From Acholeplasmataceae bacterium (GTDB lineage Bacteria; Bacillota_I; Bacilli_A; ML615J-28; CAG-313): a stretch of 64,000 bases of DNA. Below the pieces are notes generated by a model, which was not told the origin of the DNA, ran no database searches, and saw nothing but the letters and a program-made list of their open reading frames with translations. How positions within the stretch are numbered: position 1 is the first letter of the stretch; the number at the start of each line of letters is the position of its first letter. Where the stretch lies: NCBI GenBank assembly GCA_012838945.1, contig DUOG01000051.1, positions 3,845-67,844 on the forward strand, given 5' to 3'. This document shows, piece by piece, positions 1 through 64,000 of the stretch. Both the position numbers and the translations under genes were made by a program.

Positions 1-237
1 ACTTTAGGTATTATTGAAGATATCGTAACCGAAAAAGCACAATTTGAACCATTTGGTTCGTTTGCAGATTTAGAATACTTACCAATTGAAGGTTATCATC
101 CAGACTTTAATGATCCTGAATATGTCAAACAAGTTAAAGACAGAATGAAAGATCGCTTATCATATGTTGAAGATCTTGATGAGTTTAACCGTTTACCTGA
201 AGAAGCACTTGCTGCCATCAAGAAATTAACAGTTTAG
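1..237 (+). CDS. C-terminal fragment of an upstream gene (the 5' end lies outside the window); function not recognised
   Basis: Frame +1 is open from the window edge to a TAA at 235-237 (...RLPEEALAAIKKLTV*). I see no diagnostic motif. Confidence 0.3.
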   Translation, partial: TLGIIEDIVTEKAQFEPFGSFADLEYLPIEGYHPDFNDPEYVKQVKDRMKDRLSYVEDLDEFNRLPEEALAAIKKLTV

Positions 238-248
238 ATTGAATGCAT

Positions 249-290
249 GGAACCATTAGTGAATAATGTACCATTATTTTTAATGGTTCC
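249..290 (+). promoter_or_regulatory. Long nested inverted repeat (17 bp of stem) in the intergenic region upstream of oadA
   Basis: GGAACCATTA-gtg-AATAATG-tac-CATTATT-tt-TAATGGTTCC. No U-tract follows on either strand. Confidence 0.4.
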
Positions 291-311
291 TAAAGATAAA
301 GAGGTGAAAAC

Positions 312-1703
312 ATGCAAGTAAAGATAGTTGATACATCATTAAGAGATGGGCATCAATCACTGATTGCAACCAGAATGACGACTGATGAGATTCTAAGTGT
401 CCTTCCTGAAATTGATGAAATTGGATATTATGCTCTTGAAGTTTGGGGTGGTGCTACTTTTGATAGTTGTTTGCGCTTTTTAAATGAAGACCCATGGGAA
501 AGACTTCGGGCTATCAAAGCAAAGACTAAAAAGACTAAACTCCAAATGTTACTTCGAGGACAAAACTTATTGGGATATCGTAATTATCCTGATGATATTG
601 TTAATCTATTTGTAAAAAAAGCCATTGAAAATGGTATTGATATTATTCGTGTATTTGATGCTTTAAATGATATTAGAAATTTAGAGGAATCAGTAGCGGC
701 TATTAAAAAGTATGGGGGCGAATGTCAAATTGCTTTATCCTATACTACTAGTCCAGTTCATACACTTGACTATTATGTTGACCTAGCTCAAAAGGTAGAA
801 AAACTTGGAGCGGATTCGCTTTGTATTAAAGATATGGCTGGAGTCTTACTCCCTAATGATGCTTATGAATTAGTATCTAGACTTAAAGCAACCATTAATA
901 TTCCGATTGAACTCCATACCCACTCTACTGGTGGGGTTGCAGAAATGACGATTATGAAAGCAATTGAAGCTGGAGTTGATATTGTTGATACTGCTTTATC
1001 ACCATTTGGCAGTGGTACCAGTCAACCGACTAGTGAATCAATTCAATATGCGTTAATGGGTAGTAAATATGACCCTAAACTAAACATAGAAAAGATGAAT
1101 GAAGCAGCTGAAAAATTGGCTAAAATTCGTGATCGCTATTTAGAATCAGGAACGCTTAATGTTAAAGCATTAATGCAAAATCCTAATATTTTAAAATATC
1201 AAGTTCCTGGAGGAATGCTATCTAATCTAATGAGTCAATTAAAAAATCAAGGAGCAATTGACAAATTAGAAGATGTTTTAAAAGAAGTGCCAAGGGTAAG
1301 AGCAGATTTAGGCTATCCACCATTGGTTACACCATTATCACAAATGGTTGGCACTCAAGCAGTTATTAACGTCTTATCCGGAGAGCGTTATAAAATGATT
1401 CCTAATGAAATTAAGGAATATGTTAAGGGTTTATATGGAACACCACCAGCGCCAATTAGTGATGAAATGCGTAAATTAATCATCGGTGATGAGGAAGTTA
1501 TTACTTACCGACCAGCCGATAAATTAAAGCCTCAATTTGAGGAAATTAAGAAAAATTATCAAGATTTAGTAAGTAGTGATGAAGATGTCTTATCAATAGC
1601 TTTATTTGAAAGCGTAGCGGTTCCTTTTTTAAAGAACCGAAAAAGTGTTGTATCTTCGCCAAGTAAAGTTGATGAAGTTGTAGAAATAAATTTATATATA
1701 TAA
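312..1703 (+). CDS. oadA: Na+-translocating oxaloacetate decarboxylase alpha subunit (5S-type carboxyltransferase, TIM-barrel). It has no C-terminal biotinyl domain.
   Basis: Carries the HTHSTGG metal/substrate motif and LRDGHQS of the pyruvate-carboxylase/OadA carboxyltransferase fold. At 463 aa it ends before any AMKM biotin motif. Confidence 0.8.
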   Translation: MQVKIVDTSLRDGHQSLIATRMTTDEILSVLPEIDEIGYYALEVWGGATFDSCLRFLNEDPWERLRAIKAKTKKTKLQMLLRGQNLLGYRNYPDDIVNLFVKKAIENGIDIIRVFDALNDIRNLEESVAAIKKYGGECQIALSYTTSPVHTLDYYVDLAQKVEKLGADSLCIKDMAGVLLPNDAYELVSRLKATINIPIELHTHSTGGVAEMTIMKAIEAGVDIVDTALSPFGSGTSQPTSESIQYALMGSKYDPKLNIEKMNEAAEKLAKIRDRYLESGTLNVKALMQNPNILKYQVPGGMLSNLMSQLKNQGAIDKLEDVLKEVPRVRADLGYPPLVTPLSQMVGTQAVINVLSGERYKMIPNEIKEYVKGLYGTPPAPISDEMRKLIIGDEEVITYRPADKLKPQFEEIKKNYQDLVSSDEDVLSIALFESVAVPFLKNRKSVVSSPSKVDEVVEINLYI

Positions 1704-1716
1704 AGTAGGTGAATGA

Positions 1717-2031
1717 ATGTTGTTTCTAGCAATCGTAGATAAAAGTGAATATATTTCAATTCCTAGAGCAATTGGGATTGCTTTAAATTCGATGTTGATT
1801 GTTTTTGGAATATTAGTTTTAATATGGTTATCGGTAGTACTCATTAAATATGTTCAACTACCAAGATCCAATAAACCAAAGGACGACCAACCTGTTAAAA
1901 ACCAACCAACCATTACTAAAAGTGTCGAAATTAAAGATGATGATATGATGGCTGCTGTGCTTGCAGCAACCATTGATTTTAACAAAGAAACGGGAAAAGA
2001 CGCTAAACTAATTTCCGTTCGCGAGCTTTAA
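1717..2031 (+). CDS. Small membrane subunit, OadG/gamma-like
   Basis: One N-terminal TM helix followed by a charged tail with an Ala-rich AAVLAATI segment. It sits between the alpha and biotin-carrier genes. Confidence 0.45.
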   Translation: MLFLAIVDKSEYISIPRAIGIALNSMLIVFGILVLIWLSVVLIKYVQLPRSNKPKDDQPVKNQPTITKSVEIKDDDMMAAVLAATIDFNKETGKDAKLISVREL

Positions 2032-2041
2032 GGAGGAAACT

Positions 2042-2371
2042 ATGAAAATCTATAAGATAAAAGTTAATGGCAAACTTTATGAAGTACAATTAGAAAGTGT
2101 TGAAGAAAACGATCAACCAATTGTTCATGAACCTGTTAAAGTGGAACAATCTGCTCAAGGTGAACAAATCTTAGCACCAATGCAAGGAAATATTTTAAGA
2201 GTTGATGTTGAAGTAGGGCAACAAGTTAACAAAGGGGACTGTTTATTAATCTTAGAAGCTATGAAATTAGAAAATGAAATTCTAGCTCCAGTAAGTGGAC
2301 GAGTTGTTCAAGTAGCAGTCAGTAAAGGCCAAACTGTCAATACCAACGATCTCTTGGTTGTGTTAGGATAG
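2042..2371 (+). CDS. Biotin carboxyl carrier subunit of the decarboxylase (separate biotinyl protein)
   Basis: EAMKLEN biotinylation motif inside a ~70-aa lipoyl/biotinyl fold; an RBS GGAGG lies upstream. Confidence 0.8.
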   Translation: MKIYKIKVNGKLYEVQLESVEENDQPIVHEPVKVEQSAQGEQILAPMQGNILRVDVEVGQQVNKGDCLLILEAMKLENEILAPVSGRVVQVAVSKGQTVNTNDLLVVLG

Positions 2372-2375
2372 AACT

Positions 2376-3509
2376 ATGAAAGAATTCTTTATTGAAATAG
2401 GTCAAACCTTTAGTGAGTTTTTCAAAAGCACCGGTATAGCTGGGCTTGATATTCCTAGTATTATTATGATGATAGTGGCCTTAGTTTTGATCTATTTAGC
2501 TATCACCAAAGAATTTGAACCATATTTGTTAATACCGATTGCGATTGGTATGCTACTCGTTAACTTTCCTGGAAATCAACTATTGAATAAAAATGATGAT
2601 GGATTTTTAGCCTTTATTCAAGATGGATTAAAAGTCTATCCACAATTGATCTTTTTAGCAGTTGGTGCTACTACTGACTTTGGACCACTAATGGCCAATC
2701 CTAAAAGTGTTATCTTAGGGGGAGCCGCTCAAGTAGGTATTTTCATTACCCTAATTGGAGCAGTCATTTTAGGATTCAATGCTGGTGAAGCAGCTGCGAT
2801 TGGAATCATTGGTGGAGCCGATGGCCCAACCTCAATTTATATTTCACAATTGTTTGCGCCCAACTTACTATCAGCCATCACTGTTTCGGCTTACTCTTAT
2901 ATGGCGCTAGTACCAATTATTCAACCGTTTATCATTAAACTAATGACGACTAAAAAAGAACGTATGATTCATATGCCTCAAGTTCGTGAAGTTAGTCAAT
3001 TTGAACGAATTGTCTTTCCGATAATTGTTATGATTATTGTTATCTTAATCATTCCATCAACTGCTTCCTTAATTGGGATGTTGATGTTTGGGAACTTGAT
3101 TAAAGAATCAGGTGTTGTTTCTAAACTAACAGAAACCGCTGGAAATGCGTTATTATATATCATTACCATCTTACTAGGCTTAAGTGTCGGTGCCCAAGCC
3201 TCCGCAGCAAACTTCTTAAACTTCGAAACGCTTAAGATTTTAGCATTAGGACTTTTTGCCTTCTCAATGGCAACAGCTTGTGGTGTATTAGGTGGTAAAG
3301 TTATGAATGTTATTACAAAGGGTAACTTTAATCCAATGATTGGAGCCGCAGGTGTATCAGCCATGCCAATGGCGGCCCGGGTTGTTCACAAACTTGGACA
3401 AGAAGAAGACCCATCAAACTTCTTATTGATGCACGCAATGGGAACCAATGTTGCGGGACAAGTTGGTTCAGCCGTAGCCGCTGGTGTCATCTTGGCCCTC
3501 TTTGCCTAA
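2376..3509 (+). CDS. oadB: Oxaloacetate decarboxylase beta subunit (Na+-pumping membrane subunit)
   Basis: A polytopic membrane protein of the OadB/GcdB/MmdB family. It is positionally coupled to the carboxyltransferase and biotin-carrier genes. Confidence 0.8.
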   Translation: MKEFFIEIGQTFSEFFKSTGIAGLDIPSIIMMIVALVLIYLAITKEFEPYLLIPIAIGMLLVNFPGNQLLNKNDDGFLAFIQDGLKVYPQLIFLAVGATTDFGPLMANPKSVILGGAAQVGIFITLIGAVILGFNAGEAAAIGIIGGADGPTSIYISQLFAPNLLSAITVSAYSYMALVPIIQPFIIKLMTTKKERMIHMPQVREVSQFERIVFPIIVMIIVILIIPSTASLIGMLMFGNLIKESGVVSKLTETAGNALLYIITILLGLSVGAQASAANFLNFETLKILALGLFAFSMATACGVLGGKVMNVITKGNFNPMIGAAGVSAMPMAARVVHKLGQEEDPSNFLLMHAMGTNVAGQVGSAVAAGVILALFA

Positions 3510-3510
3510 G

Positions 3511-4068
3511 ATGAAGACAAGGCGGGTTGCGACTCAAGCAATTCTGCTTTCATTGCTAATTGTTTCAGCCTTTATTAAAATTCCCACATCACTGATACCT
3601 TTCACATTACAACTCCTGGTAGTTTTAATTATTTCATTTATCACCAAGCCCCTTGATGGTATGATTATTTTTGTAACTTATATTATCATAGGGCTCGTGG
3701 GAATACCTGTTTTTGCGAGTGGGGGTGGACTGGGTTATATCTATCTACCCTCATTTGGTTTTATTATAGGCTTTATCATAATGCATTTAGTAATGAGTTT
3801 AATGAGTCGCTTTTTGAAAAGATTTAAGAAAGTAGTAGGCTACTTGATAAGTTCAATCATCGGCCTAATTACTCTTTATCTAGTAGGAATTATTTATGCC
3901 CTCTTCATCTTCAATGTTTATCAAGATTTGGGCTACTCAATTATTAAAATTCTAAACTTAATGGTGCTACCATTTATCGCATTTGATTTGATCAAATGTT
4001 TGCTTGCATCAATTATCGTTTCTCGTTTAGATAAAATAATTAACATAAGAGGGGATTATGGAATTTAA
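3511..4068 (+). CDS. bioY: Biotin transporter BioY (ECF S-component)
   Basis: About 185 aa with 5-6 TM helices and a BioY-like sequence. The ATG at 3511 follows the oadB stop directly; the ORF-track start at 3484 overlaps oadB. Confidence 0.7.
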   Translation: MKTRRVATQAILLSLLIVSAFIKIPTSLIPFTLQLLVVLIISFITKPLDGMIIFVTYIIIGLVGIPVFASGGGLGYIYLPSFGFIIGFIIMHLVMSLMSRFLKRFKKVVGYLISSIIGLITLYLVGIIYALFIFNVYQDLGYSIIKILNLMVLPFIAFDLIKCLLASIIVSRLDKIINIRGDYGI

Positions 4069-4780
4069 GATTATACATTTTGATGAAATTGACTCAACCA
4101 ATACATTTTTAAAACAAAATTATAATGCATACTTGGAAGGAACGGTTATTACAACTGATTATCAAAAACAAGGGTACGGCCGGATGGGGCGAGTCTGGGT
4201 CGATCAAAAGCAAAAAAATTTAACCTTTTCACTCCTCTTATATCCGAAATTTGAAAAGACAATCCTTTCTCAAATTACCCCGCTTACGGGTGTTAGTCTC
4301 TTTAAAGTACTAAAAGAAACCGTTCCTAATCTTTCAATAAAATGGCCCAATGATTTACTAGCGGGCACTAAAAAACTAGCCGGTATTTTAACCGAGGCCA
4401 TCTTTAATGGTAATGATTTAAAAGCTTTGATTATTGGGATTGGCATCAACGTCAATTCAACCAATTTTCCTCAACCTCTAGCGGATAAAACAACTTCAAT
4501 TGTTTTAGAAACAAACCAAGAAGTTGACAAAGACCTTTTACTTGATGAGATCTTGGCTAGCTTTAAGAAGCACTACTTGGCTTTTTTAAAGGGGGACCGG
4601 AGTTATCTTAAGGTCTTTAAAGAAAACTTTCGATACCTTCATCAAGAAGTAGATATAATTCAAAATGAAGTTATCAAAAGGGTTAAAATTATTGATGTTT
4701 TGGATAATGGCAACCTACTGGTAGAGTCTTCTGGTAAAACCTATGAAGTCACCTCAGGTGAGATTTCCCTCAATCGCTAG
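4058..4780 (+). CDS. birA: Biotin--[acetyl-CoA-carboxylase] ligase BirA, group I (no N-terminal HTH)
   Basis: Shows QKQGYGRMGRVW (the GRGRRGRxW biotin-binding loop variant) and KWPNDLL, with a C-terminal SH3-like tail. The start overlaps the bioY end by 11 nt. Confidence 0.85.
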   Translation: MEFKIIHFDEIDSTNTFLKQNYNAYLEGTVITTDYQKQGYGRMGRVWVDQKQKNLTFSLLLYPKFEKTILSQITPLTGVSLFKVLKETVPNLSIKWPNDLLAGTKKLAGILTEAIFNGNDLKALIIGIGINVNSTNFPQPLADKTTSIVLETNQEVDKDLLLDEILASFKKHYLAFLKGDRSYLKVFKENFRYLHQEVDIIQNEVIKRVKIIDVLDNGNLLVESSGKTYEVTSGEISLNR

Positions 4781-4858
4781 CAATTTTTTACAAGATAATT
4801 TTTTTTGAATTAATAAATGAAATAGAGTATAATGAGGATGGGAAAGGAATTGATTGTT

Positions 4859-5449
4859 ATGGATCTAAGGTGCCGAGATGGCTGGATTGAAGTTATTTGT
4901 GGAAGTATGTTTGCGGGGAAAACGGAAGAACTAATCCGCAGAGTTCGTCGCATAGAATATGCCAAAAAAGAAATTGTTGTATTTAAACCAATTATTGATA
5001 ATCGCTATAGTAATGATGAAGTTGTCTCCCATCTCAATAATCGTACAAAGTCGATTCCGATTGAAAAGGCGAGTGAAGTATGGGATCATTTATCAAAACT
5101 TCCCTATGCGGTAGCCTTTGATGAAGCGCAATTTTTCGATGAAGGTTTAGTGGTCATTTGTGAACAACTAGCTAATCGTGGTGTTCGGGTAATTGTTGCT
5201 GGACTGGACCGAGATTTCAGGGGAGAACCATTTGGGGTTATGCCTAAACTACTAGCACGGGCTGAATATGTCACTAAACTTCAAGCCATTTGTCAAGTGT
5301 GCGGTGAACCAGCTACTAGAACTCAACGAATCATCAATGGTGAGCCGGCTCACTATAATGATGAGATAATCCTTGTTAGCGCTAAAGAAAAATATGAACC
5401 GCGTTGTCGCCATTGCCATCAAGTGCCAGGAGCACCAGATGAAAAATAG
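4859..5449 (+). CDS. tdk: Thymidine kinase
   Basis: [22 protein letters not shown]-loop and a C-terminal Zn ribbon (CQVCG...CRHCH). The N-terminus ([12 protein letters not shown]) aligns best at 4859; a TATAAT at about 4826 would place the transcript start after the 4832 ATG. Confidence 0.85.
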
Positions 5450-5903
5450 AGATGAACACTTCATGCAAATTGCTTTAAAAGAGGCAAAAAAGGCTTATGA
5501 TCAAGGAGAGGTTCCAGTAGGATGTATAATCGTCGCAGGTGATGAAATCATTGCGAGAGCGCATAACACTCGCCAGAATAATCATGATCCTTTAGGACAC
5601 GCTGAAGTAAAAGCTATTCAAAAAGCAGCCAAGAAACGAAATGCTTGGATTTTAGATGATTGTGAACTATATGTAACCCTTGAGCCTTGCTTAATGTGTG
5701 CGGGGGTAATATTACAATCACGCATCAAAAGAGTGGTATTTGGTGCCTTTGAGCCTAAATTTGGTGTTTTAGGAAGTACCATTAATATTTATGAAGCAGC
5801 TACCTTTAATCACCAAGTAGAAGTAAAAAGCGGTGTCTTGGAAGAAAAATGTTCCTCTTTAATGAAAAACTTCTTTAAAGAGTTAAGAAATAATAAAAAT
5901 TAG
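5439..5903 (+). CDS. tadA: tRNA-specific adenosine deaminase
   Basis: HAEVKAI and PCLMCAG zinc-deaminase motifs. The start overlaps the tdk stop by 11 nt. Confidence 0.85.
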
Positions 5904-5945
5904 TAAAAAAAGGATTTAAAAATACTTTCTAAAAGTTATACTTTA

Positions 5946-5954
5946 TGGTATAAT
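5946..5954 (+). promoter_or_regulatory. Extended -10 promoter (TGgTATAAT) for SRP RNA
   Basis: TGGTATAAT sits about 18 nt upstream of the SRP RNA 5' helix. Confidence 0.45.
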
Positions 5955-5971
5955 AATAATGATCTCATTTT

Positions 5972-6062
5972 AAGTACCTTCATCCAAGGTTACGGTGTGA
6001 ACCAGGTCAGGTCTTGATCGAAGCAGCCTTAAGCATTTGTAACTTGTGGGTGGAGGTACCTA
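5972..6062 (+). ncRNA. ffs: Small SRP RNA (4.5S/scRNA)
   Basis: ACCAGGTCAGGTC...GAAGCAGCC matches the conserved domain-IV core of bacterial SRP RNA (E. coli ACCAGGUCAGGUCCGGAAGGAAGCAGCC), with the same spacing. The terminal helix GUACCUUCAUCCA/UGGGUGGAGGUAC closes the molecule. Confidence 0.75.
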
Positions 6063-6160
6063 AGATGAGATTTTTGCATTTAGATGAGATAATATGATAA
6101 AATATAAATAAATATATTAATATATTTGTTAGATAGATAAAGAAAAAGGAAGATTGAAAC

Positions 6161-7135
6161 GTGAAATTAAAAATAGGAAATGTTGAATTAGAACATAATA
6201 TTGTGCTCGCGCCGATGGCCGGGATTACTAATGAAGCTTTTCGGATTATTTGTCGGCGTTTTGGTGCAGCCTTAGTATATTCAGAAATGATTAGTGATAA
6301 AGGACTCCTTTATCAAAATGAACGTACGCTTAAGATGATTAGCGTTCACCCTGAAGAACATCCAGTAGCCATTCAATTATTTGGTGGAGATATTGAATCA
6401 TTAGTTCAAGCAGCTGAATTTGTTGATCAAAATTCTGATGCTGATATTATTGACCTTAATATGGGATGCCCCGTTAACAAGGTGGTTAAAGGAAAAGGTG
6501 GCGCACACTTTTTAAAAGATCCAGATAAGATCTATGAGGCAGTTAGCGAAATAAAAGCTCGAATAAGTAAGCCACTAACAGTAAAAATTAGAGCAGGTTG
6601 GGATCATCATAGTATCAACTGTGATCAAGTAGCTCGTCTAGTTGAAAAGGCGGGAGCTGATGCTATTACCATTCACGGACGAACTCGTAGTGATTTATAT
6701 TCAGGAACGGTAAATCTTGATTTTATCAAGAGGGTAAAAAACAGTGTTTCGATTCCCGTCATTGGAAATGGTGATATCAAAAGTTATGAAGATGCCAAGA
6801 AGATGTTTGATGAAACTGGTGTTGATGGTGTCATGATTGGAAGAGGTGCCTTAGGTAATCCGTGGATCTTTAAGGAGTTAACTGATTATTTTGAAAAAGG
6901 TTTGTTGCCAAACGAGATTGATGCTGAAGAAAAGATTAGAGTTTTACTAGAACATTTAGATTTATTGATTGGAATTAAAGGTGAAAAAAGAGCAGTATTA
7001 GAAATGCGCTCTCAAGCCGCCTGGTATTTTAAACACCTGCCTCACAGTAAAAGTGCTCGTCAAGGTTTAAGTAAAATTCAAACCAAAGAAGATTTAGTTA
7101 ATATCTGTCAGGAGTACTTAAAACAAAGGTATTAA
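6161..7135 (+). CDS. dusB: tRNA-dihydrouridine synthase
   Basis: GTG start; VLAPMAGITNEAFR and the Dus FMN TIM-barrel motifs (NMGCP, catalytic Cys region). Confidence 0.85.
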   Translation: MKLKIGNVELEHNIVLAPMAGITNEAFRIICRRFGAALVYSEMISDKGLLYQNERTLKMISVHPEEHPVAIQLFGGDIESLVQAAEFVDQNSDADIIDLNMGCPVNKVVKGKGGAHFLKDPDKIYEAVSEIKARISKPLTVKIRAGWDHHSINCDQVARLVEKAGADAITIHGRTRSDLYSGTVNLDFIKRVKNSVSIPVIGNGDIKSYEDAKKMFDETGVDGVMIGRGALGNPWIFKELTDYFEKGLLPNEIDAEEKIRVLLEHLDLLIGIKGEKRAVLEMRSQAAWYFKHLPHSKSARQGLSKIQTKEDLVNICQEYLKQRY

Positions 7136-7170
7136 TTTTAAAACCCAATAATATACTTTATTAGAAGAAG

Positions 7171-7203
7171 ATAGTCATATAGCGTTGCTTTTGACTATTT
7201 TTC
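7171..7203 (+). terminator. Weak intrinsic terminator after dusB
   Basis: ATAGTCA-13 nt-TGACTAT followed by TTTTTC. Confidence 0.35.
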
Positions 7204-7227
7204 ATTTAGTATAAGGATGGGTTACGT

Positions 7228-8082
7228 ATGAAAAGAATATTATCATTTTTGTTGGTGTTATTGGTCCTACTGATATATGGATGCAAGCCCAAAGAACACA
7301 CATATCCTGATTTTAGTGCCATTGGCCGCATCAATGTGGTCCAAGACGTCAATGAAAGTACCAAAGCTACGCTAAGGTTATTCACAACCAAAAAATATAA
7401 TCAAATAAAGGTCAATAAAATTGACAGCCCCGAGCCATTCCAGTGGAGCATCAGTGAACCAAAAAAAGTTGTTGTTAAAAAAGGTAATCAAAAACATCAT
7501 AGCTATTATTATACGATTACCATTACTTTTGAAGGTCCCGCCCACTTTTCTAAAGTAGAGTTATCGCTTGATGATGTAGTTAAAACCTATAATATCGGAA
7601 GATTTGAATGTAAAGAAATGCTTGGATATGAAACGGATGATGACGTCAAAGTTTATTTTGATATTCCTTTTGAATGTTATCAACAACCATTTGTCACTAA
7701 TGCCCTTATTTATGTGAGGGTTCAAAATGAAAGTGAGATACCGATCGAACTAGTATCATTAAAAAGTTTAGAAACCAACTCTGAATATGAGATTGATGTG
7801 ATGAAAAGTAATCTACAGCGCCACGAGTTAGATAAGGGTGAGGATACGGAGGCAACATATTTTAATCTGGGGGTATTTACAGATGACTTGATGATGCTTG
7901 AAACCCTCTTTGAGTTACAGTATATCAAAGGTGGCAAACTATGCAAAAAAGTGTTGAAGTGTTCCCTAGGACTGATGCCAGAAGTAATTGATAGTGAGAT
8001 TTTGCCGATACATGTGGAACTGGACTATTTAAATAATGGGAAAGTGTGTACCCTTGAAGAAGAGTTATCGAATTCTCATTAG
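7228..8082 (+). CDS. Lipoprotein, function unknown
   Basis: Signal peptide with lipobox LIYGC; the mature N-terminus GCKPKEHTYPDFSAIGRINVV. Confidence 0.55.
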   Translation: MKRILSFLLVLLVLLIYGCKPKEHTYPDFSAIGRINVVQDVNESTKATLRLFTTKKYNQIKVNKIDSPEPFQWSISEPKKVVVKKGNQKHHSYYYTITITFEGPAHFSKVELSLDDVVKTYNIGRFECKEMLGYETDDDVKVYFDIPFECYQQPFVTNALIYVRVQNESEIPIELVSLKSLETNSEYEIDVMKSNLQRHELDKGEDTEATYFNLGVFTDDLMMLETLFELQYIKGGKLCKKVLKCSLGLMPEVIDSEILPIHVELDYLNNGKVCTLEEELSNSH

Positions 8083-8854
8083 TTTATGCGTGCTACTTTG
8101 TATATTTGCTATCGCTGGTTGTAGTAAGCCAAAAGCTACCCTTCCTAGTGACTTTATTGGGGTAACTAAAGTTGAAGTGATTGATTATCTTCAAAATAAA
8201 AGTCATCAATTTAAATTTTTAGTCTTTACCTCTACTGACAATGAGTTAATTGATGGGTTTAAAAATAAATATATTGATAAGTTAGTAATTAATCGTTTGC
8301 CTCATATTTACTTAATTGATAATAATGAACAATACCTTAGTTCGATGTATGAAGTAACCGTTTCGGTAAAACCTATGGTTTGTCAGTTTCAAACGATAAA
8401 GTTATCTTTTAAAAATGGAGTTAAGGAGATTCCCTTTGGTTATTATGAAAACATTGATTTACCTCATTCAGAAAATCAAATTGATGTTAACTTATATTAT
8501 GATTTAAAATCAAACAATAATATCTATGACATGCAACTAATTATTCATAACTACCGGATGAGTGATGTTTACTTAAACCAAATAAACTTTGTTGATAAGG
8601 AAAATTCAGATCGGTTTGTTATGGCTCCCCTTACCGATAATATTATCATCTCTGATAATATCAAAATTATTTCCAACATTAAGTTAGAAGTCCCAAATAA
8701 CACCTTTTATAATAAAGGTTTAATCAACTTAAAGTTTGTTACTGATCATTTAGAATTTGAACAACCAGCGGTATATTTGGTTGATAATCTTCCAGATTAT
8801 TATCAATTAAAAGAATCGGGAATCGAATTAAATAGATTAATTATTCCAAGATAA
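8054..8854 (+). CDS. Lipoprotein, a paralog of the preceding gene
   Basis: Lipobox IAGCS. The mature N-terminus GCSKPKATLPSDFIGVTKVEV parallels the upstream gene. A TTG at 8054 gives a canonical signal peptide (KKSYRILISL...). Confidence 0.5.
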   Translation: MKKSYRILISLCVLLCIFAIAGCSKPKATLPSDFIGVTKVEVIDYLQNKSHQFKFLVFTSTDNELIDGFKNKYIDKLVINRLPHIYLIDNNEQYLSSMYEVTVSVKPMVCQFQTIKLSFKNGVKEIPFGYYENIDLPHSENQIDVNLYYDLKSNNNIYDMQLIIHNYRMSDVYLNQINFVDKENSDRFVMAPLTDNIIISDNIKIISNIKLEVPNNTFYNKGLINLKFVTDHLEFEQPAVYLVDNLPDYYQLKESGIELNRLIIPR

Positions 8855-8887
8855 AAAGGAGAGACTAAATTTGATCTCTCCTTTTGC

Positions 8888-10174
8888 TTATATAAGATAT
8901 TCTTTATATTTACTTACAAGTCGTTTAGGAAGGCGAGCCATCACTTTGATAGCATCAGGTTCATAATCGGTGGATATGACTTCAGTATTTTCTTTTAAGT
9001 AGGAATAGATTTCCCCTTTGGCATAAGGTAGTTTTAAGGTGTAAATGGCATAACTACCAAACAACTCATTTTCAATCCAATTAAGTAGTTCTGGATAACC
9101 TTCTTTAGTCTTGGCCGAAATGCGAAGGGCATTTTCATATTGAGATGGAATATAAAAGTAATCATCGATTAAATCAATTTTGTTAAAGACATATAAAGTC
9201 TTAACATTCTTGACCCCAATTTCAGTTAACACTTGATTAGTAGTTTGGATTTGTAAGTCTAAATAGGGACTGCTTGCATCTACCACATGGAGGATTAAAC
9301 TAGCTTCTTTAATTTCTTCTAAGGTTGATTTGAAAGATTCTACTAAATGGTGCGGTAGTTTACTAACGAAACCAACGGTATCGGTTAGTAAGAACTCATT
9401 ATTTGACGGTAGTTTTATCTTTCTAGTGGCAGTCTCTAACGTAGCAAATAACATATCTTCCGTATACACTTCTTTAATATCGTTTTCGGTAGTGAATTCT
9501 AAGATGGAATTTAATGTTGAAGATTTACCACTGTTAGTGTAACCTACTAAAGCAACTACTGGTACGCTTTGATCGTGGCGTTTCTTTCGGCTAGTTTCCC
9601 TAGCCTTTACTAGTTCTTTAAGTTCTTTCTTGGCTTTATCAATTTGACTTAAAATTCTACGACGGTCTAGTTCCAGTTTAGTTTCCCCTGCTCCACGACG
9701 GGCACCAGCACCCCCACCACCGCCTCCCCCAAGGCGTGATAGATAACGGCGACTTCCCACTAAGCGAGGCATCATATACTTCATAGCCGCAATCTCTACC
9801 TGGAGTTGGGCTTCTTTAGTTTTGGCCCGCCGATCAAAGATATCCAAGATAACCATAGTTCGGTCAATGATCCTAGTATCAAGAACAGATTCAATATTTT
9901 TTATTTGGGATGGTGTCATTTCATGATTAAAAATTACCACTTCAGCATCAGTAGCATCAACCATCATTTTTATTTCTTCAAGTTTTCCGCGATTTACGAA
10001 AAAGGCAGGATTAATGGTTTGAAGGTTTTGGGTAACCACTCCGACCACTTCCACTTGGCACGCCACACATAATGCTTTTAGTTCTTCTAATTCGTATAAG
10101 AATTCTTGGGTATTTCCCGTGTTGACGGAAACTAGTACGGCCTTTTCTAATGTTTCAAAATTCATAAGCGTCAC
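8888..10174 (-). CDS. hflX: GTPase HflX
   Basis: N-terminal HflX domain with a Gly-rich loop (GGGGGGAGARRGAGE); G1 GYTNSGKSS and G3 DTVGF. Confidence 0.85.
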   Translation of the reverse strand: MTLMNFETLEKAVLVSVNTGNTQEFLYELEELKALCVACQVEVVGVVTQNLQTINPAFFVNRGKLEEIKMMVDATDAEVVIFNHEMTPSQIKNIESVLDTRIIDRTMVILDIFDRRAKTKEAQLQVEIAAMKYMMPRLVGSRRYLSRLGGGGGGGAGARRGAGETKLELDRRRILSQIDKAKKELKELVKARETSRKKRHDQSVPVVALVGYTNSGKSSTLNSILEFTTENDIKEVYTEDMLFATLETATRKIKLPSNNEFLLTDTVGFVSKLPHHLVESFKSTLEEIKEASLILHVVDASSPYLDLQIQTTNQVLTEIGVKNVKTLYVFNKIDLIDDYFYIPSQYENALRISAKTKEGYPELLNWIENELFGSYAIYTLKLPYAKGEIYSYLKENTEVISTDYEPDAIKVMARLPKRLVSKYKEYLI

Positions 10175-10324
10175 TCATTTCTTGTAATATTTACCTTTAT
10201 TATTATACCACATAACTTTCAAATCCTATCAAATTCTGATTTAAAATATCAATAATTATTGGTTTGTTTTTGAAAACTTTTGATTTATCTTTCATATACT
10301 TGTAGTGGTGAAGGAGGTTAGGGG

Positions 10325-12301
10325 ATGCTCGATAATTTTAGTAAACAAGTTATTAGAATCATTGAAGAATCTAAAGTAATTGCGAGAAGCAAAGATAGTC
10401 AATTAGTGGGAACCGAACATTTGTTGCTTTCAATGATGACCATTGAGGATTCAATCTGTCATTTTTTATTATCAGAACAAAATATTAGCATAAGTGATAT
10501 TGAAGCAATCTTAGAAAAGTATGTTATCTTACGGAAAAGCGATTCAGAAGATATTATTTTCACCCGAAAATATCAAGAAATAATTCTTGATGCTGGCGAG
10601 TTAGCCTCTCGCCTCAATAGTAGTTTAGTTTTTGATGAACATCTTTTTTATTGTTTGTTAAAAGCTGATGCTGCGGTTGCTAAAGAGATCTTGCTGGAAT
10701 TAAAGATGAATATAAATGATTTGTTGGAAGATATAGAGGACATCTTTCAATTTAATCCCCCTGAAGAAGATTATGTCTATTCATTTTTAACTAACATTAG
10801 TGAACTTGTCAAAAAGCCCAATGCCAATAAATATATATCAAGGGGAAACCACTTAGAAAAGATTATTAATATTCTATCCAAAAAGCAAAAAAACAACCCA
10901 ATGTTAATTGGGAGTGCTGGAGTGGGAAAAAGTGCGATCGTAGAAGGATTGGCTCAAGAACTGATTAAACGGAACTACAAAGAGCCAATTTATCGCCTCG
11001 AGCTTGGAGCAATGATGGCCGGGACGAAATACCGCGGTGAACTAGAAGAAAAACTAATCAAAGCAATGAATTTTATTAAAGAAAAAAAAGCTATCCTTTT
11101 TATTGATGAAATTCACAACATCGTAGGCGCTGGTTCTAATGAGGGATCACTGGATATTGCTAATATATTAAAGCCTTACCTTGCTCGTTATGACATCAAG
11201 TGTATAGGTGCGACCACTTTAGAAGAGTATTATCGCTATATTGAAAAAGATAAGGCCTTGATGCGTCGTTTTCAAAATATCTTTATCGATGAACCAACCG
11301 AATCAGAAACCCTAATGATTTTAGAAGGGATAAAGGATTCCTATGAAGAATACCACGAGGTATTCTATCCTCAAGAGATCTTAAAAGGAATTGTTAAAAA
11401 GAGTGGGCGCTTTTTGATTAATCGTAAGTTTCCCGATAAAGCTATCGATATCTTAGATGAATTAGGAGCCCGAGCCCATGCTAAAAGCAAAACAGTAATT
11501 ACCTCCGAGATGCTGGGAGAAATCATTAAAGATATGGGAGGAATCAATCAACTCTCTAGTGAGGAACTAAGAAAGTTAGTCTTAAACTATCCCGGGTTAA
11601 AGAGTTATTATTTACGCTTTTTAAAAGGGGAAAGTGATGCGACCAATATTGTAGTGATTGAAGTAGAGGCAGGATTTAATCCTGAGCCGTTGTATCAAGA
11701 CTTGGATAAAGTCTTTAAACTACGAAAAGAAATGATCTTAGAGATAAATCTCGAAGAATACCTAGAGCACAATGCGATCAATAATCTGATTGGCTCACCC
11801 GCTGGTTATGTGGGGTATGAAACGGGAGGGATCTTATCAGAGCATCTGATAAAATATCCAATGTCAGTTGTTTACTTTAAGGGAATAAAACACGCTAATT
11901 TTGCGATTAGAAACTTTTTGAAACGAATGTTAAAGCAAAAGACAATTATGGATAACAAAGGAAGGACCATTTTATTATCCAATACTATCTTCATTTTAGA
12001 AAAAGATCAAAAACAACGAGTGATTAAAGGTTTCTTAAGCTCAGAGGTTAACGAATCAATTAGTGAAACTGAAGCAGATATTAGAATAGCAAAACCGGGA
12101 AAAAAGATGGGTCATGATAGACAAATGTTAAAATATATTGAGTTAGGATTAAAAGAAGGTTATAACATTATCTTTGATATTGAAGAGATTAAGAACCCCA
12201 AACAACTAGAACAAACCTTTTATCAAATCTTACTTGAGATACCAGGAACTTATCATATTTATGAAAAAAATAATCAATATCATTATCGCCATGACGGTTA
12301 A
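10325..12301 (+). CDS. Clp/Hsp100-family ATPase-like protein: two Clp_N repeats and an intact first AAA+ module, but the second module lacks a P-loop
   Basis: Clp_N repeats at the N-terminus. D1 has Walker A GSAGVGKSAIVEGL, Walker B ILFIDEIHN and sensor ARYDIKCIGATT. The D2 region keeps IGSPAGYVGYETGG and KGRTILLSNTIFI, but NIVVIEVEAG replaces the Walker A GxxGxGKT. Confidence 0.7.
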   Translation: MLDNFSKQVIRIIEESKVIARSKDSQLVGTEHLLLSMMTIEDSICHFLLSEQNISISDIEAILEKYVILRKSDSEDIIFTRKYQEIILDAGELASRLNSSLVFDEHLFYCLLKADAAVAKEILLELKMNINDLLEDIEDIFQFNPPEEDYVYSFLTNISELVKKPNANKYISRGNHLEKIINILSKKQKNNPMLIGSAGVGKSAIVEGLAQELIKRNYKEPIYRLELGAMMAGTKYRGELEEKLIKAMNFIKEKKAILFIDEIHNIVGAGSNEGSLDIANILKPYLARYDIKCIGATTLEEYYRYIEKDKALMRRFQNIFIDEPTESETLMILEGIKDSYEEYHEVFYPQEILKGIVKKSGRFLINRKFPDKAIDILDELGARAHAKSKTVITSEMLGEIIKDMGGINQLSSEELRKLVLNYPGLKSYYLRFLKGESDATNIVVIEVEAGFNPEPLYQDLDKVFKLRKEMILEINLEEYLEHNAINNLIGSPAGYVGYETGGILSEHLIKYPMSVVYFKGIKHANFAIRNFLKRMLKQKTIMDNKGRTILLSNTIFILEKDQKQRVIKGFLSSEVNESISETEADIRIAKPGKKMGHDRQMLKYIELGLKEGYNIIFDIEEIKNPKQLEQTFYQILLEIPGTYHIYEKNNQYHYRHDG

Positions 12302-12397
12302 AGTTGTGGCTTTTTATTATTAAGATTAGTGATAACTCAAATAATAAAATAAGGCATTTTTCCTTTAAAATAGCCTGACTTTATAATTTGGTATTTT

Positions 12398-12432
12398 TCA
12401 TTAACAAAATTGTCAAATCGTGGTATAATAAA
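12398..12432 (+). promoter_or_regulatory. Sigma-A-type promoter TTAACA-17 nt-TGgTATAAT
   Basis: It lies inside the 5' end of the maximal ORF, which implies the real start codon is at 12439 or 12451. Confidence 0.45.
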
Positions 12433-12450
12433 AGAGTAATGGTGATGATT

Positions 12451-15400
12451 ATGGGAAAAAACAAAGAACGAAAGTATTTATTAAAGTCAACCAATAAACA
12501 TTTATTAGATATTTTTGAACAAAATTACTATGTGGAATTAGGTTCAATCGATCTAGAAGTAATGAATGAGTTCTTGAGTGGTACGAGTATTCCTTTCAAT
12601 GAAATTGCTGATAAGATGATTTTGGTAGAAGGAACTGGTCGAATCACTAGTGACTTTAATTATGAACAAGAATATCAATTAAATTATCTTTTAGATTTTG
12701 TTAGATGGAATTCTTCCACCAAACTCTTTTTAACCTGTGGTATTATTAAATACTATAGTACGCTTAAACAAGAACTCTATGCACCTCTTTTGTTAATTCC
12801 CATTAAATTATATAAAAATCAAGATGGCAATTGGGAAGTTGTCAAGTGTGGCGAAATCTTTGAAAATGAATTATTAATGAAACGGTTACGTGAACTAACC
12901 ATTGAACCGCTTCCTAAAGCAGAAGATATTAGAAGACCATTTGACATTGACCACTACTCACAACGAGTAGCTAAAGCTTCCGGTTGTACTTTTGAAATCG
13001 GGAATTTTTTAACCTTTGCGAGGACGGAATATCCAGACCTTAACTTTATTCATGAAGAACTACTTGATACTAGTTCCTTTTTGGAATACTCTATTGCATA
13101 CATCTATGGACAGGCTTTATCAAAAACAAGATCCCTTTTACCATCAAACATCTATCAAAAGTATGTAATGGTAAAGGCTTCACAAAATGAAAGTTTTGCT
13201 TGTAGTGGGCGCTTAAATTCCGGTAAAACCAGTACCATTATCAATATTATTGGTGAAAGACTATTAAAAAATAAACAAGTATTATATGTCAATAGTGATC
13301 AAGTTGCGTTAGGAGAACTAGAATACCGCCTTCATGAGCTTGGTCTTGGAAAATATACCTTTAATTTGGTGAACCCATTAAAAACACCTAAAATTAGCCC
13401 AGTACGTAAAGACTATCATTTACGCGGGATGAAGAAAACTCTCGCCAAACTTTTAAGCAATCTACTATCTTTTGACCACCTGTTAGATCATAAATACTAT
13501 GGATATCGTTACCGTGAAATTGTGGAAAATCAATTATCTTTATATATCAATGGGTATGTTCATAAACCATTACCAATTGTGGATAAGTTGGAAAAGTTTG
13601 AAGTTGAAGGCATTTATGAAAAACTAAAAGCAGTTGAACGTGCCCTTTCGGTAATTGGTCCTTATGAAAAGTGTGGTTGGAGTACTTTAGAGCACTACTA
13701 TACTAGTAGTGATATTAAAGAAGTTGTTGAAGCAACCACAACTTTTGAAGCAATTCAAAATGAACTTTATACGGTATTTAATAAATTTAATGAACAATAT
13801 CATTTTAAACCAACCACAACAATTAAAGATGCTCATCGATTGATATATATACTAAAAGGTTTTAGTGATAATATTCCACCGTATAGTTGGCGAAAAATTA
13901 AAGATTTTAAACGTGCCACAAGAGAAATCAATTATCTAAAGGAACTTCAAGCAGAATATCAAAAACACCAAACTAAAATCCAAAACACCTATAATGGTGA
14001 TATTGAAAGTGTGGATGTTGAAGGTATCTTTAAGACTTTACTAGGGCCGTATTATGAAGTAACCGATAATATTTATCTTGATCGCATTTTATATAATTTA
14101 AAAAGTTTAAAAGAATTAACTAAAAGAGTAAATATTAATAAAAAGGTTATTAATGAATCATTAACTGCCTTAAAGGCTACCTTTAAGATTAAAGTTGTTG
14201 AAGACTATATGTATGATTTGTTGGCTGAAATAAATGAGTATTTAGATCAGCATGTTTGTCAGTTGCATTGGCTTACCCAATCATATGATAAGAATCCAAA
14301 TATCTTAGATGATTACAATTCCGATTATTTGAATTATTTAGAATACAATGATTTAGCTGTTCGGATTAAAAGTTACCTTAAAAAAGGTGCACCAGATGAT
14401 TATCAAACGCTTTATAGTTTGCTTACAACTCAAGATGATCAAAAGGTTCTTCAAAAGATTATCAACTTTAAACTATTAAAAGAAGATAACCTTTATCTTT
14501 TTAACTTGATTGCTTATCTTAAACGTTATTTAGAATTAGTTGAAATCTTAACTAATAAAATGAAAAAACACAAGTTTAAGACTTTTGATGACCTAGCAAA
14601 TAACTATCATCAATATAAAGCTTATATTGACTTACTTGATAAATCAACTAAAGAAAAGACGTTTATTAAGAAAATATTAGAAGACTATTTAACCAAACTT
14701 GAGAAGAAGAGGAATAGTGCTAAAGAAAGACTTTCCGCTTTTAGTAGAACTTACCTTGATAATTTAGATATTATCAAACAATTAAAGTATTATAATATTA
14801 ATATCAATACTCCTCAAGCTACGAAAAAGCTAACTATGCTCTATCATTTTGTTCAATATTTTAATCACATTTATAGTTTGAACCAAAAGTATCGTCCATT
14901 CTTTAAGAAGAATAACTTAGTAATTTTTGAGGATTATCAAGAGTTATTGAGGGATGTGAAAAATCATCATCGCCTTCAAAAAGCGATTGCTGTAAAGGAT
15001 AGTGATTACCAATATCTCTTTGGTGAATATTATCGTGGTTTTAAAACTGATATTATTACCCTGGAACGAATGATCGCTTATTTCCAACTTTTCTTACAAA
15101 TAATTTATGATCCAAAAGAGTTGGATGAAATGTTAATTCGTGACACTTTATTAAAGATTATCAGTAAACGCAAAACATTGGAAAAACTATATGAGAATTG
15201 GTATAGTTGTTATCGAAGATTCAACAAACTATTCCGTGATAGTAAATCCTATTACTTTGAAAATACCTTGTTAGAGAACATGGAGATAATTTCAGGGTAT
15301 GTTAATAAGTTAAACCTTCTTCCTGATGTCTTTACCGTCATTGAAAACATTGTGTTTATTAGGAAATATGGATTAGATAAACTTGCATTAGGAATTGAGA

Positions 15401-16680
15401 ATGGTACCTTCTTTGATAATTTGGGTGATCGCTTCCTAGCAACGGTTTATGAACATTATCAAAAGGCCATTGAAGATAAGTATCCAATCCTAAAGGATTT
15501 TGATAAGGTATTAACTGATGCTAAGTCTTATTCCATTTTGGAAAAAGAATGGTTTAATCAAAACATTGAATATTTTGCTGATAAAAAAAGCAATCCACGT
15601 GATCGTATTAAACATAAATTAAAGACAATTAGCACCTATAGTTGTGACCGGATCATAGATATTATTGGTCGAGACTATCAGGTATATTTAGCAGATGTCG
15701 ATATTTTCAACAGTAATATCGATCTTAAGCGATTTGATACCATTATCATTGATGATGCTCATTTGGAAAACTCTAATAAATATTATCGTTTAGATGAAAA
15801 TCTAAATCAGGTGATAATTTTCGGTGATAAAACCTTTACTAGTTCGGTATCGAATAACTTAATGCAAAGAATTATCCCTTCGGCTATTACGCCGTTAAAA
15901 TATCGTTATCAAAGCCTTAACAATTATTTTGATAACCAACTAGGAACAAATAATATTTATATCCCTAGATTTGATCAAAATGCTAAAATTAAGCGACTAG
16001 CAAACATCAGTGATTTAACGAAAGAAATAATTGAAGCAAGTACTTCAAAGACCATCAATATTGTTTTTGCGAGTAACAAGACAAAATTTAAATTTTACCG
16101 TGAGTTATTAAATGGTATTGATGACTATGAAAAAACTAAAAAGTTATTAAAGAATATCAATTTGATAAATGCACTTACTCATGATGCATTAAACGCTGAT
16201 GATGTTTATTTGTTGTTTGATGATTTCAAGACAATGGAAGCTGATGTTTTAGATAAAGTTCTAACTAATCATAATCAAGCATCCCAAAACTTCTATATGG
16301 TCTATTTTGAAGACATCATTGAAGAAAGAAATCAATACTTAGAAGCTCAGATGTTAAAATTACTGAAACGTAAAATCGCCTTCCTCCCTAGCTACAATCC
16401 AGTTATCAGTTATTTGGTGAATGAACTTCAACAACAAGGAGTGGAAGTTGAGTGGGGCGTTGGGGCTATTGATCTAATTGTTAAAGGTGCTAAACCATAT
16501 GGTTTTATCATAATTGGTTTGGATGAAGAGGATAAGTCTTTTATTGATATCTATCAATACTACTATCAAGAGTTTTTAAAACATGGGTGGAAGATCGAGT
16601 TTATATATGCTCCAGCACTAGCAAAAGATCCACAGGCAATAATAACAAAAGTAATAAAGACGGTGATGAAAAATGGATAA
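12451..16680 (+). CDS. Giant SF1 (Upf1-like) helicase-related protein with an ~850-aa helical insertion and a PD-(D/E)xK-like C-terminal domain
   Basis: N-terminal APLLLIPIKL region, recalled as DUF4011-like. Walker A GRLNSGKTSTII plus SDQVALGEL; Walker B IIIDDAH; motif III IIFGDKT; motif IV-like LKYRYQSL. The C-terminal AIDLIV...GLDEEDK resembles a restriction-endonuclease fold. The maximal ORF begins at 12388. Confidence 0.55.
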   Translation: MGKNKERKYLLKSTNKHLLDIFEQNYYVELGSIDLEVMNEFLSGTSIPFNEIADKMILVEGTGRITSDFNYEQEYQLNYLLDFVRWNSSTKLFLTCGIIKYYSTLKQELYAPLLLIPIKLYKNQDGNWEVVKCGEIFENELLMKRLRELTIEPLPKAEDIRRPFDIDHYSQRVAKASGCTFEIGNFLTFARTEYPDLNFIHEELLDTSSFLEYSIAYIYGQALSKTRSLLPSNIYQKYVMVKASQNESFACSGRLNSGKTSTIINIIGERLLKNKQVLYVNSDQVALGELEYRLHELGLGKYTFNLVNPLKTPKISPVRKDYHLRGMKKTLAKLLSNLLSFDHLLDHKYYGYRYREIVENQLSLYINGYVHKPLPIVDKLEKFEVEGIYEKLKAVERALSVIGPYEKCGWSTLEHYYTSSDIKEVVEATTTFEAIQNELYTVFNKFNEQYHFKPTTTIKDAHRLIYILKGFSDNIPPYSWRKIKDFKRATREINYLKELQAEYQKHQTKIQNTYNGDIESVDVEGIFKTLLGPYYEVTDNIYLDRILYNLKSLKELTKRVNINKKVINESLTALKATFKIKVVEDYMYDLLAEINEYLDQHVCQLHWLTQSYDKNPNILDDYNSDYLNYLEYNDLAVRIKSYLKKGAPDDYQTLYSLLTTQDDQKVLQKIINFKLLKEDNLYLFNLIAYLKRYLELVEILTNKMKKHKFKTFDDLANNYHQYKAYIDLLDKSTKEKTFIKKILEDYLTKLEKKRNSAKERLSAFSRTYLDNLDIIKQLKYYNININTPQATKKLTMLYHFVQYFNHIYSLNQKYRPFFKKNNLVIFEDYQELLRDVKNHHRLQKAIAVKDSDYQYLFGEYYRGFKTDIITLERMIAYFQLFLQIIYDPKELDEMLIRDTLLKIISKRKTLEKLYENWYSCYRRFNKLFRDSKSYYFENTLLENMEIISGYVNKLNLLPDVFTVIENIVFIRKYGLDKLALGIENGTFFDNLGDRFLATVYEHYQKAIEDKYPILKDFDKVLTDAKSYSILEKEWFNQNIEYFADKKSNPRDRIKHKLKTISTYSCDRIIDIIGRDYQVYLADVDIFNSNIDLKRFDTIIIDDAHLENSNKYYRLDENLNQVIIFGDKTFTSSVSNNLMQRIIPSAITPLKYRYQSLNNYFDNQLGTNNIYIPRFDQNAKIKRLANISDLTKEIIEASTSKTINIVFASNKTKFKFYRELLNGIDDYEKTKKLLKNINLINALTHDALNADDVYLLFDDFKTMEADVLDKVLTNHNQASQNFYMVYFEDIIEERNQYLEAQMLKLLKRKIAFLPSYNPVISYLVNELQQQGVEVEWGVGAIDLIVKGAKPYGFIIIGLDEEDKSFIDIYQYYYQEFLKHGWKIEFIYAPALAKDPQAIITKVIKTVMKNG

Positions 16681-17206
16681 ACGAAAAAGAAGCCCTAAAC
16701 GCGACTTAAGAGAAATAGTAAGAGATTTAAAAGAAAATGTTGATTCAATCGCAAAACTAAAAGTGAAATTAAAAAACATTGTGGAAAACGGTGGGGATTT
16801 AAATATTAAACTTTACAGTGGTCGCACCTTGATGCATTATGCTGTGAGGTATAATAGAAAGGGACTAATTAAATTATTTTATCGATTAGGAGTGAATGCG
16901 GAGATCTGTGATGATAATTACAATACCCCTTTGCATTATGCAATCCTAAAAGATAATTATCAAGCGGTAAAAGAATTAATCAAACTTAATGTTGATATTA
17001 ATTTACCAGCGGAGCTTGAACAAACTCCTTTGCATATGGCAGTTTTAAAAGGAAATAAAGATTTAGTAAAACTACTAGTTGAAAATGGAGCTGACATTAG
17101 TCTAGTTGATGAAAAAAACTTAACCGCCTTAGACTATGCCTATGATGAAAATGATAAAGATATAATCAATTACTTAAATAGTAAAATGAAATTAATAAAT
17201 GGATAA
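16673..17206 (+). CDS. Ankyrin-repeat protein with about four ANK repeats
   Basis: Repeats TPLHYAI, TPLHMAV and TALDYA, spaced about 33 aa apart, with the usual ANK hydrophobic pattern. The ATG overlaps the stop of the giant gene (ATGGATAA). Confidence 0.75.
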   Translation: MDKRKRSPKRDLREIVRDLKENVDSIAKLKVKLKNIVENGGDLNIKLYSGRTLMHYAVRYNRKGLIKLFYRLGVNAEICDDNYNTPLHYAILKDNYQAVKELIKLNVDINLPAELEQTPLHMAVLKGNKDLVKLLVENGADISLVDEKNLTALDYAYDENDKDIINYLNSKMKLING

Positions 17207-17221
17207 ATAGGATGTGGAATT

Positions 17222-18028
17222 ATGGATATTTTTAAAGATATTTGGTCATATTTTAGTAAGTATACTGGCGGATTTGAAGCCTATGGAATCATTAGACTAG
17301 TTATTGATTTATTACTTATTTCTTTTCTTACCTTTTCAGCTATCATCTTCTTAGCCAGAAAAACTAAACAATCTGCGATGAGAAAGATTCTCATTACCTT
17401 TATTGTGGTGATTTTGATAGTATTTTTGATGGATCTTCGAATCATGCAAGAATTACTTAGGGAATCAATTTCCATACTGATCATCTTGTTCATTGTGGTT
17501 TATGCTCAAGAGATTAAAACCTTCCTAGGTTTTTATGTTCGTTCGAAAAACCATAAGGGATTGCTTAACAGTGAAGAAAAGAAAGATCGTTTAATTAACA
17601 CCTTAATTTCAACCGTAAGTTATTTATCGAGACGCTCCATTGGTGCTATTATTACGATCGAAAAAGATAATTCTTTAAATGCATATATTGAGAAAGCTAT
17701 CTATTTAGATGCGGAAGTTTCCTTTGAACTCTTTTCTACCATCTTTACTCCGGGCACCCCACTTCATGATGGTGCGGTAATTGTTCGGGGAAACCGAGCA
17801 ATGTGTGCCGGCGCTTTCTTTCCATCGAGTGATAAGTATGATATTCCTAAATCCCTTGGTTCCCGTCACCGGGCTGCTCTGGGGATTAGTGAAGTCAGCG
17901 ATGCTTTCACAATTGTCGTATCTGAACAAACTGGTAATATCTCTACTACGATTGATGGAGTAATAAATATTAATATTTCATTGGATGACTTAAGAATGTC
18001 ACTAAAACAAAACATTCTTTTAAGATAA
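17222..18028 (+). CDS. cdaA: Diadenylate cyclase CdaA (c-di-AMP synthase)
   Basis: Three N-terminal TM helices and a DAC domain with TPGTPLHDGAVIV, RHRAALG and VVSEQTG. Confidence 0.85.
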   Translation: MDIFKDIWSYFSKYTGGFEAYGIIRLVIDLLLISFLTFSAIIFLARKTKQSAMRKILITFIVVILIVFLMDLRIMQELLRESISILIILFIVVYAQEIKTFLGFYVRSKNHKGLLNSEEKKDRLINTLISTVSYLSRRSIGAIITIEKDNSLNAYIEKAIYLDAEVSFELFSTIFTPGTPLHDGAVIVRGNRAMCAGAFFPSSDKYDIPKSLGSRHRAALGISEVSDAFTIVVSEQTGNISTTIDGVININISLDDLRMSLKQNILLR

Positions 18029-18037
18029 GGGGGTCCT

Positions 18038-19333
18038 ATGACGCAAATCTTAGATTTTTTGAGTGAAAATAAATATCAGATTGAATATCTTTATTATGCG
18101 GGGTTAGTGACCCTTATTGGCTTGATCATCTTTAAAGCAAGCCTTTTTAAGAAAATATTTAGTTATGATGTGATTTTTCTCTTAATCGTGGTGAGTTACT
18201 TTGGTTTAAATTTTTTGTGGAAAACCGATTACAATCCAACCATTTATAGTGTTTTAGCTATTGTCCTTGTCATCATTCAATTAATAAAGACAACTCACTA
18301 CTATCAAGAAGAAGATAAAATGAAGGTCAGTGCCTTAAATCATATCAAAAACGCGGATTATGATTATTTTGTTACAGTTGATGACAAAGATAAAATGATT
18401 GATTTTAGTAATAGTATTGCTCAAAAGTTTGGCATGGGAGAAAGTGATCTCCGAAAAAGTAAGTTTTGGGATCTCTTTGTTAGTCGCTTTGGCATCGTTG
18501 GGATTAATGAAGAACCAGTTGATGAAGAACGACTAGCCATCTTAAAAAGAGAATATGCCAAAAAGGTTAAGTTTAATATTAGTTATCAATTTCGGGTTCA
18601 AGTAAGAAATATTGATAATGAAATTGAATACTATCAATTCTTAGTAAAGCCAATCTATAATGGTGAACGTTACTTAGGAAAGAATATTTTCATTAATCGT
18701 AATCGCTGGCAAATCATTAATGAGTTGAATACTAGCTTGGCTAATATGATTGATCAATATGAAAAAGCCAAACAACAAAGTCATATCTGGTTAAGTATGG
18801 TTCCCCAAGTATTGCTTTACTATGACTATCACTCTCAGACTTATATCATAACCGAAACCTTTAAAAGGGTTTTAAATACTCAAAAGAGTGAACTTACTGA
18901 AACCGAGTTTTTGGATTTAATCCATCCGGAGGATTTAGAAAAATATAAATCAGATTTAATGAATATCAATAGTCAAGAAGTCACCAGTATCATCTTTAGA
19001 TTAAAGATTAATGGTAAGTACCGTAAAATTAGTGAAGAGGCAATGCTGATGGAACCACAAAGTGGTTTAGTATCAGTTGTTAAGACCTTGCCGGTAAAAG
19101 AGGAAAATGCTGATAACGTTGAGTATATTAAAAGCTTAACTACTCCAGCTAGTCATAGTATTAATACCCAAGCAATTAAAACAGCTAGTACGACCATGGC
19201 TGCCCCAAAAGAAGATATTAAAGAAATTGAAACTAGTGATGACTTAAAAAAATTGGCTGAAAATATGCAGAATAAAGATGTTGACCGTTTGGAATCACTC
19301 CTTAATTCAGCCATCAAGAAGCGTGATTCATAA
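18038..19333 (+). CDS. Membrane-anchored protein with two PAS-like domains, at the position where CdaR (YbbR) usually sits
   Basis: Three TM helices, then PAS-like segments (DYFVTVDDKDKMIDFSNSIAQKFGM...; LIHPEDLEKYKSDL...). I recognised no YbbR repeats. Confidence 0.45.
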   Translation: MTQILDFLSENKYQIEYLYYAGLVTLIGLIIFKASLFKKIFSYDVIFLLIVVSYFGLNFLWKTDYNPTIYSVLAIVLVIIQLIKTTHYYQEEDKMKVSALNHIKNADYDYFVTVDDKDKMIDFSNSIAQKFGMGESDLRKSKFWDLFVSRFGIVGINEEPVDEERLAILKREYAKKVKFNISYQFRVQVRNIDNEIEYYQFLVKPIYNGERYLGKNIFINRNRWQIINELNTSLANMIDQYEKAKQQSHIWLSMVPQVLLYYDYHSQTYIITETFKRVLNTQKSELTETEFLDLIHPEDLEKYKSDLMNINSQEVTSIIFRLKINGKYRKISEEAMLMEPQSGLVSVVKTLPVKEENADNVEYIKSLTTPASHSINTQAIKTASTTMAAPKEDIKEIETSDDLKKLAENMQNKDVDRLESLLNSAIKKRDS

Positions 19334-20007
19334 TGTTTGATGTTGTTATTGTGATGGCGGGGACTGGGGTTCGTACCGGTCTTAAAACAAATAAAGTTTT
19401 ATATCCAATCAAAGGTATTGAGGTTTTTATTTATAGCGTTCGTGCCTTCTTACAAGTAGCTGGAATTAACAACTTAATTTTAGTTATAAGTCCCAGTGAT
19501 GCCAACCTTGTTGAAGAAATCCTTAAAAAATATAATTTGTTTGATAAAGTTATCATGATCTCAGGCGGAAAAACCCGTGCTGAAAGTGTACGAAACGGTT
19601 TGCTGGAAACAGGGGCTGACAAAGTTTTAATTCATGATGCGGCCAGACCACTAATAACCGCCACTGATATTAAAAAGGTGGTTGATGCCCTTGACAAATG
19701 GGATGCGGTAACCCTAGTTAATCCAATCTATGATACGGTTAAAATAGTTCAAAATCAGAAAGTGTTAAAAACTATTAATCGTGAACTGGTTAAAAGAGTG
19801 ATTACTCCTCAAGGTTTAAAGAAGAAGGTTATCACACAGATCTTAAATCCAATTCAGTGTGATGATGCTATCACTGATGAAATGGTTCTTTTAGAAGAAA
19901 AATTTGAAGTATATACGATTGAAACTAATAATCCAAGTGTTAAGTTTACTACTAAAGAAGATCTAGATTTAATAGAATATTATTTAACTAAAAGGGAGGA
20001 AAACTAA
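19333..20007 (+). CDS. ispD: 2-C-methyl-D-erythritol 4-phosphate cytidylyltransferase
   Basis: VIVMAGTGVRTG nucleotide-binding loop, IHDAARPL and VITPQG. It is coupled to ispF. Confidence 0.75.
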   Translation: MFDVVIVMAGTGVRTGLKTNKVLYPIKGIEVFIYSVRAFLQVAGINNLILVISPSDANLVEEILKKYNLFDKVIMISGGKTRAESVRNGLLETGADKVLIHDAARPLITATDIKKVVDALDKWDAVTLVNPIYDTVKIVQNQKVLKTINRELVKRVITPQGLKKKVITQILNPIQCDDAITDEMVLLEEKFEVYTIETNNPSVKFTTKEDLDLIEYYLTKREEN

Positions 20008-20483
20008 TGTATCGAATTGGTCATTCCTTTGATTTTCACCCCCTAGTACCAGATCGTCTCTTAATTTTAGGAGGAATAACCATTCCCTTTGAAAAAGGAT
20101 TGGCTGGTCACAGTGATGCTGATGTAGTTTTACATGTGGTCGCTGAGAGCATCTTGGGAGCCCTAGGTGCAGGAGACCTCGGCACTCACTTTCCTGATAA
20201 TGATCCTAAATATAAGGGGCAGTCTTCTGACTTCTTTGTCAAGGAAAGCATAAAATTAGCTAAAGAAGCCGGGTTTGTAGTTAATAATATAGATGTTATG
20301 GTCTACATTGAAAAGCCTTCCTTAAAAGAATATAAACCTTTTATTAAATCCCGGATTGCATCGCTTTTAGAAGTAGATGAAACATTGGTTAATGTCAAAG
20401 CAACAACCATGGAGAAGAAAGGCATTATTGGTGAGGGCGTAGGTATCGCCGCTGAAGCCATAGTCCTTCTTAAACAAAAGTAA
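20007..20483 (+). CDS. ispF: 2-C-methyl-D-erythritol 2,4-cyclodiphosphate synthase
   Basis: RIGHSFDFH, GHSDADV and LGALGAGDLGTHFPD. Confidence 0.9.
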   Translation: MYRIGHSFDFHPLVPDRLLILGGITIPFEKGLAGHSDADVVLHVVAESILGALGAGDLGTHFPDNDPKYKGQSSDFFVKESIKLAKEAGFVVNNIDVMVYIEKPSLKEYKPFIKSRIASLLEVDETLVNVKATTMEKKGIIGEGVGIAAEAIVLLKQK

Positions 20484-20527
20484 TTAATACCACCACTTTA
20501 GGCATAAGATGAAGTGGTGGTTTTCTT

Positions 20528-21205
20528 ATGAAGAAAAGGTTTAAAAAGTTCTTCATTCTCGCATTAATTTTTTTAATTCCCTTATTTTTAATCAGTTTTT
20601 CTGATCGTTACTTTGGGGAACGAGCGGGGGTATATATAAAAGAAAGAGCCCAGATGTATAGTATGCAAATCATTAATGATGCTGTTTTAGAAGTGGTGGG
20701 GCCTAGTATATCAATGGATGACATCTTGATAATGGAAAAGGACACTACTGGCAAAATTATTAGTGTCTTAGTCAATACCCAACAAGTAAATCAAATCTTA
20801 GGGAAGGTTGGAAAAAGTGTAGAAGGTGGAGTTCAGGCGATTGAGGAAGGTAAAATCTCTAGTTTGAGCATCCCCCTCGGGGTTTTAATTAGTAGTACAA
20901 TTTTGGCCGATCGCGGTCCTGAAGTAAAGGTAAAGGTCCGACCAATTGGGTCCTATAAGGTTGATGTGATTTCTGAGGTTAGTGGTTATGGTATAAACAA
21001 TAGTTTAGTATTGGTCTATATCTTAGTAAAAATTGAACTGGAAGCATTGATTCCTTTGAGGATTGTCCCGGTAGTGACCGAGTCAAAAGTTGTCTTAATC
21101 TCACAAATAATTAAAGGGGAGATACCCAAATATTATTATGCTGCGGGGACATATTTGCCCAATCCTCCTCCTGAGTCTGATTTTGGCGTTATTCCTAACA
21201 GTTAA
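20528..21205 (+). CDS. Sporulation protein YunB-like
   Basis: N-terminal TM helix; IPLGVLISSTILADRGPEVKVKVRPIGS matches my recollection of the YunB family core. Confidence 0.45.
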   Translation: MKKRFKKFFILALIFLIPLFLISFSDRYFGERAGVYIKERAQMYSMQIINDAVLEVVGPSISMDDILIMEKDTTGKIISVLVNTQQVNQILGKVGKSVEGGVQAIEEGKISSLSIPLGVLISSTILADRGPEVKVKVRPIGSYKVDVISEVSGYGINNSLVLVYILVKIELEALIPLRIVPVVTESKVVLISQIIKGEIPKYYYAAGTYLPNPPPESDFGVIPNS

Positions 21206-21373
21206 ATTGTTTACAATATTCTTACCATAAAAAGGAAAGATGTGATATAATAATATAAATAATGGTTCTTAATTAAAAATGGTTGACGTAGGTTTAATGA
21301 AAATTGCATATTAAAACATCGATTTTGAAAATTGTAGTATAATAATTATAAATAATAGAAAGGTCGATGAAAT

Positions 21374-21607
21374 ATGACAACAGATATCGAAACCAAAATT
21401 AAGAACATTATTACGCGCATTCGTCCCTATATTCAAAGAGACGGTGGCGATATTGAATACGTCCGTTTTGAAGACGGAATTGTTTTTGTCAGACTGACTG
21501 GCGCTTGTGTTGGTTGTCAGTTTAGTGATGTAACCCTTTATCAAGGCTTAGAGTCCGTTTTGGTGGAAGAAGTTCCGGGCGTTATCGGTGTGGAGCTTGC
21601 TGATTAG
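21374..21607 (+). CDS. NifU-like Fe-S cluster protein (Nfu C-terminal domain)
   Basis: GGDIEYVRFEDGIVFVRLTGACVGCQ. Confidence 0.8.
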   Translation: MTTDIETKIKNIITRIRPYIQRDGGDIEYVRFEDGIVFVRLTGACVGCQFSDVTLYQGLESVLVEEVPGVIGVELAD

Positions 21608-21609
21608 GG

Positions 21610-22017
21610 ATGAACCATATTGTTCTTTCAACGCTAATTTCATTAATAATCGCGCAGGGAATAAAATTTTTAATTGGCACCATTAAAGCTGGTAAGGCCG
21701 ATTACCGGTTAATCTATTCTAATGGTTCAATGCCTTCTTCTCATAGTAGTATCCTATCTACCTTAATTGTAATGGTAGGTCATTTTGAAGGAATTGATTC
21801 AATCATCTGGGGCATCACTTTAGTTTTTAGCTTATTAATAATTGGGGATGCAATGGGCATTCGTACCCAAAGTGGAAAACAAGCAAAAGTGTTAAACCAA
21901 CTGGTTGGTGAGAAGAGATTACGTGAACAAGTGGGCCATAAACCAACCGAAGTAATTGGTGGGATAATCCTAGGCATTATTGTTGCATTACTTTATATTA
22001 CTTTAATTATTAAATAA
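21610..22017 (+). CDS. Divergent PAP2-family membrane protein, YuiD-like
   Basis: SNGSMPSSHSS motif, three TM helices, about 135 aa. Confidence 0.6.
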   Translation: MNHIVLSTLISLIIAQGIKFLIGTIKAGKADYRLIYSNGSMPSSHSSILSTLIVMVGHFEGIDSIIWGITLVFSLLIIGDAMGIRTQSGKQAKVLNQLVGEKRLREQVGHKPTEVIGGIILGIIVALLYITLIIK

Positions 22018-22049
22018 AAATTAATATATTATCGAAAGGAGGAGATAAT

Positions 22050-22388
22050 ATGATTAAACCAGGATCAATTGTATATGGTAGAATAACGAATATCTTAGGT
22101 TATGGCGCCTTTGTCGCAATTGATGGTTATGATGGTTTGATCCATATCTCCGAATTTTCAGATAATTTTGTCAGAAATATCGAAGATTATGTGAAAGTGG
22201 GAGATCGGGTTAAACTAAAGGTTTTAGAAGTCGATGAAGAACAAAAACAATTAAAATTGAGCTATCGACAAATTCATAAGACTAGAGGAGTTCGCTGTCG
22301 TATTCCTCAATACAAGATTGGTTTTAAACCCTTAAAAGAAAATTTAGATCAATGGATAGCATTGAGTAAGGTAGGTCAAAGTGAATAA
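22050..22388 (+). CDS. S1 RNA-binding domain protein (YugI/GSP13-like)
   Basis: GYGAFVAIDGYDGLIHISE S1 motif. Confidence 0.7.
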   Translation: MIKPGSIVYGRITNILGYGAFVAIDGYDGLIHISEFSDNFVRNIEDYVKVGDRVKLKVLEVDEEQKQLKLSYRQIHKTRGVRCRIPQYKIGFKPLKENLDQWIALSKVGQSE

Positions 22389-22926
22389 GGTTTTAATAAT
22401 ATTGTCGTTATTATTACTTGCGGGTTGCGCAAAAGCTGATCAAATCAGCGATGATTATCCCCTCATTAAAGATCGAAAACACATCTTCCAATACACGAAT
22501 GCCACTAAGGTTATTGAAATTCTAAAAGGAGAAAGCAAAATAGACGAGCTAGAAGTGATCGTATTTACTTTCCCAGAATGTCCATGGTGTCAAGAGTCAT
22601 TACCAAGAGTTAATCAAGTGGCGAAAGAACTGGCCATTACGGAAGTTTTATTACTGAATGTTCGCGAAATGCGAGATTTAAAAACGCCGGAATATATGGA
22701 AATATTTGAACTTGTTAAGGACGATATTGAGTTTGGTGAAGGCTCAAAAGAACGTGAAAGAATCAATGTTCCGACGATAATTGTGGTGAAAAATGGTGAA
22801 ATAGTCGGTTCGCATTTATCAACAGTTGCGAGCCACGCAATTGATGAAAACAAAGTTTTACCACCAATGACTGACGAACAAGATGCGGAGTTTAAAGCAA
22901 TTTTAAGAAACTTATTTGCTAAATAA
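22381..22926 (+). CDS. Thioredoxin-fold lipoprotein
   Basis: Lipobox LLAGCA; CPWC redox motif. Confidence 0.5.
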   Translation: MNKVLIILSLLLLAGCAKADQISDDYPLIKDRKHIFQYTNATKVIEILKGESKIDELEVIVFTFPECPWCQESLPRVNQVAKELAITEVLLLNVREMRDLKTPEYMEIFELVKDDIEFGEGSKERERINVPTIIVVKNGEIVGSHLSTVASHAIDENKVLPPMTDEQDAEFKAILRNLFAK

Positions 22927-23002
22927 TATATTTAATGGATAATAAATTTATCTATTAAATTTATAGTATTAATTTAGATAGTTAAAAATAAAATGCTACT
23001 AG

Positions 23003-23707
23003 GTGATACGGATGCGTAAACGGTTCATTTTGTTTTTAACTATTATTTTGTTAGTTACCTCAATTTTAATGACTACCTTTTTGGTTGCTAAGAAGGAAAA
23101 TTCCCAAAATGTTTTGGGTTGGAAAGAAGTCATAATCTACCTTGATCCTGGTCATGGTGGGTTTGATGGTGGCGCTATTGGAATTGATGGTACCTATGAA
23201 AAAGATATTGTTTTAAACATTTGTTTAAAGTTGGAACGTTACTTTAAACAAAGTGGTTTTAAAGTAGCTTTAACTAGGAGAACTGATGTGGCGCTCCACT
23301 CTCCAGGCAGTAAAAATGCCAAAAGAGATGATATTTATAAACGGGTTAGTTTAATCAATAAATCAAATGCTGATCTTTTTCTTACAATTCATGCTAATGC
23401 TTTTTCTAGTTCGAAAGTAAAAGGAGCCCAAGTTTTTTATAGTGATAAAAACCCTTCCTCAAAAGATTTGGCTGGTGCCATTCAAAATATGATTAGTTTA
23501 TATCATGAGAATAACCATCGTCCTTCCAAAAGTATTAGTGGAAAGTATTTGTTAGATCACGTTGAGATACCTGGTTGCCTAGTTGAAGTGGGATTTTTAT
23601 CAAATCTCGAAGACTTAGAAAATCTGAAAAATGATGAATACTTAGAAGAAATGGCTTTTATTATCTATTTAGGAGTACTACAATATTTGCATAAAAATTA
23701 TAGGTGA
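23003..23707 (+). CDS. cwlD: N-acetylmuramoyl-L-alanine amidase (Amidase_3), CwlD-like
   Basis: N-terminal TM helix; YLDPGHGGFDGGAIG...IHANAF...VEVGFLSN Zn-amidase motifs. Confidence 0.7.
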   Translation: MIRMRKRFILFLTIILLVTSILMTTFLVAKKENSQNVLGWKEVIIYLDPGHGGFDGGAIGIDGTYEKDIVLNICLKLERYFKQSGFKVALTRRTDVALHSPGSKNAKRDDIYKRVSLINKSNADLFLTIHANAFSSSKVKGAQVFYSDKNPSSKDLAGAIQNMISLYHENNHRPSKSISGKYLLDHVEIPGCLVEVGFLSNLEDLENLKNDEYLEEMAFIIYLGVLQYLHKNYR

Positions 23708-24159
23708 ATATGATGAAAAAAATATTACAAATTAAGAGCCCAGAGGAAATGATCGCTCTCGGGCAAACTATCGGAAAAAAACTTTTCCCAGGTGCCATTA
23801 TTACCTTAAATGGTGATTTGGGGGCTGGGAAAACTACTTTTACTAAAGGGATTGGACAAGCCTTGAATATCAAGGCAGTTATTAATAGTCCAACCTTTAC
23901 CATTATGAAAGTTTATCAAGGTGATTTAACTCTCTTTCATATCGATGCTTATCGTTTAGATGGAGTAGGTTCTGATTTTGATTTGGAAGAATACTTTTAT
24001 CAAGATGGAATTTGTGTGATTGAGTGGGCAGAAATCATTACTGATATCTTGCCGGAAGAGCGCCTTGATATTACGATTTCTATTACTGGCGAATCAACTA
24101 GACAAGTAATAATTGAAACAAACAATCAAGAATATCAAAAGTTAGAAGGAATATTATGA
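23704..24159 (+). CDS. tsaE: tRNA t6A37 biosynthesis ATPase TsaE
   Basis: GDLGAGKTTFTKG P-loop; operon context tsaE-tsaB-rimI-tsaD. Confidence 0.85.
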   Translation: MNMMKKILQIKSPEEMIALGQTIGKKLFPGAIITLNGDLGAGKTTFTKGIGQALNIKAVINSPTFTIMKVYQGDLTLFHIDAYRLDGVGSDFDLEEYFYQDGICVIEWAEIITDILPEERLDITISITGESTRQVIIETNNQEYQKLEGIL

Positions 24160-24743
24160 TAAATTTAGTTATTGATACATCAACGGATTATTTATATATC
24201 GCCATTATTCAAGATAATGAAGTTGTTAGCGATTATTTCGTCAAGGGTAATAATAATCATTCGGAAAATTTAATCGATGCTCTTACCAAAGTTTTAAGTG
24301 AAAAAAACTTTTTAATTGAAGACTTTGATGGAATTTATGTTGGTCGTGGTCCGGGATCTTATACTGGACTTAGAGTTAGTGGAACTGTTGCTAAAGTGTT
24401 AGCCTATTCTAAAGAAATTCCATTTTACAGTTTTAGTTCTCTTGACTTGGTGGCATCAGCTTATATCGATGTTGAAGGAAAATACTTAAGCAAAATCAAA
24501 GCTAAGAAGGGCTATCACTATGTGAAGGTCTTAAATTTTGTCAATGATCAAATCACTGAAGAGATGGCTGATTCCTATTTATCCGATGAAGCGATTGAGG
24601 AAATCATTAAAAATGATCCGACAATGATAATTATTGATGAAATTAAAAAATTTAATCCATTAGTACTCTTTAATTATGGCTTAATGACAGCGGTTGAAGA
24701 TCTTCATGCATATGTACCTAATTACTTAAGAAAGGGAATTTAA
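24156..24743 (+). CDS. tsaB: tRNA t6A37 biosynthesis protein TsaB
   Basis: YeaZ-like N-terminus (LVIDTSTD...) with a coupled start. Confidence 0.8.
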   Translation: MINLVIDTSTDYLYIAIIQDNEVVSDYFVKGNNNHSENLIDALTKVLSEKNFLIEDFDGIYVGRGPGSYTGLRVSGTVAKVLAYSKEIPFYSFSSLDLVASAYIDVEGKYLSKIKAKKGYHYVKVLNFVNDQITEEMADSYLSDEAIEEIIKNDPTMIIIDEIKKFNPLVLFNYGLMTAVEDLHAYVPNYLRKGI

Positions 24744-24744
24744 G

Positions 24745-25179
24745 ATGGAGATTCGCTTGATGAGGCCAACTGATATCGAATCAGTGATTAAAGGAGAAGA
24801 GGCTACATTGGGGGAAACTTTGGGGAAGGAATTCTTTGAACAAGAATTAACTAATCCCCTTGCTTACTTTTGGGTTGCCACCAAAAATGATGAGGTGATT
24901 GGTTATATTGGGGCTTATGTTGTTCCGCCTAGTGCGGATATCATAAGCTTCTATGTTCTCGATGCTTATCAAAAACAGGGTTATGGAAGTAAGCTAATGA
25001 CGAGGCTTCTTGATGAGTGTGGCCGACTTAAAGTTGAAGCAGTAACTCTCGAAGTAAAAGAAGGAAATAATAAAGGAATCAATTTTTATTTAAAAAATGG
25101 ATTTCAAAAAATAAATATACGTAAGCATTATTATCAAGATGGCAGTAATGCTCTGTTAATGAAAAAGGTGATTAAATGA
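24745..25179 (+). CDS. rimI: Ribosomal-protein-alanine N-acetyltransferase
   Basis: GNAT fold (QKQGYGSKLM); it sits between tsaB and tsaD. Confidence 0.8.
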   Translation: MEIRLMRPTDIESVIKGEEATLGETLGKEFFEQELTNPLAYFWVATKNDEVIGYIGAYVVPPSADIISFYVLDAYQKQGYGSKLMTRLLDECGRLKVEAVTLEVKEGNNKGINFYLKNGFQKINIRKHYYQDGSNALLMKKVIK

Positions 25180-26138
25180 TTGTATTAGGTATAGAAACTA
25201 GTTGTGATGAAACTGGGGTTGCGGTAGTAAGATCAGGTAAAGAAGTTCTTAGTAATGAAGTATTTACTCAAATAGAAATTCACAAAGCCTATGGGGGCGT
25301 AGTCCCTGAGGTTGCCAGTCGTCATCACATTGAAAAAATAACATATGTAATGGATGCAGCAATTAAAAAAGCTAACCTTACTTTTGAGGATATTGATTTG
25401 ATTGCTGTGACAGGGAATCCCGGATTAGTTGGATCCCTTATGGTGGGGATTAATGCGGCAAAAGCTGTGGCATTGGCTTATAATAAACCAATTGTCTTTG
25501 TCAATCACATCCATGGTCATATTTATGCCAATTATATTGAGGATGACTTTTTATTCCCATTGTTAGCTTTGGTTGTTTCTGGTGGACACACTGAACTAAT
25601 TTTAATGAGAGATCATTTTCAGTTTGAAATCTTAGGAGAAACCTTAGACGATGCTGTAGGTGAAGCTTATGATAAAGTGGCTCGAGTGGTTGGGGCCGGT
25701 TATCCAGGTGGACCAATAATTGATAAGATGGCTAAACAAGGCGAGGCTAGTTATGCTCTCCCTAAGATAATGCTTGATAAAGATAGTTTGAATTTTAGTT
25801 TTTCCGGCTTAAAGTCAGCGGTTATTAATTTGGTTAATAAGCACAAAATGAAAAACGAAGAGATTAATCCGAATGATCTTGCTGCAAGCTTCCAAGAAGC
25901 AGCGATCTCAGTTTTAGTGGAAAAAACCATCAAAGCCGCTACCGAACACGAAGTCAAACAAGTGGTGGTTGCTGGAGGCGTCGCCGCAAACTCTCACTTG
26001 CGTGAAGAAATGGCTCAAGCAATTAGTGCTTTGCCGGGTGTAAAACTATCAATTCCTAAAATGAAATATTGTACCGATAACGCCGCAATGATTGCAGTTG
26101 CTGGTTATTTTCAATATTTGCATGAACATAAACACTAA
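25176..26138 (+). CDS. tsaD: tRNA N6-adenosine threonylcarbamoyltransferase TsaD
   Basis: LGIETSCDETGVAV, and HxxxH (HIHGH) metal site. Confidence 0.9.
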   Translation: MIVLGIETSCDETGVAVVRSGKEVLSNEVFTQIEIHKAYGGVVPEVASRHHIEKITYVMDAAIKKANLTFEDIDLIAVTGNPGLVGSLMVGINAAKAVALAYNKPIVFVNHIHGHIYANYIEDDFLFPLLALVVSGGHTELILMRDHFQFEILGETLDDAVGEAYDKVARVVGAGYPGGPIIDKMAKQGEASYALPKIMLDKDSLNFSFSGLKSAVINLVNKHKMKNEEINPNDLAASFQEAAISVLVEKTIKAATEHEVKQVVVAGGVAANSHLREEMAQAISALPGVKLSIPKMKYCTDNAAMIAVAGYFQYLHEHKH

Positions 26139-26146
26139 TTTATTCT

Positions 26147-26173
26147 GACAGCCCTTAGTCGCTGTCTTTTTTT
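26147..26173 (+). terminator. Intrinsic terminator after tsaD
   Basis: GACAGC-ccttagtc-GCTGTC followed by T7. Confidence 0.6.
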
Positions 26174-26218
26174 ATTTTTCCAAGTGTTATTTTCTTGTTA
26201 ACTAATCGCTTAATTAAA

Positions 26219-26247
26219 TTGAAATAATATGCCCCTTATGTTATAAT
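26219..26247 (+). promoter_or_regulatory. Promoter TTGAAA-17 nt-TGtTATAAT for the GroEL-like operon
   Basis: Consensus spacing and an extended -10. Confidence 0.45.
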
Positions 26248-26279
26248 AAAATAAATAAAGGGGATGGGGGAAAGCAAAA

Positions 26280-26324
26280 ATGGAGAAAAATGAGAAGATT
26301 TCACAAAGATTGATTAGTCACTAA
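26280..26324 (+). CDS. 14-codon upstream ORF (MEKNEKISQRLISH) in the leader of the GroEL-like gene
   Basis: Its own G-rich SD (AAAGGGGATGGGGG) lies 9 nt upstream. Its TAA stop overlaps the second G-rich SD (cTAAGGGGTAGGGG) that serves the main ATG at 26338. Confidence 0.3.
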   Translation: MEKNEKISQRLISH

Positions 26325-26337
26325 GGGGTAGGGGCAA

Positions 26338-27906
26338 ATGACTAGCAATCTTAAATTTAATAAAGAAGCACGCGAATCAATGGTTCAAGGGATAAAAAAA
26401 ATCTATGATGCAGTGAGGATAACCTTTGGTCCTAAGGGACGCAATGTTATTATTGATGAAGCCTATGGTCCACCGCTCATCATCAATGATGGTGCTACCA
26501 TTGCACGCTCAATAAACCTGTCTAATAGATGGGAAAACTTAGGTTCTAGTTTAATTATCGAAGCAGCTTCCAAAACGAATGAATTGGTTGGTGATGGAAC
26601 GACTACGGCCATCATATTAGCATCTGTCTTGATCTTTGAAGGATTGAAGAAAGTTGAAAAGGGAGTTAATCCAGTTCATTTGAAAAACGGACTTGATTAC
26701 TTGTTACCACTTATCATTCAGATGATTGATGATCAAAAGATTATGCTGAGTAGTAGGGATGATTTGCTTAATATAGCGATTAACTCATCGAATGACCAAG
26801 ATATCAGCAAGTTAATTCTTCAAGCATTAGATGAAGTAGGAGCTGACGGATTAATTAATATTTTAGAATCGAATGATGCTTGGACTCATCTAGAAATAAC
26901 CAAAGGATATCGATTTGACCGAAGTTATGTGTCACCTTATATGGCTAGTGATCAAGAAAAGATGCAAACCATTCTGGAACGCCCCCTAATCTTAATTACT
27001 AATAAAAAGATTAGTTTACTAACAGATATTTTGTGGGCATTAGAAACAGCAGTGGAAAAGGGATATCCTTTACTGATAATTTGTGATGACATTGACCAAG
27101 AAGTAATAAGCTCCATAATTATAAATAACTTAAATGGTGTGTTTAATGTTGTAGTAGTGAAAGCTCCAAGTTTTGGTGAATATCGTGATGCTCTGCTTCA
27201 AGACCTCAGCATCTTAACAGGTGCTGCGTTTCTCAATGAAAACTCGCTGGGTTCAGCTCAAAAAGTAATCATTCAAAAAGAACATACTACCATCATCGAT
27301 GGATGTGGTCTTGATGAAGAACTTGAAACACACCTTCGCTCACTAAAACATCAATTAGATTATGCTAATCAATTGGAAAAAGGGAAAATAAAAACTCGGA
27401 TTGCTAAACTGACAAGTGGAATTGCTTTAATAAAAGTAGGCGCAGCAACAGATATAGAACTTCAAGAAAAAAAGTTAAAATATGAAGATGCCTTAAATGC
27501 CACCAAATCTGCTCTTAAAGATGGAATTGTTGAAGGTGCTGGGAAGGTCTTTTATCTCATAGGTAAGAGGCTAGACAACCTACATATTAATTCTGATTAT
27601 CAAGATGCTAAAGCAATTATGTCAGTGACTTTAAAAGCACCCTTTCATCAAATTGTTGAAAATGGTGGTTATCATCTGGATGCCATCATCCACGATCTAA
27701 CTGATGAATTATGGTTTGATGCCTTGACCGGTGAAAAATGTTTGCTGAGGGATCGAGGAATCATCGACCCAGTTCAAGTCCTCAAAACATCTTTAATGAA
27801 TGCGGTTAGCATTGCTTCAATGTTTTTAACTACCGAATGCGCAATAATCCTTAAAAATATAGATAAAACCATAGATAAAACAATCAATGAGGAGAATCTG
27901 CTATAA
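26338..27906 (+). CDS. Divergent GroEL/Cpn60-family chaperonin paralog, with no GroES partner and no C-terminal Gly-Gly-Met tail
   Basis: Colinear with GroEL: LKFNKEAR~DVKFGNDAR, TFGPKGRNVIID, VGDGTTTA, KAPSFGEYRDALLQD, VGAATDIELQEKK, GIIDPV. GGG414-416 has become GAG, and the protein ends ...NEENLL. No CIRCE inverted repeat lies upstream. Confidence 0.8.
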   Translation: MTSNLKFNKEARESMVQGIKKIYDAVRITFGPKGRNVIIDEAYGPPLIINDGATIARSINLSNRWENLGSSLIIEAASKTNELVGDGTTTAIILASVLIFEGLKKVEKGVNPVHLKNGLDYLLPLIIQMIDDQKIMLSSRDDLLNIAINSSNDQDISKLILQALDEVGADGLINILESNDAWTHLEITKGYRFDRSYVSPYMASDQEKMQTILERPLILITNKKISLLTDILWALETAVEKGYPLLIICDDIDQEVISSIIINNLNGVFNVVVVKAPSFGEYRDALLQDLSILTGAAFLNENSLGSAQKVIIQKEHTTIIDGCGLDEELETHLRSLKHQLDYANQLEKGKIKTRIAKLTSGIALIKVGAATDIELQEKKLKYEDALNATKSALKDGIVEGAGKVFYLIGKRLDNLHINSDYQDAKAIMSVTLKAPFHQIVENGGYHLDAIIHDLTDELWFDALTGEKCLLRDRGIIDPVQVLKTSLMNAVSIASMFLTTECAIILKNIDKTIDKTINEENLL

Positions 27907-28844
27907 TGAATTATGTCGTTGATATTTTAGTTGTTATCTTTTTACTTTTCATCGTTCTATATGCCTTGAAACAAAGGACTTCTAAATATTTGGTAGTCTT
28001 TATCACCTACTTTTTACCGATGGTTGTGGTGTTTCTTTTGGGGAGCCCACTATACCTTAATTGGATAAGTAAGTCTTCGGTTAGTTCAAAGTTTCAAGAT
28101 ATATTTGCGAGTAGTTATTATTTAAGTGGTTATATAACAACTGAAATAATCTTCTATATAATTTTAGTTATTGTTTTAAAGTTTACTGTTTATCTTTTTA
28201 AAAAAACAAGTTTAATTGCTGATGTAACAAAAGCAAAGAAAAAGAAAATATATGTCAATTTAATATTGGCATTAATTCTGGGATATTTTTATGCCGCCGT
28301 CTTAGTCGGGGCATTATATCCACTTGGGTTAACGAGTGAAAATACTCTTCTAGAAAATATATATCAAAATACAATCTTAATTGACCTCAATGAAACAAAT
28401 CAGTTAAATCAATACATCCAAGTCTATGAGTCGATTGTAGAGATTAAAGAGATCTTAGCCTTAGATGAAGATGATCCAAACTTTATCAAAATCGTAAGTG
28501 AATATGCGAAAGACCAAGGTCCCAGACTTCAAAGACGTGTCCAAGTCTTCTTGGAAGCATGTGAGGGATCTAGTGGGTCACCATTAAACTATTTTGTTGA
28601 ACAAAAGATTATTAAACCATACTCAAAATTTATCGTAAAAAAACAAGTAGTACGCAATGTGATCAGTGAACGGGTTATTGAAGATGATTTGTTTAGCGAA
28701 ATCATTTTTAAAAACTGGGTTCAAAAATATCAGATTGATTTAAGGAATATCAGTGACAATGATCAAAGCAATTTAGATAGCGCCCTTCAGAAGTTAAAAC
28801 TAACTAAGGAGGCAGCTGAAAAACTAGGAGCGTATTGGAAGTAA
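27906..28844 (+). CDS. Membrane protein with four TM helices (possibly CvpA-like) and a ~170-aa C-terminal soluble domain
   Basis: The ATG overlaps the GroEL-like stop (TAATG). TM helices at roughly aa 5-22, 28-50, 75-97 and 115-140. Confidence 0.4.
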   Translation: MNYVVDILVVIFLLFIVLYALKQRTSKYLVVFITYFLPMVVVFLLGSPLYLNWISKSSVSSKFQDIFASSYYLSGYITTEIIFYIILVIVLKFTVYLFKKTSLIADVTKAKKKKIYVNLILALILGYFYAAVLVGALYPLGLTSENTLLENIYQNTILIDLNETNQLNQYIQVYESIVEIKEILALDEDDPNFIKIVSEYAKDQGPRLQRRVQVFLEACEGSSGSPLNYFVEQKIIKPYSKFIVKKQVVRNVISERVIEDDLFSEIIFKNWVQKYQIDLRNISDNDQSNLDSALQKLKLTKEAAEKLGAYWK

Positions 28845-28856
28845 CGAGGTGAGCTT

Positions 28857-29834
28857 ATGGATCGTGAAATCGATTTAACCCAAATAAGTAAGTTTTCTCA
28901 AAAAGTTAAAAAGTCAGTAATTGTCGATAAAGAGATAATTGCTGATGAAGTGATGGTTGATAAGGTCCATCAATTTAGTGAGGAGAAATATGATCAAATC
29001 ACCCAAACCCTCAAAGTGAATCCTTTCATGCCTAAAGAAGGAACCACTGAATTTGAGGTCATTAGTATTGATGAATACTATTTTACTTATAAAAATGAAA
29101 CAATGAACCTTAGAGGGGTTATTACAAATAATAACTTAACTAAAGGGGAAAAGAAAAAAATAATCAAGTATGTCTTTAAAAATTGGATTAAAGATTATCG
29201 AAAACTCGAACGAGAATCAACCATTTCTATTAAAGAACAGTTGAGTTTGTTAGAGGATGTGAAATATAAAAGATTTTCAATTTTGTTAATCCTTTTATTT
29301 GTGATAATCTTTTTCATCAATACTTTGTTATTCTTTTCTAATAACTTACTTATTGATTCACCCATCTTCCTAAAAGCAAATATGAGAATTAATGAGACAC
29401 TAACTAATAATCCTGTCTTAGAAAAGTTAACTGCTGTTATGTTGGTCTTGAACTTTTTGATGATTGCTTTTGGGATTTATCACAATAAGGTGTTAAAAGA
29501 ATACCGTAAGCAATATTTGCTTTCCAAACAAAATGTTAATGAACTGTATACCAATATGAAAAGAGCTTTTTTGGGGAAAGCCCGAAAAGCACGCCGTTAT
29601 TACTTAAGAGCTTATAAGAAGAAAAACTATAAGCCTTATCCGATTAAAAAAATTGATTTAGAAGAATATAGTATTGATAATGTCTTAAAATATGCACAGG
29701 TAGCAACCATTCACACTGCTCATTTTAAGAAAATATCAAGTCGTTTTAAAGGGGTTCGCATGGCACTTCTATGGGGAGGAAGTGGCATGATAATAGCATA
29801 TTATATCTATCTGATGATTTCAATCTTTCTATAA
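28857..29834 (+). CDS. Membrane protein: a ~140-aa soluble N-terminal domain followed by three TM helices and a K/R-rich loop
   Basis: Hydropathy pattern and RBS GAGGTGAG. I recognised no family. Confidence 0.35.
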   Translation: MDREIDLTQISKFSQKVKKSVIVDKEIIADEVMVDKVHQFSEEKYDQITQTLKVNPFMPKEGTTEFEVISIDEYYFTYKNETMNLRGVITNNNLTKGEKKKIIKYVFKNWIKDYRKLERESTISIKEQLSLLEDVKYKRFSILLILLFVIIFFINTLLFFSNNLLIDSPIFLKANMRINETLTNNPVLEKLTAVMLVLNFLMIAFGIYHNKVLKEYRKQYLLSKQNVNELYTNMKRAFLGKARKARRYYLRAYKKKNYKPYPIKKIDLEEYSIDNVLKYAQVATIHTAHFKKISSRFKGVRMALLWGGSGMIIAYYIYLMISIFL

Positions 29835-29846
29835 GGAGGGGCCAAG

Positions 29847-31430
29847 ATGGAAAATTCAAACTTAAACCGTCAAAGGGAATTAGAAGAAGCGCTAGCCCGA
29901 AAGGAACAAGAACTAAAGAAACTAGAAACTCGGGTTAATGAATTAGAAAGTAAGTTGTTAAATAAGGGGGCAAATACTGACGACTTACTAAAGTATTATC
30001 TTAACAAATATGATAGTTACTATGATGAAATAATTCAACTATGCGAAGAAGAGCGGGCACAAAGCAAAAAGAAATTAGAAAAAGAAATTGAAGAATTACA
30101 AAAAGCAAAAAGCGAAGCAGAGAACTTACTTAAGAAAAACGAAGTTCATCAACAAAACATTGAAAAATTAACTAACCAAAATACAGAAGTTAAAAATAAG
30201 ATTACTGCTGCTATGGATCAGAAAAATCAAGCGGTTGATGAGTTTTTAAAAGATATTAATCAAATGAATTTTGAGACTGATCAGATGTATCTAAATGTGC
30301 TTTCTCAGTTTAATGATGCTATTAATAGTCGAATAAGTTTTGATGAATTATTTGAACATTTAGACCTTTACCAAACTTATTTAGAAACAAAAGGTTTTGA
30401 CAAGGCACAGGAAATCAAAAAGTGTCATGAGAAATTAAAGGAAAGTCAGACCGAAATTGATCAAGAAATTGAAAAGCTAGAGGACAAACTAGAAAGTCTA
30501 AAAGTTCAGATTGAACAAGAAAAAACCCAACTAATTGATACTAATATTTTTGATATCGAAGATCAGTTGTTTAATAAACAGTCAACCTATCAAGATTTTG
30601 ATAAGCAGAGTGATAAAATATGTAATAAGTTTGCTGGTCTTAAAAATAGACATCACAATAATTTTAAGGATGTTTTATATAAGTTAAAGTTATACAACTA
30701 CGCCCCAGCAGAAATAGGCCGTGAGTTTGAGAAACTACTTGACTTGTTTGTTCAAGAACTCAATATGGTTGATGGTGATGATTATGAATTGCGTCAGCGT
30801 GAGATAGCGTCATTGAAAGAACGGATTGATCAAATCGAAAAAGAAAAAGTGGAGCTTCCAGCGCTTGAAGAAGAACTCAAAGAACTTCAGAGCACCTATA
30901 GTAAAGCCCATGCTGAGATTACAGAAATGGAACGCTATATCGCCAAATGTAATCCGTTAATTGAACCATCATCAAGATATTATGAGTGGTATGTATCGTT
31001 AAAAGCGTTACAGGATAAGATGAATAGACTGGCTGAAGAAAAAGAAGAACAAACAAATTATATTAAAGAATTATATCGCGAACGAAAAAAACTTGTTTAT
31101 GATCCGTTTGCTAAGGATAGTTTAAAAAGCTTAGATGAAAAGATTTTATCTGAAGAGGCTAAACTACAGACAATTATGACCTCAATTGATGATACGATGA
31201 CTGTTTGGAAGACGATTGATAACAATCCTGAACAAGCTCGTTTTAAGAGTATCATTAATCAGAAAACAAAATTTGAGGATCGTTTGCCTGTCCTTTATCA
31301 AAGCCTCAATGAGTTAAAACAAGTTATTGATGAAAAATATAATAAAGTTACCGAAATTAAAGAAAGAGTGGTAACTTTAGATCGATTATATGAGGAGATA
31401 GGAAATTTAGAAAATGAAGATAATAATTGA
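29847..31430 (+). CDS. Long coiled-coil protein (527 aa)
   Basis: RBS GGAGGGG. Heptad-rich E/K/Q/L sequence throughout, with no TM helix and no NTPase motif. Confidence 0.45.
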   Translation: MENSNLNRQRELEEALARKEQELKKLETRVNELESKLLNKGANTDDLLKYYLNKYDSYYDEIIQLCEEERAQSKKKLEKEIEELQKAKSEAENLLKKNEVHQQNIEKLTNQNTEVKNKITAAMDQKNQAVDEFLKDINQMNFETDQMYLNVLSQFNDAINSRISFDELFEHLDLYQTYLETKGFDKAQEIKKCHEKLKESQTEIDQEIEKLEDKLESLKVQIEQEKTQLIDTNIFDIEDQLFNKQSTYQDFDKQSDKICNKFAGLKNRHHNNFKDVLYKLKLYNYAPAEIGREFEKLLDLFVQELNMVDGDDYELRQREIASLKERIDQIEKEKVELPALEEELKELQSTYSKAHAEITEMERYIAKCNPLIEPSSRYYEWYVSLKALQDKMNRLAEEKEEQTNYIKELYRERKKLVYDPFAKDSLKSLDEKILSEEAKLQTIMTSIDDTMTVWKTIDNNPEQARFKSIINQKTKFEDRLPVLYQSLNELKQVIDEKYNKVTEIKERVVTLDRLYEEIGNLENEDNN

Positions 31431-32076
31431 CCAACAAATTAAAGCGTTAGTTCCCGAATTTAATATTATAGCTCATGAAATGGATGTCGTGGTTACCAAG
31501 ACTGAAGCAGTTCAAGAACTGATTAAGGAAACCGAAAAAGAGTTACAAGTAAAATATACGATTGAAGATGTCATCCATATCCCTACTATCAAAGAAGGTC
31601 GGGATGGCTATAAAAAGTTTGGGAAAGACCCAAGTCGATATCGGTTGGCAGTTGAGTCACTGTATCGACGGATTGTGAAAAACTATAATTTGTACTCAAT
31701 TAATGACGTCGTTGATATTGGTAATATCTTATCGATTCGAACAATGAGAAGTACTGCCATCCTTGATTATAATCAAATCATGGGTGACGTCTTAGTGCGA
31801 CTGGGCACTGCCGATGATGACTATGAAGGAATCAACCGGGGAAAAATTAATGTGGAAAACATTCCTGTTTATGTTGATGATCTAGGTCCTTTTGGTAGTA
31901 CCACCAGTGACACCATCAGAACTAGTATTACTGATGAGACAACTAAAATCTTAGTGTTAATAATTTGCTTTAGTAATGAAAATATCGAATCAAATATTAA
32001 TGAAATGACTGAATTATACACAAAATATTGTAATGCACAAAATATTAGACGGATAGAAGTCAAAAGCGAGGAATAG
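31414..32076 (+). CDS. B3/4 (tRNA-binding-like) domain protein
   Basis: DPSRYRLAVESLYRRIVKNYNLYSINDVVDIGNILSI matches my recollection of the stand-alone B3/B4 family core. Confidence 0.55.
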   Translation: MKIIIDQQIKALVPEFNIIAHEMDVVVTKTEAVQELIKETEKELQVKYTIEDVIHIPTIKEGRDGYKKFGKDPSRYRLAVESLYRRIVKNYNLYSINDVVDIGNILSIRTMRSTAILDYNQIMGDVLVRLGTADDDYEGINRGKINVENIPVYVDDLGPFGSTTSDTIRTSITDETTKILVLIICFSNENIESNINEMTELYTKYCNAQNIRRIEVKSEE

Positions 32077-32079
32077 AAA

Positions 32080-33720
32080 ATGATTGAAACTTCAAACTTT
32101 ATTAAGACAATTGTAAAAAATGATCTTGAGTCAGGAAAGGTAGAAAAAGTAATTACTCGTTTTCCACCTGAGCCCAATGCTTACCTCCATATTGGACATG
32201 CTAGGGCGATAATCAATAATTTTGAAATAGCTAAAGAGTTTAATGGTTATACCAACTTAAGATATGATGATACCAATCCAGCTCAAGAAGATGTGGAATT
32301 TGTCGAAGCAATTGAGCGAGATATTAGATGGCTAGGTTATGAACCAAAGAATATCTTTCATGGTTCTGACTATTTTGAAAAGACATATGAAAAGGCTGTA
32401 TTACTAATTAAAAAAGGATTGGCTTACGTTGATGATTTAAGTCAAGAAGAAATTAGTAAATACCGCGGAACTTTAACAGAACCGGGCAAGAACTCACCTT
32501 ACCGTGATCGTAGTGTTGAAGAAAATTTAAGGCTTTTTGAAGCAATGCGAAATGGTGAATTCAAAGAAGGGGAAAAAGTTCTTCGTGCTAAAATTGATAT
32601 GGCCAGCCCAAATATGAATATGCGCGATCCAGTCTTATATCGTATTATGTACATCAGTCACCACCAAACAAAAGACAAGTGGTGTATATATCCGATGTAT
32701 GACTTAGCTCATCCATTACAAGATGCCTTCGAAGGAATTACTCATTCTCTTTGTAGTTTGGAATATGAAGATCACCGCCCACTTTATGATTGGGTAGTCG
32801 AACATTGTGAGACTGAACATAAGCCACAACAAATCGAATTTGGTCGCTTAAGTATTACTAATACGATTATGAGTAAACGCTACTTAAGAAAATTAGTTAC
32901 TGAAAATCATGTTAAAGGTTATGATGATCCACGCATGCCAACTTTAGTTGGACTTAGACGTCGTGGCTTTACTCCTGAATCCATCAAAGCATTTATTTTA
33001 TCAACAGGTTTATCAAAAACTAATTCAGTGGTAGATTATGCGATGCTTGAGCATTTCTTAAGAGAAGACCTTAAACTAAAGGCAGAACGCCGTATGGCGG
33101 TACTTGATCCACTAAAAGTAGTAATTACAAATTATCCAGAAGGACAAATTGAATATTTAGACGCTGAAAACAATTCGGAAAATAGAGAATTGGGTACACG
33201 TAAAATTGCTTTCTCAAGAAATATTTATATCGAACGAGAAGACTTCTTACCAGAAAAACCAAATAAACATTGGAAACGTCTTTCTAAAGATATTGAAGTT
33301 CGTTTATACAATGCTTACTTTATTAAATGTACCGAAGTCTTTTATGATGAAAATGGAGAAATTACTCACATTCATGCTACTTATGATCCGGAAACTAAGA
33401 GTGGTAGTGGCTTCAATGCCAGAAAGCCTAATGGAACTATTCACTTTGTTGAATGTTCAACCGCAGTTCCGGCGACATTCAACTTATTTGAACCATTAAT
33501 TTTAGGTGATGACATTACTCCAGAAAACTTCATCGAAAACCTTAATCCAAACTCATGGAGTGTTCAAAAAGGTTTTGTGGAAGCAAGCTTAGCTAAGGTT
33601 AAACCAGAAGAAAGATTCCAATTTTTACGAAATGGTTATTATATTTGTGATAATGATTCAACTGAAAATAATTTAATTTTTAATCGGACTGTTGGTTTAA
33701 AGTCTTCCTTTAAGGTGTAG
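32080..33720 (+). CDS. glnS: Glutaminyl-tRNA synthetase
   Basis: [18 protein letters not shown] (HIGH) and VMSKR-like IMSKR. Both the length (546 aa) and the C-terminal beta-barrel anticodon-binding domains are those of GlnRS rather than GluRS. Confidence 0.8.
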
Positions 33721-33727
33721 GTGCAAG

Positions 33728-35833
33728 ATGGTTAACGAAAATATCTTAGCCGGCCTTAATCCGCAACAAATTGAAGCGGTTACTCATAAAGATGGACCGA
33801 TTATGGTGTTTGCGGGGGCGGGTACCGGCAAAACTAAAACCTTAACTTCTCGAGTTGCTTATTTGATTAAAAATGAAGGTATTAATCCTTGGAACATCTT
33901 AGCGATAACCTTCACTAAGAAAGCAACCAAAGAGATGAAAGACCGATTAGAAAAAATGCTAGGGTTTTCATCTAACCTAAATATCGATACAATTCATGCG
34001 ATGTGTGCCAAGATTTTACGGAGGCATATTGATCGTTTAGGATATAGTCGATCCTTCATTATCATTGATGAAGATGAATCATTAAAAATTATTAATCAAA
34101 TCTATAAAGATAAAAATATTGATCGAAAAAGATTAACTCCAAAAACTTCTCTAAATATGATAGGGGCTTTTAAAAACAATCAAAGTGAGTTAATTGGTCA
34201 AGTAAAAGATATTTATGATTGGTATCAAGAAGAATTACAATTTCAAAATTTAGTTGATTTTGATGATTTACTTATCTTAACGGAAAAACTCTTTGTTGAG
34301 CATCCAGATGTGCTAAAGTATTATCAAGATCGTTTCCACTATATCTTAGTTGATGAATTTCAAGATACCAATGTAGTTCAATACAATATTATTAAAATGC
34401 TAGCAAGTGACTCACGTAACTTATTTGTGGTGGGCGATGATGACCAAAGTATTTATCGTTTTCGGGGTGCTACGGTTGAAAATATGTTTCAATTTGAAAA
34501 AGACTTTCCGGAAAGAAAAAAGGTCGTGTTAGAACAAAACTATCGCTCATCTAATACGATTCTAAAAGGCGCCAATCGATTAATCAATAATAACCAAAAG
34601 CGTCAAACTAAAGAATTGTATAGTAGCATTGAAGGTCAAGTAAGTGATGTTGTTTATGTTGATAACTATAATCAAGATGAAGAAGCACGGTATGTTGCTG
34701 GAGAAATTAAGCGATTAGTTAAATCAGGTTATCAATATGAAGATATTGCTGTCCTATATCGAACCAACGTTATAAGTCGCATCTTTGAGCTTTGTTTCAT
34801 TGAAGAACGTATTCCTTATCATCTTTATGGAGGGTTCTCCTACTTAAAGCGCAAAGAAATCAAAGATATCATTAGTTATTTTGGTTTTATTATTGATCCA
34901 ACTAGTGTCTATCACTTCAGTCGAATCATTAATCAACCAAGTCGTGGTATTGGTGAAAAGACAGTAAATAAAATAGTTGAACATGCCAAGAAAAACTTTA
35001 TAAATATTTTTGATGCGATTGTTGATTTACAAGATACTTTCCCTCAAGGGAAAAAAGAAGAACTCTTTAATTTCAAAAGTATGATTGAAGACTTCCAAGT
35101 TAAAATTGAAGAAATGACTCTTCCTGAGTTCTTTGATTATATGCTTGAAACCAGTGGTTATTTAGCAGTCTTAATCAGTGAAGATCAAGCTGAAGTAAAC
35201 CGAGTAGAAAATGTTAAGGAGTTTAAATCAATCTTAGTCCAAATTGATGAAGAATATGATGGGTATAGTCAGACTGAAAAAATAAAGTTTGGCTTTGATG
35301 AGTTAATCTTAAGTGATACCAATCAGGTTGACGAAGATAAGAAAAATCAAAAAGGGGTTGTCTTATCAACCGTCCATTCCGTCAAAGGACTAGAATTTAA
35401 AGTTGTTTTTGTGGTAGCCTTAGAAGAAGGAATTTTCCCTAATCATCTATCGTCTACTGAACCAGAAGAATTAGAAGAAGAACGTCGGGTTGCTTATGTT
35501 GCTTTTACCCGTGCTAAAGAAAAAATATACTTATCTTGTGCTTATAGACGTTTAATCTATGGGCGCTATCTAAACAATAAAAAATCACGCTTCTTCTTAG
35601 AATATATCGGCACCATTGATGAAACACCAAAGGTGACTGAAAGACCGGATGAAAAAGAAGAAACTGAGGCAACTGATAATCAACAATTAAAAATTGGTGA
35701 TCAAGTTGTTCATAAAAACTTTGGTGATGGGATAGTTATTGCTACTGATCCAATGTTTGTTCAAGTTATCTTTTTAAGTGATAAAAAATCAAGAAAATTA
35801 CTTGCTGGTCATCCAGCCTTAAGAAAAAAGTAA
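33728..35833 (+). CDS. pcrA: ATP-dependent DNA helicase PcrA/UvrD
   Basis: AGAGTGKTKTLT Walker A and the UvrD motifs (DEFQDTN, VGDDDQSIY, QNYRS, VHSVKGLEF, VAFTRA). Confidence 0.9.
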   Translation: MVNENILAGLNPQQIEAVTHKDGPIMVFAGAGTGKTKTLTSRVAYLIKNEGINPWNILAITFTKKATKEMKDRLEKMLGFSSNLNIDTIHAMCAKILRRHIDRLGYSRSFIIIDEDESLKIINQIYKDKNIDRKRLTPKTSLNMIGAFKNNQSELIGQVKDIYDWYQEELQFQNLVDFDDLLILTEKLFVEHPDVLKYYQDRFHYILVDEFQDTNVVQYNIIKMLASDSRNLFVVGDDDQSIYRFRGATVENMFQFEKDFPERKKVVLEQNYRSSNTILKGANRLINNNQKRQTKELYSSIEGQVSDVVYVDNYNQDEEARYVAGEIKRLVKSGYQYEDIAVLYRTNVISRIFELCFIEERIPYHLYGGFSYLKRKEIKDIISYFGFIIDPTSVYHFSRIINQPSRGIGEKTVNKIVEHAKKNFINIFDAIVDLQDTFPQGKKEELFNFKSMIEDFQVKIEEMTLPEFFDYMLETSGYLAVLISEDQAEVNRVENVKEFKSILVQIDEEYDGYSQTEKIKFGFDELILSDTNQVDEDKKNQKGVVLSTVHSVKGLEFKVVFVVALEEGIFPNHLSSTEPEELEEERRVAYVAFTRAKEKIYLSCAYRRLIYGRYLNNKKSRFFLEYIGTIDETPKVTERPDEKEETEATDNQQLKIGDQVVHKNFGDGIVIATDPMFVQVIFLSDKKSRKLLAGHPALRKK

Positions 35834-35862
35834 TAGGGGATGATATTATTAGAGGCGCATTA

Positions 35863-38611
<2,749 letters not shown>

Positions 38612-38625
38612 TATTCATAATAAAG

Positions 38626-38657
38626 AATCCGATTGTTCACTTAATCGGATTTTTTTA
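38626..38657 (+). terminator. Intrinsic terminator after ligA
   Basis: AATCCGATT-gttcactt-AATCGGATT followed by T7. Confidence 0.6.
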
Positions 38658-38737
38658 TTTGGGAAATATATAATTTTGATGTTTTATTAAAGATAGGATG
38701 GGGATTATATGGTATAATAAATAAATGAGGTGATTTT

Positions 38738-41554
38738 ATGGCTGATGATAAAATTATTATAAAAGGGGCTCGAGAGAATAATTTAAAGAATATTGATCTT
38801 GAACTACCTAGAGGAAAATTCATCGTTATGACGGGCCTATCGGGCTCAGGCAAAACATCATTAGCTTTTGATACCATTTATGCTGAAGGGCAAAGACGCT
38901 ATGTGGAAAGCTTATCGGCCTATGCTCGGATGTTTTTAGATAATGTTGATAAACCTGATGTTGATTTAATAGAAGGTTTGTCACCAGCAATTTCTATTGA
39001 TCAAAAGACTACCAATCGAAATCCTCGATCAACAGTGGGAACTGTTACTGAAATATATGATTATTTAAGATTGTTATATGCTCGAATTGGACATCCAGTT
39101 TGTCCGACTCATGGTGTTGAAATATCAAGTCAAACTATTGAACAAATGGTAGACCGGATTTTTAACTATCCGCTTGAATCAAAAGTGGTTATATTAGCAC
39201 CGGTTGCTGAGAACAGAAAAGGAACTTTTGAGAAGACTTTTGAAATATTAAGAAAAGATGGTTATTCAAAAGTTATGGTTGATGGCGAGATGCTTGATTT
39301 GAGTGAAGAGATCAAATTACAAAAAAATCTTAAGCATAATATTCTAGTTGTCATTGACCGTTTCCGTTTACGTGAAGATATTCGTTCTAGGCTTTACGAA
39401 TCAATTGAAACCGGATTACAATTATCTGATGGTAAAATATATGTAGAAATTGAGGATGAAAGGCTTCTCTTTAGTGAAAAGTTTAGTTGTCCTCATTGCG
39501 ATTTTACTGTCAGTAAGTTAGAACCTGCGATGTTTTCTTTTAACTCCCCTCTGGGAGCTTGTCCAGAGTGTAAAGGTTTAGGGTTCTTAAGTGCTGTCAG
39601 TGAAGACTTACTAGTTCCTGATGATAATTTATGTATCGCTGAGGGGGCTATTCGTTATTTAAAAAATATTATCTTTACCGATAATATTGAATGGCAAATG
39701 TATCGAACATTGTTTGAGTATTATAATATTGATTTATATACGCCTTATAAACTTTTATCTGATGAAGAAAAGAAGATAATAATGTATGGTTCATTAGAGC
39801 CAATTGATTATCAGATTACATCGTCTGGTGGCGTAACTTTCAAAAGAAATAAACCAATTGAAGGAGTAGCTTCCTTAATTCAAAGACGTTATTATGAGAC
39901 TAATTCTTCAATGTCAAAAGATTATTATAGTTCCTTCATGAAAGACGTTACTTGTTCAGTTTGTGAAGGAAAGCGATTATCTAGAGAAAGTTTAAGTGTT
40001 CAAATAAATGGTAAAAATATTATTGATTTTACCGAAATGTCAATTACCCAAGCATCAGACTTTATTAACAATTTAACGTTATCACCATTAGAAGCACAAA
40101 TAAGTAGATTAATTGTTAAAGAAATAAAAGAACGATTACAATTCTTAAAGAATGTCGGATTGGATTATTTAACCCTCTCCCGCTCTGCAGCAACCCTTTC
40201 GGGTGGTGAGGCTCAAAGGATACGATTAGCTACCCAAATTGGTTCGAGTTTGACTGGGGTACTCTATGTCCTTGATGAACCATCAATTGGCCTTCATCAA
40301 TCAGATAACAGTAAACTTATCAAAACCTTAAAACAAATGAGAGACCTAGGTAATACCGTTATTGTTGTTGAGCATGATGAAGAGACGATGATGGAAAGTG
40401 ATTATTTAGTTGATATTGGACCAGGTGCTGGTGTCCATGGTGGTTATGTGGTAGCCGCTGGGACTCCAAGTGAAGTAATGCAAGCCGAAAACTCTATCAC
40501 TGGTGATTATCTTTCTGGACGAAAGAAAATCGAAGTGCCAAAGGTACGCCGTGAGGGTAATGGCTTATCACTAAAATTGGTTAATTGTCGGGCCAATAAT
40601 TTAAAAAATATTGATGTAGAAATTCCATTACAAAAGCTAACGGTTGTTACTGGGGTAAGTGGTAGTGGTAAATCAACCTTAGTTAATGATATCTTATATA
40701 ATGGTTTAGCTAAAAGACTTTATAAATCCAAAGGTGAGGTTGGGGCTCATGATGAGATTATTGGTAGGGAGTTTATCGAACACCTAGTGAATGTTGACCA
40801 AGCACCAATTGGTAGGACTCCACGTTCCAATCCAGCCACTTATACCGGAGTGTTTGATCATATCAGAGATTTGTTTGCTGAGACGATTGAGGCTAAAAAA
40901 CGAGGCTATACTAAAGGTCGTTTCTCCTTCAATGTTAAAGGTGGAAGATGTGAGTCATGTCGCGGTGATGGTATTATCCGCATAGCAATGCACTTTTTAC
41001 CAGATGTATATGTGCCTTGTGATGCATGTAAAGGTAAACGATATAATCGTGAGACCTTGGAAGTTAAATATCGAGGGTTAACAATATCTGATGTTTTAAA
41101 TCTAACAGTTGAAGAAGCTTGTGAATTCTTCGAAAATATTCCGAGTATTTATAACAAACTAAAAACTTTGAATGATGTTGGTTTAAGTTATATTAAACTT
41201 GGTCAAAGTTCCACAACTCTATCTGGTGGTGAAGCTCAAAGGGTGAAACTAGCCAGTGAACTTCATAAACGGGTAACCGAAGCGTCCCTCTTCATCTTTG
41301 ATGAACCAACGACTGGACTTCATACCGAAGACATCAAGAAACTTCTGGCTGTGATCAATCGCATTGTCGATATGGGGGCAACTGTAGTAATTATTGAGCA
41401 TAATTTAGATGTTATTAAATCAGCTGACCACATTATTGACCTTGGACCACGTGGTGGTGACTTTGGCGGTGAGGTTATTTGTGTCGGCACACCAGAAGAA
41501 GTAAGCCAATGTGAAGCATCATTGACGGGACAATATTTAAAAAAAGTTTTATAA
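38738..41554 (+). CDS. uvrA: Excinuclease ABC subunit A
   Basis: Two ABC modules (GLSGSGKTSL; GVSGSGKSTL), LSGGEAQR signatures and Zn-finger cysteines. Confidence 0.95.
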   Translation: MADDKIIIKGARENNLKNIDLELPRGKFIVMTGLSGSGKTSLAFDTIYAEGQRRYVESLSAYARMFLDNVDKPDVDLIEGLSPAISIDQKTTNRNPRSTVGTVTEIYDYLRLLYARIGHPVCPTHGVEISSQTIEQMVDRIFNYPLESKVVILAPVAENRKGTFEKTFEILRKDGYSKVMVDGEMLDLSEEIKLQKNLKHNILVVIDRFRLREDIRSRLYESIETGLQLSDGKIYVEIEDERLLFSEKFSCPHCDFTVSKLEPAMFSFNSPLGACPECKGLGFLSAVSEDLLVPDDNLCIAEGAIRYLKNIIFTDNIEWQMYRTLFEYYNIDLYTPYKLLSDEEKKIIMYGSLEPIDYQITSSGGVTFKRNKPIEGVASLIQRRYYETNSSMSKDYYSSFMKDVTCSVCEGKRLSRESLSVQINGKNIIDFTEMSITQASDFINNLTLSPLEAQISRLIVKEIKERLQFLKNVGLDYLTLSRSAATLSGGEAQRIRLATQIGSSLTGVLYVLDEPSIGLHQSDNSKLIKTLKQMRDLGNTVIVVEHDEETMMESDYLVDIGPGAGVHGGYVVAAGTPSEVMQAENSITGDYLSGRKKIEVPKVRREGNGLSLKLVNCRANNLKNIDVEIPLQKLTVVTGVSGSGKSTLVNDILYNGLAKRLYKSKGEVGAHDEIIGREFIEHLVNVDQAPIGRTPRSNPATYTGVFDHIRDLFAETIEAKKRGYTKGRFSFNVKGGRCESCRGDGIIRIAMHFLPDVYVPCDACKGKRYNRETLEVKYRGLTISDVLNLTVEEACEFFENIPSIYNKLKTLNDVGLSYIKLGQSSTTLSGGEAQRVKLASELHKRVTEASLFIFDEPTTGLHTEDIKKLLAVINRIVDMGATVVIIEHNLDVIKSADHIIDLGPRGGDFGGEVICVGTPEEVSQCEASLTGQYLKKVL

Positions 41555-41656
41555 ATAAATTATTAATTTAATAGTATTTTACATAAGATAATATTAATAG
41601 CCTAATCAAAAATTTGGCTTTTATAATTAACGATATGATATAATAGGGTTATAAAT

Positions 41657-42223
41657 ATGAAAAAAATACTATTAAAAAGTTTGGGTTATGGATTTTTATA
41701 TTTGGTAGTCTTACTACTTTTATTACAAATACAGGGTAACTTTGTTATCCTTACCCCTTTTACTAGTGTTATCTTTAGTGCGATAATTGTAATTAATATC
41801 TATGCATTCATTAATTATTCGATAAGTAAAAGTACCGATAATTTAATACTATTGTTATTTGCTTATTTATCATTAGTGCTTGGGGTGCTGTTTTTAAGAA
41901 ATCCTGCCCTAGAATTTCAATATACATTAAAGTGGTATTTGCCGAAGTGGTTTAAGTATCTTTTTACCAATCGAATAGTCTTTCTTAATGTAATTGGTAA
42001 CATTTTGTTATTTGTACCACTTGGACTAATCGTTAGATTACTGTATAAGACTTTATGGCGATACCTCTTATGTTTAATCGCAATCTTTCTTTTTGAAGGT
42101 ATTCAATTTATAACGAAATTGGGGGTATTCGATTTAACCGATGTCATTTTAAATTATCTTGGCATTTTAATCGGATTTGCCCTTTATCATATTAGAAAGG
42201 GGGTTTCTTATGAAAAAGTATAG
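41657..42223 (+). CDS. VanZ-like membrane protein
   Basis: NILLFVPLGL motif; 4-5 TM helices. Confidence 0.5.
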   Translation: MKKILLKSLGYGFLYLVVLLLLLQIQGNFVILTPFTSVIFSAIIVINIYAFINYSISKSTDNLILLLFAYLSLVLGVLFLRNPALEFQYTLKWYLPKWFKYLFTNRIVFLNVIGNILLFVPLGLIVRLLYKTLWRYLLCLIAIFLFEGIQFITKLGVFDLTDVILNYLGILIGFALYHIRKGVSYEKV

Positions 42224-42809
42224 AAGAGATCCTATCGATGATGAGTTAGTTGAAATCGAAACTGAAGAAGAAAATGATGAATCAACCGATGAAGAGTTAT
42301 TTGATCCCGAACAACTAGATTTTGATTCACTAGAAGATTTGATGAAACAATTTGAAAAACCCTCTGGTGATAATCAACGTCCAAAAAACGTCAAGGTGAT
42401 CAATTTCCCTCAACGATTATCAAATAATATTTATTTAAATAGTTTATATGTCATGTTGATTAATATCGTGATTATCTTTTCTTTCCTTGGTTATACCAAG
42501 GTCGTCTACTATCAATCGATTCTTGATGTCTTATTGTACGCACTAATTTTTAGTGTGGTTGAAATATTTATCAAAGAAGTTACTTATTATTATTTTCCAA
42601 TGATCATTTTTAAGTCACTCGGTTCCATTCTCTTAGCAATGACCGTCCTTTCGTTTTTGGTGGCCGATGTCGCCCTAAAAAATATTACCTTTATTTCAAC
42701 GAGTGCATTAGTGTTTTTTATTGTGGTCTTCTTAGTCATTAGATCAACAATAACAAACATAATCGCCAGCAAAAGAATAGAAAAATTAATATTTGGGAGG
42801 AAGAAATGA
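42210..42809 (+). CDS. Membrane protein with an acidic N-terminal tail, function unknown
   Basis: ATG at 42210 with RBS GAAAGGGGG. The D/E-rich N-terminus is followed by four TM helices. Confidence 0.4.
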   Translation: MKKYRRDPIDDELVEIETEEENDESTDEELFDPEQLDFDSLEDLMKQFEKPSGDNQRPKNVKVINFPQRLSNNIYLNSLYVMLINIVIIFSFLGYTKVVYYQSILDVLLYALIFSVVEIFIKEVTYYYFPMIIFKSLGSILLAMTVLSFLVADVALKNITFISTSALVFFIVVFLVIRSTITNIIASKRIEKLIFGRKK

Positions 42810-43747
42810 TAATGTCTGAAGGAAAAATGTCTCTATTTGATCTAAAAAATGAATTAGGATTTGAAGTAATTTGGGGAAACGAGTATCTTAATCGTACTGT
42901 TTCTCGCGCAATGACTTCTCGACCAGGTGTTGAACTCTACTCAGATTATTTCAATTATTATGAATATGAGCGGATTCAAATCATCGGTAGTAAAGAATTA
43001 GCATTATTTAATATGCTTGAAAATGAAGATAAAATAGCAAGAACGGAAAAACTATTTAGCTTTAATCCACCAGCGTTTATCTTTTCAAAAAATGTTGATG
43101 CTCCAAAAGAATTTATTCAAGCAGCAATCAAGTTTAGAATTCCAATTTTTAAGAGTCACTTTACCACATCAATCTTAATCAGCAATATTACTGCCGTATT
43201 AAATGAAGGTTTAGCGGAACGTAAAAGTGTCCATGGCGTCATGCTTGACGTTAATGGAGTTGGGGTAATTATTACTGGTAAGAGTGGAATCGGTAAAAGT
43301 GAAACTGCTCTTGAACTAATTAAAAGGGGACATTTATTGATTGCTGATGACCGAGTTGATATTTATCAAAAGGAACCAGGTACAATCATTGGTGAAGCAC
43401 CAAAAGTAACTGAAAAGTTAATGGAGATTAGAGGTATTGGAATCGTTAATGTTGTTGATCTTTTTGGCGTTGGCTCCTTCAGAGATAAAAAGAGATTAAT
43501 GATGGTAGCCGAATTTGTGAAATGGGAAGATGCTAAAACAACGGATCGAATTGGACTCCGAACAGAAACAATCAAGTACTTTGATACTGAACTTCCTAAA
43601 ATCACTATTCCGGTTCAACCGGGACGTAACATGACAACACTCGTTGAAGTAGCCGCATTAAATTGGCGGTTAAAATCAATGGGTATCAATGCTGCTGAAG
43701 CTTTTGCTAAGAGAATCTCAGAATTAGTTGAGGGAGGAAAGAAATAA
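42806..43747 (+). CDS. hprK: HPr kinase/phosphorylase
   Basis: GVGVIITGKSGIGKSETALELIKRGHLLIADD P-loop. Confidence 0.9.
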   Translation: MIMSEGKMSLFDLKNELGFEVIWGNEYLNRTVSRAMTSRPGVELYSDYFNYYEYERIQIIGSKELALFNMLENEDKIARTEKLFSFNPPAFIFSKNVDAPKEFIQAAIKFRIPIFKSHFTTSILISNITAVLNEGLAERKSVHGVMLDVNGVGVIITGKSGIGKSETALELIKRGHLLIADDRVDIYQKEPGTIIGEAPKVTEKLMEIRGIGIVNVVDLFGVGSFRDKKRLMMVAEFVKWEDAKTTDRIGLRTETIKYFDTELPKITIPVQPGRNMTTLVEVAALNWRLKSMGINAAEAFAKRISELVEGGKK

Positions 43748-44643
43748 TGTTTTTAGTTGATTATCCATTACAAAATTGGGCCTTTGAAATTTTCGGGCAA
43801 AGAATATATTGGTATGCAATCTTTATTTTAACAGGAGCCTTACTAGCTTTTGCTTTAGGTTTCCACTTCGGCAAAAAGACAGGTATTTCCTTTGATACTG
43901 CTTTTGAAGGGTTTACTTGGGGGTTAATAGTTGGTGTACTTGGTGCTCGAATCTATTATGTCTTATTTGACCCTAATGGTAGTATTTCTACCATCTGGGA
44001 GTTTTTCAATATTAGAGGTGGTGGCTTAGCCATCCATGGGGCCGTAATTGCGACTGCTATTTATGCACCACTTTACTGTAAGTTGAAAAAGATTAATATC
44101 TTAGTAGTTATAGAATGTGTTGCGCCAGGCTTCTTACTTGCGCAAGCAGTTGGGCGTTGGGGTAACTTCTTTAATCAAGAAGCTCATGGTGGACTAGTTC
44201 CTGGAGCTACCCTAGCTGAACAAAGAGCATACTTAGAAGGTCTGCACCTTCCAGAATTTATTATAAATCAGATGTTGATTCAAGGTGGTAGTAGTACGGC
44301 ACCGGTAACTGGTTATTATCATCCAACTTTCTTATATGAATCGCTGTTAAATATTTTAGGTCTAATCATTTATATGGTTGCTCGAAGATTTATTAAGAAA
44401 CTTTACCTTGGTGATTCAGTTGCCTTCTATCTAGTGTGGTATGGTGGAGTTCGTTTCTTTATTGAAGGAATGAGAACTGACCCACTTTATATTGGTGATA
44501 TTAAAGTTGCTCGTCTTATTTCAATTCTCTTTATCATTGTTGGTGTTGCGATTTTTGTTTTAAGAAGAGTCTTTAAGTTTGCTTTAATTTCTAACTACGA
44601 TACATTTTATAAAGCACGGGATATAGAAGTGAGTAATTCATAA
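43747..44643 (+). CDS. lgt: Prolipoprotein diacylglyceryl transferase
   Basis: GRWGNFFNQEAHG signature. Confidence 0.9.
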   Translation: MFLVDYPLQNWAFEIFGQRIYWYAIFILTGALLAFALGFHFGKKTGISFDTAFEGFTWGLIVGVLGARIYYVLFDPNGSISTIWEFFNIRGGGLAIHGAVIATAIYAPLYCKLKKINILVVIECVAPGFLLAQAVGRWGNFFNQEAHGGLVPGATLAEQRAYLEGLHLPEFIINQMLIQGGSSTAPVTGYYHPTFLYESLLNILGLIIYMVARRFIKKLYLGDSVAFYLVWYGGVRFFIEGMRTDPLYIGDIKVARLISILFIIVGVAIFVLRRVFKFALISNYDTFYKARDIEVSNS

Positions 44644-45281
44644 TGCAGTACAATACGATTATTTTTGATTGTGACGGAACTTTATTAAACACCTATGATT
44701 TAATCGCGCATACTGTAGTTAAGACCTTTGAGGAATGTTTTCCTAATATAAAACTTTCTGATGAAGAAGTAGATGCATTTTTCGGACCGCTTCTTGAAGA
44801 TAGTTTTGCTAAGTATACTAGTGATGAAGAACTGTTTAATAAAGCTATTGATACTTATCATAAATACAATTTACAGTTACACTCCGAGTATGTATATGCA
44901 TACCCTAATGTTAAAGAGGTCTTAAAAACTCTAAAAGAAAAGAATTATAATTTAGTGATTGTTTCCAATAAACTAACCGCTACCATTAAATATGGTTTAG
45001 AAATAGCGGGAATTAATCAGTTTATTGATAAGATTATTGGGAGTGATATCATGAAGGCTCCTAAGCCTGATCCAGATGGCATCAAGCAGGCCTTAAATGG
45101 TATTGAAAATCCCCAAGCACTTATGGTTGGTGATACTGCCTTTGATATTTTAGCAGCAAAAAATGCTGGAATACAAAGTGTGGGCGTTACTTGGTGCCAA
45201 ACCAAAAGAGCAGATTTTGAAAAAATTGGTGCCGATCATATCATTGATGATATGATGGAATTATTGAATATATTGGAGTGA
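44643..45281 (+). CDS. HAD-superfamily phosphatase (PpaX/Gph-like)
   Basis: FDCDGTL motif I, SNK motif, GDTAFD motif IV. Confidence 0.7.
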   Translation: MQYNTIIFDCDGTLLNTYDLIAHTVVKTFEECFPNIKLSDEEVDAFFGPLLEDSFAKYTSDEELFNKAIDTYHKYNLQLHSEYVYAYPNVKEVLKTLKEKNYNLVIVSNKLTATIKYGLEIAGINQFIDKIIGSDIMKAPKPDPDGIKQALNGIENPQALMVGDTAFDILAAKNAGIQSVGVTWCQTKRADFEKIGADHIIDDMMELLNILE

Positions 45282-46201
45282 TAAAAATGATCTATGATGT
45301 TTTGATTGTCGGGGCTGGGCCAGCGGGAATGACCGCTGCTATCTATGCTAGCCGTGGCAATTTAAAAGTAGGTTTAATTGAAAGAAATGTTCCTGGTGGT
45401 CAAATCGTTTATACCCAAGTAGTAGAGAACTATCCTGGATTTAAATCAATCAATGGGGTAGACCTAGCTATGGTGATGATGGAACAAACGGCAGAAAAAG
45501 ATGTTGACTTTATTTATGAAGATGTAACAAGCATTAAGAAAGAAGATAATCTTTTCACAGTGACCACTAATGAAAATGAATATAAGGCAAAGGCTGTTAT
45601 CATTGCTACAGGTCAAGCTAATCGAAAGTTATCAGTTCCTGGTGAGAACCGCCTGATCGGTAGAGGAATTAGTTTTTGTGCCCTATGTGATGGTTCCCTT
45701 TACAAAGATAAAGACGTCTTAGTCGTTGGTGGCGGTAACTCCGCAGTTGAAGAAAGTTTATATTTAGCTGGTGTTTGTAAGAGTGTAACAATCGTTCATC
45801 AACGTGATGAATTCCGAGCAGACCCAGAAGCAGTGGATAAAATTAAAGATAAAGATAATGTACATATTATTTTAGATAGTACAGTTCAACGCTTTATGGG
45901 TACAGATAAACTTGAAGCAGTGGAAATTGTTAATCTAAAAACAGGTGATGTACAAGAAATGAAATTTTCCGCAGCCTTCTTATATGCTGGTCACTTACCA
46001 GCAACCAGCTTCTTAAAAGACTTGGGTATTTTAGATGAACGTGGATATATCATTACTGATCAAAACTTAATGACAAGCATCCCGGGATTATATGCTGCTG
46101 GCGATTGTGTAATTAAAGACGTTCGTCAAATTGCGACTGCCGTTTCTGATGGATCAATTAGCGCTACTCATGCGGTTAAATATGTCCGTTCATTAAAGTA
46201 G
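45278..46201 (+). CDS. trxB: Thioredoxin-disulfide reductase
   Basis: GAGPAG FAD site, CALCDG redox-active CxxC, GGGNSA NADPH site. Confidence 0.8.
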   Translation: MIKMIYDVLIVGAGPAGMTAAIYASRGNLKVGLIERNVPGGQIVYTQVVENYPGFKSINGVDLAMVMMEQTAEKDVDFIYEDVTSIKKEDNLFTVTTNENEYKAKAVIIATGQANRKLSVPGENRLIGRGISFCALCDGSLYKDKDVLVVGGGNSAVEESLYLAGVCKSVTIVHQRDEFRADPEAVDKIKDKDNVHIILDSTVQRFMGTDKLEAVEIVNLKTGDVQEMKFSAAFLYAGHLPATSFLKDLGILDERGYIITDQNLMTSIPGLYAAGDCVIKDVRQIATAVSDGSISATHAVKYVRSLK

Positions 46202-46209
46202 GGATTTAA

Positions 46210-47160
46210 ATGTCGTTTGCGAGTGAAGTAAAGAAAGAATTATTTTCAATTCCGAATCAGCCTTGTTGTGAAAAGGCCCAACTGATGGGCATCTTGAGAT
46301 GCCTTTCAGAAATTGTCATTGTTAAAAACCAGATGAAAATTAAAGTGACAACCAAACTGTCTTCAGTGTTAAGACACATCGTGCCCCTTCTTCGAAAACA
46401 TTATCAGGCTGAAGGAGATTTATCATATCAAGATAATCTTTCAATGGATAAAAAAAGATCATATGGAGTAATGATTTCTAGTAACGCTGATAAAGTTATC
46501 AAAGAATTATCATTACTACCATATGAAGAAGTTGATTTAAATCATCCATTATTGAAGAAAGAATGTTGTCAAACTGCTTTCATCAGAGGTAACTTTATTG
46601 CTAGGGGTTCAATTAACGATCCCAAGAAAAGCAATTATCATTTAGAGATACTTTATAAAAATGAAAGCGATGCTCTCTTAGCTATTACGATACTAGCTAA
46701 AAACTATATGAATGCACGAATATCAGAAAGAAAGAATGGCACCTTAATGTATATAAAAAAAGCCGAAGAAATTAGCAATTTCTTGGCCTTTATTGGTGCA
46801 GCAAACGGTATCTTCTATTTTGAAGATTCGCGGATTTTAAGAGACTTAAATAATTCGGTTAATCGAATTATGAATTGTGATATTGCTAACTCTAATAAGT
46901 CGCTTCAAACATGTCAATATCAGTTAGAAGCCATTAAGTATTTAGAAGATGAAGGCATCGTTGATAAATTGACGCCTAGACTAAGAGATGCCATTAATCT
47001 TCGCAAGGAATATCCCGATAGTTCATTAAAGGAATTAAGTGAATATTCTTATAATGTTTTGGGAAAAGAGATGTCTCGTTCAGGAATTAATCATTGCTTA
47101 AGAGAAATAGTTAGCATATATGAAAAAAGAAAACAACCCTTAAAAGAGTTGAATGATTAA
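46210..47160 (+). CDS. whiA: DNA-binding protein WhiA
   Basis: 316 aa; N-terminal SFASEVKKEL; degenerate LAGLIDADG-like repeats; a C-terminal HTH. Confidence 0.8.
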   Translation: MSFASEVKKELFSIPNQPCCEKAQLMGILRCLSEIVIVKNQMKIKVTTKLSSVLRHIVPLLRKHYQAEGDLSYQDNLSMDKKRSYGVMISSNADKVIKELSLLPYEEVDLNHPLLKKECCQTAFIRGNFIARGSINDPKKSNYHLEILYKNESDALLAITILAKNYMNARISERKNGTLMYIKKAEEISNFLAFIGAANGIFYFEDSRILRDLNNSVNRIMNCDIANSNKSLQTCQYQLEAIKYLEDEGIVDKLTPRLRDAINLRKEYPDSSLKELSEYSYNVLGKEMSRSGINHCLREIVSIYEKRKQPLKELND

Positions 47161-47444
47161 TCAGAATATTCTAAATCGCTAAAATCAAATAGGTCTCTCG
47201 GGTTGATGTTAAGCGAATAACAAATCTTTTCGATATTTTTGATGGAAATGTTTTTTTCGGCCCGTTCGATTTGTCCGACATAGGTGCGATGGAGACCTAC
47301 TTCAAAAGCAAAAGCTTCTTGACTCATTCCCAAATTAGTACGTATTTGACGAATCTTTCGTCCTAAAAGTACGGGAATTGGTTCATTATTAAGAAACGTA
47401 GAATTGTTAATTGTATTCCTTTTTTCCATGTTACAAAACCTCAT
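47157..47444 (-). CDS. XRE-family HTH transcriptional regulator
   Basis: LGMSQEAFAFEVGLHRTYVGQIERAEKNISIKNIEKI. It is convergent with whiA, and the two stop codons overlap (TTAA). Confidence 0.75.
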   Translation of the reverse strand: MRFCNMEKRNTINNSTFLNNEPIPVLLGRKIRQIRTNLGMSQEAFAFEVGLHRTYVGQIERAEKNISIKNIEKICYSLNINPRDLFDFSDLEYSD

Positions 47445-47503
47445 CCTATATAATACACTAAAAAATGGGATAAATCTACAGCCTATAAGTAGCAGGTGAT
47501 ATA

Positions 47504-47857
47504 ATGATAAAAAAAATTGGGATTGATATAGTTGCGAATAAGCGGATAAAAAAGCTGCTTAAAAATGAAAAGTTTATTAAACGCATTCTGTCAGATGAGG
47601 AACTAGCGACATTTAATACTTTCACTTTGGAAAAAAGGAAGGTTGAATATTTAGCTGGAAGATTCGCCGCAAAAGAAGCTTTAGTTAAAGCAATCGGAAG
47701 TCAAGATGGAGAGTTTAATTTTAATCGCGTTAGTGTTTTGAATGATGCCGACGGGACACCAATAGTCAAACACTGTTTTGATAATTTAATAATTCATGTC
47801 TCAATTAGTCATGAAAATGAATATACGGTGTCTATGGTCATTATTGAAAAAAACTAA
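47504..47857 (+). CDS. acpS: Holo-[acyl-carrier-protein] synthase
   Basis: IGIDIV...EALVKAIG fold, 117 aa. Confidence 0.85.
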   Translation: MIKKIGIDIVANKRIKKLLKNEKFIKRILSDEELATFNTFTLEKRKVEYLAGRFAAKEALVKAIGSQDGEFNFNRVSVLNDADGTPIVKHCFDNLIIHVSISHENEYTVSMVIIEKN

Positions 47858-47901
47858 TAAAACTTGACATATTTCGTATTTAATATTGGTATAATACTTT
47901 T

Positions 47902-47970
47902 AGTGCTATGCCAATATTTAAAGAACAGATAGCACTGTTGTTAAGTGCTATTTTTTTTATAGGAGAATAG
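47902..47970 (+). promoter_or_regulatory. Transcription-attenuator-like leader upstream of the Ca2+ ATPase gene: alternative antiterminator/terminator hairpins and a 20-codon uORF
   Basis: AGTGCTAT (47902-09), ATAGCACT (47929-36), AGTGCTAT (47944-51), then T8. uORF 47908-47970 encodes MPIFKEQIALLLSAIFFIGE. TGgTATAAT lies at 47887-95. Confidence 0.4.
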
Positions 47971-47973
47971 ATT

Positions 47974-50664
47974 ATGTTTGAACAAAAATCAATTTTAGAG
48001 TGTCTAAAAGAGTTAGACACTAATTTAGAACAAGGATTAACGGAAAGTGAAGCCCAAAGAAGATTAGAAGAATATGGGAAAAACGCGTTAGAAACAGATG
48101 GTAAAAAGAGTATCTGGAAGATTTTCTTTTCCCAAATAAATGAGCCAATGATCTATATCTTATTAGCGGCAGCAGCTATCTCTTTGTTGCTCGGGGAGAT
48201 TGCTGATGCGGTGATTATTTTAATTGTGGTGCTTTTGAATGCGATTATTGGCACCGTCCAAGAGGCCAAAGCTGAAAAAGTATTAGAATCACTTAAAAAA
48301 CTATCTTCTCCAACCGCAACCGTCAAACGCGATGGCATTTTAAAAGAAATTAAAGCAGAAGATGTAGTGCCAGGTGACATTATGCATTTGGAAGCCGGAC
48401 GCTATGTCAGTGCTGATTTACGTTTAGTTGAAGCAATTAACTTAAAGATTGAAGAATCTTCATTGACAGGAGAATCATTACCAGTATTGAAAAATGCTAA
48501 TATGGTCCTAAAAGAAAACACACCAATTGGTGATAGGTTAAATCTGGCCTATATGTCCACCAGTGTGGTCTATGGCCGAGGTGTTGGTATTGTTTGTGGT
48601 ACTGGTATGAGTACCGAGATTGGTAGGATTGCTGAACTTATAAATAAGGAAGAGGGCGAACCAACGCCATTACAAAAACGACTTGGTGACCTCGGTAAAC
48701 TCTTAGGAATAGTGACTATCATAATTTCAGTGGTTCTTTTCATTCTCGCAATTATCCAAAAACGTGATCCACTAGCAATGCTAATCACAGCAATCTCGCT
48801 TGCGGTAGCGGCCATTCCGGAAGGACTACCAGCCGTTGTTACTATTGTACTAGCACTTGGGGTACAACGAATGGTAAAGGTAAATACCATTGTCAGAAAA
48901 CTCCATAGTGTTGAAACCTTAGGTGCTGTAAGTGTTGTCTGTAGCGATAAAACCGGAACCCTAACTGAAAATAAGATGACGGTCACTAAAGTATACTATA
49001 ATTTTAATACTCATGATGTTGAAGAACTTGATAAACAAGTATTGCTTAATGAGGCTAGTTTACTCGTAACGGGGATGGCACTTTGTAATGATGCTAGTAT
49101 TGAAGGAGAAAACAGAATCGGTGATCCGACTGAAATTGCTTTAATAGATCTTGCTTATGAGTTTAAACTAAAAAAAGATGATTTGCAAAAGAAATATCCT
49201 CGGGTTGATGAAATACCTTTTGATTCAAATCGTAAGATGATGACAACTGTTCATCTTTCCAATAATAAAAGGGTCTCTTATACTAAAGGAGCCCTAGATC
49301 AAATCTTAAATAAAACAACCGGTATTAGTATTAATGGAATAATTAAGCCAATTACCGAAAAAGACATTATCCGGATTCAAGAAGCAGCTGCTTTAATGGC
49401 TAAGGGGGCCCTAAGAGTTTTGGCGTTTGCTTATAAAGAAGATGTCCAAATGGCATCAGAAGATAACTTAATCTTTGTTGGGTTTGTGGGAATGATTGAC
49501 CCAGCTAGAAAAGAAGCAGCACCAGCGGTACAGTCATTAAAAGAAGCAGGGATAAAAACAGTTATGATTACTGGTGACCATAAAGATACCGCCCTAGCGA
49601 TTGCTAAAGACTTAAAGATTGCCTACAGTGAAGCAGAATGTATGAGCGGTGAGGAACTCAACTTGATGACGCAAGAAGAGTTGAATAGTAAGGTTATGGA
49701 TGTTTCCGTTTATGCTCGGGTTTCACCAGAACATAAAGTTATGATTGTAAAAGCCTTTAAGAGTCATGATTTGATTGTGGCGATGACGGGTGACGGAGTA
49801 AATGATGCTCCTAGTTTAAAAGCAGCAGACATTGGGATTTCCATGGGGATTACAGGAACAGACGTTGCTAAGGGAGCTTCGGATATGACCCTTAGTGATG
49901 ATAACTTTGCATCAATTGAAAAGGCAGTTCGTGAAGGTCGCGGAATCTATTCCAATATAAAAAAATCAGTTTTGTTTTTGCTTTCAAGTAATTTTGGTGA
50001 AGTAGCAATTATGTTCTTAGGAATATTATTGTTCTTCCCAGTACCTCTCCTACCAATTCATATTTTATGGGTGAACTTGATTACCGACTCCTTACCTGCC
50101 CTTGCCTTAGGTGCAGATAATATTGATGATGACATTATGAAAGAAAAACCACGAAAGTCAACTGAAAATTTATTTGCGCATGGTGGTTTAAAACTTACTT
50201 TATTCTATGGTATCCTAATTGCTTTGATTTCATTTGCGATGTTCTTAAGTGTACCAATTCAAGCCCTTATAAATCAAAACCTTCCGATTACCATAACTAA
50301 TCTCACTCAAATGTTTAAAGATGATCCAGACAGGTTGATTCTATCAAGAACTTTAGCCTTTTCAACTTTAGCCGTTTGTCAGTTATTCCATGCCTTTGGG
50401 ATGCGAAATGTTAAGAAATCTATCTTTGACCCTAAGATTTTTGGCAAAAATAGACTAATGTTTTTTTCCTTTATTTTTGGAATGTTATTACAGGTTGCGG
50501 TGACGGAAGTGCCATTTTTAGTCACATTCTTTAAGACAAGTAGCTTGAGTATTAACTATTGGATTGTCATTTTATCAGTGGCTTTAATCCCGGTAACAAT
50601 GCATGAGATTATATTTGTGTTAAATTATTATCGTGAAAAAAGAAAAAAAGTGAAAGAGTATTAA
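47974..50664 (+). CDS. Ca2+-transporting P-type ATPase (P2A/SERCA-like, YloB-type)
   Basis: CSDKTGTLT phosphorylation site, TGES, MITGD, GDGVNDAPSL, and 10 TM helices. Confidence 0.9.
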   Translation: MFEQKSILECLKELDTNLEQGLTESEAQRRLEEYGKNALETDGKKSIWKIFFSQINEPMIYILLAAAAISLLLGEIADAVIILIVVLLNAIIGTVQEAKAEKVLESLKKLSSPTATVKRDGILKEIKAEDVVPGDIMHLEAGRYVSADLRLVEAINLKIEESSLTGESLPVLKNANMVLKENTPIGDRLNLAYMSTSVVYGRGVGIVCGTGMSTEIGRIAELINKEEGEPTPLQKRLGDLGKLLGIVTIIISVVLFILAIIQKRDPLAMLITAISLAVAAIPEGLPAVVTIVLALGVQRMVKVNTIVRKLHSVETLGAVSVVCSDKTGTLTENKMTVTKVYYNFNTHDVEELDKQVLLNEASLLVTGMALCNDASIEGENRIGDPTEIALIDLAYEFKLKKDDLQKKYPRVDEIPFDSNRKMMTTVHLSNNKRVSYTKGALDQILNKTTGISINGIIKPITEKDIIRIQEAAALMAKGALRVLAFAYKEDVQMASEDNLIFVGFVGMIDPARKEAAPAVQSLKEAGIKTVMITGDHKDTALAIAKDLKIAYSEAECMSGEELNLMTQEELNSKVMDVSVYARVSPEHKVMIVKAFKSHDLIVAMTGDGVNDAPSLKAADIGISMGITGTDVAKGASDMTLSDDNFASIEKAVREGRGIYSNIKKSVLFLLSSNFGEVAIMFLGILLFFPVPLLPIHILWVNLITDSLPALALGADNIDDDIMKEKPRKSTENLFAHGGLKLTLFYGILIALISFAMFLSVPIQALINQNLPITITNLTQMFKDDPDRLILSRTLAFSTLAVCQLFHAFGMRNVKKSIFDPKIFGKNRLMFFSFIFGMLLQVAVTEVPFLVTFFKTSSLSINYWIVILSVALIPVTMHEIIFVLNYYREKRKKVKEY

Positions 50665-50670
50665 AAAAAG

Positions 50671-50690
50671 TCTCGAATATCGAGACTTTT
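50671..50690. terminator. Bidirectional intrinsic terminator (A-run, GTCTCGA-ata-TCGAGAC, T-run)
   Basis: It lies between the convergent ATPase and DUF378 genes. Confidence 0.6.
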
Positions 50691-50697
50691 ATCTATC

Positions 50698-50919
50698 CTA
50701 GCGGGCGGCAATTCGTCTTTCGTAACGATCAGAAGTTGCTAAGGATGCAATACTTATAATTCCTGCAACCCCCACAATGGCATAGATAATTCGAGAAATA
50801 ATAGTACTGTAACCATCAAATAGGAAACTAACGAGATTAAAATTAAATAATCCCACTAACCCCCAATTGAGAGCACCTATTATGACAATTACCAAAGCAA
50901 TTTTTTGTAATGTGCTCAT
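50698..50919 (-). CDS. DUF378-family small membrane protein
   Basis: MSTLQKIALVIVIIGALNWGLVGLF. The ATG at 50919 sits behind RBS AAGGAGGT. Confidence 0.6.
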   Translation of the reverse strand: MSTLQKIALVIVIIGALNWGLVGLFNFNLVSFLFDGYSTIISRIIYAIVGVAGIISIASLATSDRYERRIAAR

Positions 50920-51068
50920 AAAATACCTCCTTAATTTCTCGTTATTATTTTGACATATTATATTAAAAATATACATTATCGCCCTTGATAAATAATTGTT
51001 TTGTTAATCATTTATAGAATAATTTTATATAATTGTCATATTATTTATTGAAAGTCAAGAGGTGGAGT

Positions 51069-52073
51069 ATGAAAAAAATAATTCTTTCTTTTGGATTGGT
51101 TATATTTTGTGCATTAATCTTAGTGGGATGTGCCAAAGATAAAGCGATAACGCAAGCATTTCCGAAAAAGGTGCAGGAATTAGATAGTTATGTTTTAAGG
51201 GGTCGTTTAGAATCTTTCTATCCAACCGGACGTAAAGAAAGTGAAGTGACGGTGAAATACAAAAAACCGGATCTTTATCGGGTTGAGATAAAGATGTTAG
51301 GACTTGATGAGAGTCAACTCATAATTAAAAACAATGATGGGGTTTATGTTTTGATACCACGCATCAATAAAACTTTTAAGATTGATGGTAATTGGCCACT
51401 CAACTCATCGACATCTTATCTTCTCCAATCTTTAGCTAAAGATATTATCAATGATGAAAACATTAGGATAACGGAAGAAAAAGATGCTATTTATGTTGAA
51501 GTAAAAGCCCATATGTTCAATGATGCCAATCCGACTAAACAAAAAATTGTTTTTGATAAAAAAACTAAATTGCCTTCTGAGGTATTAGTTTATGATGAAA
51601 ATGAAAACTTAATGCAACGACTTACCATTAATACAATTGAACTTAATCCAAGTCTAAGCAATGATGTTTTTAAAGTCAAAGTAGCTAATGATGAAGTAAG
51701 AGAAGAGTATGGCAATGAAAGCCCAACTTATTCTGATCGAACCTTTGTCTATCCAACTTATTTTCCTCCAGGAACAGCTCGTGAACAAGAAGTAATTAGC
51801 GGCGAAGGTGAAAACCTCATGGCCATTATTAAGTTCCGTGGCGAAGATGTTAGTTATAACATTATTGAAACCTATGTCAATGATCAAGAAGTTCTAACAA
51901 CAACCTATGTTACGGGTGAAATTTTAAGTGTCACCAGTAATGTTGCCATCTATACTAACAATCAATTAATCTTTTATGAAAATGGTATTGAATTTACCAT
52001 TGCATCAAATAATTTGGCACTTGATGAAATTCATAAAATGGCAGTCTCGATGATTGCAGCAAACGAAAAATAA
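51069..52073 (+). CDS. Lipoprotein (possibly LolA-fold/YdcC-like)
   Basis: Signal peptide with lipobox LVGCAK; the ATG at 51069 sits behind RBS AGAGGTGGAG. Confidence 0.5.
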   Translation: MKKIILSFGLVIFCALILVGCAKDKAITQAFPKKVQELDSYVLRGRLESFYPTGRKESEVTVKYKKPDLYRVEIKMLGLDESQLIIKNNDGVYVLIPRINKTFKIDGNWPLNSSTSYLLQSLAKDIINDENIRITEEKDAIYVEVKAHMFNDANPTKQKIVFDKKTKLPSEVLVYDENENLMQRLTINTIELNPSLSNDVFKVKVANDEVREEYGNESPTYSDRTFVYPTYFPPGTAREQEVISGEGENLMAIIKFRGEDVSYNIIETYVNDQEVLTTTYVTGEILSVTSNVAIYTNNQLIFYENGIEFTIASNNLALDEIHKMAVSMIAANEK

Positions 52074-52086
52074 ATTTAAAGTTAGC

Positions 52087-52120
52087 CTTATTGAACGTTC
52101 TTTCAATAAGGTTTTCTTTT
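52087..52120 (+). terminator. Intrinsic terminator
   Basis: CCTTATTGAA-cgttct-TTCAATAAGG, then TTTTCTTTT. Confidence 0.55.
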
Positions 52121-52197
52121 CTCATACATTATTAATTGAAAAACCTACGATAATATAGTATAATGTTTTATATCAAAAATTATTCGGAGGTTTTAAA

Positions 52198-52788
52198 GTG
52201 GCAAATAATAGTCGTAAATTTTATCAAGGAAATGCTTTTTTAATAAGTGTTATTGCACTTACAGTTATCTTTTTAGTAATTGTTATTTTTTTAATGTGGA
52301 ATCCATTTAAAATTAGAAGTTATAAAGGAATGAAAGATATTGAAGCAAGAGATATCTTTACTATTGCTCAAGAAAAAGAAATTGATAACTATTATGTATT
52401 CTTTTATAAATCACAATCTAATTGTGTTGCTTGTGCCGAAGCTGAACCGTTTGTGGTTGAATATGCTGAACTAGCTAGATCAAATAAGGATGCTAAACTA
52501 AAACCTATTTTTGTAGTTGATCTTTCTGCTCCTGGAAATAAACGAGTGATTGCTGGTGAAGGCGATACATCAAATTTAAAGAATGTTACTATCTATACTG
52601 ATCTTAAAGTATTATATACTCCAACCTTAATTGAAATCTCCAAAGGGAAAGTAACTAATGCCTGGGAATCAAAAATGACAGTATTGAAAGAACTAAATAA
52701 TCAAATTACTAAGGTAACTAATACTGGTCTTAATCTCTTACCAGCTGAAGTGATTGATTTCAGGAGAAAAGATTATGCTTTCAATTAA
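52198..52788 (+). CDS. Membrane-anchored thioredoxin-like protein
   Basis: GTG start, one TM helix, CVAC motif. It overlaps the downstream ABC ATPase. Confidence 0.45.
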   Translation: MANNSRKFYQGNAFLISVIALTVIFLVIVIFLMWNPFKIRSYKGMKDIEARDIFTIAQEKEIDNYYVFFYKSQSNCVACAEAEPFVVEYAELARSNKDAKLKPIFVVDLSAPGNKRVIAGEGDTSNLKNVTIYTDLKVLYTPTLIEISKGKVTNAWESKMTVLKELNNQITKVTNTGLNLLPAEVIDFRRKDYAFN

Positions 52789-53677
52789 AGGCGTATCTAA
52801 AAGTTTTAAAGAAGTTCAAGCAGTAAATAACATAAGTTTAGATATTGGGCCTGGACGAATCTTTGGCTTATTAGGTGCCAATGGTGCAGGTAAAACTACC
52901 CTATTTCGAATGATTTTAAACATTATTACTCCTGATGAAGGTAGTATTACCTATAATGATAAACCACTTACTATTGAAAACTCTTCATTGATTGGCTATC
53001 TACCAGAAGAAAGAAGTCTTTACCAAAGAGAAAAGGTTGGCAATCAAGTTGTCTATTTAGCCAAGATTAAAGGTCTGACCACAAAAGAGGCAGAAAAAAG
53101 ACTTGACTTTTACTTAGAACGCTTTGGTATTACTGAATATAAAAATCGAAAATTAAGAGAACTTTCTAAAGGTAATCAACAAAAGGTAGCCTTAATTGTT
53201 GCTTTAATCCATGACCCTGAGATTGTAATCCTCGATGAACCTTTTAGTGGCCTTGACCCAGTCAATGCAAAATTATTTAAAGACTGGATCGTTGAGATCG
53301 CAAGAAAAGGAAAAACAATAATCTTCTCAAGTCACCGAATGGATGTCATTGAAGAACTATGTGAAGAAATGGCCCTTTTAAAAAAAGGGAAAATAGTATT
53401 AGGTGGAAGACTAAAGGAAATCAAAGAATCATACCGAAAGAAGAACATCTTTATTCAAGGTGAAAACTTAACTCTTGACCACTTTAATAACATTCCTGGC
53501 ATTAACAAAGTGGAATGTGTAAATGATGAGTTTATTGTTTCTCTTGATGATAAAGAAGTCATTCCGGACCTAATAAAAGCTTTAAATGAAAAAGTAATCA
53601 TCACGAAATTCATTCAAGAAGAACCAACTTTGGATGAAATCTTCATCGAAAAGATGGGTGAAAAATATGAAGGCTAA
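52775..53677 (+). CDS. ABC transporter ATP-binding protein (ABC-2 type)
   Basis: GANGAGKTT, LSKGNQQKV, ILDEPFSGLD. Confidence 0.85.
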   Translation: MLSIKGVSKSFKEVQAVNNISLDIGPGRIFGLLGANGAGKTTLFRMILNIITPDEGSITYNDKPLTIENSSLIGYLPEERSLYQREKVGNQVVYLAKIKGLTTKEAEKRLDFYLERFGITEYKNRKLRELSKGNQQKVALIVALIHDPEIVILDEPFSGLDPVNAKLFKDWIVEIARKGKTIIFSSHRMDVIEELCEEMALLKKGKIVLGGRLKEIKESYRKKNIFIQGENLTLDHFNNIPGINKVECVNDEFIVSLDDKEVIPDLIKALNEKVIITKFIQEEPTLDEIFIEKMGEKYEG

Positions 53678-54923
53678 AGAATTACTGTCGGTTGTACTAT
53701 ATAGCTATAAGAAAAAGGTCCTCAGCAAAGGCTTCATTATTATGCACTTGGCCTTCATTGGTATCTTCTTAATTACGATGGGAATCGGAATCGCAATTGG
53801 TTTTTCCATCGGATCAAGTGGTGTGACCAAGGATTCAATTATTGTTATCATTGATGATAAAGATCATCAAGATTTGTTTAAAACGATGATTAAAGAAAAT
53901 CCTAGTTTTAAAAAGTACGATATAAAAAGCAAGGCTTTTTATGATACTGCAGTTGATGAAGTCAAAAATAAAGATAAACAAGCAATAATTGAAATTATAA
54001 AAGAAGGCAGTGTTCCCACTTATAATATTATAACTAATGACTATTCAAATACTAATCTGATTAATGAAATTAAAGGTGATCTGTTACTATTCAATCAAAA
54101 ACTATTCTTACTTGAGAACGATATTGATGAAGGTGAGTTTTATACACCACAGATTACCCAAGGAATCTTAGATCCAAATGCTCAAACGCAAGGTGAAGTT
54201 CAAATAGCAACCATTGTTTCAATGGCAATCATTATCTTGATATCGATTATTTGTTTCCCAGCCTTGACAGTTGTGTCCAATGATATAATATATGAAAAAT
54301 CGGACCGAACAATAGAACTAATTGTGTCATCAGTATCCACTAAAAACCTCTACATATCAAAAATACTGGTTGGACTCATGATGGTTCTAACGGAAGTATT
54401 AATCATTGTTGTATTTGGATTAATCGGAATTGGCACGATATCTGCCTTTAGTCAATTAGAAACCTTTAGTGCAATATTATCAATTATTAATGTTGCAAGC
54501 CTAATAAGTAATATATTAGTATTTGGATTATATGTATCCCTGATGTTATTACTATACTTAATATTAGTAATTATTGTTTCTAGTTTAACTACTGATATTG
54601 AAACAGCGGGTTATTTATTACTAATTCCGTTATTACCAATGACAATCTTTAGTTACATGGCTCTATCGGTTCCATACAATCCAAGCAATTCACCATTCTC
54701 ATTGATAATGACATACATGCCTTTTTCAAGTGGATTTGCTTTACCAGTAAAAATAATGTATGGCTTAACCAATCCGACTGAACTAGTGATTAGCACAGCG
54801 ATATTATTATTGACGATTGTTGTTATCTATCTAGTTGGTCAAAGAATCTTTTCAAGTAACATTATAAAATATTCATTTAAGAAGAAGAAAAAGTTAAAGG
54901 AAAATAAATCTAATAGCAAATAG
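53667..54923 (+). CDS. ABC-2 family permease
   Basis: An N-terminal TM helix, a large extracytoplasmic loop, and five C-terminal TM helices. The start overlaps the ATPase stop. Confidence 0.6.
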   Translation: MKAKELLSVVLYSYKKKVLSKGFIIMHLAFIGIFLITMGIGIAIGFSIGSSGVTKDSIIVIIDDKDHQDLFKTMIKENPSFKKYDIKSKAFYDTAVDEVKNKDKQAIIEIIKEGSVPTYNIITNDYSNTNLINEIKGDLLLFNQKLFLLENDIDEGEFYTPQITQGILDPNAQTQGEVQIATIVSMAIIILISIICFPALTVVSNDIIYEKSDRTIELIVSSVSTKNLYISKILVGLMMVLTEVLIIVVFGLIGIGTISAFSQLETFSAILSIINVASLISNILVFGLYVSLMLLLYLILVIIVSSLTTDIETAGYLLLIPLLPMTIFSYMALSVPYNPSNSPFSLIMTYMPFSSGFALPVKIMYGLTNPTELVISTAILLLTIVVIYLVGQRIFSSNIIKYSFKKKKKLKENKSNSK

Positions 54924-54925
54924 AA

Positions 54926-54955
54926 AAGACAGATTCAGCTGAATCTGTCTTTTTT
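54926..54955. terminator. Bidirectional terminator AAAGACAGATTCAGCTGAATCTGTCTTT
   Basis: A perfect palindrome flanked by A- and T-runs, placed between convergent genes. Confidence 0.55.
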
Positions 54956-54969
54956 TAAGGTTATTAAAT

Positions 54970-55722
54970 TTAAAGATAGTTATGAACAGCATCTCTTAAT
55001 ATTTGGGCAAGTCCTTCTCCGTGCTGATCATAATAGTTTTTAAAGCGTTCATCTTGAAGATACATATCTACAACATTCAAGTGAATTTGTTTATCATAAG
55101 ATCCCCAAGCAATGGTGATCCATTGTTGATGAAGTTTGGCCACTTCTTTTTTTAACGATTCATTTTGAGGATTTGCTTTTATTTCTTTTAAGTCTTCTAT
55201 TATTCTTTCAGCAAGACCTTGAAAATGATTAAATTCAGCTTCACTTAAATTTTTGAATTGTTGTTTAGACTCTTGATAGGCATTACTTCCCCAACGAGTT
55301 ATTACTTCATCTTTGAAGTCTTCTTCATTTTTTCTAATTAACTCATCCTTTAAACCTTCAAATTTTTCTTTGTCACTCATCATTAACTCTCCTTTTAACG
55401 ATTTGATGGTGTTTTGAACATTTCGAACTAGTGCATCAAGCTTTCTTTGTCTAATATGTAATTCATCTAGATGTTTAACTAAGATTTCAATTCTTTTTTC
55501 TTTATTAAGAGTTTTCATTATTTTTTTAATCTTTTCTAATTCAAAACCCATTTCTTTAAAGAAAAGGATTTGTTGTAGGGTATCAACATCTGATTCATCA
55601 TAATAGCGATAATTAGATTCCGCATCTCTTTTTGGTTTTAACAGTCCAATCTCATCATAATATCGTAAGGTTCGGCTGCTAATTCCAGCCAGACTGGCTA
55701 GTTCTGATGTTTTGTATTTCAT
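54970..55722 (-). CDS. MerR-family regulator with a TipAS-like C-terminal effector domain
   Basis: N-terminal MerR HTH (ELASLAGISSRTLRYYDEIGLL), a coiled-coil linker, and a ~140-aa C-terminal domain. Confidence 0.75.
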   Translation of the reverse strand: MKYKTSELASLAGISSRTLRYYDEIGLLKPKRDAESNYRYYDESDVDTLQQILFFKEMGFELEKIKKIMKTLNKEKRIEILVKHLDELHIRQRKLDALVRNVQNTIKSLKGELMMSDKEKFEGLKDELIRKNEEDFKDEVITRWGSNAYQESKQQFKNLSEAEFNHFQGLAERIIEDLKEIKANPQNESLKKEVAKLHQQWITIAWGSYDKQIHLNVVDMYLQDERFKNYYDQHGEGLAQILRDAVHNYL

Positions 55723-55767
55723 AATTTCACCACCAATAGTAGTATAAACTATTACGGAGCGTTAATG

Positions 55768-56307
55768 TCAAGAATTTTGAGATAAATATTTTTCTCTTTT
55801 TAAAGAGTAATGATCATCTTGAAAGGAATAGTCATCCCAAGACCTAGTTCTGATAGTGCTATCCTTATACTCAAAGCCAAACTTTAAACAAAGGTTTTTT
55901 GATCTTTCGTTATGGCTCATACAACCATAGATAAATTCATTAGCACCAAGTTTATTAAAGGCAAGGTCTAAAAGTAAACTCAAGATTTCTTTTCCAAACC
56001 CAAGTCCTTGACATTTTTGGGCAATGCAAATCCCGGCATCACCATAGACACCTGGTTCAATTTCTTTAATCCCAGCAAACCCAATGGCTTCATCGGTTTC
56101 CTTTTCGGCGACAAAATAGAAGTAGTTGGCCTTTTGGAATTCTATAATGTTTTCTAATCGCATTTGGGCTTCGGCCATCGTATAAATTGGTTTCCACGCC
56201 ATAAACTTAAAGATTTCTTCATCGCTCCAAATGTTGTTTAACATTGGTTCTAAATCTTTGAGTTCAGCTTTTCTTAAAAGGATATTCTTTGATATCAATT
56301 TATCCAT
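55768..56307 (-). CDS. GNAT N-acetyltransferase (RimJ/RimL-like)
   Basis: CQGLGFGKE acetyl-CoA motif. Confidence 0.7.
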   Translation of the reverse strand: MDKLISKNILLRKAELKDLEPMLNNIWSDEEIFKFMAWKPIYTMAEAQMRLENIIEFQKANYFYFVAEKETDEAIGFAGIKEIEPGVYGDAGICIAQKCQGLGFGKEILSLLLDLAFNKLGANEFIYGCMSHNERSKNLCLKFGFEYKDSTIRTRSWDDYSFQDDHYSLKREKYLSQNS

Positions 56308-56681
56308 TTGTTTGGTTCCTTACCATCATTAAATTCAAAGACAAATCTTTCGATATGTAATACAAAATGATCGTCTTTAATATTGGTATTTGGATGATTA
56401 TCTGATTTGGTTATGACAAATTCATCAAAATTGATTTTGTCCTCTTCTCCCCAATTACCAAAGATGACGTATTGAACGGATAAGTAAATGATGTGATTAT
56501 CATCGTTAATCCACGAAGTATCAAAAGGTTTGGTAATATCCGCTCCGATACTTTCTAAAAAATCTTTTAAGTTAGGAAACTTTTCAGCAACATTTTCGGT
56601 ATAGTATTTACAGGCATTACAATCACAAACATCATCATAATTATCATAATAGTGTTTTGTCTTTTTAATATCAACTTTCAT
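56295..56681 (-). CDS. Hypothetical protein
   Basis: An ORF coupled to its neighbours, with a CDC...C cluster at the N-terminus. Confidence 0.3.
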   Translation of the reverse strand: MKVDIKKTKHYYDNYDDVCDCNACKYYTENVAEKFPNLKDFLESIGADITKPFDTSWINDDNHIIYLSVQYVIFGNWGEEDKINFDEFVITKSDNHPNTNIKDDHFVLHIERFVFEFNDGKEPNKWIN

Positions 56682-56685
56682 AATA

Positions 56686-57189
56686 TCACCTTTTATTTAA
56701 TAATAGTTTTAAGACTTCAGCTTCTCTTAAAATAAACTTTTCTTGATAGTTTTTCCCTAGACAGATATTGGTTTTATAAGCTGTATCTAGTTCGGTCCAT
56801 TCTAATTTAAAGCCAAGATCAATTTCATATTGTTCAGGATGGGCATTGCCTTTCTCCTTCTCCACTTCAGCAAAATAATAATATGACTTTTGGTCAAATA
56901 TTTCTCGCGGATAGTGGGATTTTCTAATCTCGTGAATCATTCCCAATTCTTTAATGGAGTCAGGAATAATCTGCAAGCCTGTTTCTTCACTGGTTTCCCG
57001 AATCAAAGTTTCTAGGTGGGATTCACCATTTTTGATGCCGCCACCAGGGAATTTATAATACCCTTCTTTTTCACACTTGACCAAAGCAATTCGGTTATTT
57101 TTTATAATAACAGCACGAACTGCCCGTCTGGTGAAACGACTCCAGTTTTCATCATAATCTTTATCATCAAAAACTGCGATTACTTTCAT
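56686..57189 (-). CDS. NUDIX hydrolase
   Basis: Nudix box GGGIKNGESHLETLIRETSEETG. Confidence 0.8.
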   Translation of the reverse strand: MKVIAVFDDKDYDENWSRFTRRAVRAVIIKNNRIALVKCEKEGYYKFPGGGIKNGESHLETLIRETSEETGLQIIPDSIKELGMIHEIRKSHYPREIFDQKSYYYFAEVEKEKGNAHPEQYEIDLGFKLEWTELDTAYKTNICLGKNYQEKFILREAEVLKLLLNKR

Positions 57190-57266
57190 AATGAATTACC
57201 TCTTTCGTCTTCAATCCATTATAGCACATTATAAAAATAAAAAAAGGCGGCATATAAAATAAAAAA

Positions 57267-57292
57267 GGTTTGACCTAGATCAAACCATTATT
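57267..57292 (-). terminator. Intrinsic terminator for the - strand tRNA transcript
   Basis: On the - strand: GGTTTGA-tctagg-TCAAACC followed by T6. Confidence 0.6.
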
Positions 57293-57298
57293 TTCAGA

Positions 57299-57375
57299 TG
57301 GTGACTCGTACGGGATTCGAACCCGTGTATGCATGCGTGAAAGGCATGTGAGTTAAACCGCTTCTCCAACGAGCC
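57299..57375 (-). tRNA. tRNA-Glu (anticodon UUC), CCA encoded
   Basis: Cloverleaf: acceptor GGCUCGU/ACGAGUC, anticodon loop CUUUCAC, T-arm GGGUUCGAAUCCC. Confidence 0.9.
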
Positions 57376-57378
57376 AGA

Positions 57379-57469
57379 TGGCGGAGCAGGAGAGATTTGA
57401 ACTCTCGCACCAGTTTCCCGGTCTACTCCCTTAGCAGGGGAGCCTCTTCAGCCACTTGAGTACTACTCC
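57379..57469 (-). tRNA. tRNA-Ser (anticodon GCU), type II with a long variable arm, CCA encoded
   Basis: Acceptor GGAGUAG/CUGCUCC, anticodon loop CUGCUAA, T-arm GAGAGUUCAAAUCUCUC. Confidence 0.9.
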
Positions 57470-57501
57470 GTTTTTGTGTCACCTTGGTAACACGCTCTAA
57501 T

Positions 57502-57530
57502 ATAATACACTATTTTTATAAAAAAGTCAA
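57502..57530 (-). promoter_or_regulatory. Promoter TTGACT-17 nt-TATTAT for the tRNA-Ser/tRNA-Glu pair
   Basis: Read on the - strand; the spacing is canonical. Confidence 0.45.
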
Positions 57531-57660
57531 GAAAAGATTATCTATTTTTGTAAAAATAATTATCCTGTTTTTATTATAGATTAAATATTAAAGATAATAC
57601 CTAAAATTTGTATACTTAAAGTATAGAAGGTAAAAATAATAAAAAAGAAAGGAGTAAACT

Positions 57661-57987
57661 ATGGCTAAGATTACTTGTGAAGTTGTTAATTGTGCTTATA
57701 ATAAAAGTAGAAAATGTTTAAAATCGATGATTGATGTTGAAGGTCCATTTGCGAGGTATCGTGATGATACTAGTTGTGAGAGTTTTATTGAAGGAGAATT
57801 ACCTTCCTTCAACTATGAGTTTGCTGAAAGCGAGGGCAGTGGACTAAGAGATACGGAAGTTGCTTGCAATGTTGCAAGTTGTGTCTTTATGGAAAGAGGA
57901 AAATGTATCGCTGAGAAAATTAAAATTATTGGTCGTAATGCAAAAGAATCACATGAAACCGATTGTGAGACATTTCATTGTCGATAA
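57661..57987 (+). CDS. Small Cys-rich protein with two DUF1540-like repeats
   Basis: CEVVNCAYNKSRKC...C and CNVASCVFMERGKC...C repeats. Confidence 0.5.
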   Translation: MAKITCEVVNCAYNKSRKCLKSMIDVEGPFARYRDDTSCESFIEGELPSFNYEFAESEGSGLRDTEVACNVASCVFMERGKCIAEKIKIIGRNAKESHETDCETFHCR

Positions 57988-58171
57988 ATTTAAGTGGTTC
58001 TGTAAAAAGTTTTTTTGTGCTTTTTATGGGGCCATTTTTTAACACTTAACTTGCTTTTTAGTACAATTTTATGTAAAATACATATATACTATTGATAGGA
58101 GTATTTTTCAACAAAGACAGACAAATTTTTTCACTTTTAATTATCTATTTTTGAAGTCGGGAGGTAGCAAA

Positions 58172-59437
58172 ATGGCCAAGAAAATTATTGAATTACGCAA
58201 TATTACCAAGCAATTTGATGATGAAGTTGCTGTTAATAATATTAATTTATACATCAATGAGAACGAATTTATTACATTATTAGGACCATCTGGTTGTGGA
58301 AAAACAACAACCCTTAGGATGATTGGCGGTTTTGAAAGGCCTGACTCAGGGGAAATAATCATGGATGGACAAGTAGTCAATGACTTACCAGCTCATGAAA
58401 GACCCATCAATACGGTATTTCAGCGATATGCTTTATTTCCTCATTTAGATGTTTATGATAATGTGGCGTTTGGACTATATAACAAAACCCACGAAGATTT
58501 AATTAGAGTCTTTGGTGAAGAAAAAGTACATGAAGTAATTATTAAGAATCGATTATCGAAATTAGAAAAGCGTAAGGCCAAAGCAGAAAAGAAATATAAG
58601 AAATTAGAGATTAGTAAGCTTGAAGCTGAAAAAGCTAAAGATGAAAATGAATATCGTGAATATATGGATCGACCTTATAGTTTGTCAGAATACAAAAAGG
58701 CTTTTAAAACTCTAATTGATATTAGAGTTAAGGATTCCTTAAGACTGGTTAAACTAGAAGGATTTGAGAGTCGTAAAGTTACTTATTTAAGTGGCGGTCA
58801 ACAGCAACGAATTGCGATTGCAAGAGCAATCATTAATAAACCACGTATCTTATTGCTTGATGAACCATTAGCTGCTCTTGACTTAAAACTACGTCAAAAC
58901 ATGCAATATGAATTGAAAGAAATGCAACGACAACTTGGTATCACCTTTATCTATGTTACCCATGACCAAGAAGAAGCCTTAACTATGAGTGATACCGTAG
59001 TCGTAATGAATCAGGGGGTTATTCAACAAATTGGTACTCCTGAAGATATCTACAATGAGCCAAAGAATTCCTTTGTGGCTAATTTCATTGGCGAAAGCAA
59101 CATTATTCCAGCCATTTATAAAGGTAATAAAGTGGTGGAATTTATGGATGCTGAGTTTGACTGTGTCGATGAAAACTTCGTAGCAGGCGAACCATGCAAT
59201 GTTGTTATTCGTCCAGAAGACTTTGATGTCGTGCCACTAGAAAAGGCAAAGATTGTTGGGATTGTGGATTCCTCTGTCTTTAAAGGGGTTCATTATGAAC
59301 TATGTGTTTTAGTTAATGGTAAAGAATTAGTATTGCATACTTATGAAACGGCTCCAATTGGTTCTAAAATAGGATTAAGTGTTGATCCTTATGAAATACA
59401 TTGTATGAAGGTAGATAGCCATGAAGAAGTTTGGTAA
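58172..59437 (+). CDS. potA: Spermidine/putrescine ABC transporter ATP-binding protein PotA, with a ~75-aa Lys/Glu-rich insertion
   Basis: GPSGCGKTT, LSGGQQQR, LLDEPL, and a C-terminal TOBE domain. The insertion between the Q-loop and the signature motif runs THEDLIRV...IDIRVKD. Confidence 0.85.
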   Translation: MAKKIIELRNITKQFDDEVAVNNINLYINENEFITLLGPSGCGKTTTLRMIGGFERPDSGEIIMDGQVVNDLPAHERPINTVFQRYALFPHLDVYDNVAFGLYNKTHEDLIRVFGEEKVHEVIIKNRLSKLEKRKAKAEKKYKKLEISKLEAEKAKDENEYREYMDRPYSLSEYKKAFKTLIDIRVKDSLRLVKLEGFESRKVTYLSGGQQQRIAIARAIINKPRILLLDEPLAALDLKLRQNMQYELKEMQRQLGITFIYVTHDQEEALTMSDTVVVMNQGVIQQIGTPEDIYNEPKNSFVANFIGESNIIPAIYKGNKVVEFMDAEFDCVDENFVAGEPCNVVIRPEDFDVVPLEKAKIVGIVDSSVFKGVHYELCVLVNGKELVLHTYETAPIGSKIGLSVDPYEIHCMKVDSHEEVW

Positions 59438-60239
59438 GTTTGCGATACCATACCTCGTATGGATGGGAATCTTAGTTGTCATTCCCCTCGCCATAATGGT
59501 AGGGCTAGCATTTCTAAAAACAGATGGTGTAAGCTTAAAAGGAGCCCAATTTACTTTTGAAAACTTTAGTCGTTTATTCGACCATGCAATCATAGTCGGA
59601 TTATCAAATTCATTAAAGTTTTCTATTATAACAACCATCGCTTGTTTATTATTAGGATATCCAGTTGCGTATATTATTTCCAAAGCAAATATAAAAAACC
59701 GTTTTTTGGTAATGGCAATATTGATATTACCAATGTGGTCTAATATGTTACTTAGAACCACCGCTTTAAGAAATATCTTTTCGCCCAATAATATAATCAC
59801 TGATCTTTTAGGAATTGAAGGAATTAATATTATTGGAACCGAACTAGCGGTTATTTTGGGAATGATCTCTACGTATCTACCATTTATGATCTTACCTATT
59901 TATACCGTCTTAGAAAAAATCGAGCCTTCATTACTGGAAGCAAGTAATGACTTAGGTGCCAATAACTTTCGGACCTTTTGGAAAGTTGTCTTTCCAATAT
60001 CCTTAAAAGGAGTGGCTTCCGGGGTTATTTTAGTCTTACTGCCAAGTGCTACAGGCTTTGCGATACCTAGGATTTTAGGTGAAGGTAACTATGTATTAAT
60101 CGGATCAATTATTGAAAATAGCTTTGACAATATGAACTATAATTTTGGATCTTTATTATCATTAATTATTATCATTATTATTATGGGCGCGCTCCTCATT
60201 ATATCTAAGATTGACAAGGAAGGAGAAACGCTCCTATGA
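59421..60239 (+). CDS. potB: Spermidine/putrescine ABC permease PotB
   Basis: Six TM helices; EAA-like loop (EASNDLGAN). Confidence 0.8.
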   Translation: MKKFGKFAIPYLVWMGILVVIPLAIMVGLAFLKTDGVSLKGAQFTFENFSRLFDHAIIVGLSNSLKFSIITTIACLLLGYPVAYIISKANIKNRFLVMAILILPMWSNMLLRTTALRNIFSPNNIITDLLGIEGINIIGTELAVILGMISTYLPFMILPIYTVLEKIEPSLLEASNDLGANNFRTFWKVVFPISLKGVASGVILVLLPSATGFAIPRILGEGNYVLIGSIIENSFDNMNYNFGSLLSLIIIIIIMGALLIISKIDKEGETLL

Positions 60240-61135
60240 GTAAATTACGTAGCATATTAAAGATCCAAGAAAAAACAAAAAAGGTACTAGCAACAATTGT
60301 TAAGGCTATAATAGTATTAGTTGTGTTCTTAGTCCTTTACATTCCAATATTTGTGATTGGTTTGCAATCATTAAATGATTCCAAAACAGTCTATAATTTT
60401 GGGGGATTAACCTTAAGGTGGTATATCGCACTATTTAATAAAGGTAGTCCTGATTATGCCCCACACTTGATTCAGATAATAAGTAACACGTTAATCGTGA
60501 CGGTGATTGCGACTATCGTGTCAACTGTATTAGGAACTTTCATTGCGATTGGAATTAATTCATATACAACAAAGAAACGTCAAAAAATCATTATGTTAAA
60601 TAATATTCCAATCTTAAATGCTGATGTTGTAACTGGTATGAGTTTAATGTTAATATTTTCAACTCTCTTACCAATATTCCCAAATATTTTTGGTTTTCAA
60701 ACAATGGTAATTGCCCACATCTTTTTTTGTCTTCCTTATGTCATTTTGAGTGTTTTACCGAAACTAAAGGAAATAGACTCCAATTTGTTTGATGCGGCGG
60801 TTGATTTAGGCTGCTCACCATTTAGAGCCCTGATAAAAGTTATCATTCCGTCAGTCAAATCTGGGATTTTATCAGGAATGTTACTAGCTTTTACAATGAG
60901 TATTGATGATTTTGTTATCAGTTTCTTTACAGCTGGTAGTTTCAATAACATTTCGATTTGGGTTTATTCATCTTATAGAAAAACCCTATCGCCGGCAGTA
61001 TATGCCTATAATACTTTAATCACTATCGGTACTTTAGTTGTATTACTAGCTATTAACTTCCGTAGTTATGCTAAAGATAAAAAGATAAAAAAATTTAATT
61101 TAAGGAGTGTAAGTTATGCGAAAAAAGATTTTTAG
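60236..61135 (+). CDS. potC: Spermidine/putrescine ABC permease PotC
   Basis: Six TM helices; DAAVDLGCSPF loop. Confidence 0.8.
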   Translation: MSKLRSILKIQEKTKKVLATIVKAIIVLVVFLVLYIPIFVIGLQSLNDSKTVYNFGGLTLRWYIALFNKGSPDYAPHLIQIISNTLIVTVIATIVSTVLGTFIAIGINSYTTKKRQKIIMLNNIPILNADVVTGMSLMLIFSTLLPIFPNIFGFQTMVIAHIFFCLPYVILSVLPKLKEIDSNLFDAAVDLGCSPFRALIKVIIPSVKSGILSGMLLAFTMSIDDFVISFFTAGSFNNISIWVYSSYRKTLSPAVYAYNTLITIGTLVVLLAINFRSYAKDKKIKKFNLRSVSYAKKDF

Positions 61136-62222
61136 TTTCGTTTTACTTTTAGGTTTGGGTTTAATATTTTCAGCATGTTCCCGCAAACCAACCCTTTATA
61201 TCCTCAACTGGGGAGACTACATTGATGAGAGTTTGTTTGCTGAGTTTGAAAAGGAATTTGACTGTAAAGTAGATATCGCTTATGCGGATTCAAATGAAAG
61301 AATGTACGCAAAAATAAAATCACGACAAGTAGCATTTGACATTGTAATACCTTCTGATTATATGGTAGAAAAACTATATAAAGAAGGACTATTAAATGAA
61401 ATTGATTTTAGCAAACTTGAAAATTTCCATGAAGGTATCTTCTTTGATGATTTAGAAGAATATCGTGATGGATATTTTGAAAATAACCAAAAATATGCGA
61501 TCCCTTATTTTTGGGGAACATTAGGTATAATGTACCGCACCAATGATAGCCAATTAGAAACGGCTATTAAAACACATGGATGGAGTATCTTCTTTAATCC
61601 ATCATTACTTCCAGCAGGCAAAAAGATTGGAATGTATGACAATCCACGTGATGCGGTTGCTGTGGCAGAATTATATTTAGGCAAAAGTTTAAACACAACC
61701 AATGCTGCTGATTTACAAGAAGTTGAAAACACTCTTAAAGCTCAAAAGCAAGCCTTCTCTTCCCTAATGTGGGGAACAGATAACTTAAGAACTGAAATTT
61801 CTGCAGGAAACTTGGATGTGGCCGTTGTTTATTCTGGTGACTTCTTTGATCAATATTATATTGCTGATGAAGAAGGATTACCAAAGAACTTCAATCTATT
61901 TGTGCCTAACTATACAAACATCTGGTTTGATGCTATGGTTATACCAACCACATCAAAACAAACAGATCTAGCACATAAGTTTATTGACTATTTCTTAAGA
62001 ACAGATGTTGCTACCCAAAATGCTGATACTGTAGGTTATTGTCCAACTCATGTAGCCGCATATAATGCACTACTTGAAGATGAAACATGGGCAGAACTAA
62101 GTGCAAATTATCCATTCTATCCTATTCCTGATTCAGAAAACTTCCATGGTGAGATTTATAAAGATTTAGGAAATGACATTTATAATCGTTTTGCGAGTAT
62201 CTTGGATAATGCAAAAGCATAA
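61116..62222 (+). CDS. potD: Spermidine/putrescine-binding lipoprotein PotD
   Basis: Lipobox IFSACS; type-2 periplasmic binding fold. Confidence 0.8.
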   Translation: MRKKIFSFVLLLGLGLIFSACSRKPTLYILNWGDYIDESLFAEFEKEFDCKVDIAYADSNERMYAKIKSRQVAFDIVIPSDYMVEKLYKEGLLNEIDFSKLENFHEGIFFDDLEEYRDGYFENNQKYAIPYFWGTLGIMYRTNDSQLETAIKTHGWSIFFNPSLLPAGKKIGMYDNPRDAVAVAELYLGKSLNTTNAADLQEVENTLKAQKQAFSSLMWGTDNLRTEISAGNLDVAVVYSGDFFDQYYIADEEGLPKNFNLFVPNYTNIWFDAMVIPTTSKQTDLAHKFIDYFLRTDVATQNADTVGYCPTHVAAYNALLEDETWAELSANYPFYPIPDSENFHGEIYKDLGNDIYNRFASILDNAKA

Positions 62223-62256
62223 TTAAATTTACCAAAATAATGTAATTAAATATACT

Positions 62257-62285
62257 TGCCTTTTTATTTAGAATTTGATATAATA
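62257..62285 (+). promoter_or_regulatory. Promoter TTGCCT-17 nt-TGaTATAAT for tRNA-Trp/tRNA-His
   Basis: Extended -10; it is flanked by the inverted repeat ATACTTGCCTT/AAGGCAAGTAT. Confidence 0.5.
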
Positions 62286-62301
62286 GTAAGGCAAGTATGT
62301 A

Positions 62302-62375
62302 AGGGGTATAGTTCAATGGTAGAACAGCGGTCTCCAAAACCGTCGATGTGAGTTCGACTCTTACTACCCCTGCCA
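62302..62375 (+). tRNA. tRNA-Trp (anticodon CCA)
   Basis: Acceptor AGGGGUA/UACCCCU, anticodon loop CUCCAAA, CCA encoded. Confidence 0.9.
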
Positions 62376-62376
62376 T

Positions 62377-62453
62377 GGCGAATGTGGCGAAGTGGTTAAC
62401 GCATCGGATTGTGGCTCCGACATTCGTGGGTTCGATTCCCATCATTCGCCCCA
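62377..62453 (+). tRNA. tRNA-His (anticodon GUG), with an encoded G-1
   Basis: G-1 pairs with discriminator C; anticodon loop UUGUGGC; T-arm GUGGGUUCGAUUCCCAU. Confidence 0.9.
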
Positions 62454-62466
62454 TATTAGATAATGA

Positions 62467-62501
62467 CACCCTTAGCGAGAGCTAGGGGTTTTATTTTTTT
62501 T
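62467..62501 (+). terminator. Intrinsic terminator after tRNA-His
   Basis: ACCCTTAGC-gaga-GCTAGGGGT followed by a T-run. Confidence 0.6.
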
Positions 62502-62691
62502 GTACAGACTATATTTCAAATGAAATGTTTATCTTTCATATTGATGATCTATTTGATAACAATAATTATGATTAAATATATTTAAATCGACAATTATTAC
62601 ATAGATGATTTGTTATTATTATACTTGACAGAATTATATTGATTGGCTAAAATAAAGTGTAACTTTATATTAGTCATGTTGGAGGTGTGTT

Positions 62692-63948
62692 ATGTATATT
62701 CAAAGATCGATTGAAGAAAGATTGGCTAAAGTTTCAAAAATGTTTTATGTTGTTTTGGTAACTGGTCCAAGGCAAGTTGGTAAATCTACTTTATTGAAAT
62801 ACAATTTCCCAAATATAAACTATATTACTTTTGATGATCCATTATTATTAAGTACAGCTAATCAAGAGCCAGGGTTGTTTTTCAGAAATTATGAAACTCC
62901 GATTATTATTGATGAAATTCAATATGCGAAAGATATTCTCCCTTACATTAAAATGATTGCTGATAAATCAAATGAATATGGAATATTTTATCTAACAGGA
63001 TCGCAACAATTTCATTTAATGAAAAATATAAGTGAAAGTTTGGCGGGCAGAGTGAGTATATTGGAATTACAAGGTCTATCTGCTCGGGAAATTTTTAATG
63101 TCAAATTTAACAAGCATTTCATACCAACCGATGAATATATAAATGAGAGAAAAAAAGATTTAAAAGAGTATACAAATATCTGGAATATTATACACAAAGG
63201 TTCATATCCAGCTATGTACAAGTCGGAAGTAGATTGGACAGAATTTTATTCATCATATGTCAAAACATACTTGCAAAGAGACATTAATGATCTAATTAAT
63301 GTAAAGGATCAAATTGTATTTATGAATTTTTTGACTGCACTTGCTGCAAGAACTGGTGAAATACTTAATTATGAAAATATAGCTAGTGAAGTGGGGGTTA
63401 GTGCTCCAACCATTAAGAATTGGATTTCCATTCTTGAAACTTCAGGAATTATTTATTTATTGCAACCATATACTCCAAGTGCACTTAAGAGAGCAATCAA
63501 AGCACCAAAAATATATTTTAGAGATACTGGTTTAGTATGTTATCTAACAAAATGGATGACACCAGAAACGCTAAAGGTTGGTGCAAAAAGTGGTAATATC
63601 TTTGAAACATTTGTTATCTCGGAAATAATTAAGTCATATACAAATGAAGGTGTTGATTATCGTGGTAGTATATTTTATTATCGAGGGAAAGATAAAACAA
63701 GAAGAGTACGTGATGGTGAGCATATTGAATTAGAATCAGAAATTGATTTGATAATTGAAGAAAATAATACTGTATATCCTATAGAAATAAAAATGACCGC
63801 AAATCCCAAAATTGAAATGGCAAAAAGCTTTAATGTGCTTGATAAAATTGGGTCTAAAATAAGAGGAACTGGTGCAATTATTTGTTTATATGATAAGGTT
63901 CTATACCTGAAAGAGGATTTAGTAGTTTTACCAATTGAATTTATTTAA
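62692..63948 (+). CDS. AAA+ ATPase with a DUF4143-type C-terminal domain
   Basis: VVLVTGPRQVGKSTLLK P-loop and IIDEIQ Walker B. Confidence 0.7.
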   Translation: MYIQRSIEERLAKVSKMFYVVLVTGPRQVGKSTLLKYNFPNINYITFDDPLLLSTANQEPGLFFRNYETPIIIDEIQYAKDILPYIKMIADKSNEYGIFYLTGSQQFHLMKNISESLAGRVSILELQGLSAREIFNVKFNKHFIPTDEYINERKKDLKEYTNIWNIIHKGSYPAMYKSEVDWTEFYSSYVKTYLQRDINDLINVKDQIVFMNFLTALAARTGEILNYENIASEVGVSAPTIKNWISILETSGIIYLLQPYTPSALKRAIKAPKIYFRDTGLVCYLTKWMTPETLKVGAKSGNIFETFVISEIIKSYTNEGVDYRGSIFYYRGKDKTRRVRDGEHIELESEIDLIIEENNTVYPIEIKMTANPKIEMAKSFNVLDKIGSKIRGTGAIICLYDKVLYLKEDLVVLPIEFI

Positions 63949-64000
63949 TCCTTATATTAAATAAACAAAAGTAAATAAGATCATCTAAATAATTTGTAAT

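Follow-up and report, generated by a model that had tools for sequence, protein, structure and literature searches.

A candidate transcription attenuator in the leader of a Ca2+/Mn2+-type P-type ATPase gene of uncultured Acholeplasmataceae

The ATPase locus and its leader

The window, i.e. the whole 64-kb stretch of DNA that we analysed, carries acpS followed on the same strand by a gene whose product has the Pfam domains of a PII-type Ca2+(/Mn2+) P-type ATPase, while a gene for an XRE-family HTH protein lies on the opposite strand upstream of acpS (Table 1). A sequence-only reading of this locus had taken the downstream gene for a Ca2+ P-type ATPase. Consistent with this assignment, the best solved relatives of the protein are LMCA1 (6zhf) and SPCA1, and its best NCBIfam match is of the PMR1 type, scoring under the cut-off of that model. 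The same reading had described three 8-nt segments, a U8 tract, an extended -10 element (TGgTATAAT) and a 20-codon ORF upstream of the ATPase gene, and all of these elements were found in place. Segments 1 and 2 are complementary at 8/8 positions in the window. Moreover, the 8-mer that constitutes segments 1 and 3 is present in four copies on the two strands of the 64 kb, against 1.6 expected, and three of the four copies lie within this 50-nt stretch of the leader.

Table 1. Coordinates of genes and leader features in the window
Feature	Position	Strand	Sequence or remark
XRE-family HTH gene	47157-47444	-	
acpS	47504-47857	+	upstream gene
TTGACA / GACATATTT block	47864-47872	+	-35-like; TTGACA at 47864-47869
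Hairpin A	47879-47921	+	inverted repeat; arms 47879-47898 / 47902-47921 (20 nt), UUU loop
Extended -10 element	47887-47895	+	TGgTATAAT
Segment 0	47891-47898	+	ATAATACT; hairpin A 5' arm, containing the -10 box
Predicted transcription start	A47902	+	purine 7 nt past the -10 hexamer; first base of segment 1
Segment 1	47902-47909	+	AGTGCTAT as DNA, AGUGCUAU as RNA; antiterminator 5' strand
20-codon ORF, judged not a gene	47908-47970	+	translates to MPIFKEQIALLLSAIFFIGE*; hydrophobic product
Linker (antiterminator loop)	47910-47928	+	GCCAAUAUUUAAAGAACAG, 19 nt
Segment 2	47929-47936	+	ATAGCACT as DNA, AUAGCACU as RNA; terminator 5' arm = antiterminator 3' strand
Segment 3	47944-47951	+	AGTGCTAT as DNA, AGUGCUAU as RNA; terminator 3' arm, running into the U8 tract
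U8 (T8) tract	47951-47958	+	first T = last base of segment 3
Shine-Dalgarno of the ATPase gene	47962-47966	+	AGGAG
PII-type Ca2+(/Mn2+) P-type ATPase gene	47974-50664	+	896 aa; Pfam domains

For comparison, we used five orthologous leaders, those of the window, L009/L010, L101, L102 and L103/L104, from related Acholeplasmataceae contigs. The first three form sequence type I and the last two type II. All five lineages share the synteny whiA-XRE-acpS-ATPase, their ATPases are 77-86% identical, and an ATPase RBS, (T)AGGAG or AGGGAG, is kept in each. The members of the 90% cluster are all at least 99.6% identical and represent the same species. ATPases at 61% identity (L012, L015 and L016) lie in another gene neighbourhood behind leaders that lack a terminator, and say nothing about this element; thus, the leader feature occurs only in a narrow clade. 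A scan of the genome collection with the ATPase gave a best match that was 53% identical, which is too distant for an alignment of leaders, and revealed leaders resembling riboswitches.

The spacing rule for sigma-70-type promoters would place the transcription start at A47902. In the window, TTGACA and the -10 hexamer are 20 nt apart, which exceeds the normal distance of a -35 element, and the promoter must therefore depend on the extended -10 element. That an extended -10 element is present, as the earlier reading had claimed, is borne out by the invariance of TGnTATAAT in 5/5 lineages amid variable flanks. In L009 and L101, GACATATTT is kept at an equal distance and TTGACA is replaced by AAGACA. 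In the type II leaders (L102 and L103), the terminator is preceded by TTGACA-16-TGaTATAAT, a canonical promoter sequence that would place the type II terminator inside the 5' UTR. The 20-bp spacer also prompted us to consider a promoter of the MerR type, which was rejected: the spacer contains no conserved dyad, L009 and L101 have lost the -35 element, and no MerR gene lies nearby.

Terminator and antiterminator pairing in orthologous leaders

A pattern scan called positions 47927-47953 together with the following T run as a terminator, here referred to as hairpin B. Its stem of 8-10 bp with three G-C pairs, its 7-nt loop and the U8 tract that follows are those of an intrinsic terminator, and it folds at -13.3 kcal/mol (z = -4.1). 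A predicted intrinsic terminator is present directly before the ATPase RBS in 5/5 leaders (window, L009, L101, L102 and L103), with U7-U8 after hairpin B in every lineage; even within the species, the T run varies, being T8 in the window and T7 in contig L011. The terminator hairpins of the two types are homologous and differ by three compensated pairs.

The sequence-only reading had proposed that segment 2 pairs either with segment 1, in an antiterminator, or with segment 3, in the terminator, and had suggested a comparison of orthologous leaders for covariation. In this comparison, the alternative, mutually exclusive pairing was present in 5/5 leaders, in each of which a 5'-proximal strand complementary to the terminator 5' arm is kept. 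From type I to type II, the terminator stem changes in segment 2 (U>C, U>A and A>U) and in segment 3 (A>G, A>U and U>A), and segment 1 follows at 3/3 variable positions (A>G, A>U and U>G) and gains three extra pairs in type II, where 10/11 antiterminator pairs are formed. These pairs were counted on a table registered by hand, as MAFFT, given both leader types, did not bring their structures into register. Altogether, the covariation supports the reading of the leader as a terminator/antiterminator pair, and it amounts to essentially one evolutionary contrast because the five lineages fall into only two sequence types. Within type I, the linker and the loop have diverged, whereas segments 1-3, the -10 element and the U tract are conserved. 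The near-invariance of the type I stems fits a constraint at the DNA level equally well, because segment 1 corresponds to promoter positions +1 to +8.

In the window, 20/3000 dinucleotide-preserving shuffles gave a duplex of the upstream leader with the terminator 5' arm that was at least as stable; across leaders, the antiterminator duplex energy was reached in 6-20/3000 shuffles for type I and in 0-5/3000 for type II. Before segment 3 is included, the minimum-energy fold is the antiterminator (-8.8 kcal/mol in the window, -9.9 in L009, -20.4 in L102 and -19.5 in L103). Once segment 3 has been made, the terminator dominates in folding, with a probability of 0.5-0.97, and the antiterminator is minor at equilibrium, with a probability of 0.15 in the window and of about 0 in L009, L101 and L103. 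With the antiterminator forming first and the terminator prevailing at equilibrium, the default state of the leader is predicted to be off. In L009 and L101, segment 1 can also pair with GUAGU, an arrangement that leaves the terminator free to form.

The linker between segments 1 and 2 measures 19-28 nt across type I and is mostly diverged in L009 and L101. It shares only CAAU, A-richness and GAAC with the J region of type II (GAACAAUAAGAUSAAAC), and the type II leaders have an additional hairpin at the linker position. At 19 nt, the linker of the window is too short for any known aptamer. We found neither a ligand pocket nor a binding-protein motif in the leader, and Rfam scans of the window and the related leaders returned only chance matches resembling miRNAs and snoRNAs and no family at E<=10.

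In total, we conclude with moderate confidence that the leader attenuates transcription of the Ca2+/Mn2+-type P-type ATPase gene from within its 5' UTR and independently of ribosomes. RNA polymerase would initiate at the extended -10 promoter close to A47902, the start suggested by promoter spacing, and segment 1, as the first eight bases of the RNA, would pair with the emerging segment 2 to form the antiterminator helix. Segment 3, which is identical in sequence to segment 1 and only 7 nt from segment 2, would then displace segment 1 to give the more stable terminator followed by U8; thus, read-through would be governed by the lifetime of the 5' helix. By default, most transcripts are predicted on thermodynamic grounds to end 16 nt before the ATPase start codon. 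The 5' helix would presumably be stabilised by some factor, the likeliest being a divalent cation (Mn2+ or Ca2+) that acts on the RNA, or else a protein that binds the single-stranded CAAU...GAAC linker. On a metal as the signal, only the leaders of more distant homologous ATPases, which we read as Mn2+ riboswitches, have a bearing, and an indirect one.

RNA arriving from acpS and constraints at the DNA level

The -10 box is itself part of an inverted repeat, hairpin A, in which it lies opposite segment 1; this structure was absent from the description in the sequence-only reading. The 3' arm of hairpin A consists of segment 1 and GCCAAUAUUUAA. In the window, hairpin A folds at -14.1 kcal/mol (z = -4.2), and the z-scores in L009 and L101 are -4.55 and -5.0, respectively. 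It folds better on the + than on the - strand in the window and L101, and its outer stem is maintained by different sequences in L009. Hairpin A is absent from the type II leaders (L102 and L103).

Both arms of hairpin A would be present only in RNA that enters from acpS. When upstream RNA was included in the folding, the antiterminator probability fell to 0 in all type I leaders; for individual starts, it was 0.15-0.41 at 47900-47902 and 0.00 at or upstream of 47879. In RNA derived from acpS, the 5' arm of hairpin A would sequester segment 1, and termination is thus predicted to be unconditional. A pattern scan detected no terminator between the acpS stop codon and hairpin B, which would accordingly also serve as the first terminator downstream of acpS.

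These observations raise the alternative that the leader sorts transcripts by promoter of origin without sensing any signal. Hairpin B would then be the acpS terminator, segment 1 would free a fixed fraction of the RNAs initiated at the ATPase promoter, RNAs from acpS would always terminate by way of hairpin A, and the ATPase would be expressed constitutively. That hairpin B is the sole terminator after the acpS stop codon fits this alternative, as does the finding that relatives without the ATPase have a strong separate terminator immediately after acpS. It is also in line with the strength of hairpin A in three lineages and its preference for the + strand, with the difference in antiterminator probability between the two sets of starts, and with the exact coincidence of the predicted start with the first base of the hairpin A 3' arm. 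However, type II leaders retain the terminator/antiterminator pair although they lack hairpin A, the cassette of promoter, leader, terminator and gene has the usual layout of a regulated attenuator or riboswitch, and equilibrium escape is near zero in L009, L101 and L103. We regard a filter of this kind as rather unlikely, though more probable than the other alternatives.

The inverted repeats could instead act in the DNA. In this case, the palindromes AATATTGG-N21-CCAATATT, around -10/+1, and TAGCACT-N7-AGTGCTA would be repressor sites, and segment 1 would function as a half-site rather than as RNA. The repeats span the -10 element and the predicted start, and the conserved neighbouring XRE-family HTH protein, the gene for which is syntenic in all lineages, offers a candidate repressor. 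Yet relatives without the ATPase have the XRE gene as well, and the intergenic region beside it contains no conserved copy of the motif. Moreover, the segments change in a compensatory manner between leader types instead of being kept as sequence, the substitutions in hairpin A preserve pairing only as G-U on the + strand, and U7-U8 follows hairpin B in all lineages. Two related candidates were rejected: a resemblance suggesting an XRE operator common to the XRE/acpS intergenic region is not kept in L009, and ATTGG-N-CCAAT as a regulon motif has no further intergenic copy in the window.

Two similarities to sequences elsewhere bear on the same alternative. CIRCE, the HrcA operator, is a 9-bp inverted repeat, TTAGCACTC-N9-GAGTGCTAA, with a core spacing of 11 nt, and its half-site core, TAGCACT / AGTGCTA, recurs unchanged in the terminator stems of the window. 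In contrast to CIRCE, these stems co-vary in type II and the hairpin is followed by a U tract. CIRCE itself was rejected, since the core spacing is 7 nt rather than 11 and the window contains no match to the full pattern within three mismatches. A metagenome scan for AGTGCTAT-N-TAGCACT-N-AGTGCTAT returned 84 loci, none of which is this leader; they comprise unrelated repeat arrays and one promoter family of an XRE gene. In this family, from human-gut metagenomes (L082 and relatives), AGTGCTAT-N13-TAGCACT-N7-AGTGCTAT lies directly upstream of an XRE-type gene without a U tract, but the L082 protein shows generic HTH similarity only. These loci are at best a lead for a DNA-level operator, which we consider improbable.

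Comparison with known leaders and implications

In riboswitches of the yybP-ykoY family, a multi-helix aptamer of ~100 nt, the L1 and L3 loops of which are conserved, lies between the strands of the P1.1 helix. The leader described here differs in having no aptamer: its switch strands are separated by 19-28 nt in type I and by a 7-bp hairpin and a 17-nt strand in type II, and no metal-binding site can be proposed from its sequence. The L1/L3 motifs GGGAGUA and UCGUCA are absent from the leader, and Rfam gave no match, although Rfam also missed leaders that we read as members of this family. By contrast, the regulated gene class is the same as for yybP-ykoY (S. pneumoniae mgtA/caxP and L. lactis yoaB), an intrinsic terminator is present just 5' of the RBS in both, and in both the 5'-most strand pairs with the terminator 5' arm, as in the P1.1 switch helix, and shares sequence with the terminator 3' arm. 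The default termination predicted here and the read-through that we propose upon stabilisation of the 5' helix have their counterparts in the Mn2+ riboswitches upstream of the PII ATPase gene mgtA, in which a terminator just 5' of the RBS competes with the P1.1 helix, termination is the default, and a stabilised 5' helix leads to read-through (PMC6649816, PMC11087558). In topology (1:2 versus 2:3, before a PII ATPase gene), the leader matches the P1.1 type of yybP-ykoY, and the resemblance is functional only (PMC11087558).

Given this resemblance, the leader might be a decaying relic, in which an ancestral yybP-ykoY-like riboswitch has lost its aptamer and the remaining switch strands and terminator amount to a leaky terminator without present function. 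Homologous ATPases at 43-53% identity (L001, L002, L003 and L006) have leaders with GGGAGUA...UCGUCA...CCGG...AGAC and a terminator, the 3' arm of which repeats the 5'-most strand; we read these leaders as putative Mn2+ riboswitches by comparison with the consensus of the family, but Rfam gave no match for them, and the argument for a relic is the weaker for it. L009 and L101 also carry GAGUAG fused to UAGCAC shortly before the terminator loop. A relic would nevertheless not be expected to show covariation of segment 1, nor does decay sit well with the maintenance of the promoter, segments 1-3 and the U tract amid diverged neighbouring bases down to 77% protein identity. We judge this origin, as a full account of the leader, to be about as improbable as the operator.

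Alternative hairpins are also found in the leader-peptide attenuators of trp and his and in the Salmonella mgtA leader (mgtL), where mgtA encodes a P-type ATPase with a regulatory leader; enterobacterial mgtA is controlled by Rho-dependent termination and a Mg2+-sensing leader. If hairpin A is counted, the leader in the window has the same four-segment logic (0:1, 1:2 and 2:3), but it differs in lacking a conserved uORF, start codon and Shine-Dalgarno sequence. The sequence-only reading had proposed a small hydrophobic peptide encoded by the 20-codon ORF, and this ORF does overlap all three segments, ends 3 nt before the ATPase ATG (47974) and has a hydrophobic product. Its ATG is ATA in L009/L010 and L101, and it is preceded by only 6 nt of predicted leader, without a Shine-Dalgarno sequence. 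In L011, the ATPase of which is 100% identical, T7 in place of T8 shifts the frame, changes the C-terminus and the stop, and truncates the ORF. Downstream of the predicted start, the L101 leader contains no ORF of at least 20 aa, and the single ORF match in L101, at 2090-2164, overlaps the stop codon of acpS and is already closed before the -10 box. In type II, L102 has an 11-codon ORF, the start codon of which is gone in L103 (ATG>ATC), and no ORF is conserved. Thus, a conserved, translatable small ORF, as leader-peptide attenuation or a peptide partner of a P-type ATPase (KdpF, MgtS/MgtR or sarcolipin-like) would entail, was not found in these leaders. Ribosome- or peptide-mediated attenuation through this uORF, or a small membrane peptide partnering the ATPase, appears already contradicted by the comparative data and is highly improbable.

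An attenuator without an aptamer has a precedent in pyrG of Bacillus subtilis, in which the antiterminator is formed from the extreme 5' end of the transcript and the pairing strand is made by CTP-sensitive reiterative addition of G at the start site. Similar to pyrG, the first nucleotides of the RNA in the leader described here can pair with the upstream arm of the leader terminator, the outcome would be set by the 5' end, and the mechanism can do without an aptamer, a leader peptide or a binding protein. Unlike in pyrG, segment 1 is templated, there is no homopolymer run at +1, and the function of the gene is unrelated to nucleotide pools.

A more specific form of the attenuator reading, which we put forward as speculative and unlikely in all its parts together, is an aptamer-less switch set by the identity of the transcript 5' end and by the cation-dependent stability of a minimal 5' helix of 8-11 bp. 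RNAs from the own promoter of the ATPase gene would bypass the terminator in a manner tunable by Mn2+/Ca2+ or by start-site choice, and the hairpin that holds the -10 box would commit RNAs from acpS to termination. Such a switch might have a Mn2+ riboswitch as its ancestor, with the aptamer lost and the switch helix kept and repurposed.

The scope of these observations is narrow, covering one clade of uncultured Acholeplasmataceae, and the regulatory role is a prediction. They provide a clear case in which an attractive small ORF was removed by comparative data, and they suggest that one terminator may act differently on two transcription units. What is known of how bacterial Ca2+/Mn2+ P-type ATPases are controlled comes mostly from Mn2+ riboswitches. 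A conserved attenuator that serves this gene class with neither an aptamer nor a leader peptide asks what the minimal size of a signal-responsive or promoter-discriminating terminator switch is, and the leader of the ATPase gene is a compact candidate of ~60 nt.

The ATPase gene, its neighbourhood and its leader

The gene downstream of the leader encodes a PII-type P-type ATPase with Pfam domains consistent with this class; its best NCBIfam model is that of the PMR1-type Ca2+ ATPases, with a score below the curated cut-off, and among solved structures it is closest to Listeria LMCA1 and human SPCA1. Upstream, acpS adjoins the leader and is preceded by a convergent XRE-family HTH gene and then by whiA. 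The XRE-family protein contains ...GLHRTYVGQIERAEKNISIKNIEKI..., a core that we take to be typical of restriction-modification controller (C) proteins; its gene is syntenic in all lineages, including most of those without the ATPase, and is missing in the contigs L105-L110. Just 5' of acpS, a 31-nt block (ATAAATCTACAGCCTATAAGTAGCAGGTGAT; window 47471-47501) holding the inverted repeat CTAC...GTAG and the acpS RBS is identical in the 82% lineage (L009 2451-2481), the remainder of the spacer having diverged. Moreover, a perfect 9-bp inverted repeat (AGTGTCTAA / TTAGACACT, 5-nt spacer) lies within the first 50 nt of the ATPase CDS (47999-48021).

Three 8-nt segments, a T8 tract, an extended -10 box and a 20-codon ORF had been described in the sequence-only reading, and a check of the sequence found all of them where they had been placed. 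Segments 1 and 2 can pair as an antiterminator helix and segments 2 and 3 as a terminator. A pattern scan of the window called the terminator at 47927-47953 plus the T run, and in folding the hairpin had an energy of -13.3 kcal/mol (z = -4.1); the leader terminator was the first one called downstream of the acpS stop (47857). The 8-mer AGTGCTAT occurs four times in 64 kb, compared with 1.6 expected, and three of these copies are within the leader. In addition, a duplex as stable as the one that the upstream leader can form with the terminator 5' arm in the window was reached in 20 of 3000 dinucleotide-preserving shuffles. Thus, a chance origin of the segment arrangement is unlikely. The upstream TTGACA is not a working -35 because of its distance from the -10 hexamer.

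Features of the leader, its surroundings and compared leaders
Feature	Position	Strand	Remark
XRE-family HTH gene, 94-95 aa	47157-47444	-	3' end overlaps whiA end by 4 nt
TTGACA	47864-47869	+	20 nt from -10 hexamer
Hairpin A, inverted repeat, 20-nt arms	47879-47898 / 47902-47921	+	
Extended -10, TGgTATAAT	47887-47895	+	
Predicted start	A47902	+	purine, 7 nt 3' of -10 hexamer
Segment 1, AGTGCTAT	47902-47909	+	antiterminator 5' strand
20-codon ORF	47908-47970	+	translation MPIFKEQIALLLSAIFFIGE, then stop
Segment 2, ATAGCACT	47929-47936	+	terminator 5' arm
Segment 3, AGTGCTAT	47944-47951	+	runs on into T8 tract 47951-47958
ATPase RBS, AGGAG	47962-47966	+	ATPase ATG at 47974
U tract, L011 vs window	2971-2985 vs 47944-47958		T7 vs T8
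Riboswitch-like leader, L001	1334-1460		
Riboswitch-like leader, L002	1326-1450		
Riboswitch-like leader, L003	1352-1470		
Riboswitch-like leader, L006	1368-1480		

Predicted competing helices in two types of orthologous leader

Close relatives of the ATPase were scarce, i.e. the same species (99.6-100% cluster), one 82% lineage (L009/L010) and then 61%. Proteins of the same-species cluster are assigned to Acholeplasmataceae by one source. With AcpS as the query instead, a look-up of the encoding contigs added lineages that share the synteny, namely L101 (86% identity to the window in the ATPase N-terminus), L103/L104 (ATPase 77% identical) and L102 (AcpS 85% identical to that of L103). The 61% ATPases (L012, L015, L016) have another synteny, with a divergent glgC/glgD-like pair upstream; their leaders lack a terminator and have in common a GAATACAATAT(A/T)AAT motif ~30 nt 5' of the RBS (L012 2455-2475, L015 2460-2480, L016 2455-2475).

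The orthologous leaders are of two types. Type I leaders (window, L009, L101) conserve GACATATTT, the block ATTGGTATAATACTTTTRGTGCTATRYCAAT, TAGCACT, AGTGCTAT followed by T7-T8, and the RBS, and have diverged in the 19-28-nt linker and in the loop of the terminator. Type II leaders (L102, L103/L104) have, in 5' to 3' order, a canonical TTGACA-16-TGaTATAAT promoter, GGGGCUUGGGG at 4-6 nt from the predicted start, the conserved strand GAACAAUAAGAUSAAAC, a 7-bp hairpin kept via one-sided changes, CCUUAAGCACC, a loop, GGUGCUUA, a U-rich tract and the RBS. Around the terminator and the RBS, the two types are clearly homologous.

Pairs were counted on an alignment of the two types in structural register. 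The terminator stems differ at three positions, all three of which are compensated (from type I to type II, segment 2 U>C, U>A, A>U; segment 3 A>G, A>U, U>A), and segment 1 differs at each of them too (A>G, A>U, U>G), so that its pairing with segment 2 is retained. Moreover, type II segment 1 forms three extra pairs with CCU 5' of the terminator arm, and the energy of the type II antiterminator duplex was matched in 0-5 of 3000 shuffles. Segment 1 of L101 has one change (A>G), which leaves a G-U pair. This covariation is the main evidence, and, as essentially one evolutionary contrast, lends thin support to the idea that selection acts on the alternative pairing at the RNA level. Of the terminator/antiterminator leader with a uORF that had been proposed, the two pairings held up, being conserved in five lineages and co-varying between the two types.

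In the absence of segment 3, the antiterminator was the minimum-energy fold in every lineage (window, -8.8; L009, -9.9; L102, -20.4; L103, -19.5 kcal/mol). With segment 3 present, the terminator was dominant (probability 0.80 in the window, 0.75-0.92 in L009/L101 and 0.63-0.94 in type II) and the antiterminator was a minor species (0.15 in the window, 0.3 in L102). Because the terminator dominates the full ensemble, termination is the predicted default, and the outcome would be set by the lifetime of the first-formed 5' helix; the predicted behaviour is ON-switch logic. In the window, the antiterminator probability depends strongly on the exact start, i.e. 0.40-0.41 for a start at 47900-47901, 0.15 at 47902, 0.025 at 47903 and 0 further 3'.

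Hairpin A and transcripts from acpS

An inverted repeat that had escaped the sequence-only reading, hairpin A, holds the -10 box in its 5' arm and segment 1 plus GCCAAUAUUUAA in its 3' arm. Its predicted fold is strong in each of the three type I lineages (-12.9 to -14.1 kcal/mol; z -4.2 to -5.0), and the type II leaders (L102-L104) lack it. The + strand folds better than the - strand (-14.1 versus -9.5 in the window; -12.9 versus -8.1 in L101) because several positions are G-U pairs. All three stem substitutions (G>A, A>G, C>U) retain + strand pairing, and in L009 the outer stem is formed by different bases. Finally, only two stem positions are imperfect (one A-C mismatch, one U-G wobble), and they supply exactly the bases by which the 5' arm reads TATAAT instead of TATAGC, which suggests dual constraint on this arm as promoter and as pairing strand.

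The 3' arm begins with the predicted start base; thus, RNAs from the leader's own promoter would lack the 5' arm, whereas RNAs reading in from acpS would carry both arms. When upstream sequence was included in the fold, the antiterminator probability was 0.00. We read hairpin A as an anti-antiterminator that would make the shared terminator unconditional for acpS transcripts; a role at the DNA level is also conceivable. In more distant AcpS relatives (L111, L113-L116; AcpS identity 56-57%) the ATPase is wholly missing and acpS is directly followed by its own strong terminator and a DUF378 gene (L111 2119-2221, L113 3851-3913, also L114-L116); thus, promoter, leader, terminator and ATPase behave as a single-clade cassette. 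That the leader is a constitutive filter for promoter of origin would account for hairpin A and for the missing acpS terminator but leaves the type II leaders unexplained, and we consider it rather unlikely.

The segments could instead be DNA operators for a repressor, e.g. the neighbouring XRE protein, as the palindromes in the leader and a gut metagenome family with a AGTGCTAT / TAGCACT-N7-AGTGCTAT layout 5' of an XRE gene might indicate. However, several facts make operators improbable: the three segments co-vary; where hairpin A has substitutions, its stem stays paired only through G-U pairs of the + strand; the terminator hairpin is followed by a U tract; and the XRE gene also occurs without the ATPase. 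A CIRCE operator was ruled out by spacing.

In this human-gut metagenome family (L082 600-720: AGTGCTAT-N13-TAGCACT-N7-AGTGCTAT and more AGTGC half-sites; also L022, L026, L028, L030, L039, L043, L051, L090, L096, L063, L079, L042), the arrays lie directly 5' of a 75-aa XRE-type gene and have no U tract; they look like autoregulated operator arrays on a mobile element. Separately, the palindrome AATAGCACTTTTAAGTGCTATT clusters at or near contig ends (L019, L020, L029, L033, L034, L036, L038 and others; Ga0228710/Ga0228711/Ga0315913-15), and L041 carries a 13-nt unit, ATAGCACTATTTT, in a tandem array in both orientations; these are repeat families.

Search for a sensor and comparison with Mn2+ riboswitches

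No sensor element was recognisable in the leaders. Rfam, to which the sequence-only reading had pointed, matched no family in the window or the related leaders. The type I linker is too short and variable for an aptamer, and its similarity to the type II strand is limited to CAAU, A-richness and GAAC. Functionally, the closest precedent is the yybP-ykoY Mn2+ riboswitch before the S. pneumoniae PII ATPase gene mgtA, which has a terminator immediately ahead of the RBS (PMC6649816). In the L. lactis riboswitch, the P1.1 switch helix, formed from the 5'-most strand and stabilised by Mn2+, paused RNAP and NusA, competes with the terminator (PMC11087558).

Homologous ATPases at 43-53% identity in Geosporobacter (L001, L002), Hathewaya (L003) and an Erysipelotrichaceae MAG (L006) have leaders with GGGAGUA...UCGUCA...CCGG...AGAC and a terminator; the sequence of the 5' strand recurs in the 3' arm of this terminator. 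By comparison with the yybP-ykoY consensus, we take these leaders to be putative yybP-ykoY Mn2+ riboswitches; Rfam gave no match to them, even at E<=10 with a 321-nt slice. A T-box leader lies 3' of the ATPase homologue in L006 (4164-4376; 86 bits, just below the gathering score of 93). In L009 and L101, GAGUAG is fused to UAGCAC directly 5' of the terminator loop, a likeness to both L1 strands of the riboswitch that, as a lead only, hints at descent by deletion. A functionless riboswitch relic is hard to reconcile with the conservation and covariation, and we hold it to be doubtful.

The hydrophobic small peptide that had been proposed fared worst. The uORF ATG is ATA in L009/L010 and L101, a change that strengthens hairpin A pairing; 3' of the predicted start the L101 leader lacks any ORF of 20 aa or more, the single ORF found (2090-2164) overlapping the acpS stop and ending 5' of the -10 box. 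In L011, a same-species Logan contig with a 100% identical ATPase, the T7 tract shifts the frame and shortens the product, which reflects either a true difference between strains or an assembly error in the homopolymer. Moreover, the ATG is preceded by 6 nt of predicted 5' leader without a Shine-Dalgarno sequence, and among type II leaders the 11-codon ORF of L102 has no counterpart in L103, where its start codon is lost (ATG>ATC). Given that the uORF lacks conservation, we reject both ribosome-mediated attenuation and a small-peptide partner; contradicted by the comparison of leaders, the uORF model retains hardly any probability.

In total, the comparisons lend thin support to the leader being a transcription attenuator, i.e. 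a known kind of element, in a new form narrowly distributed over five lineages. Two features would be unusual: the position of the antiterminator strand at the extreme 5' end of the transcript, and the embedding of the promoter -10 box in the hairpin arm that would neutralise this strand in read-in transcripts. The candidate element is small and directly testable. If the riboswitch identification is right, the Acholeplasmataceae leaders would retain the switch-helix logic without the aptamer.
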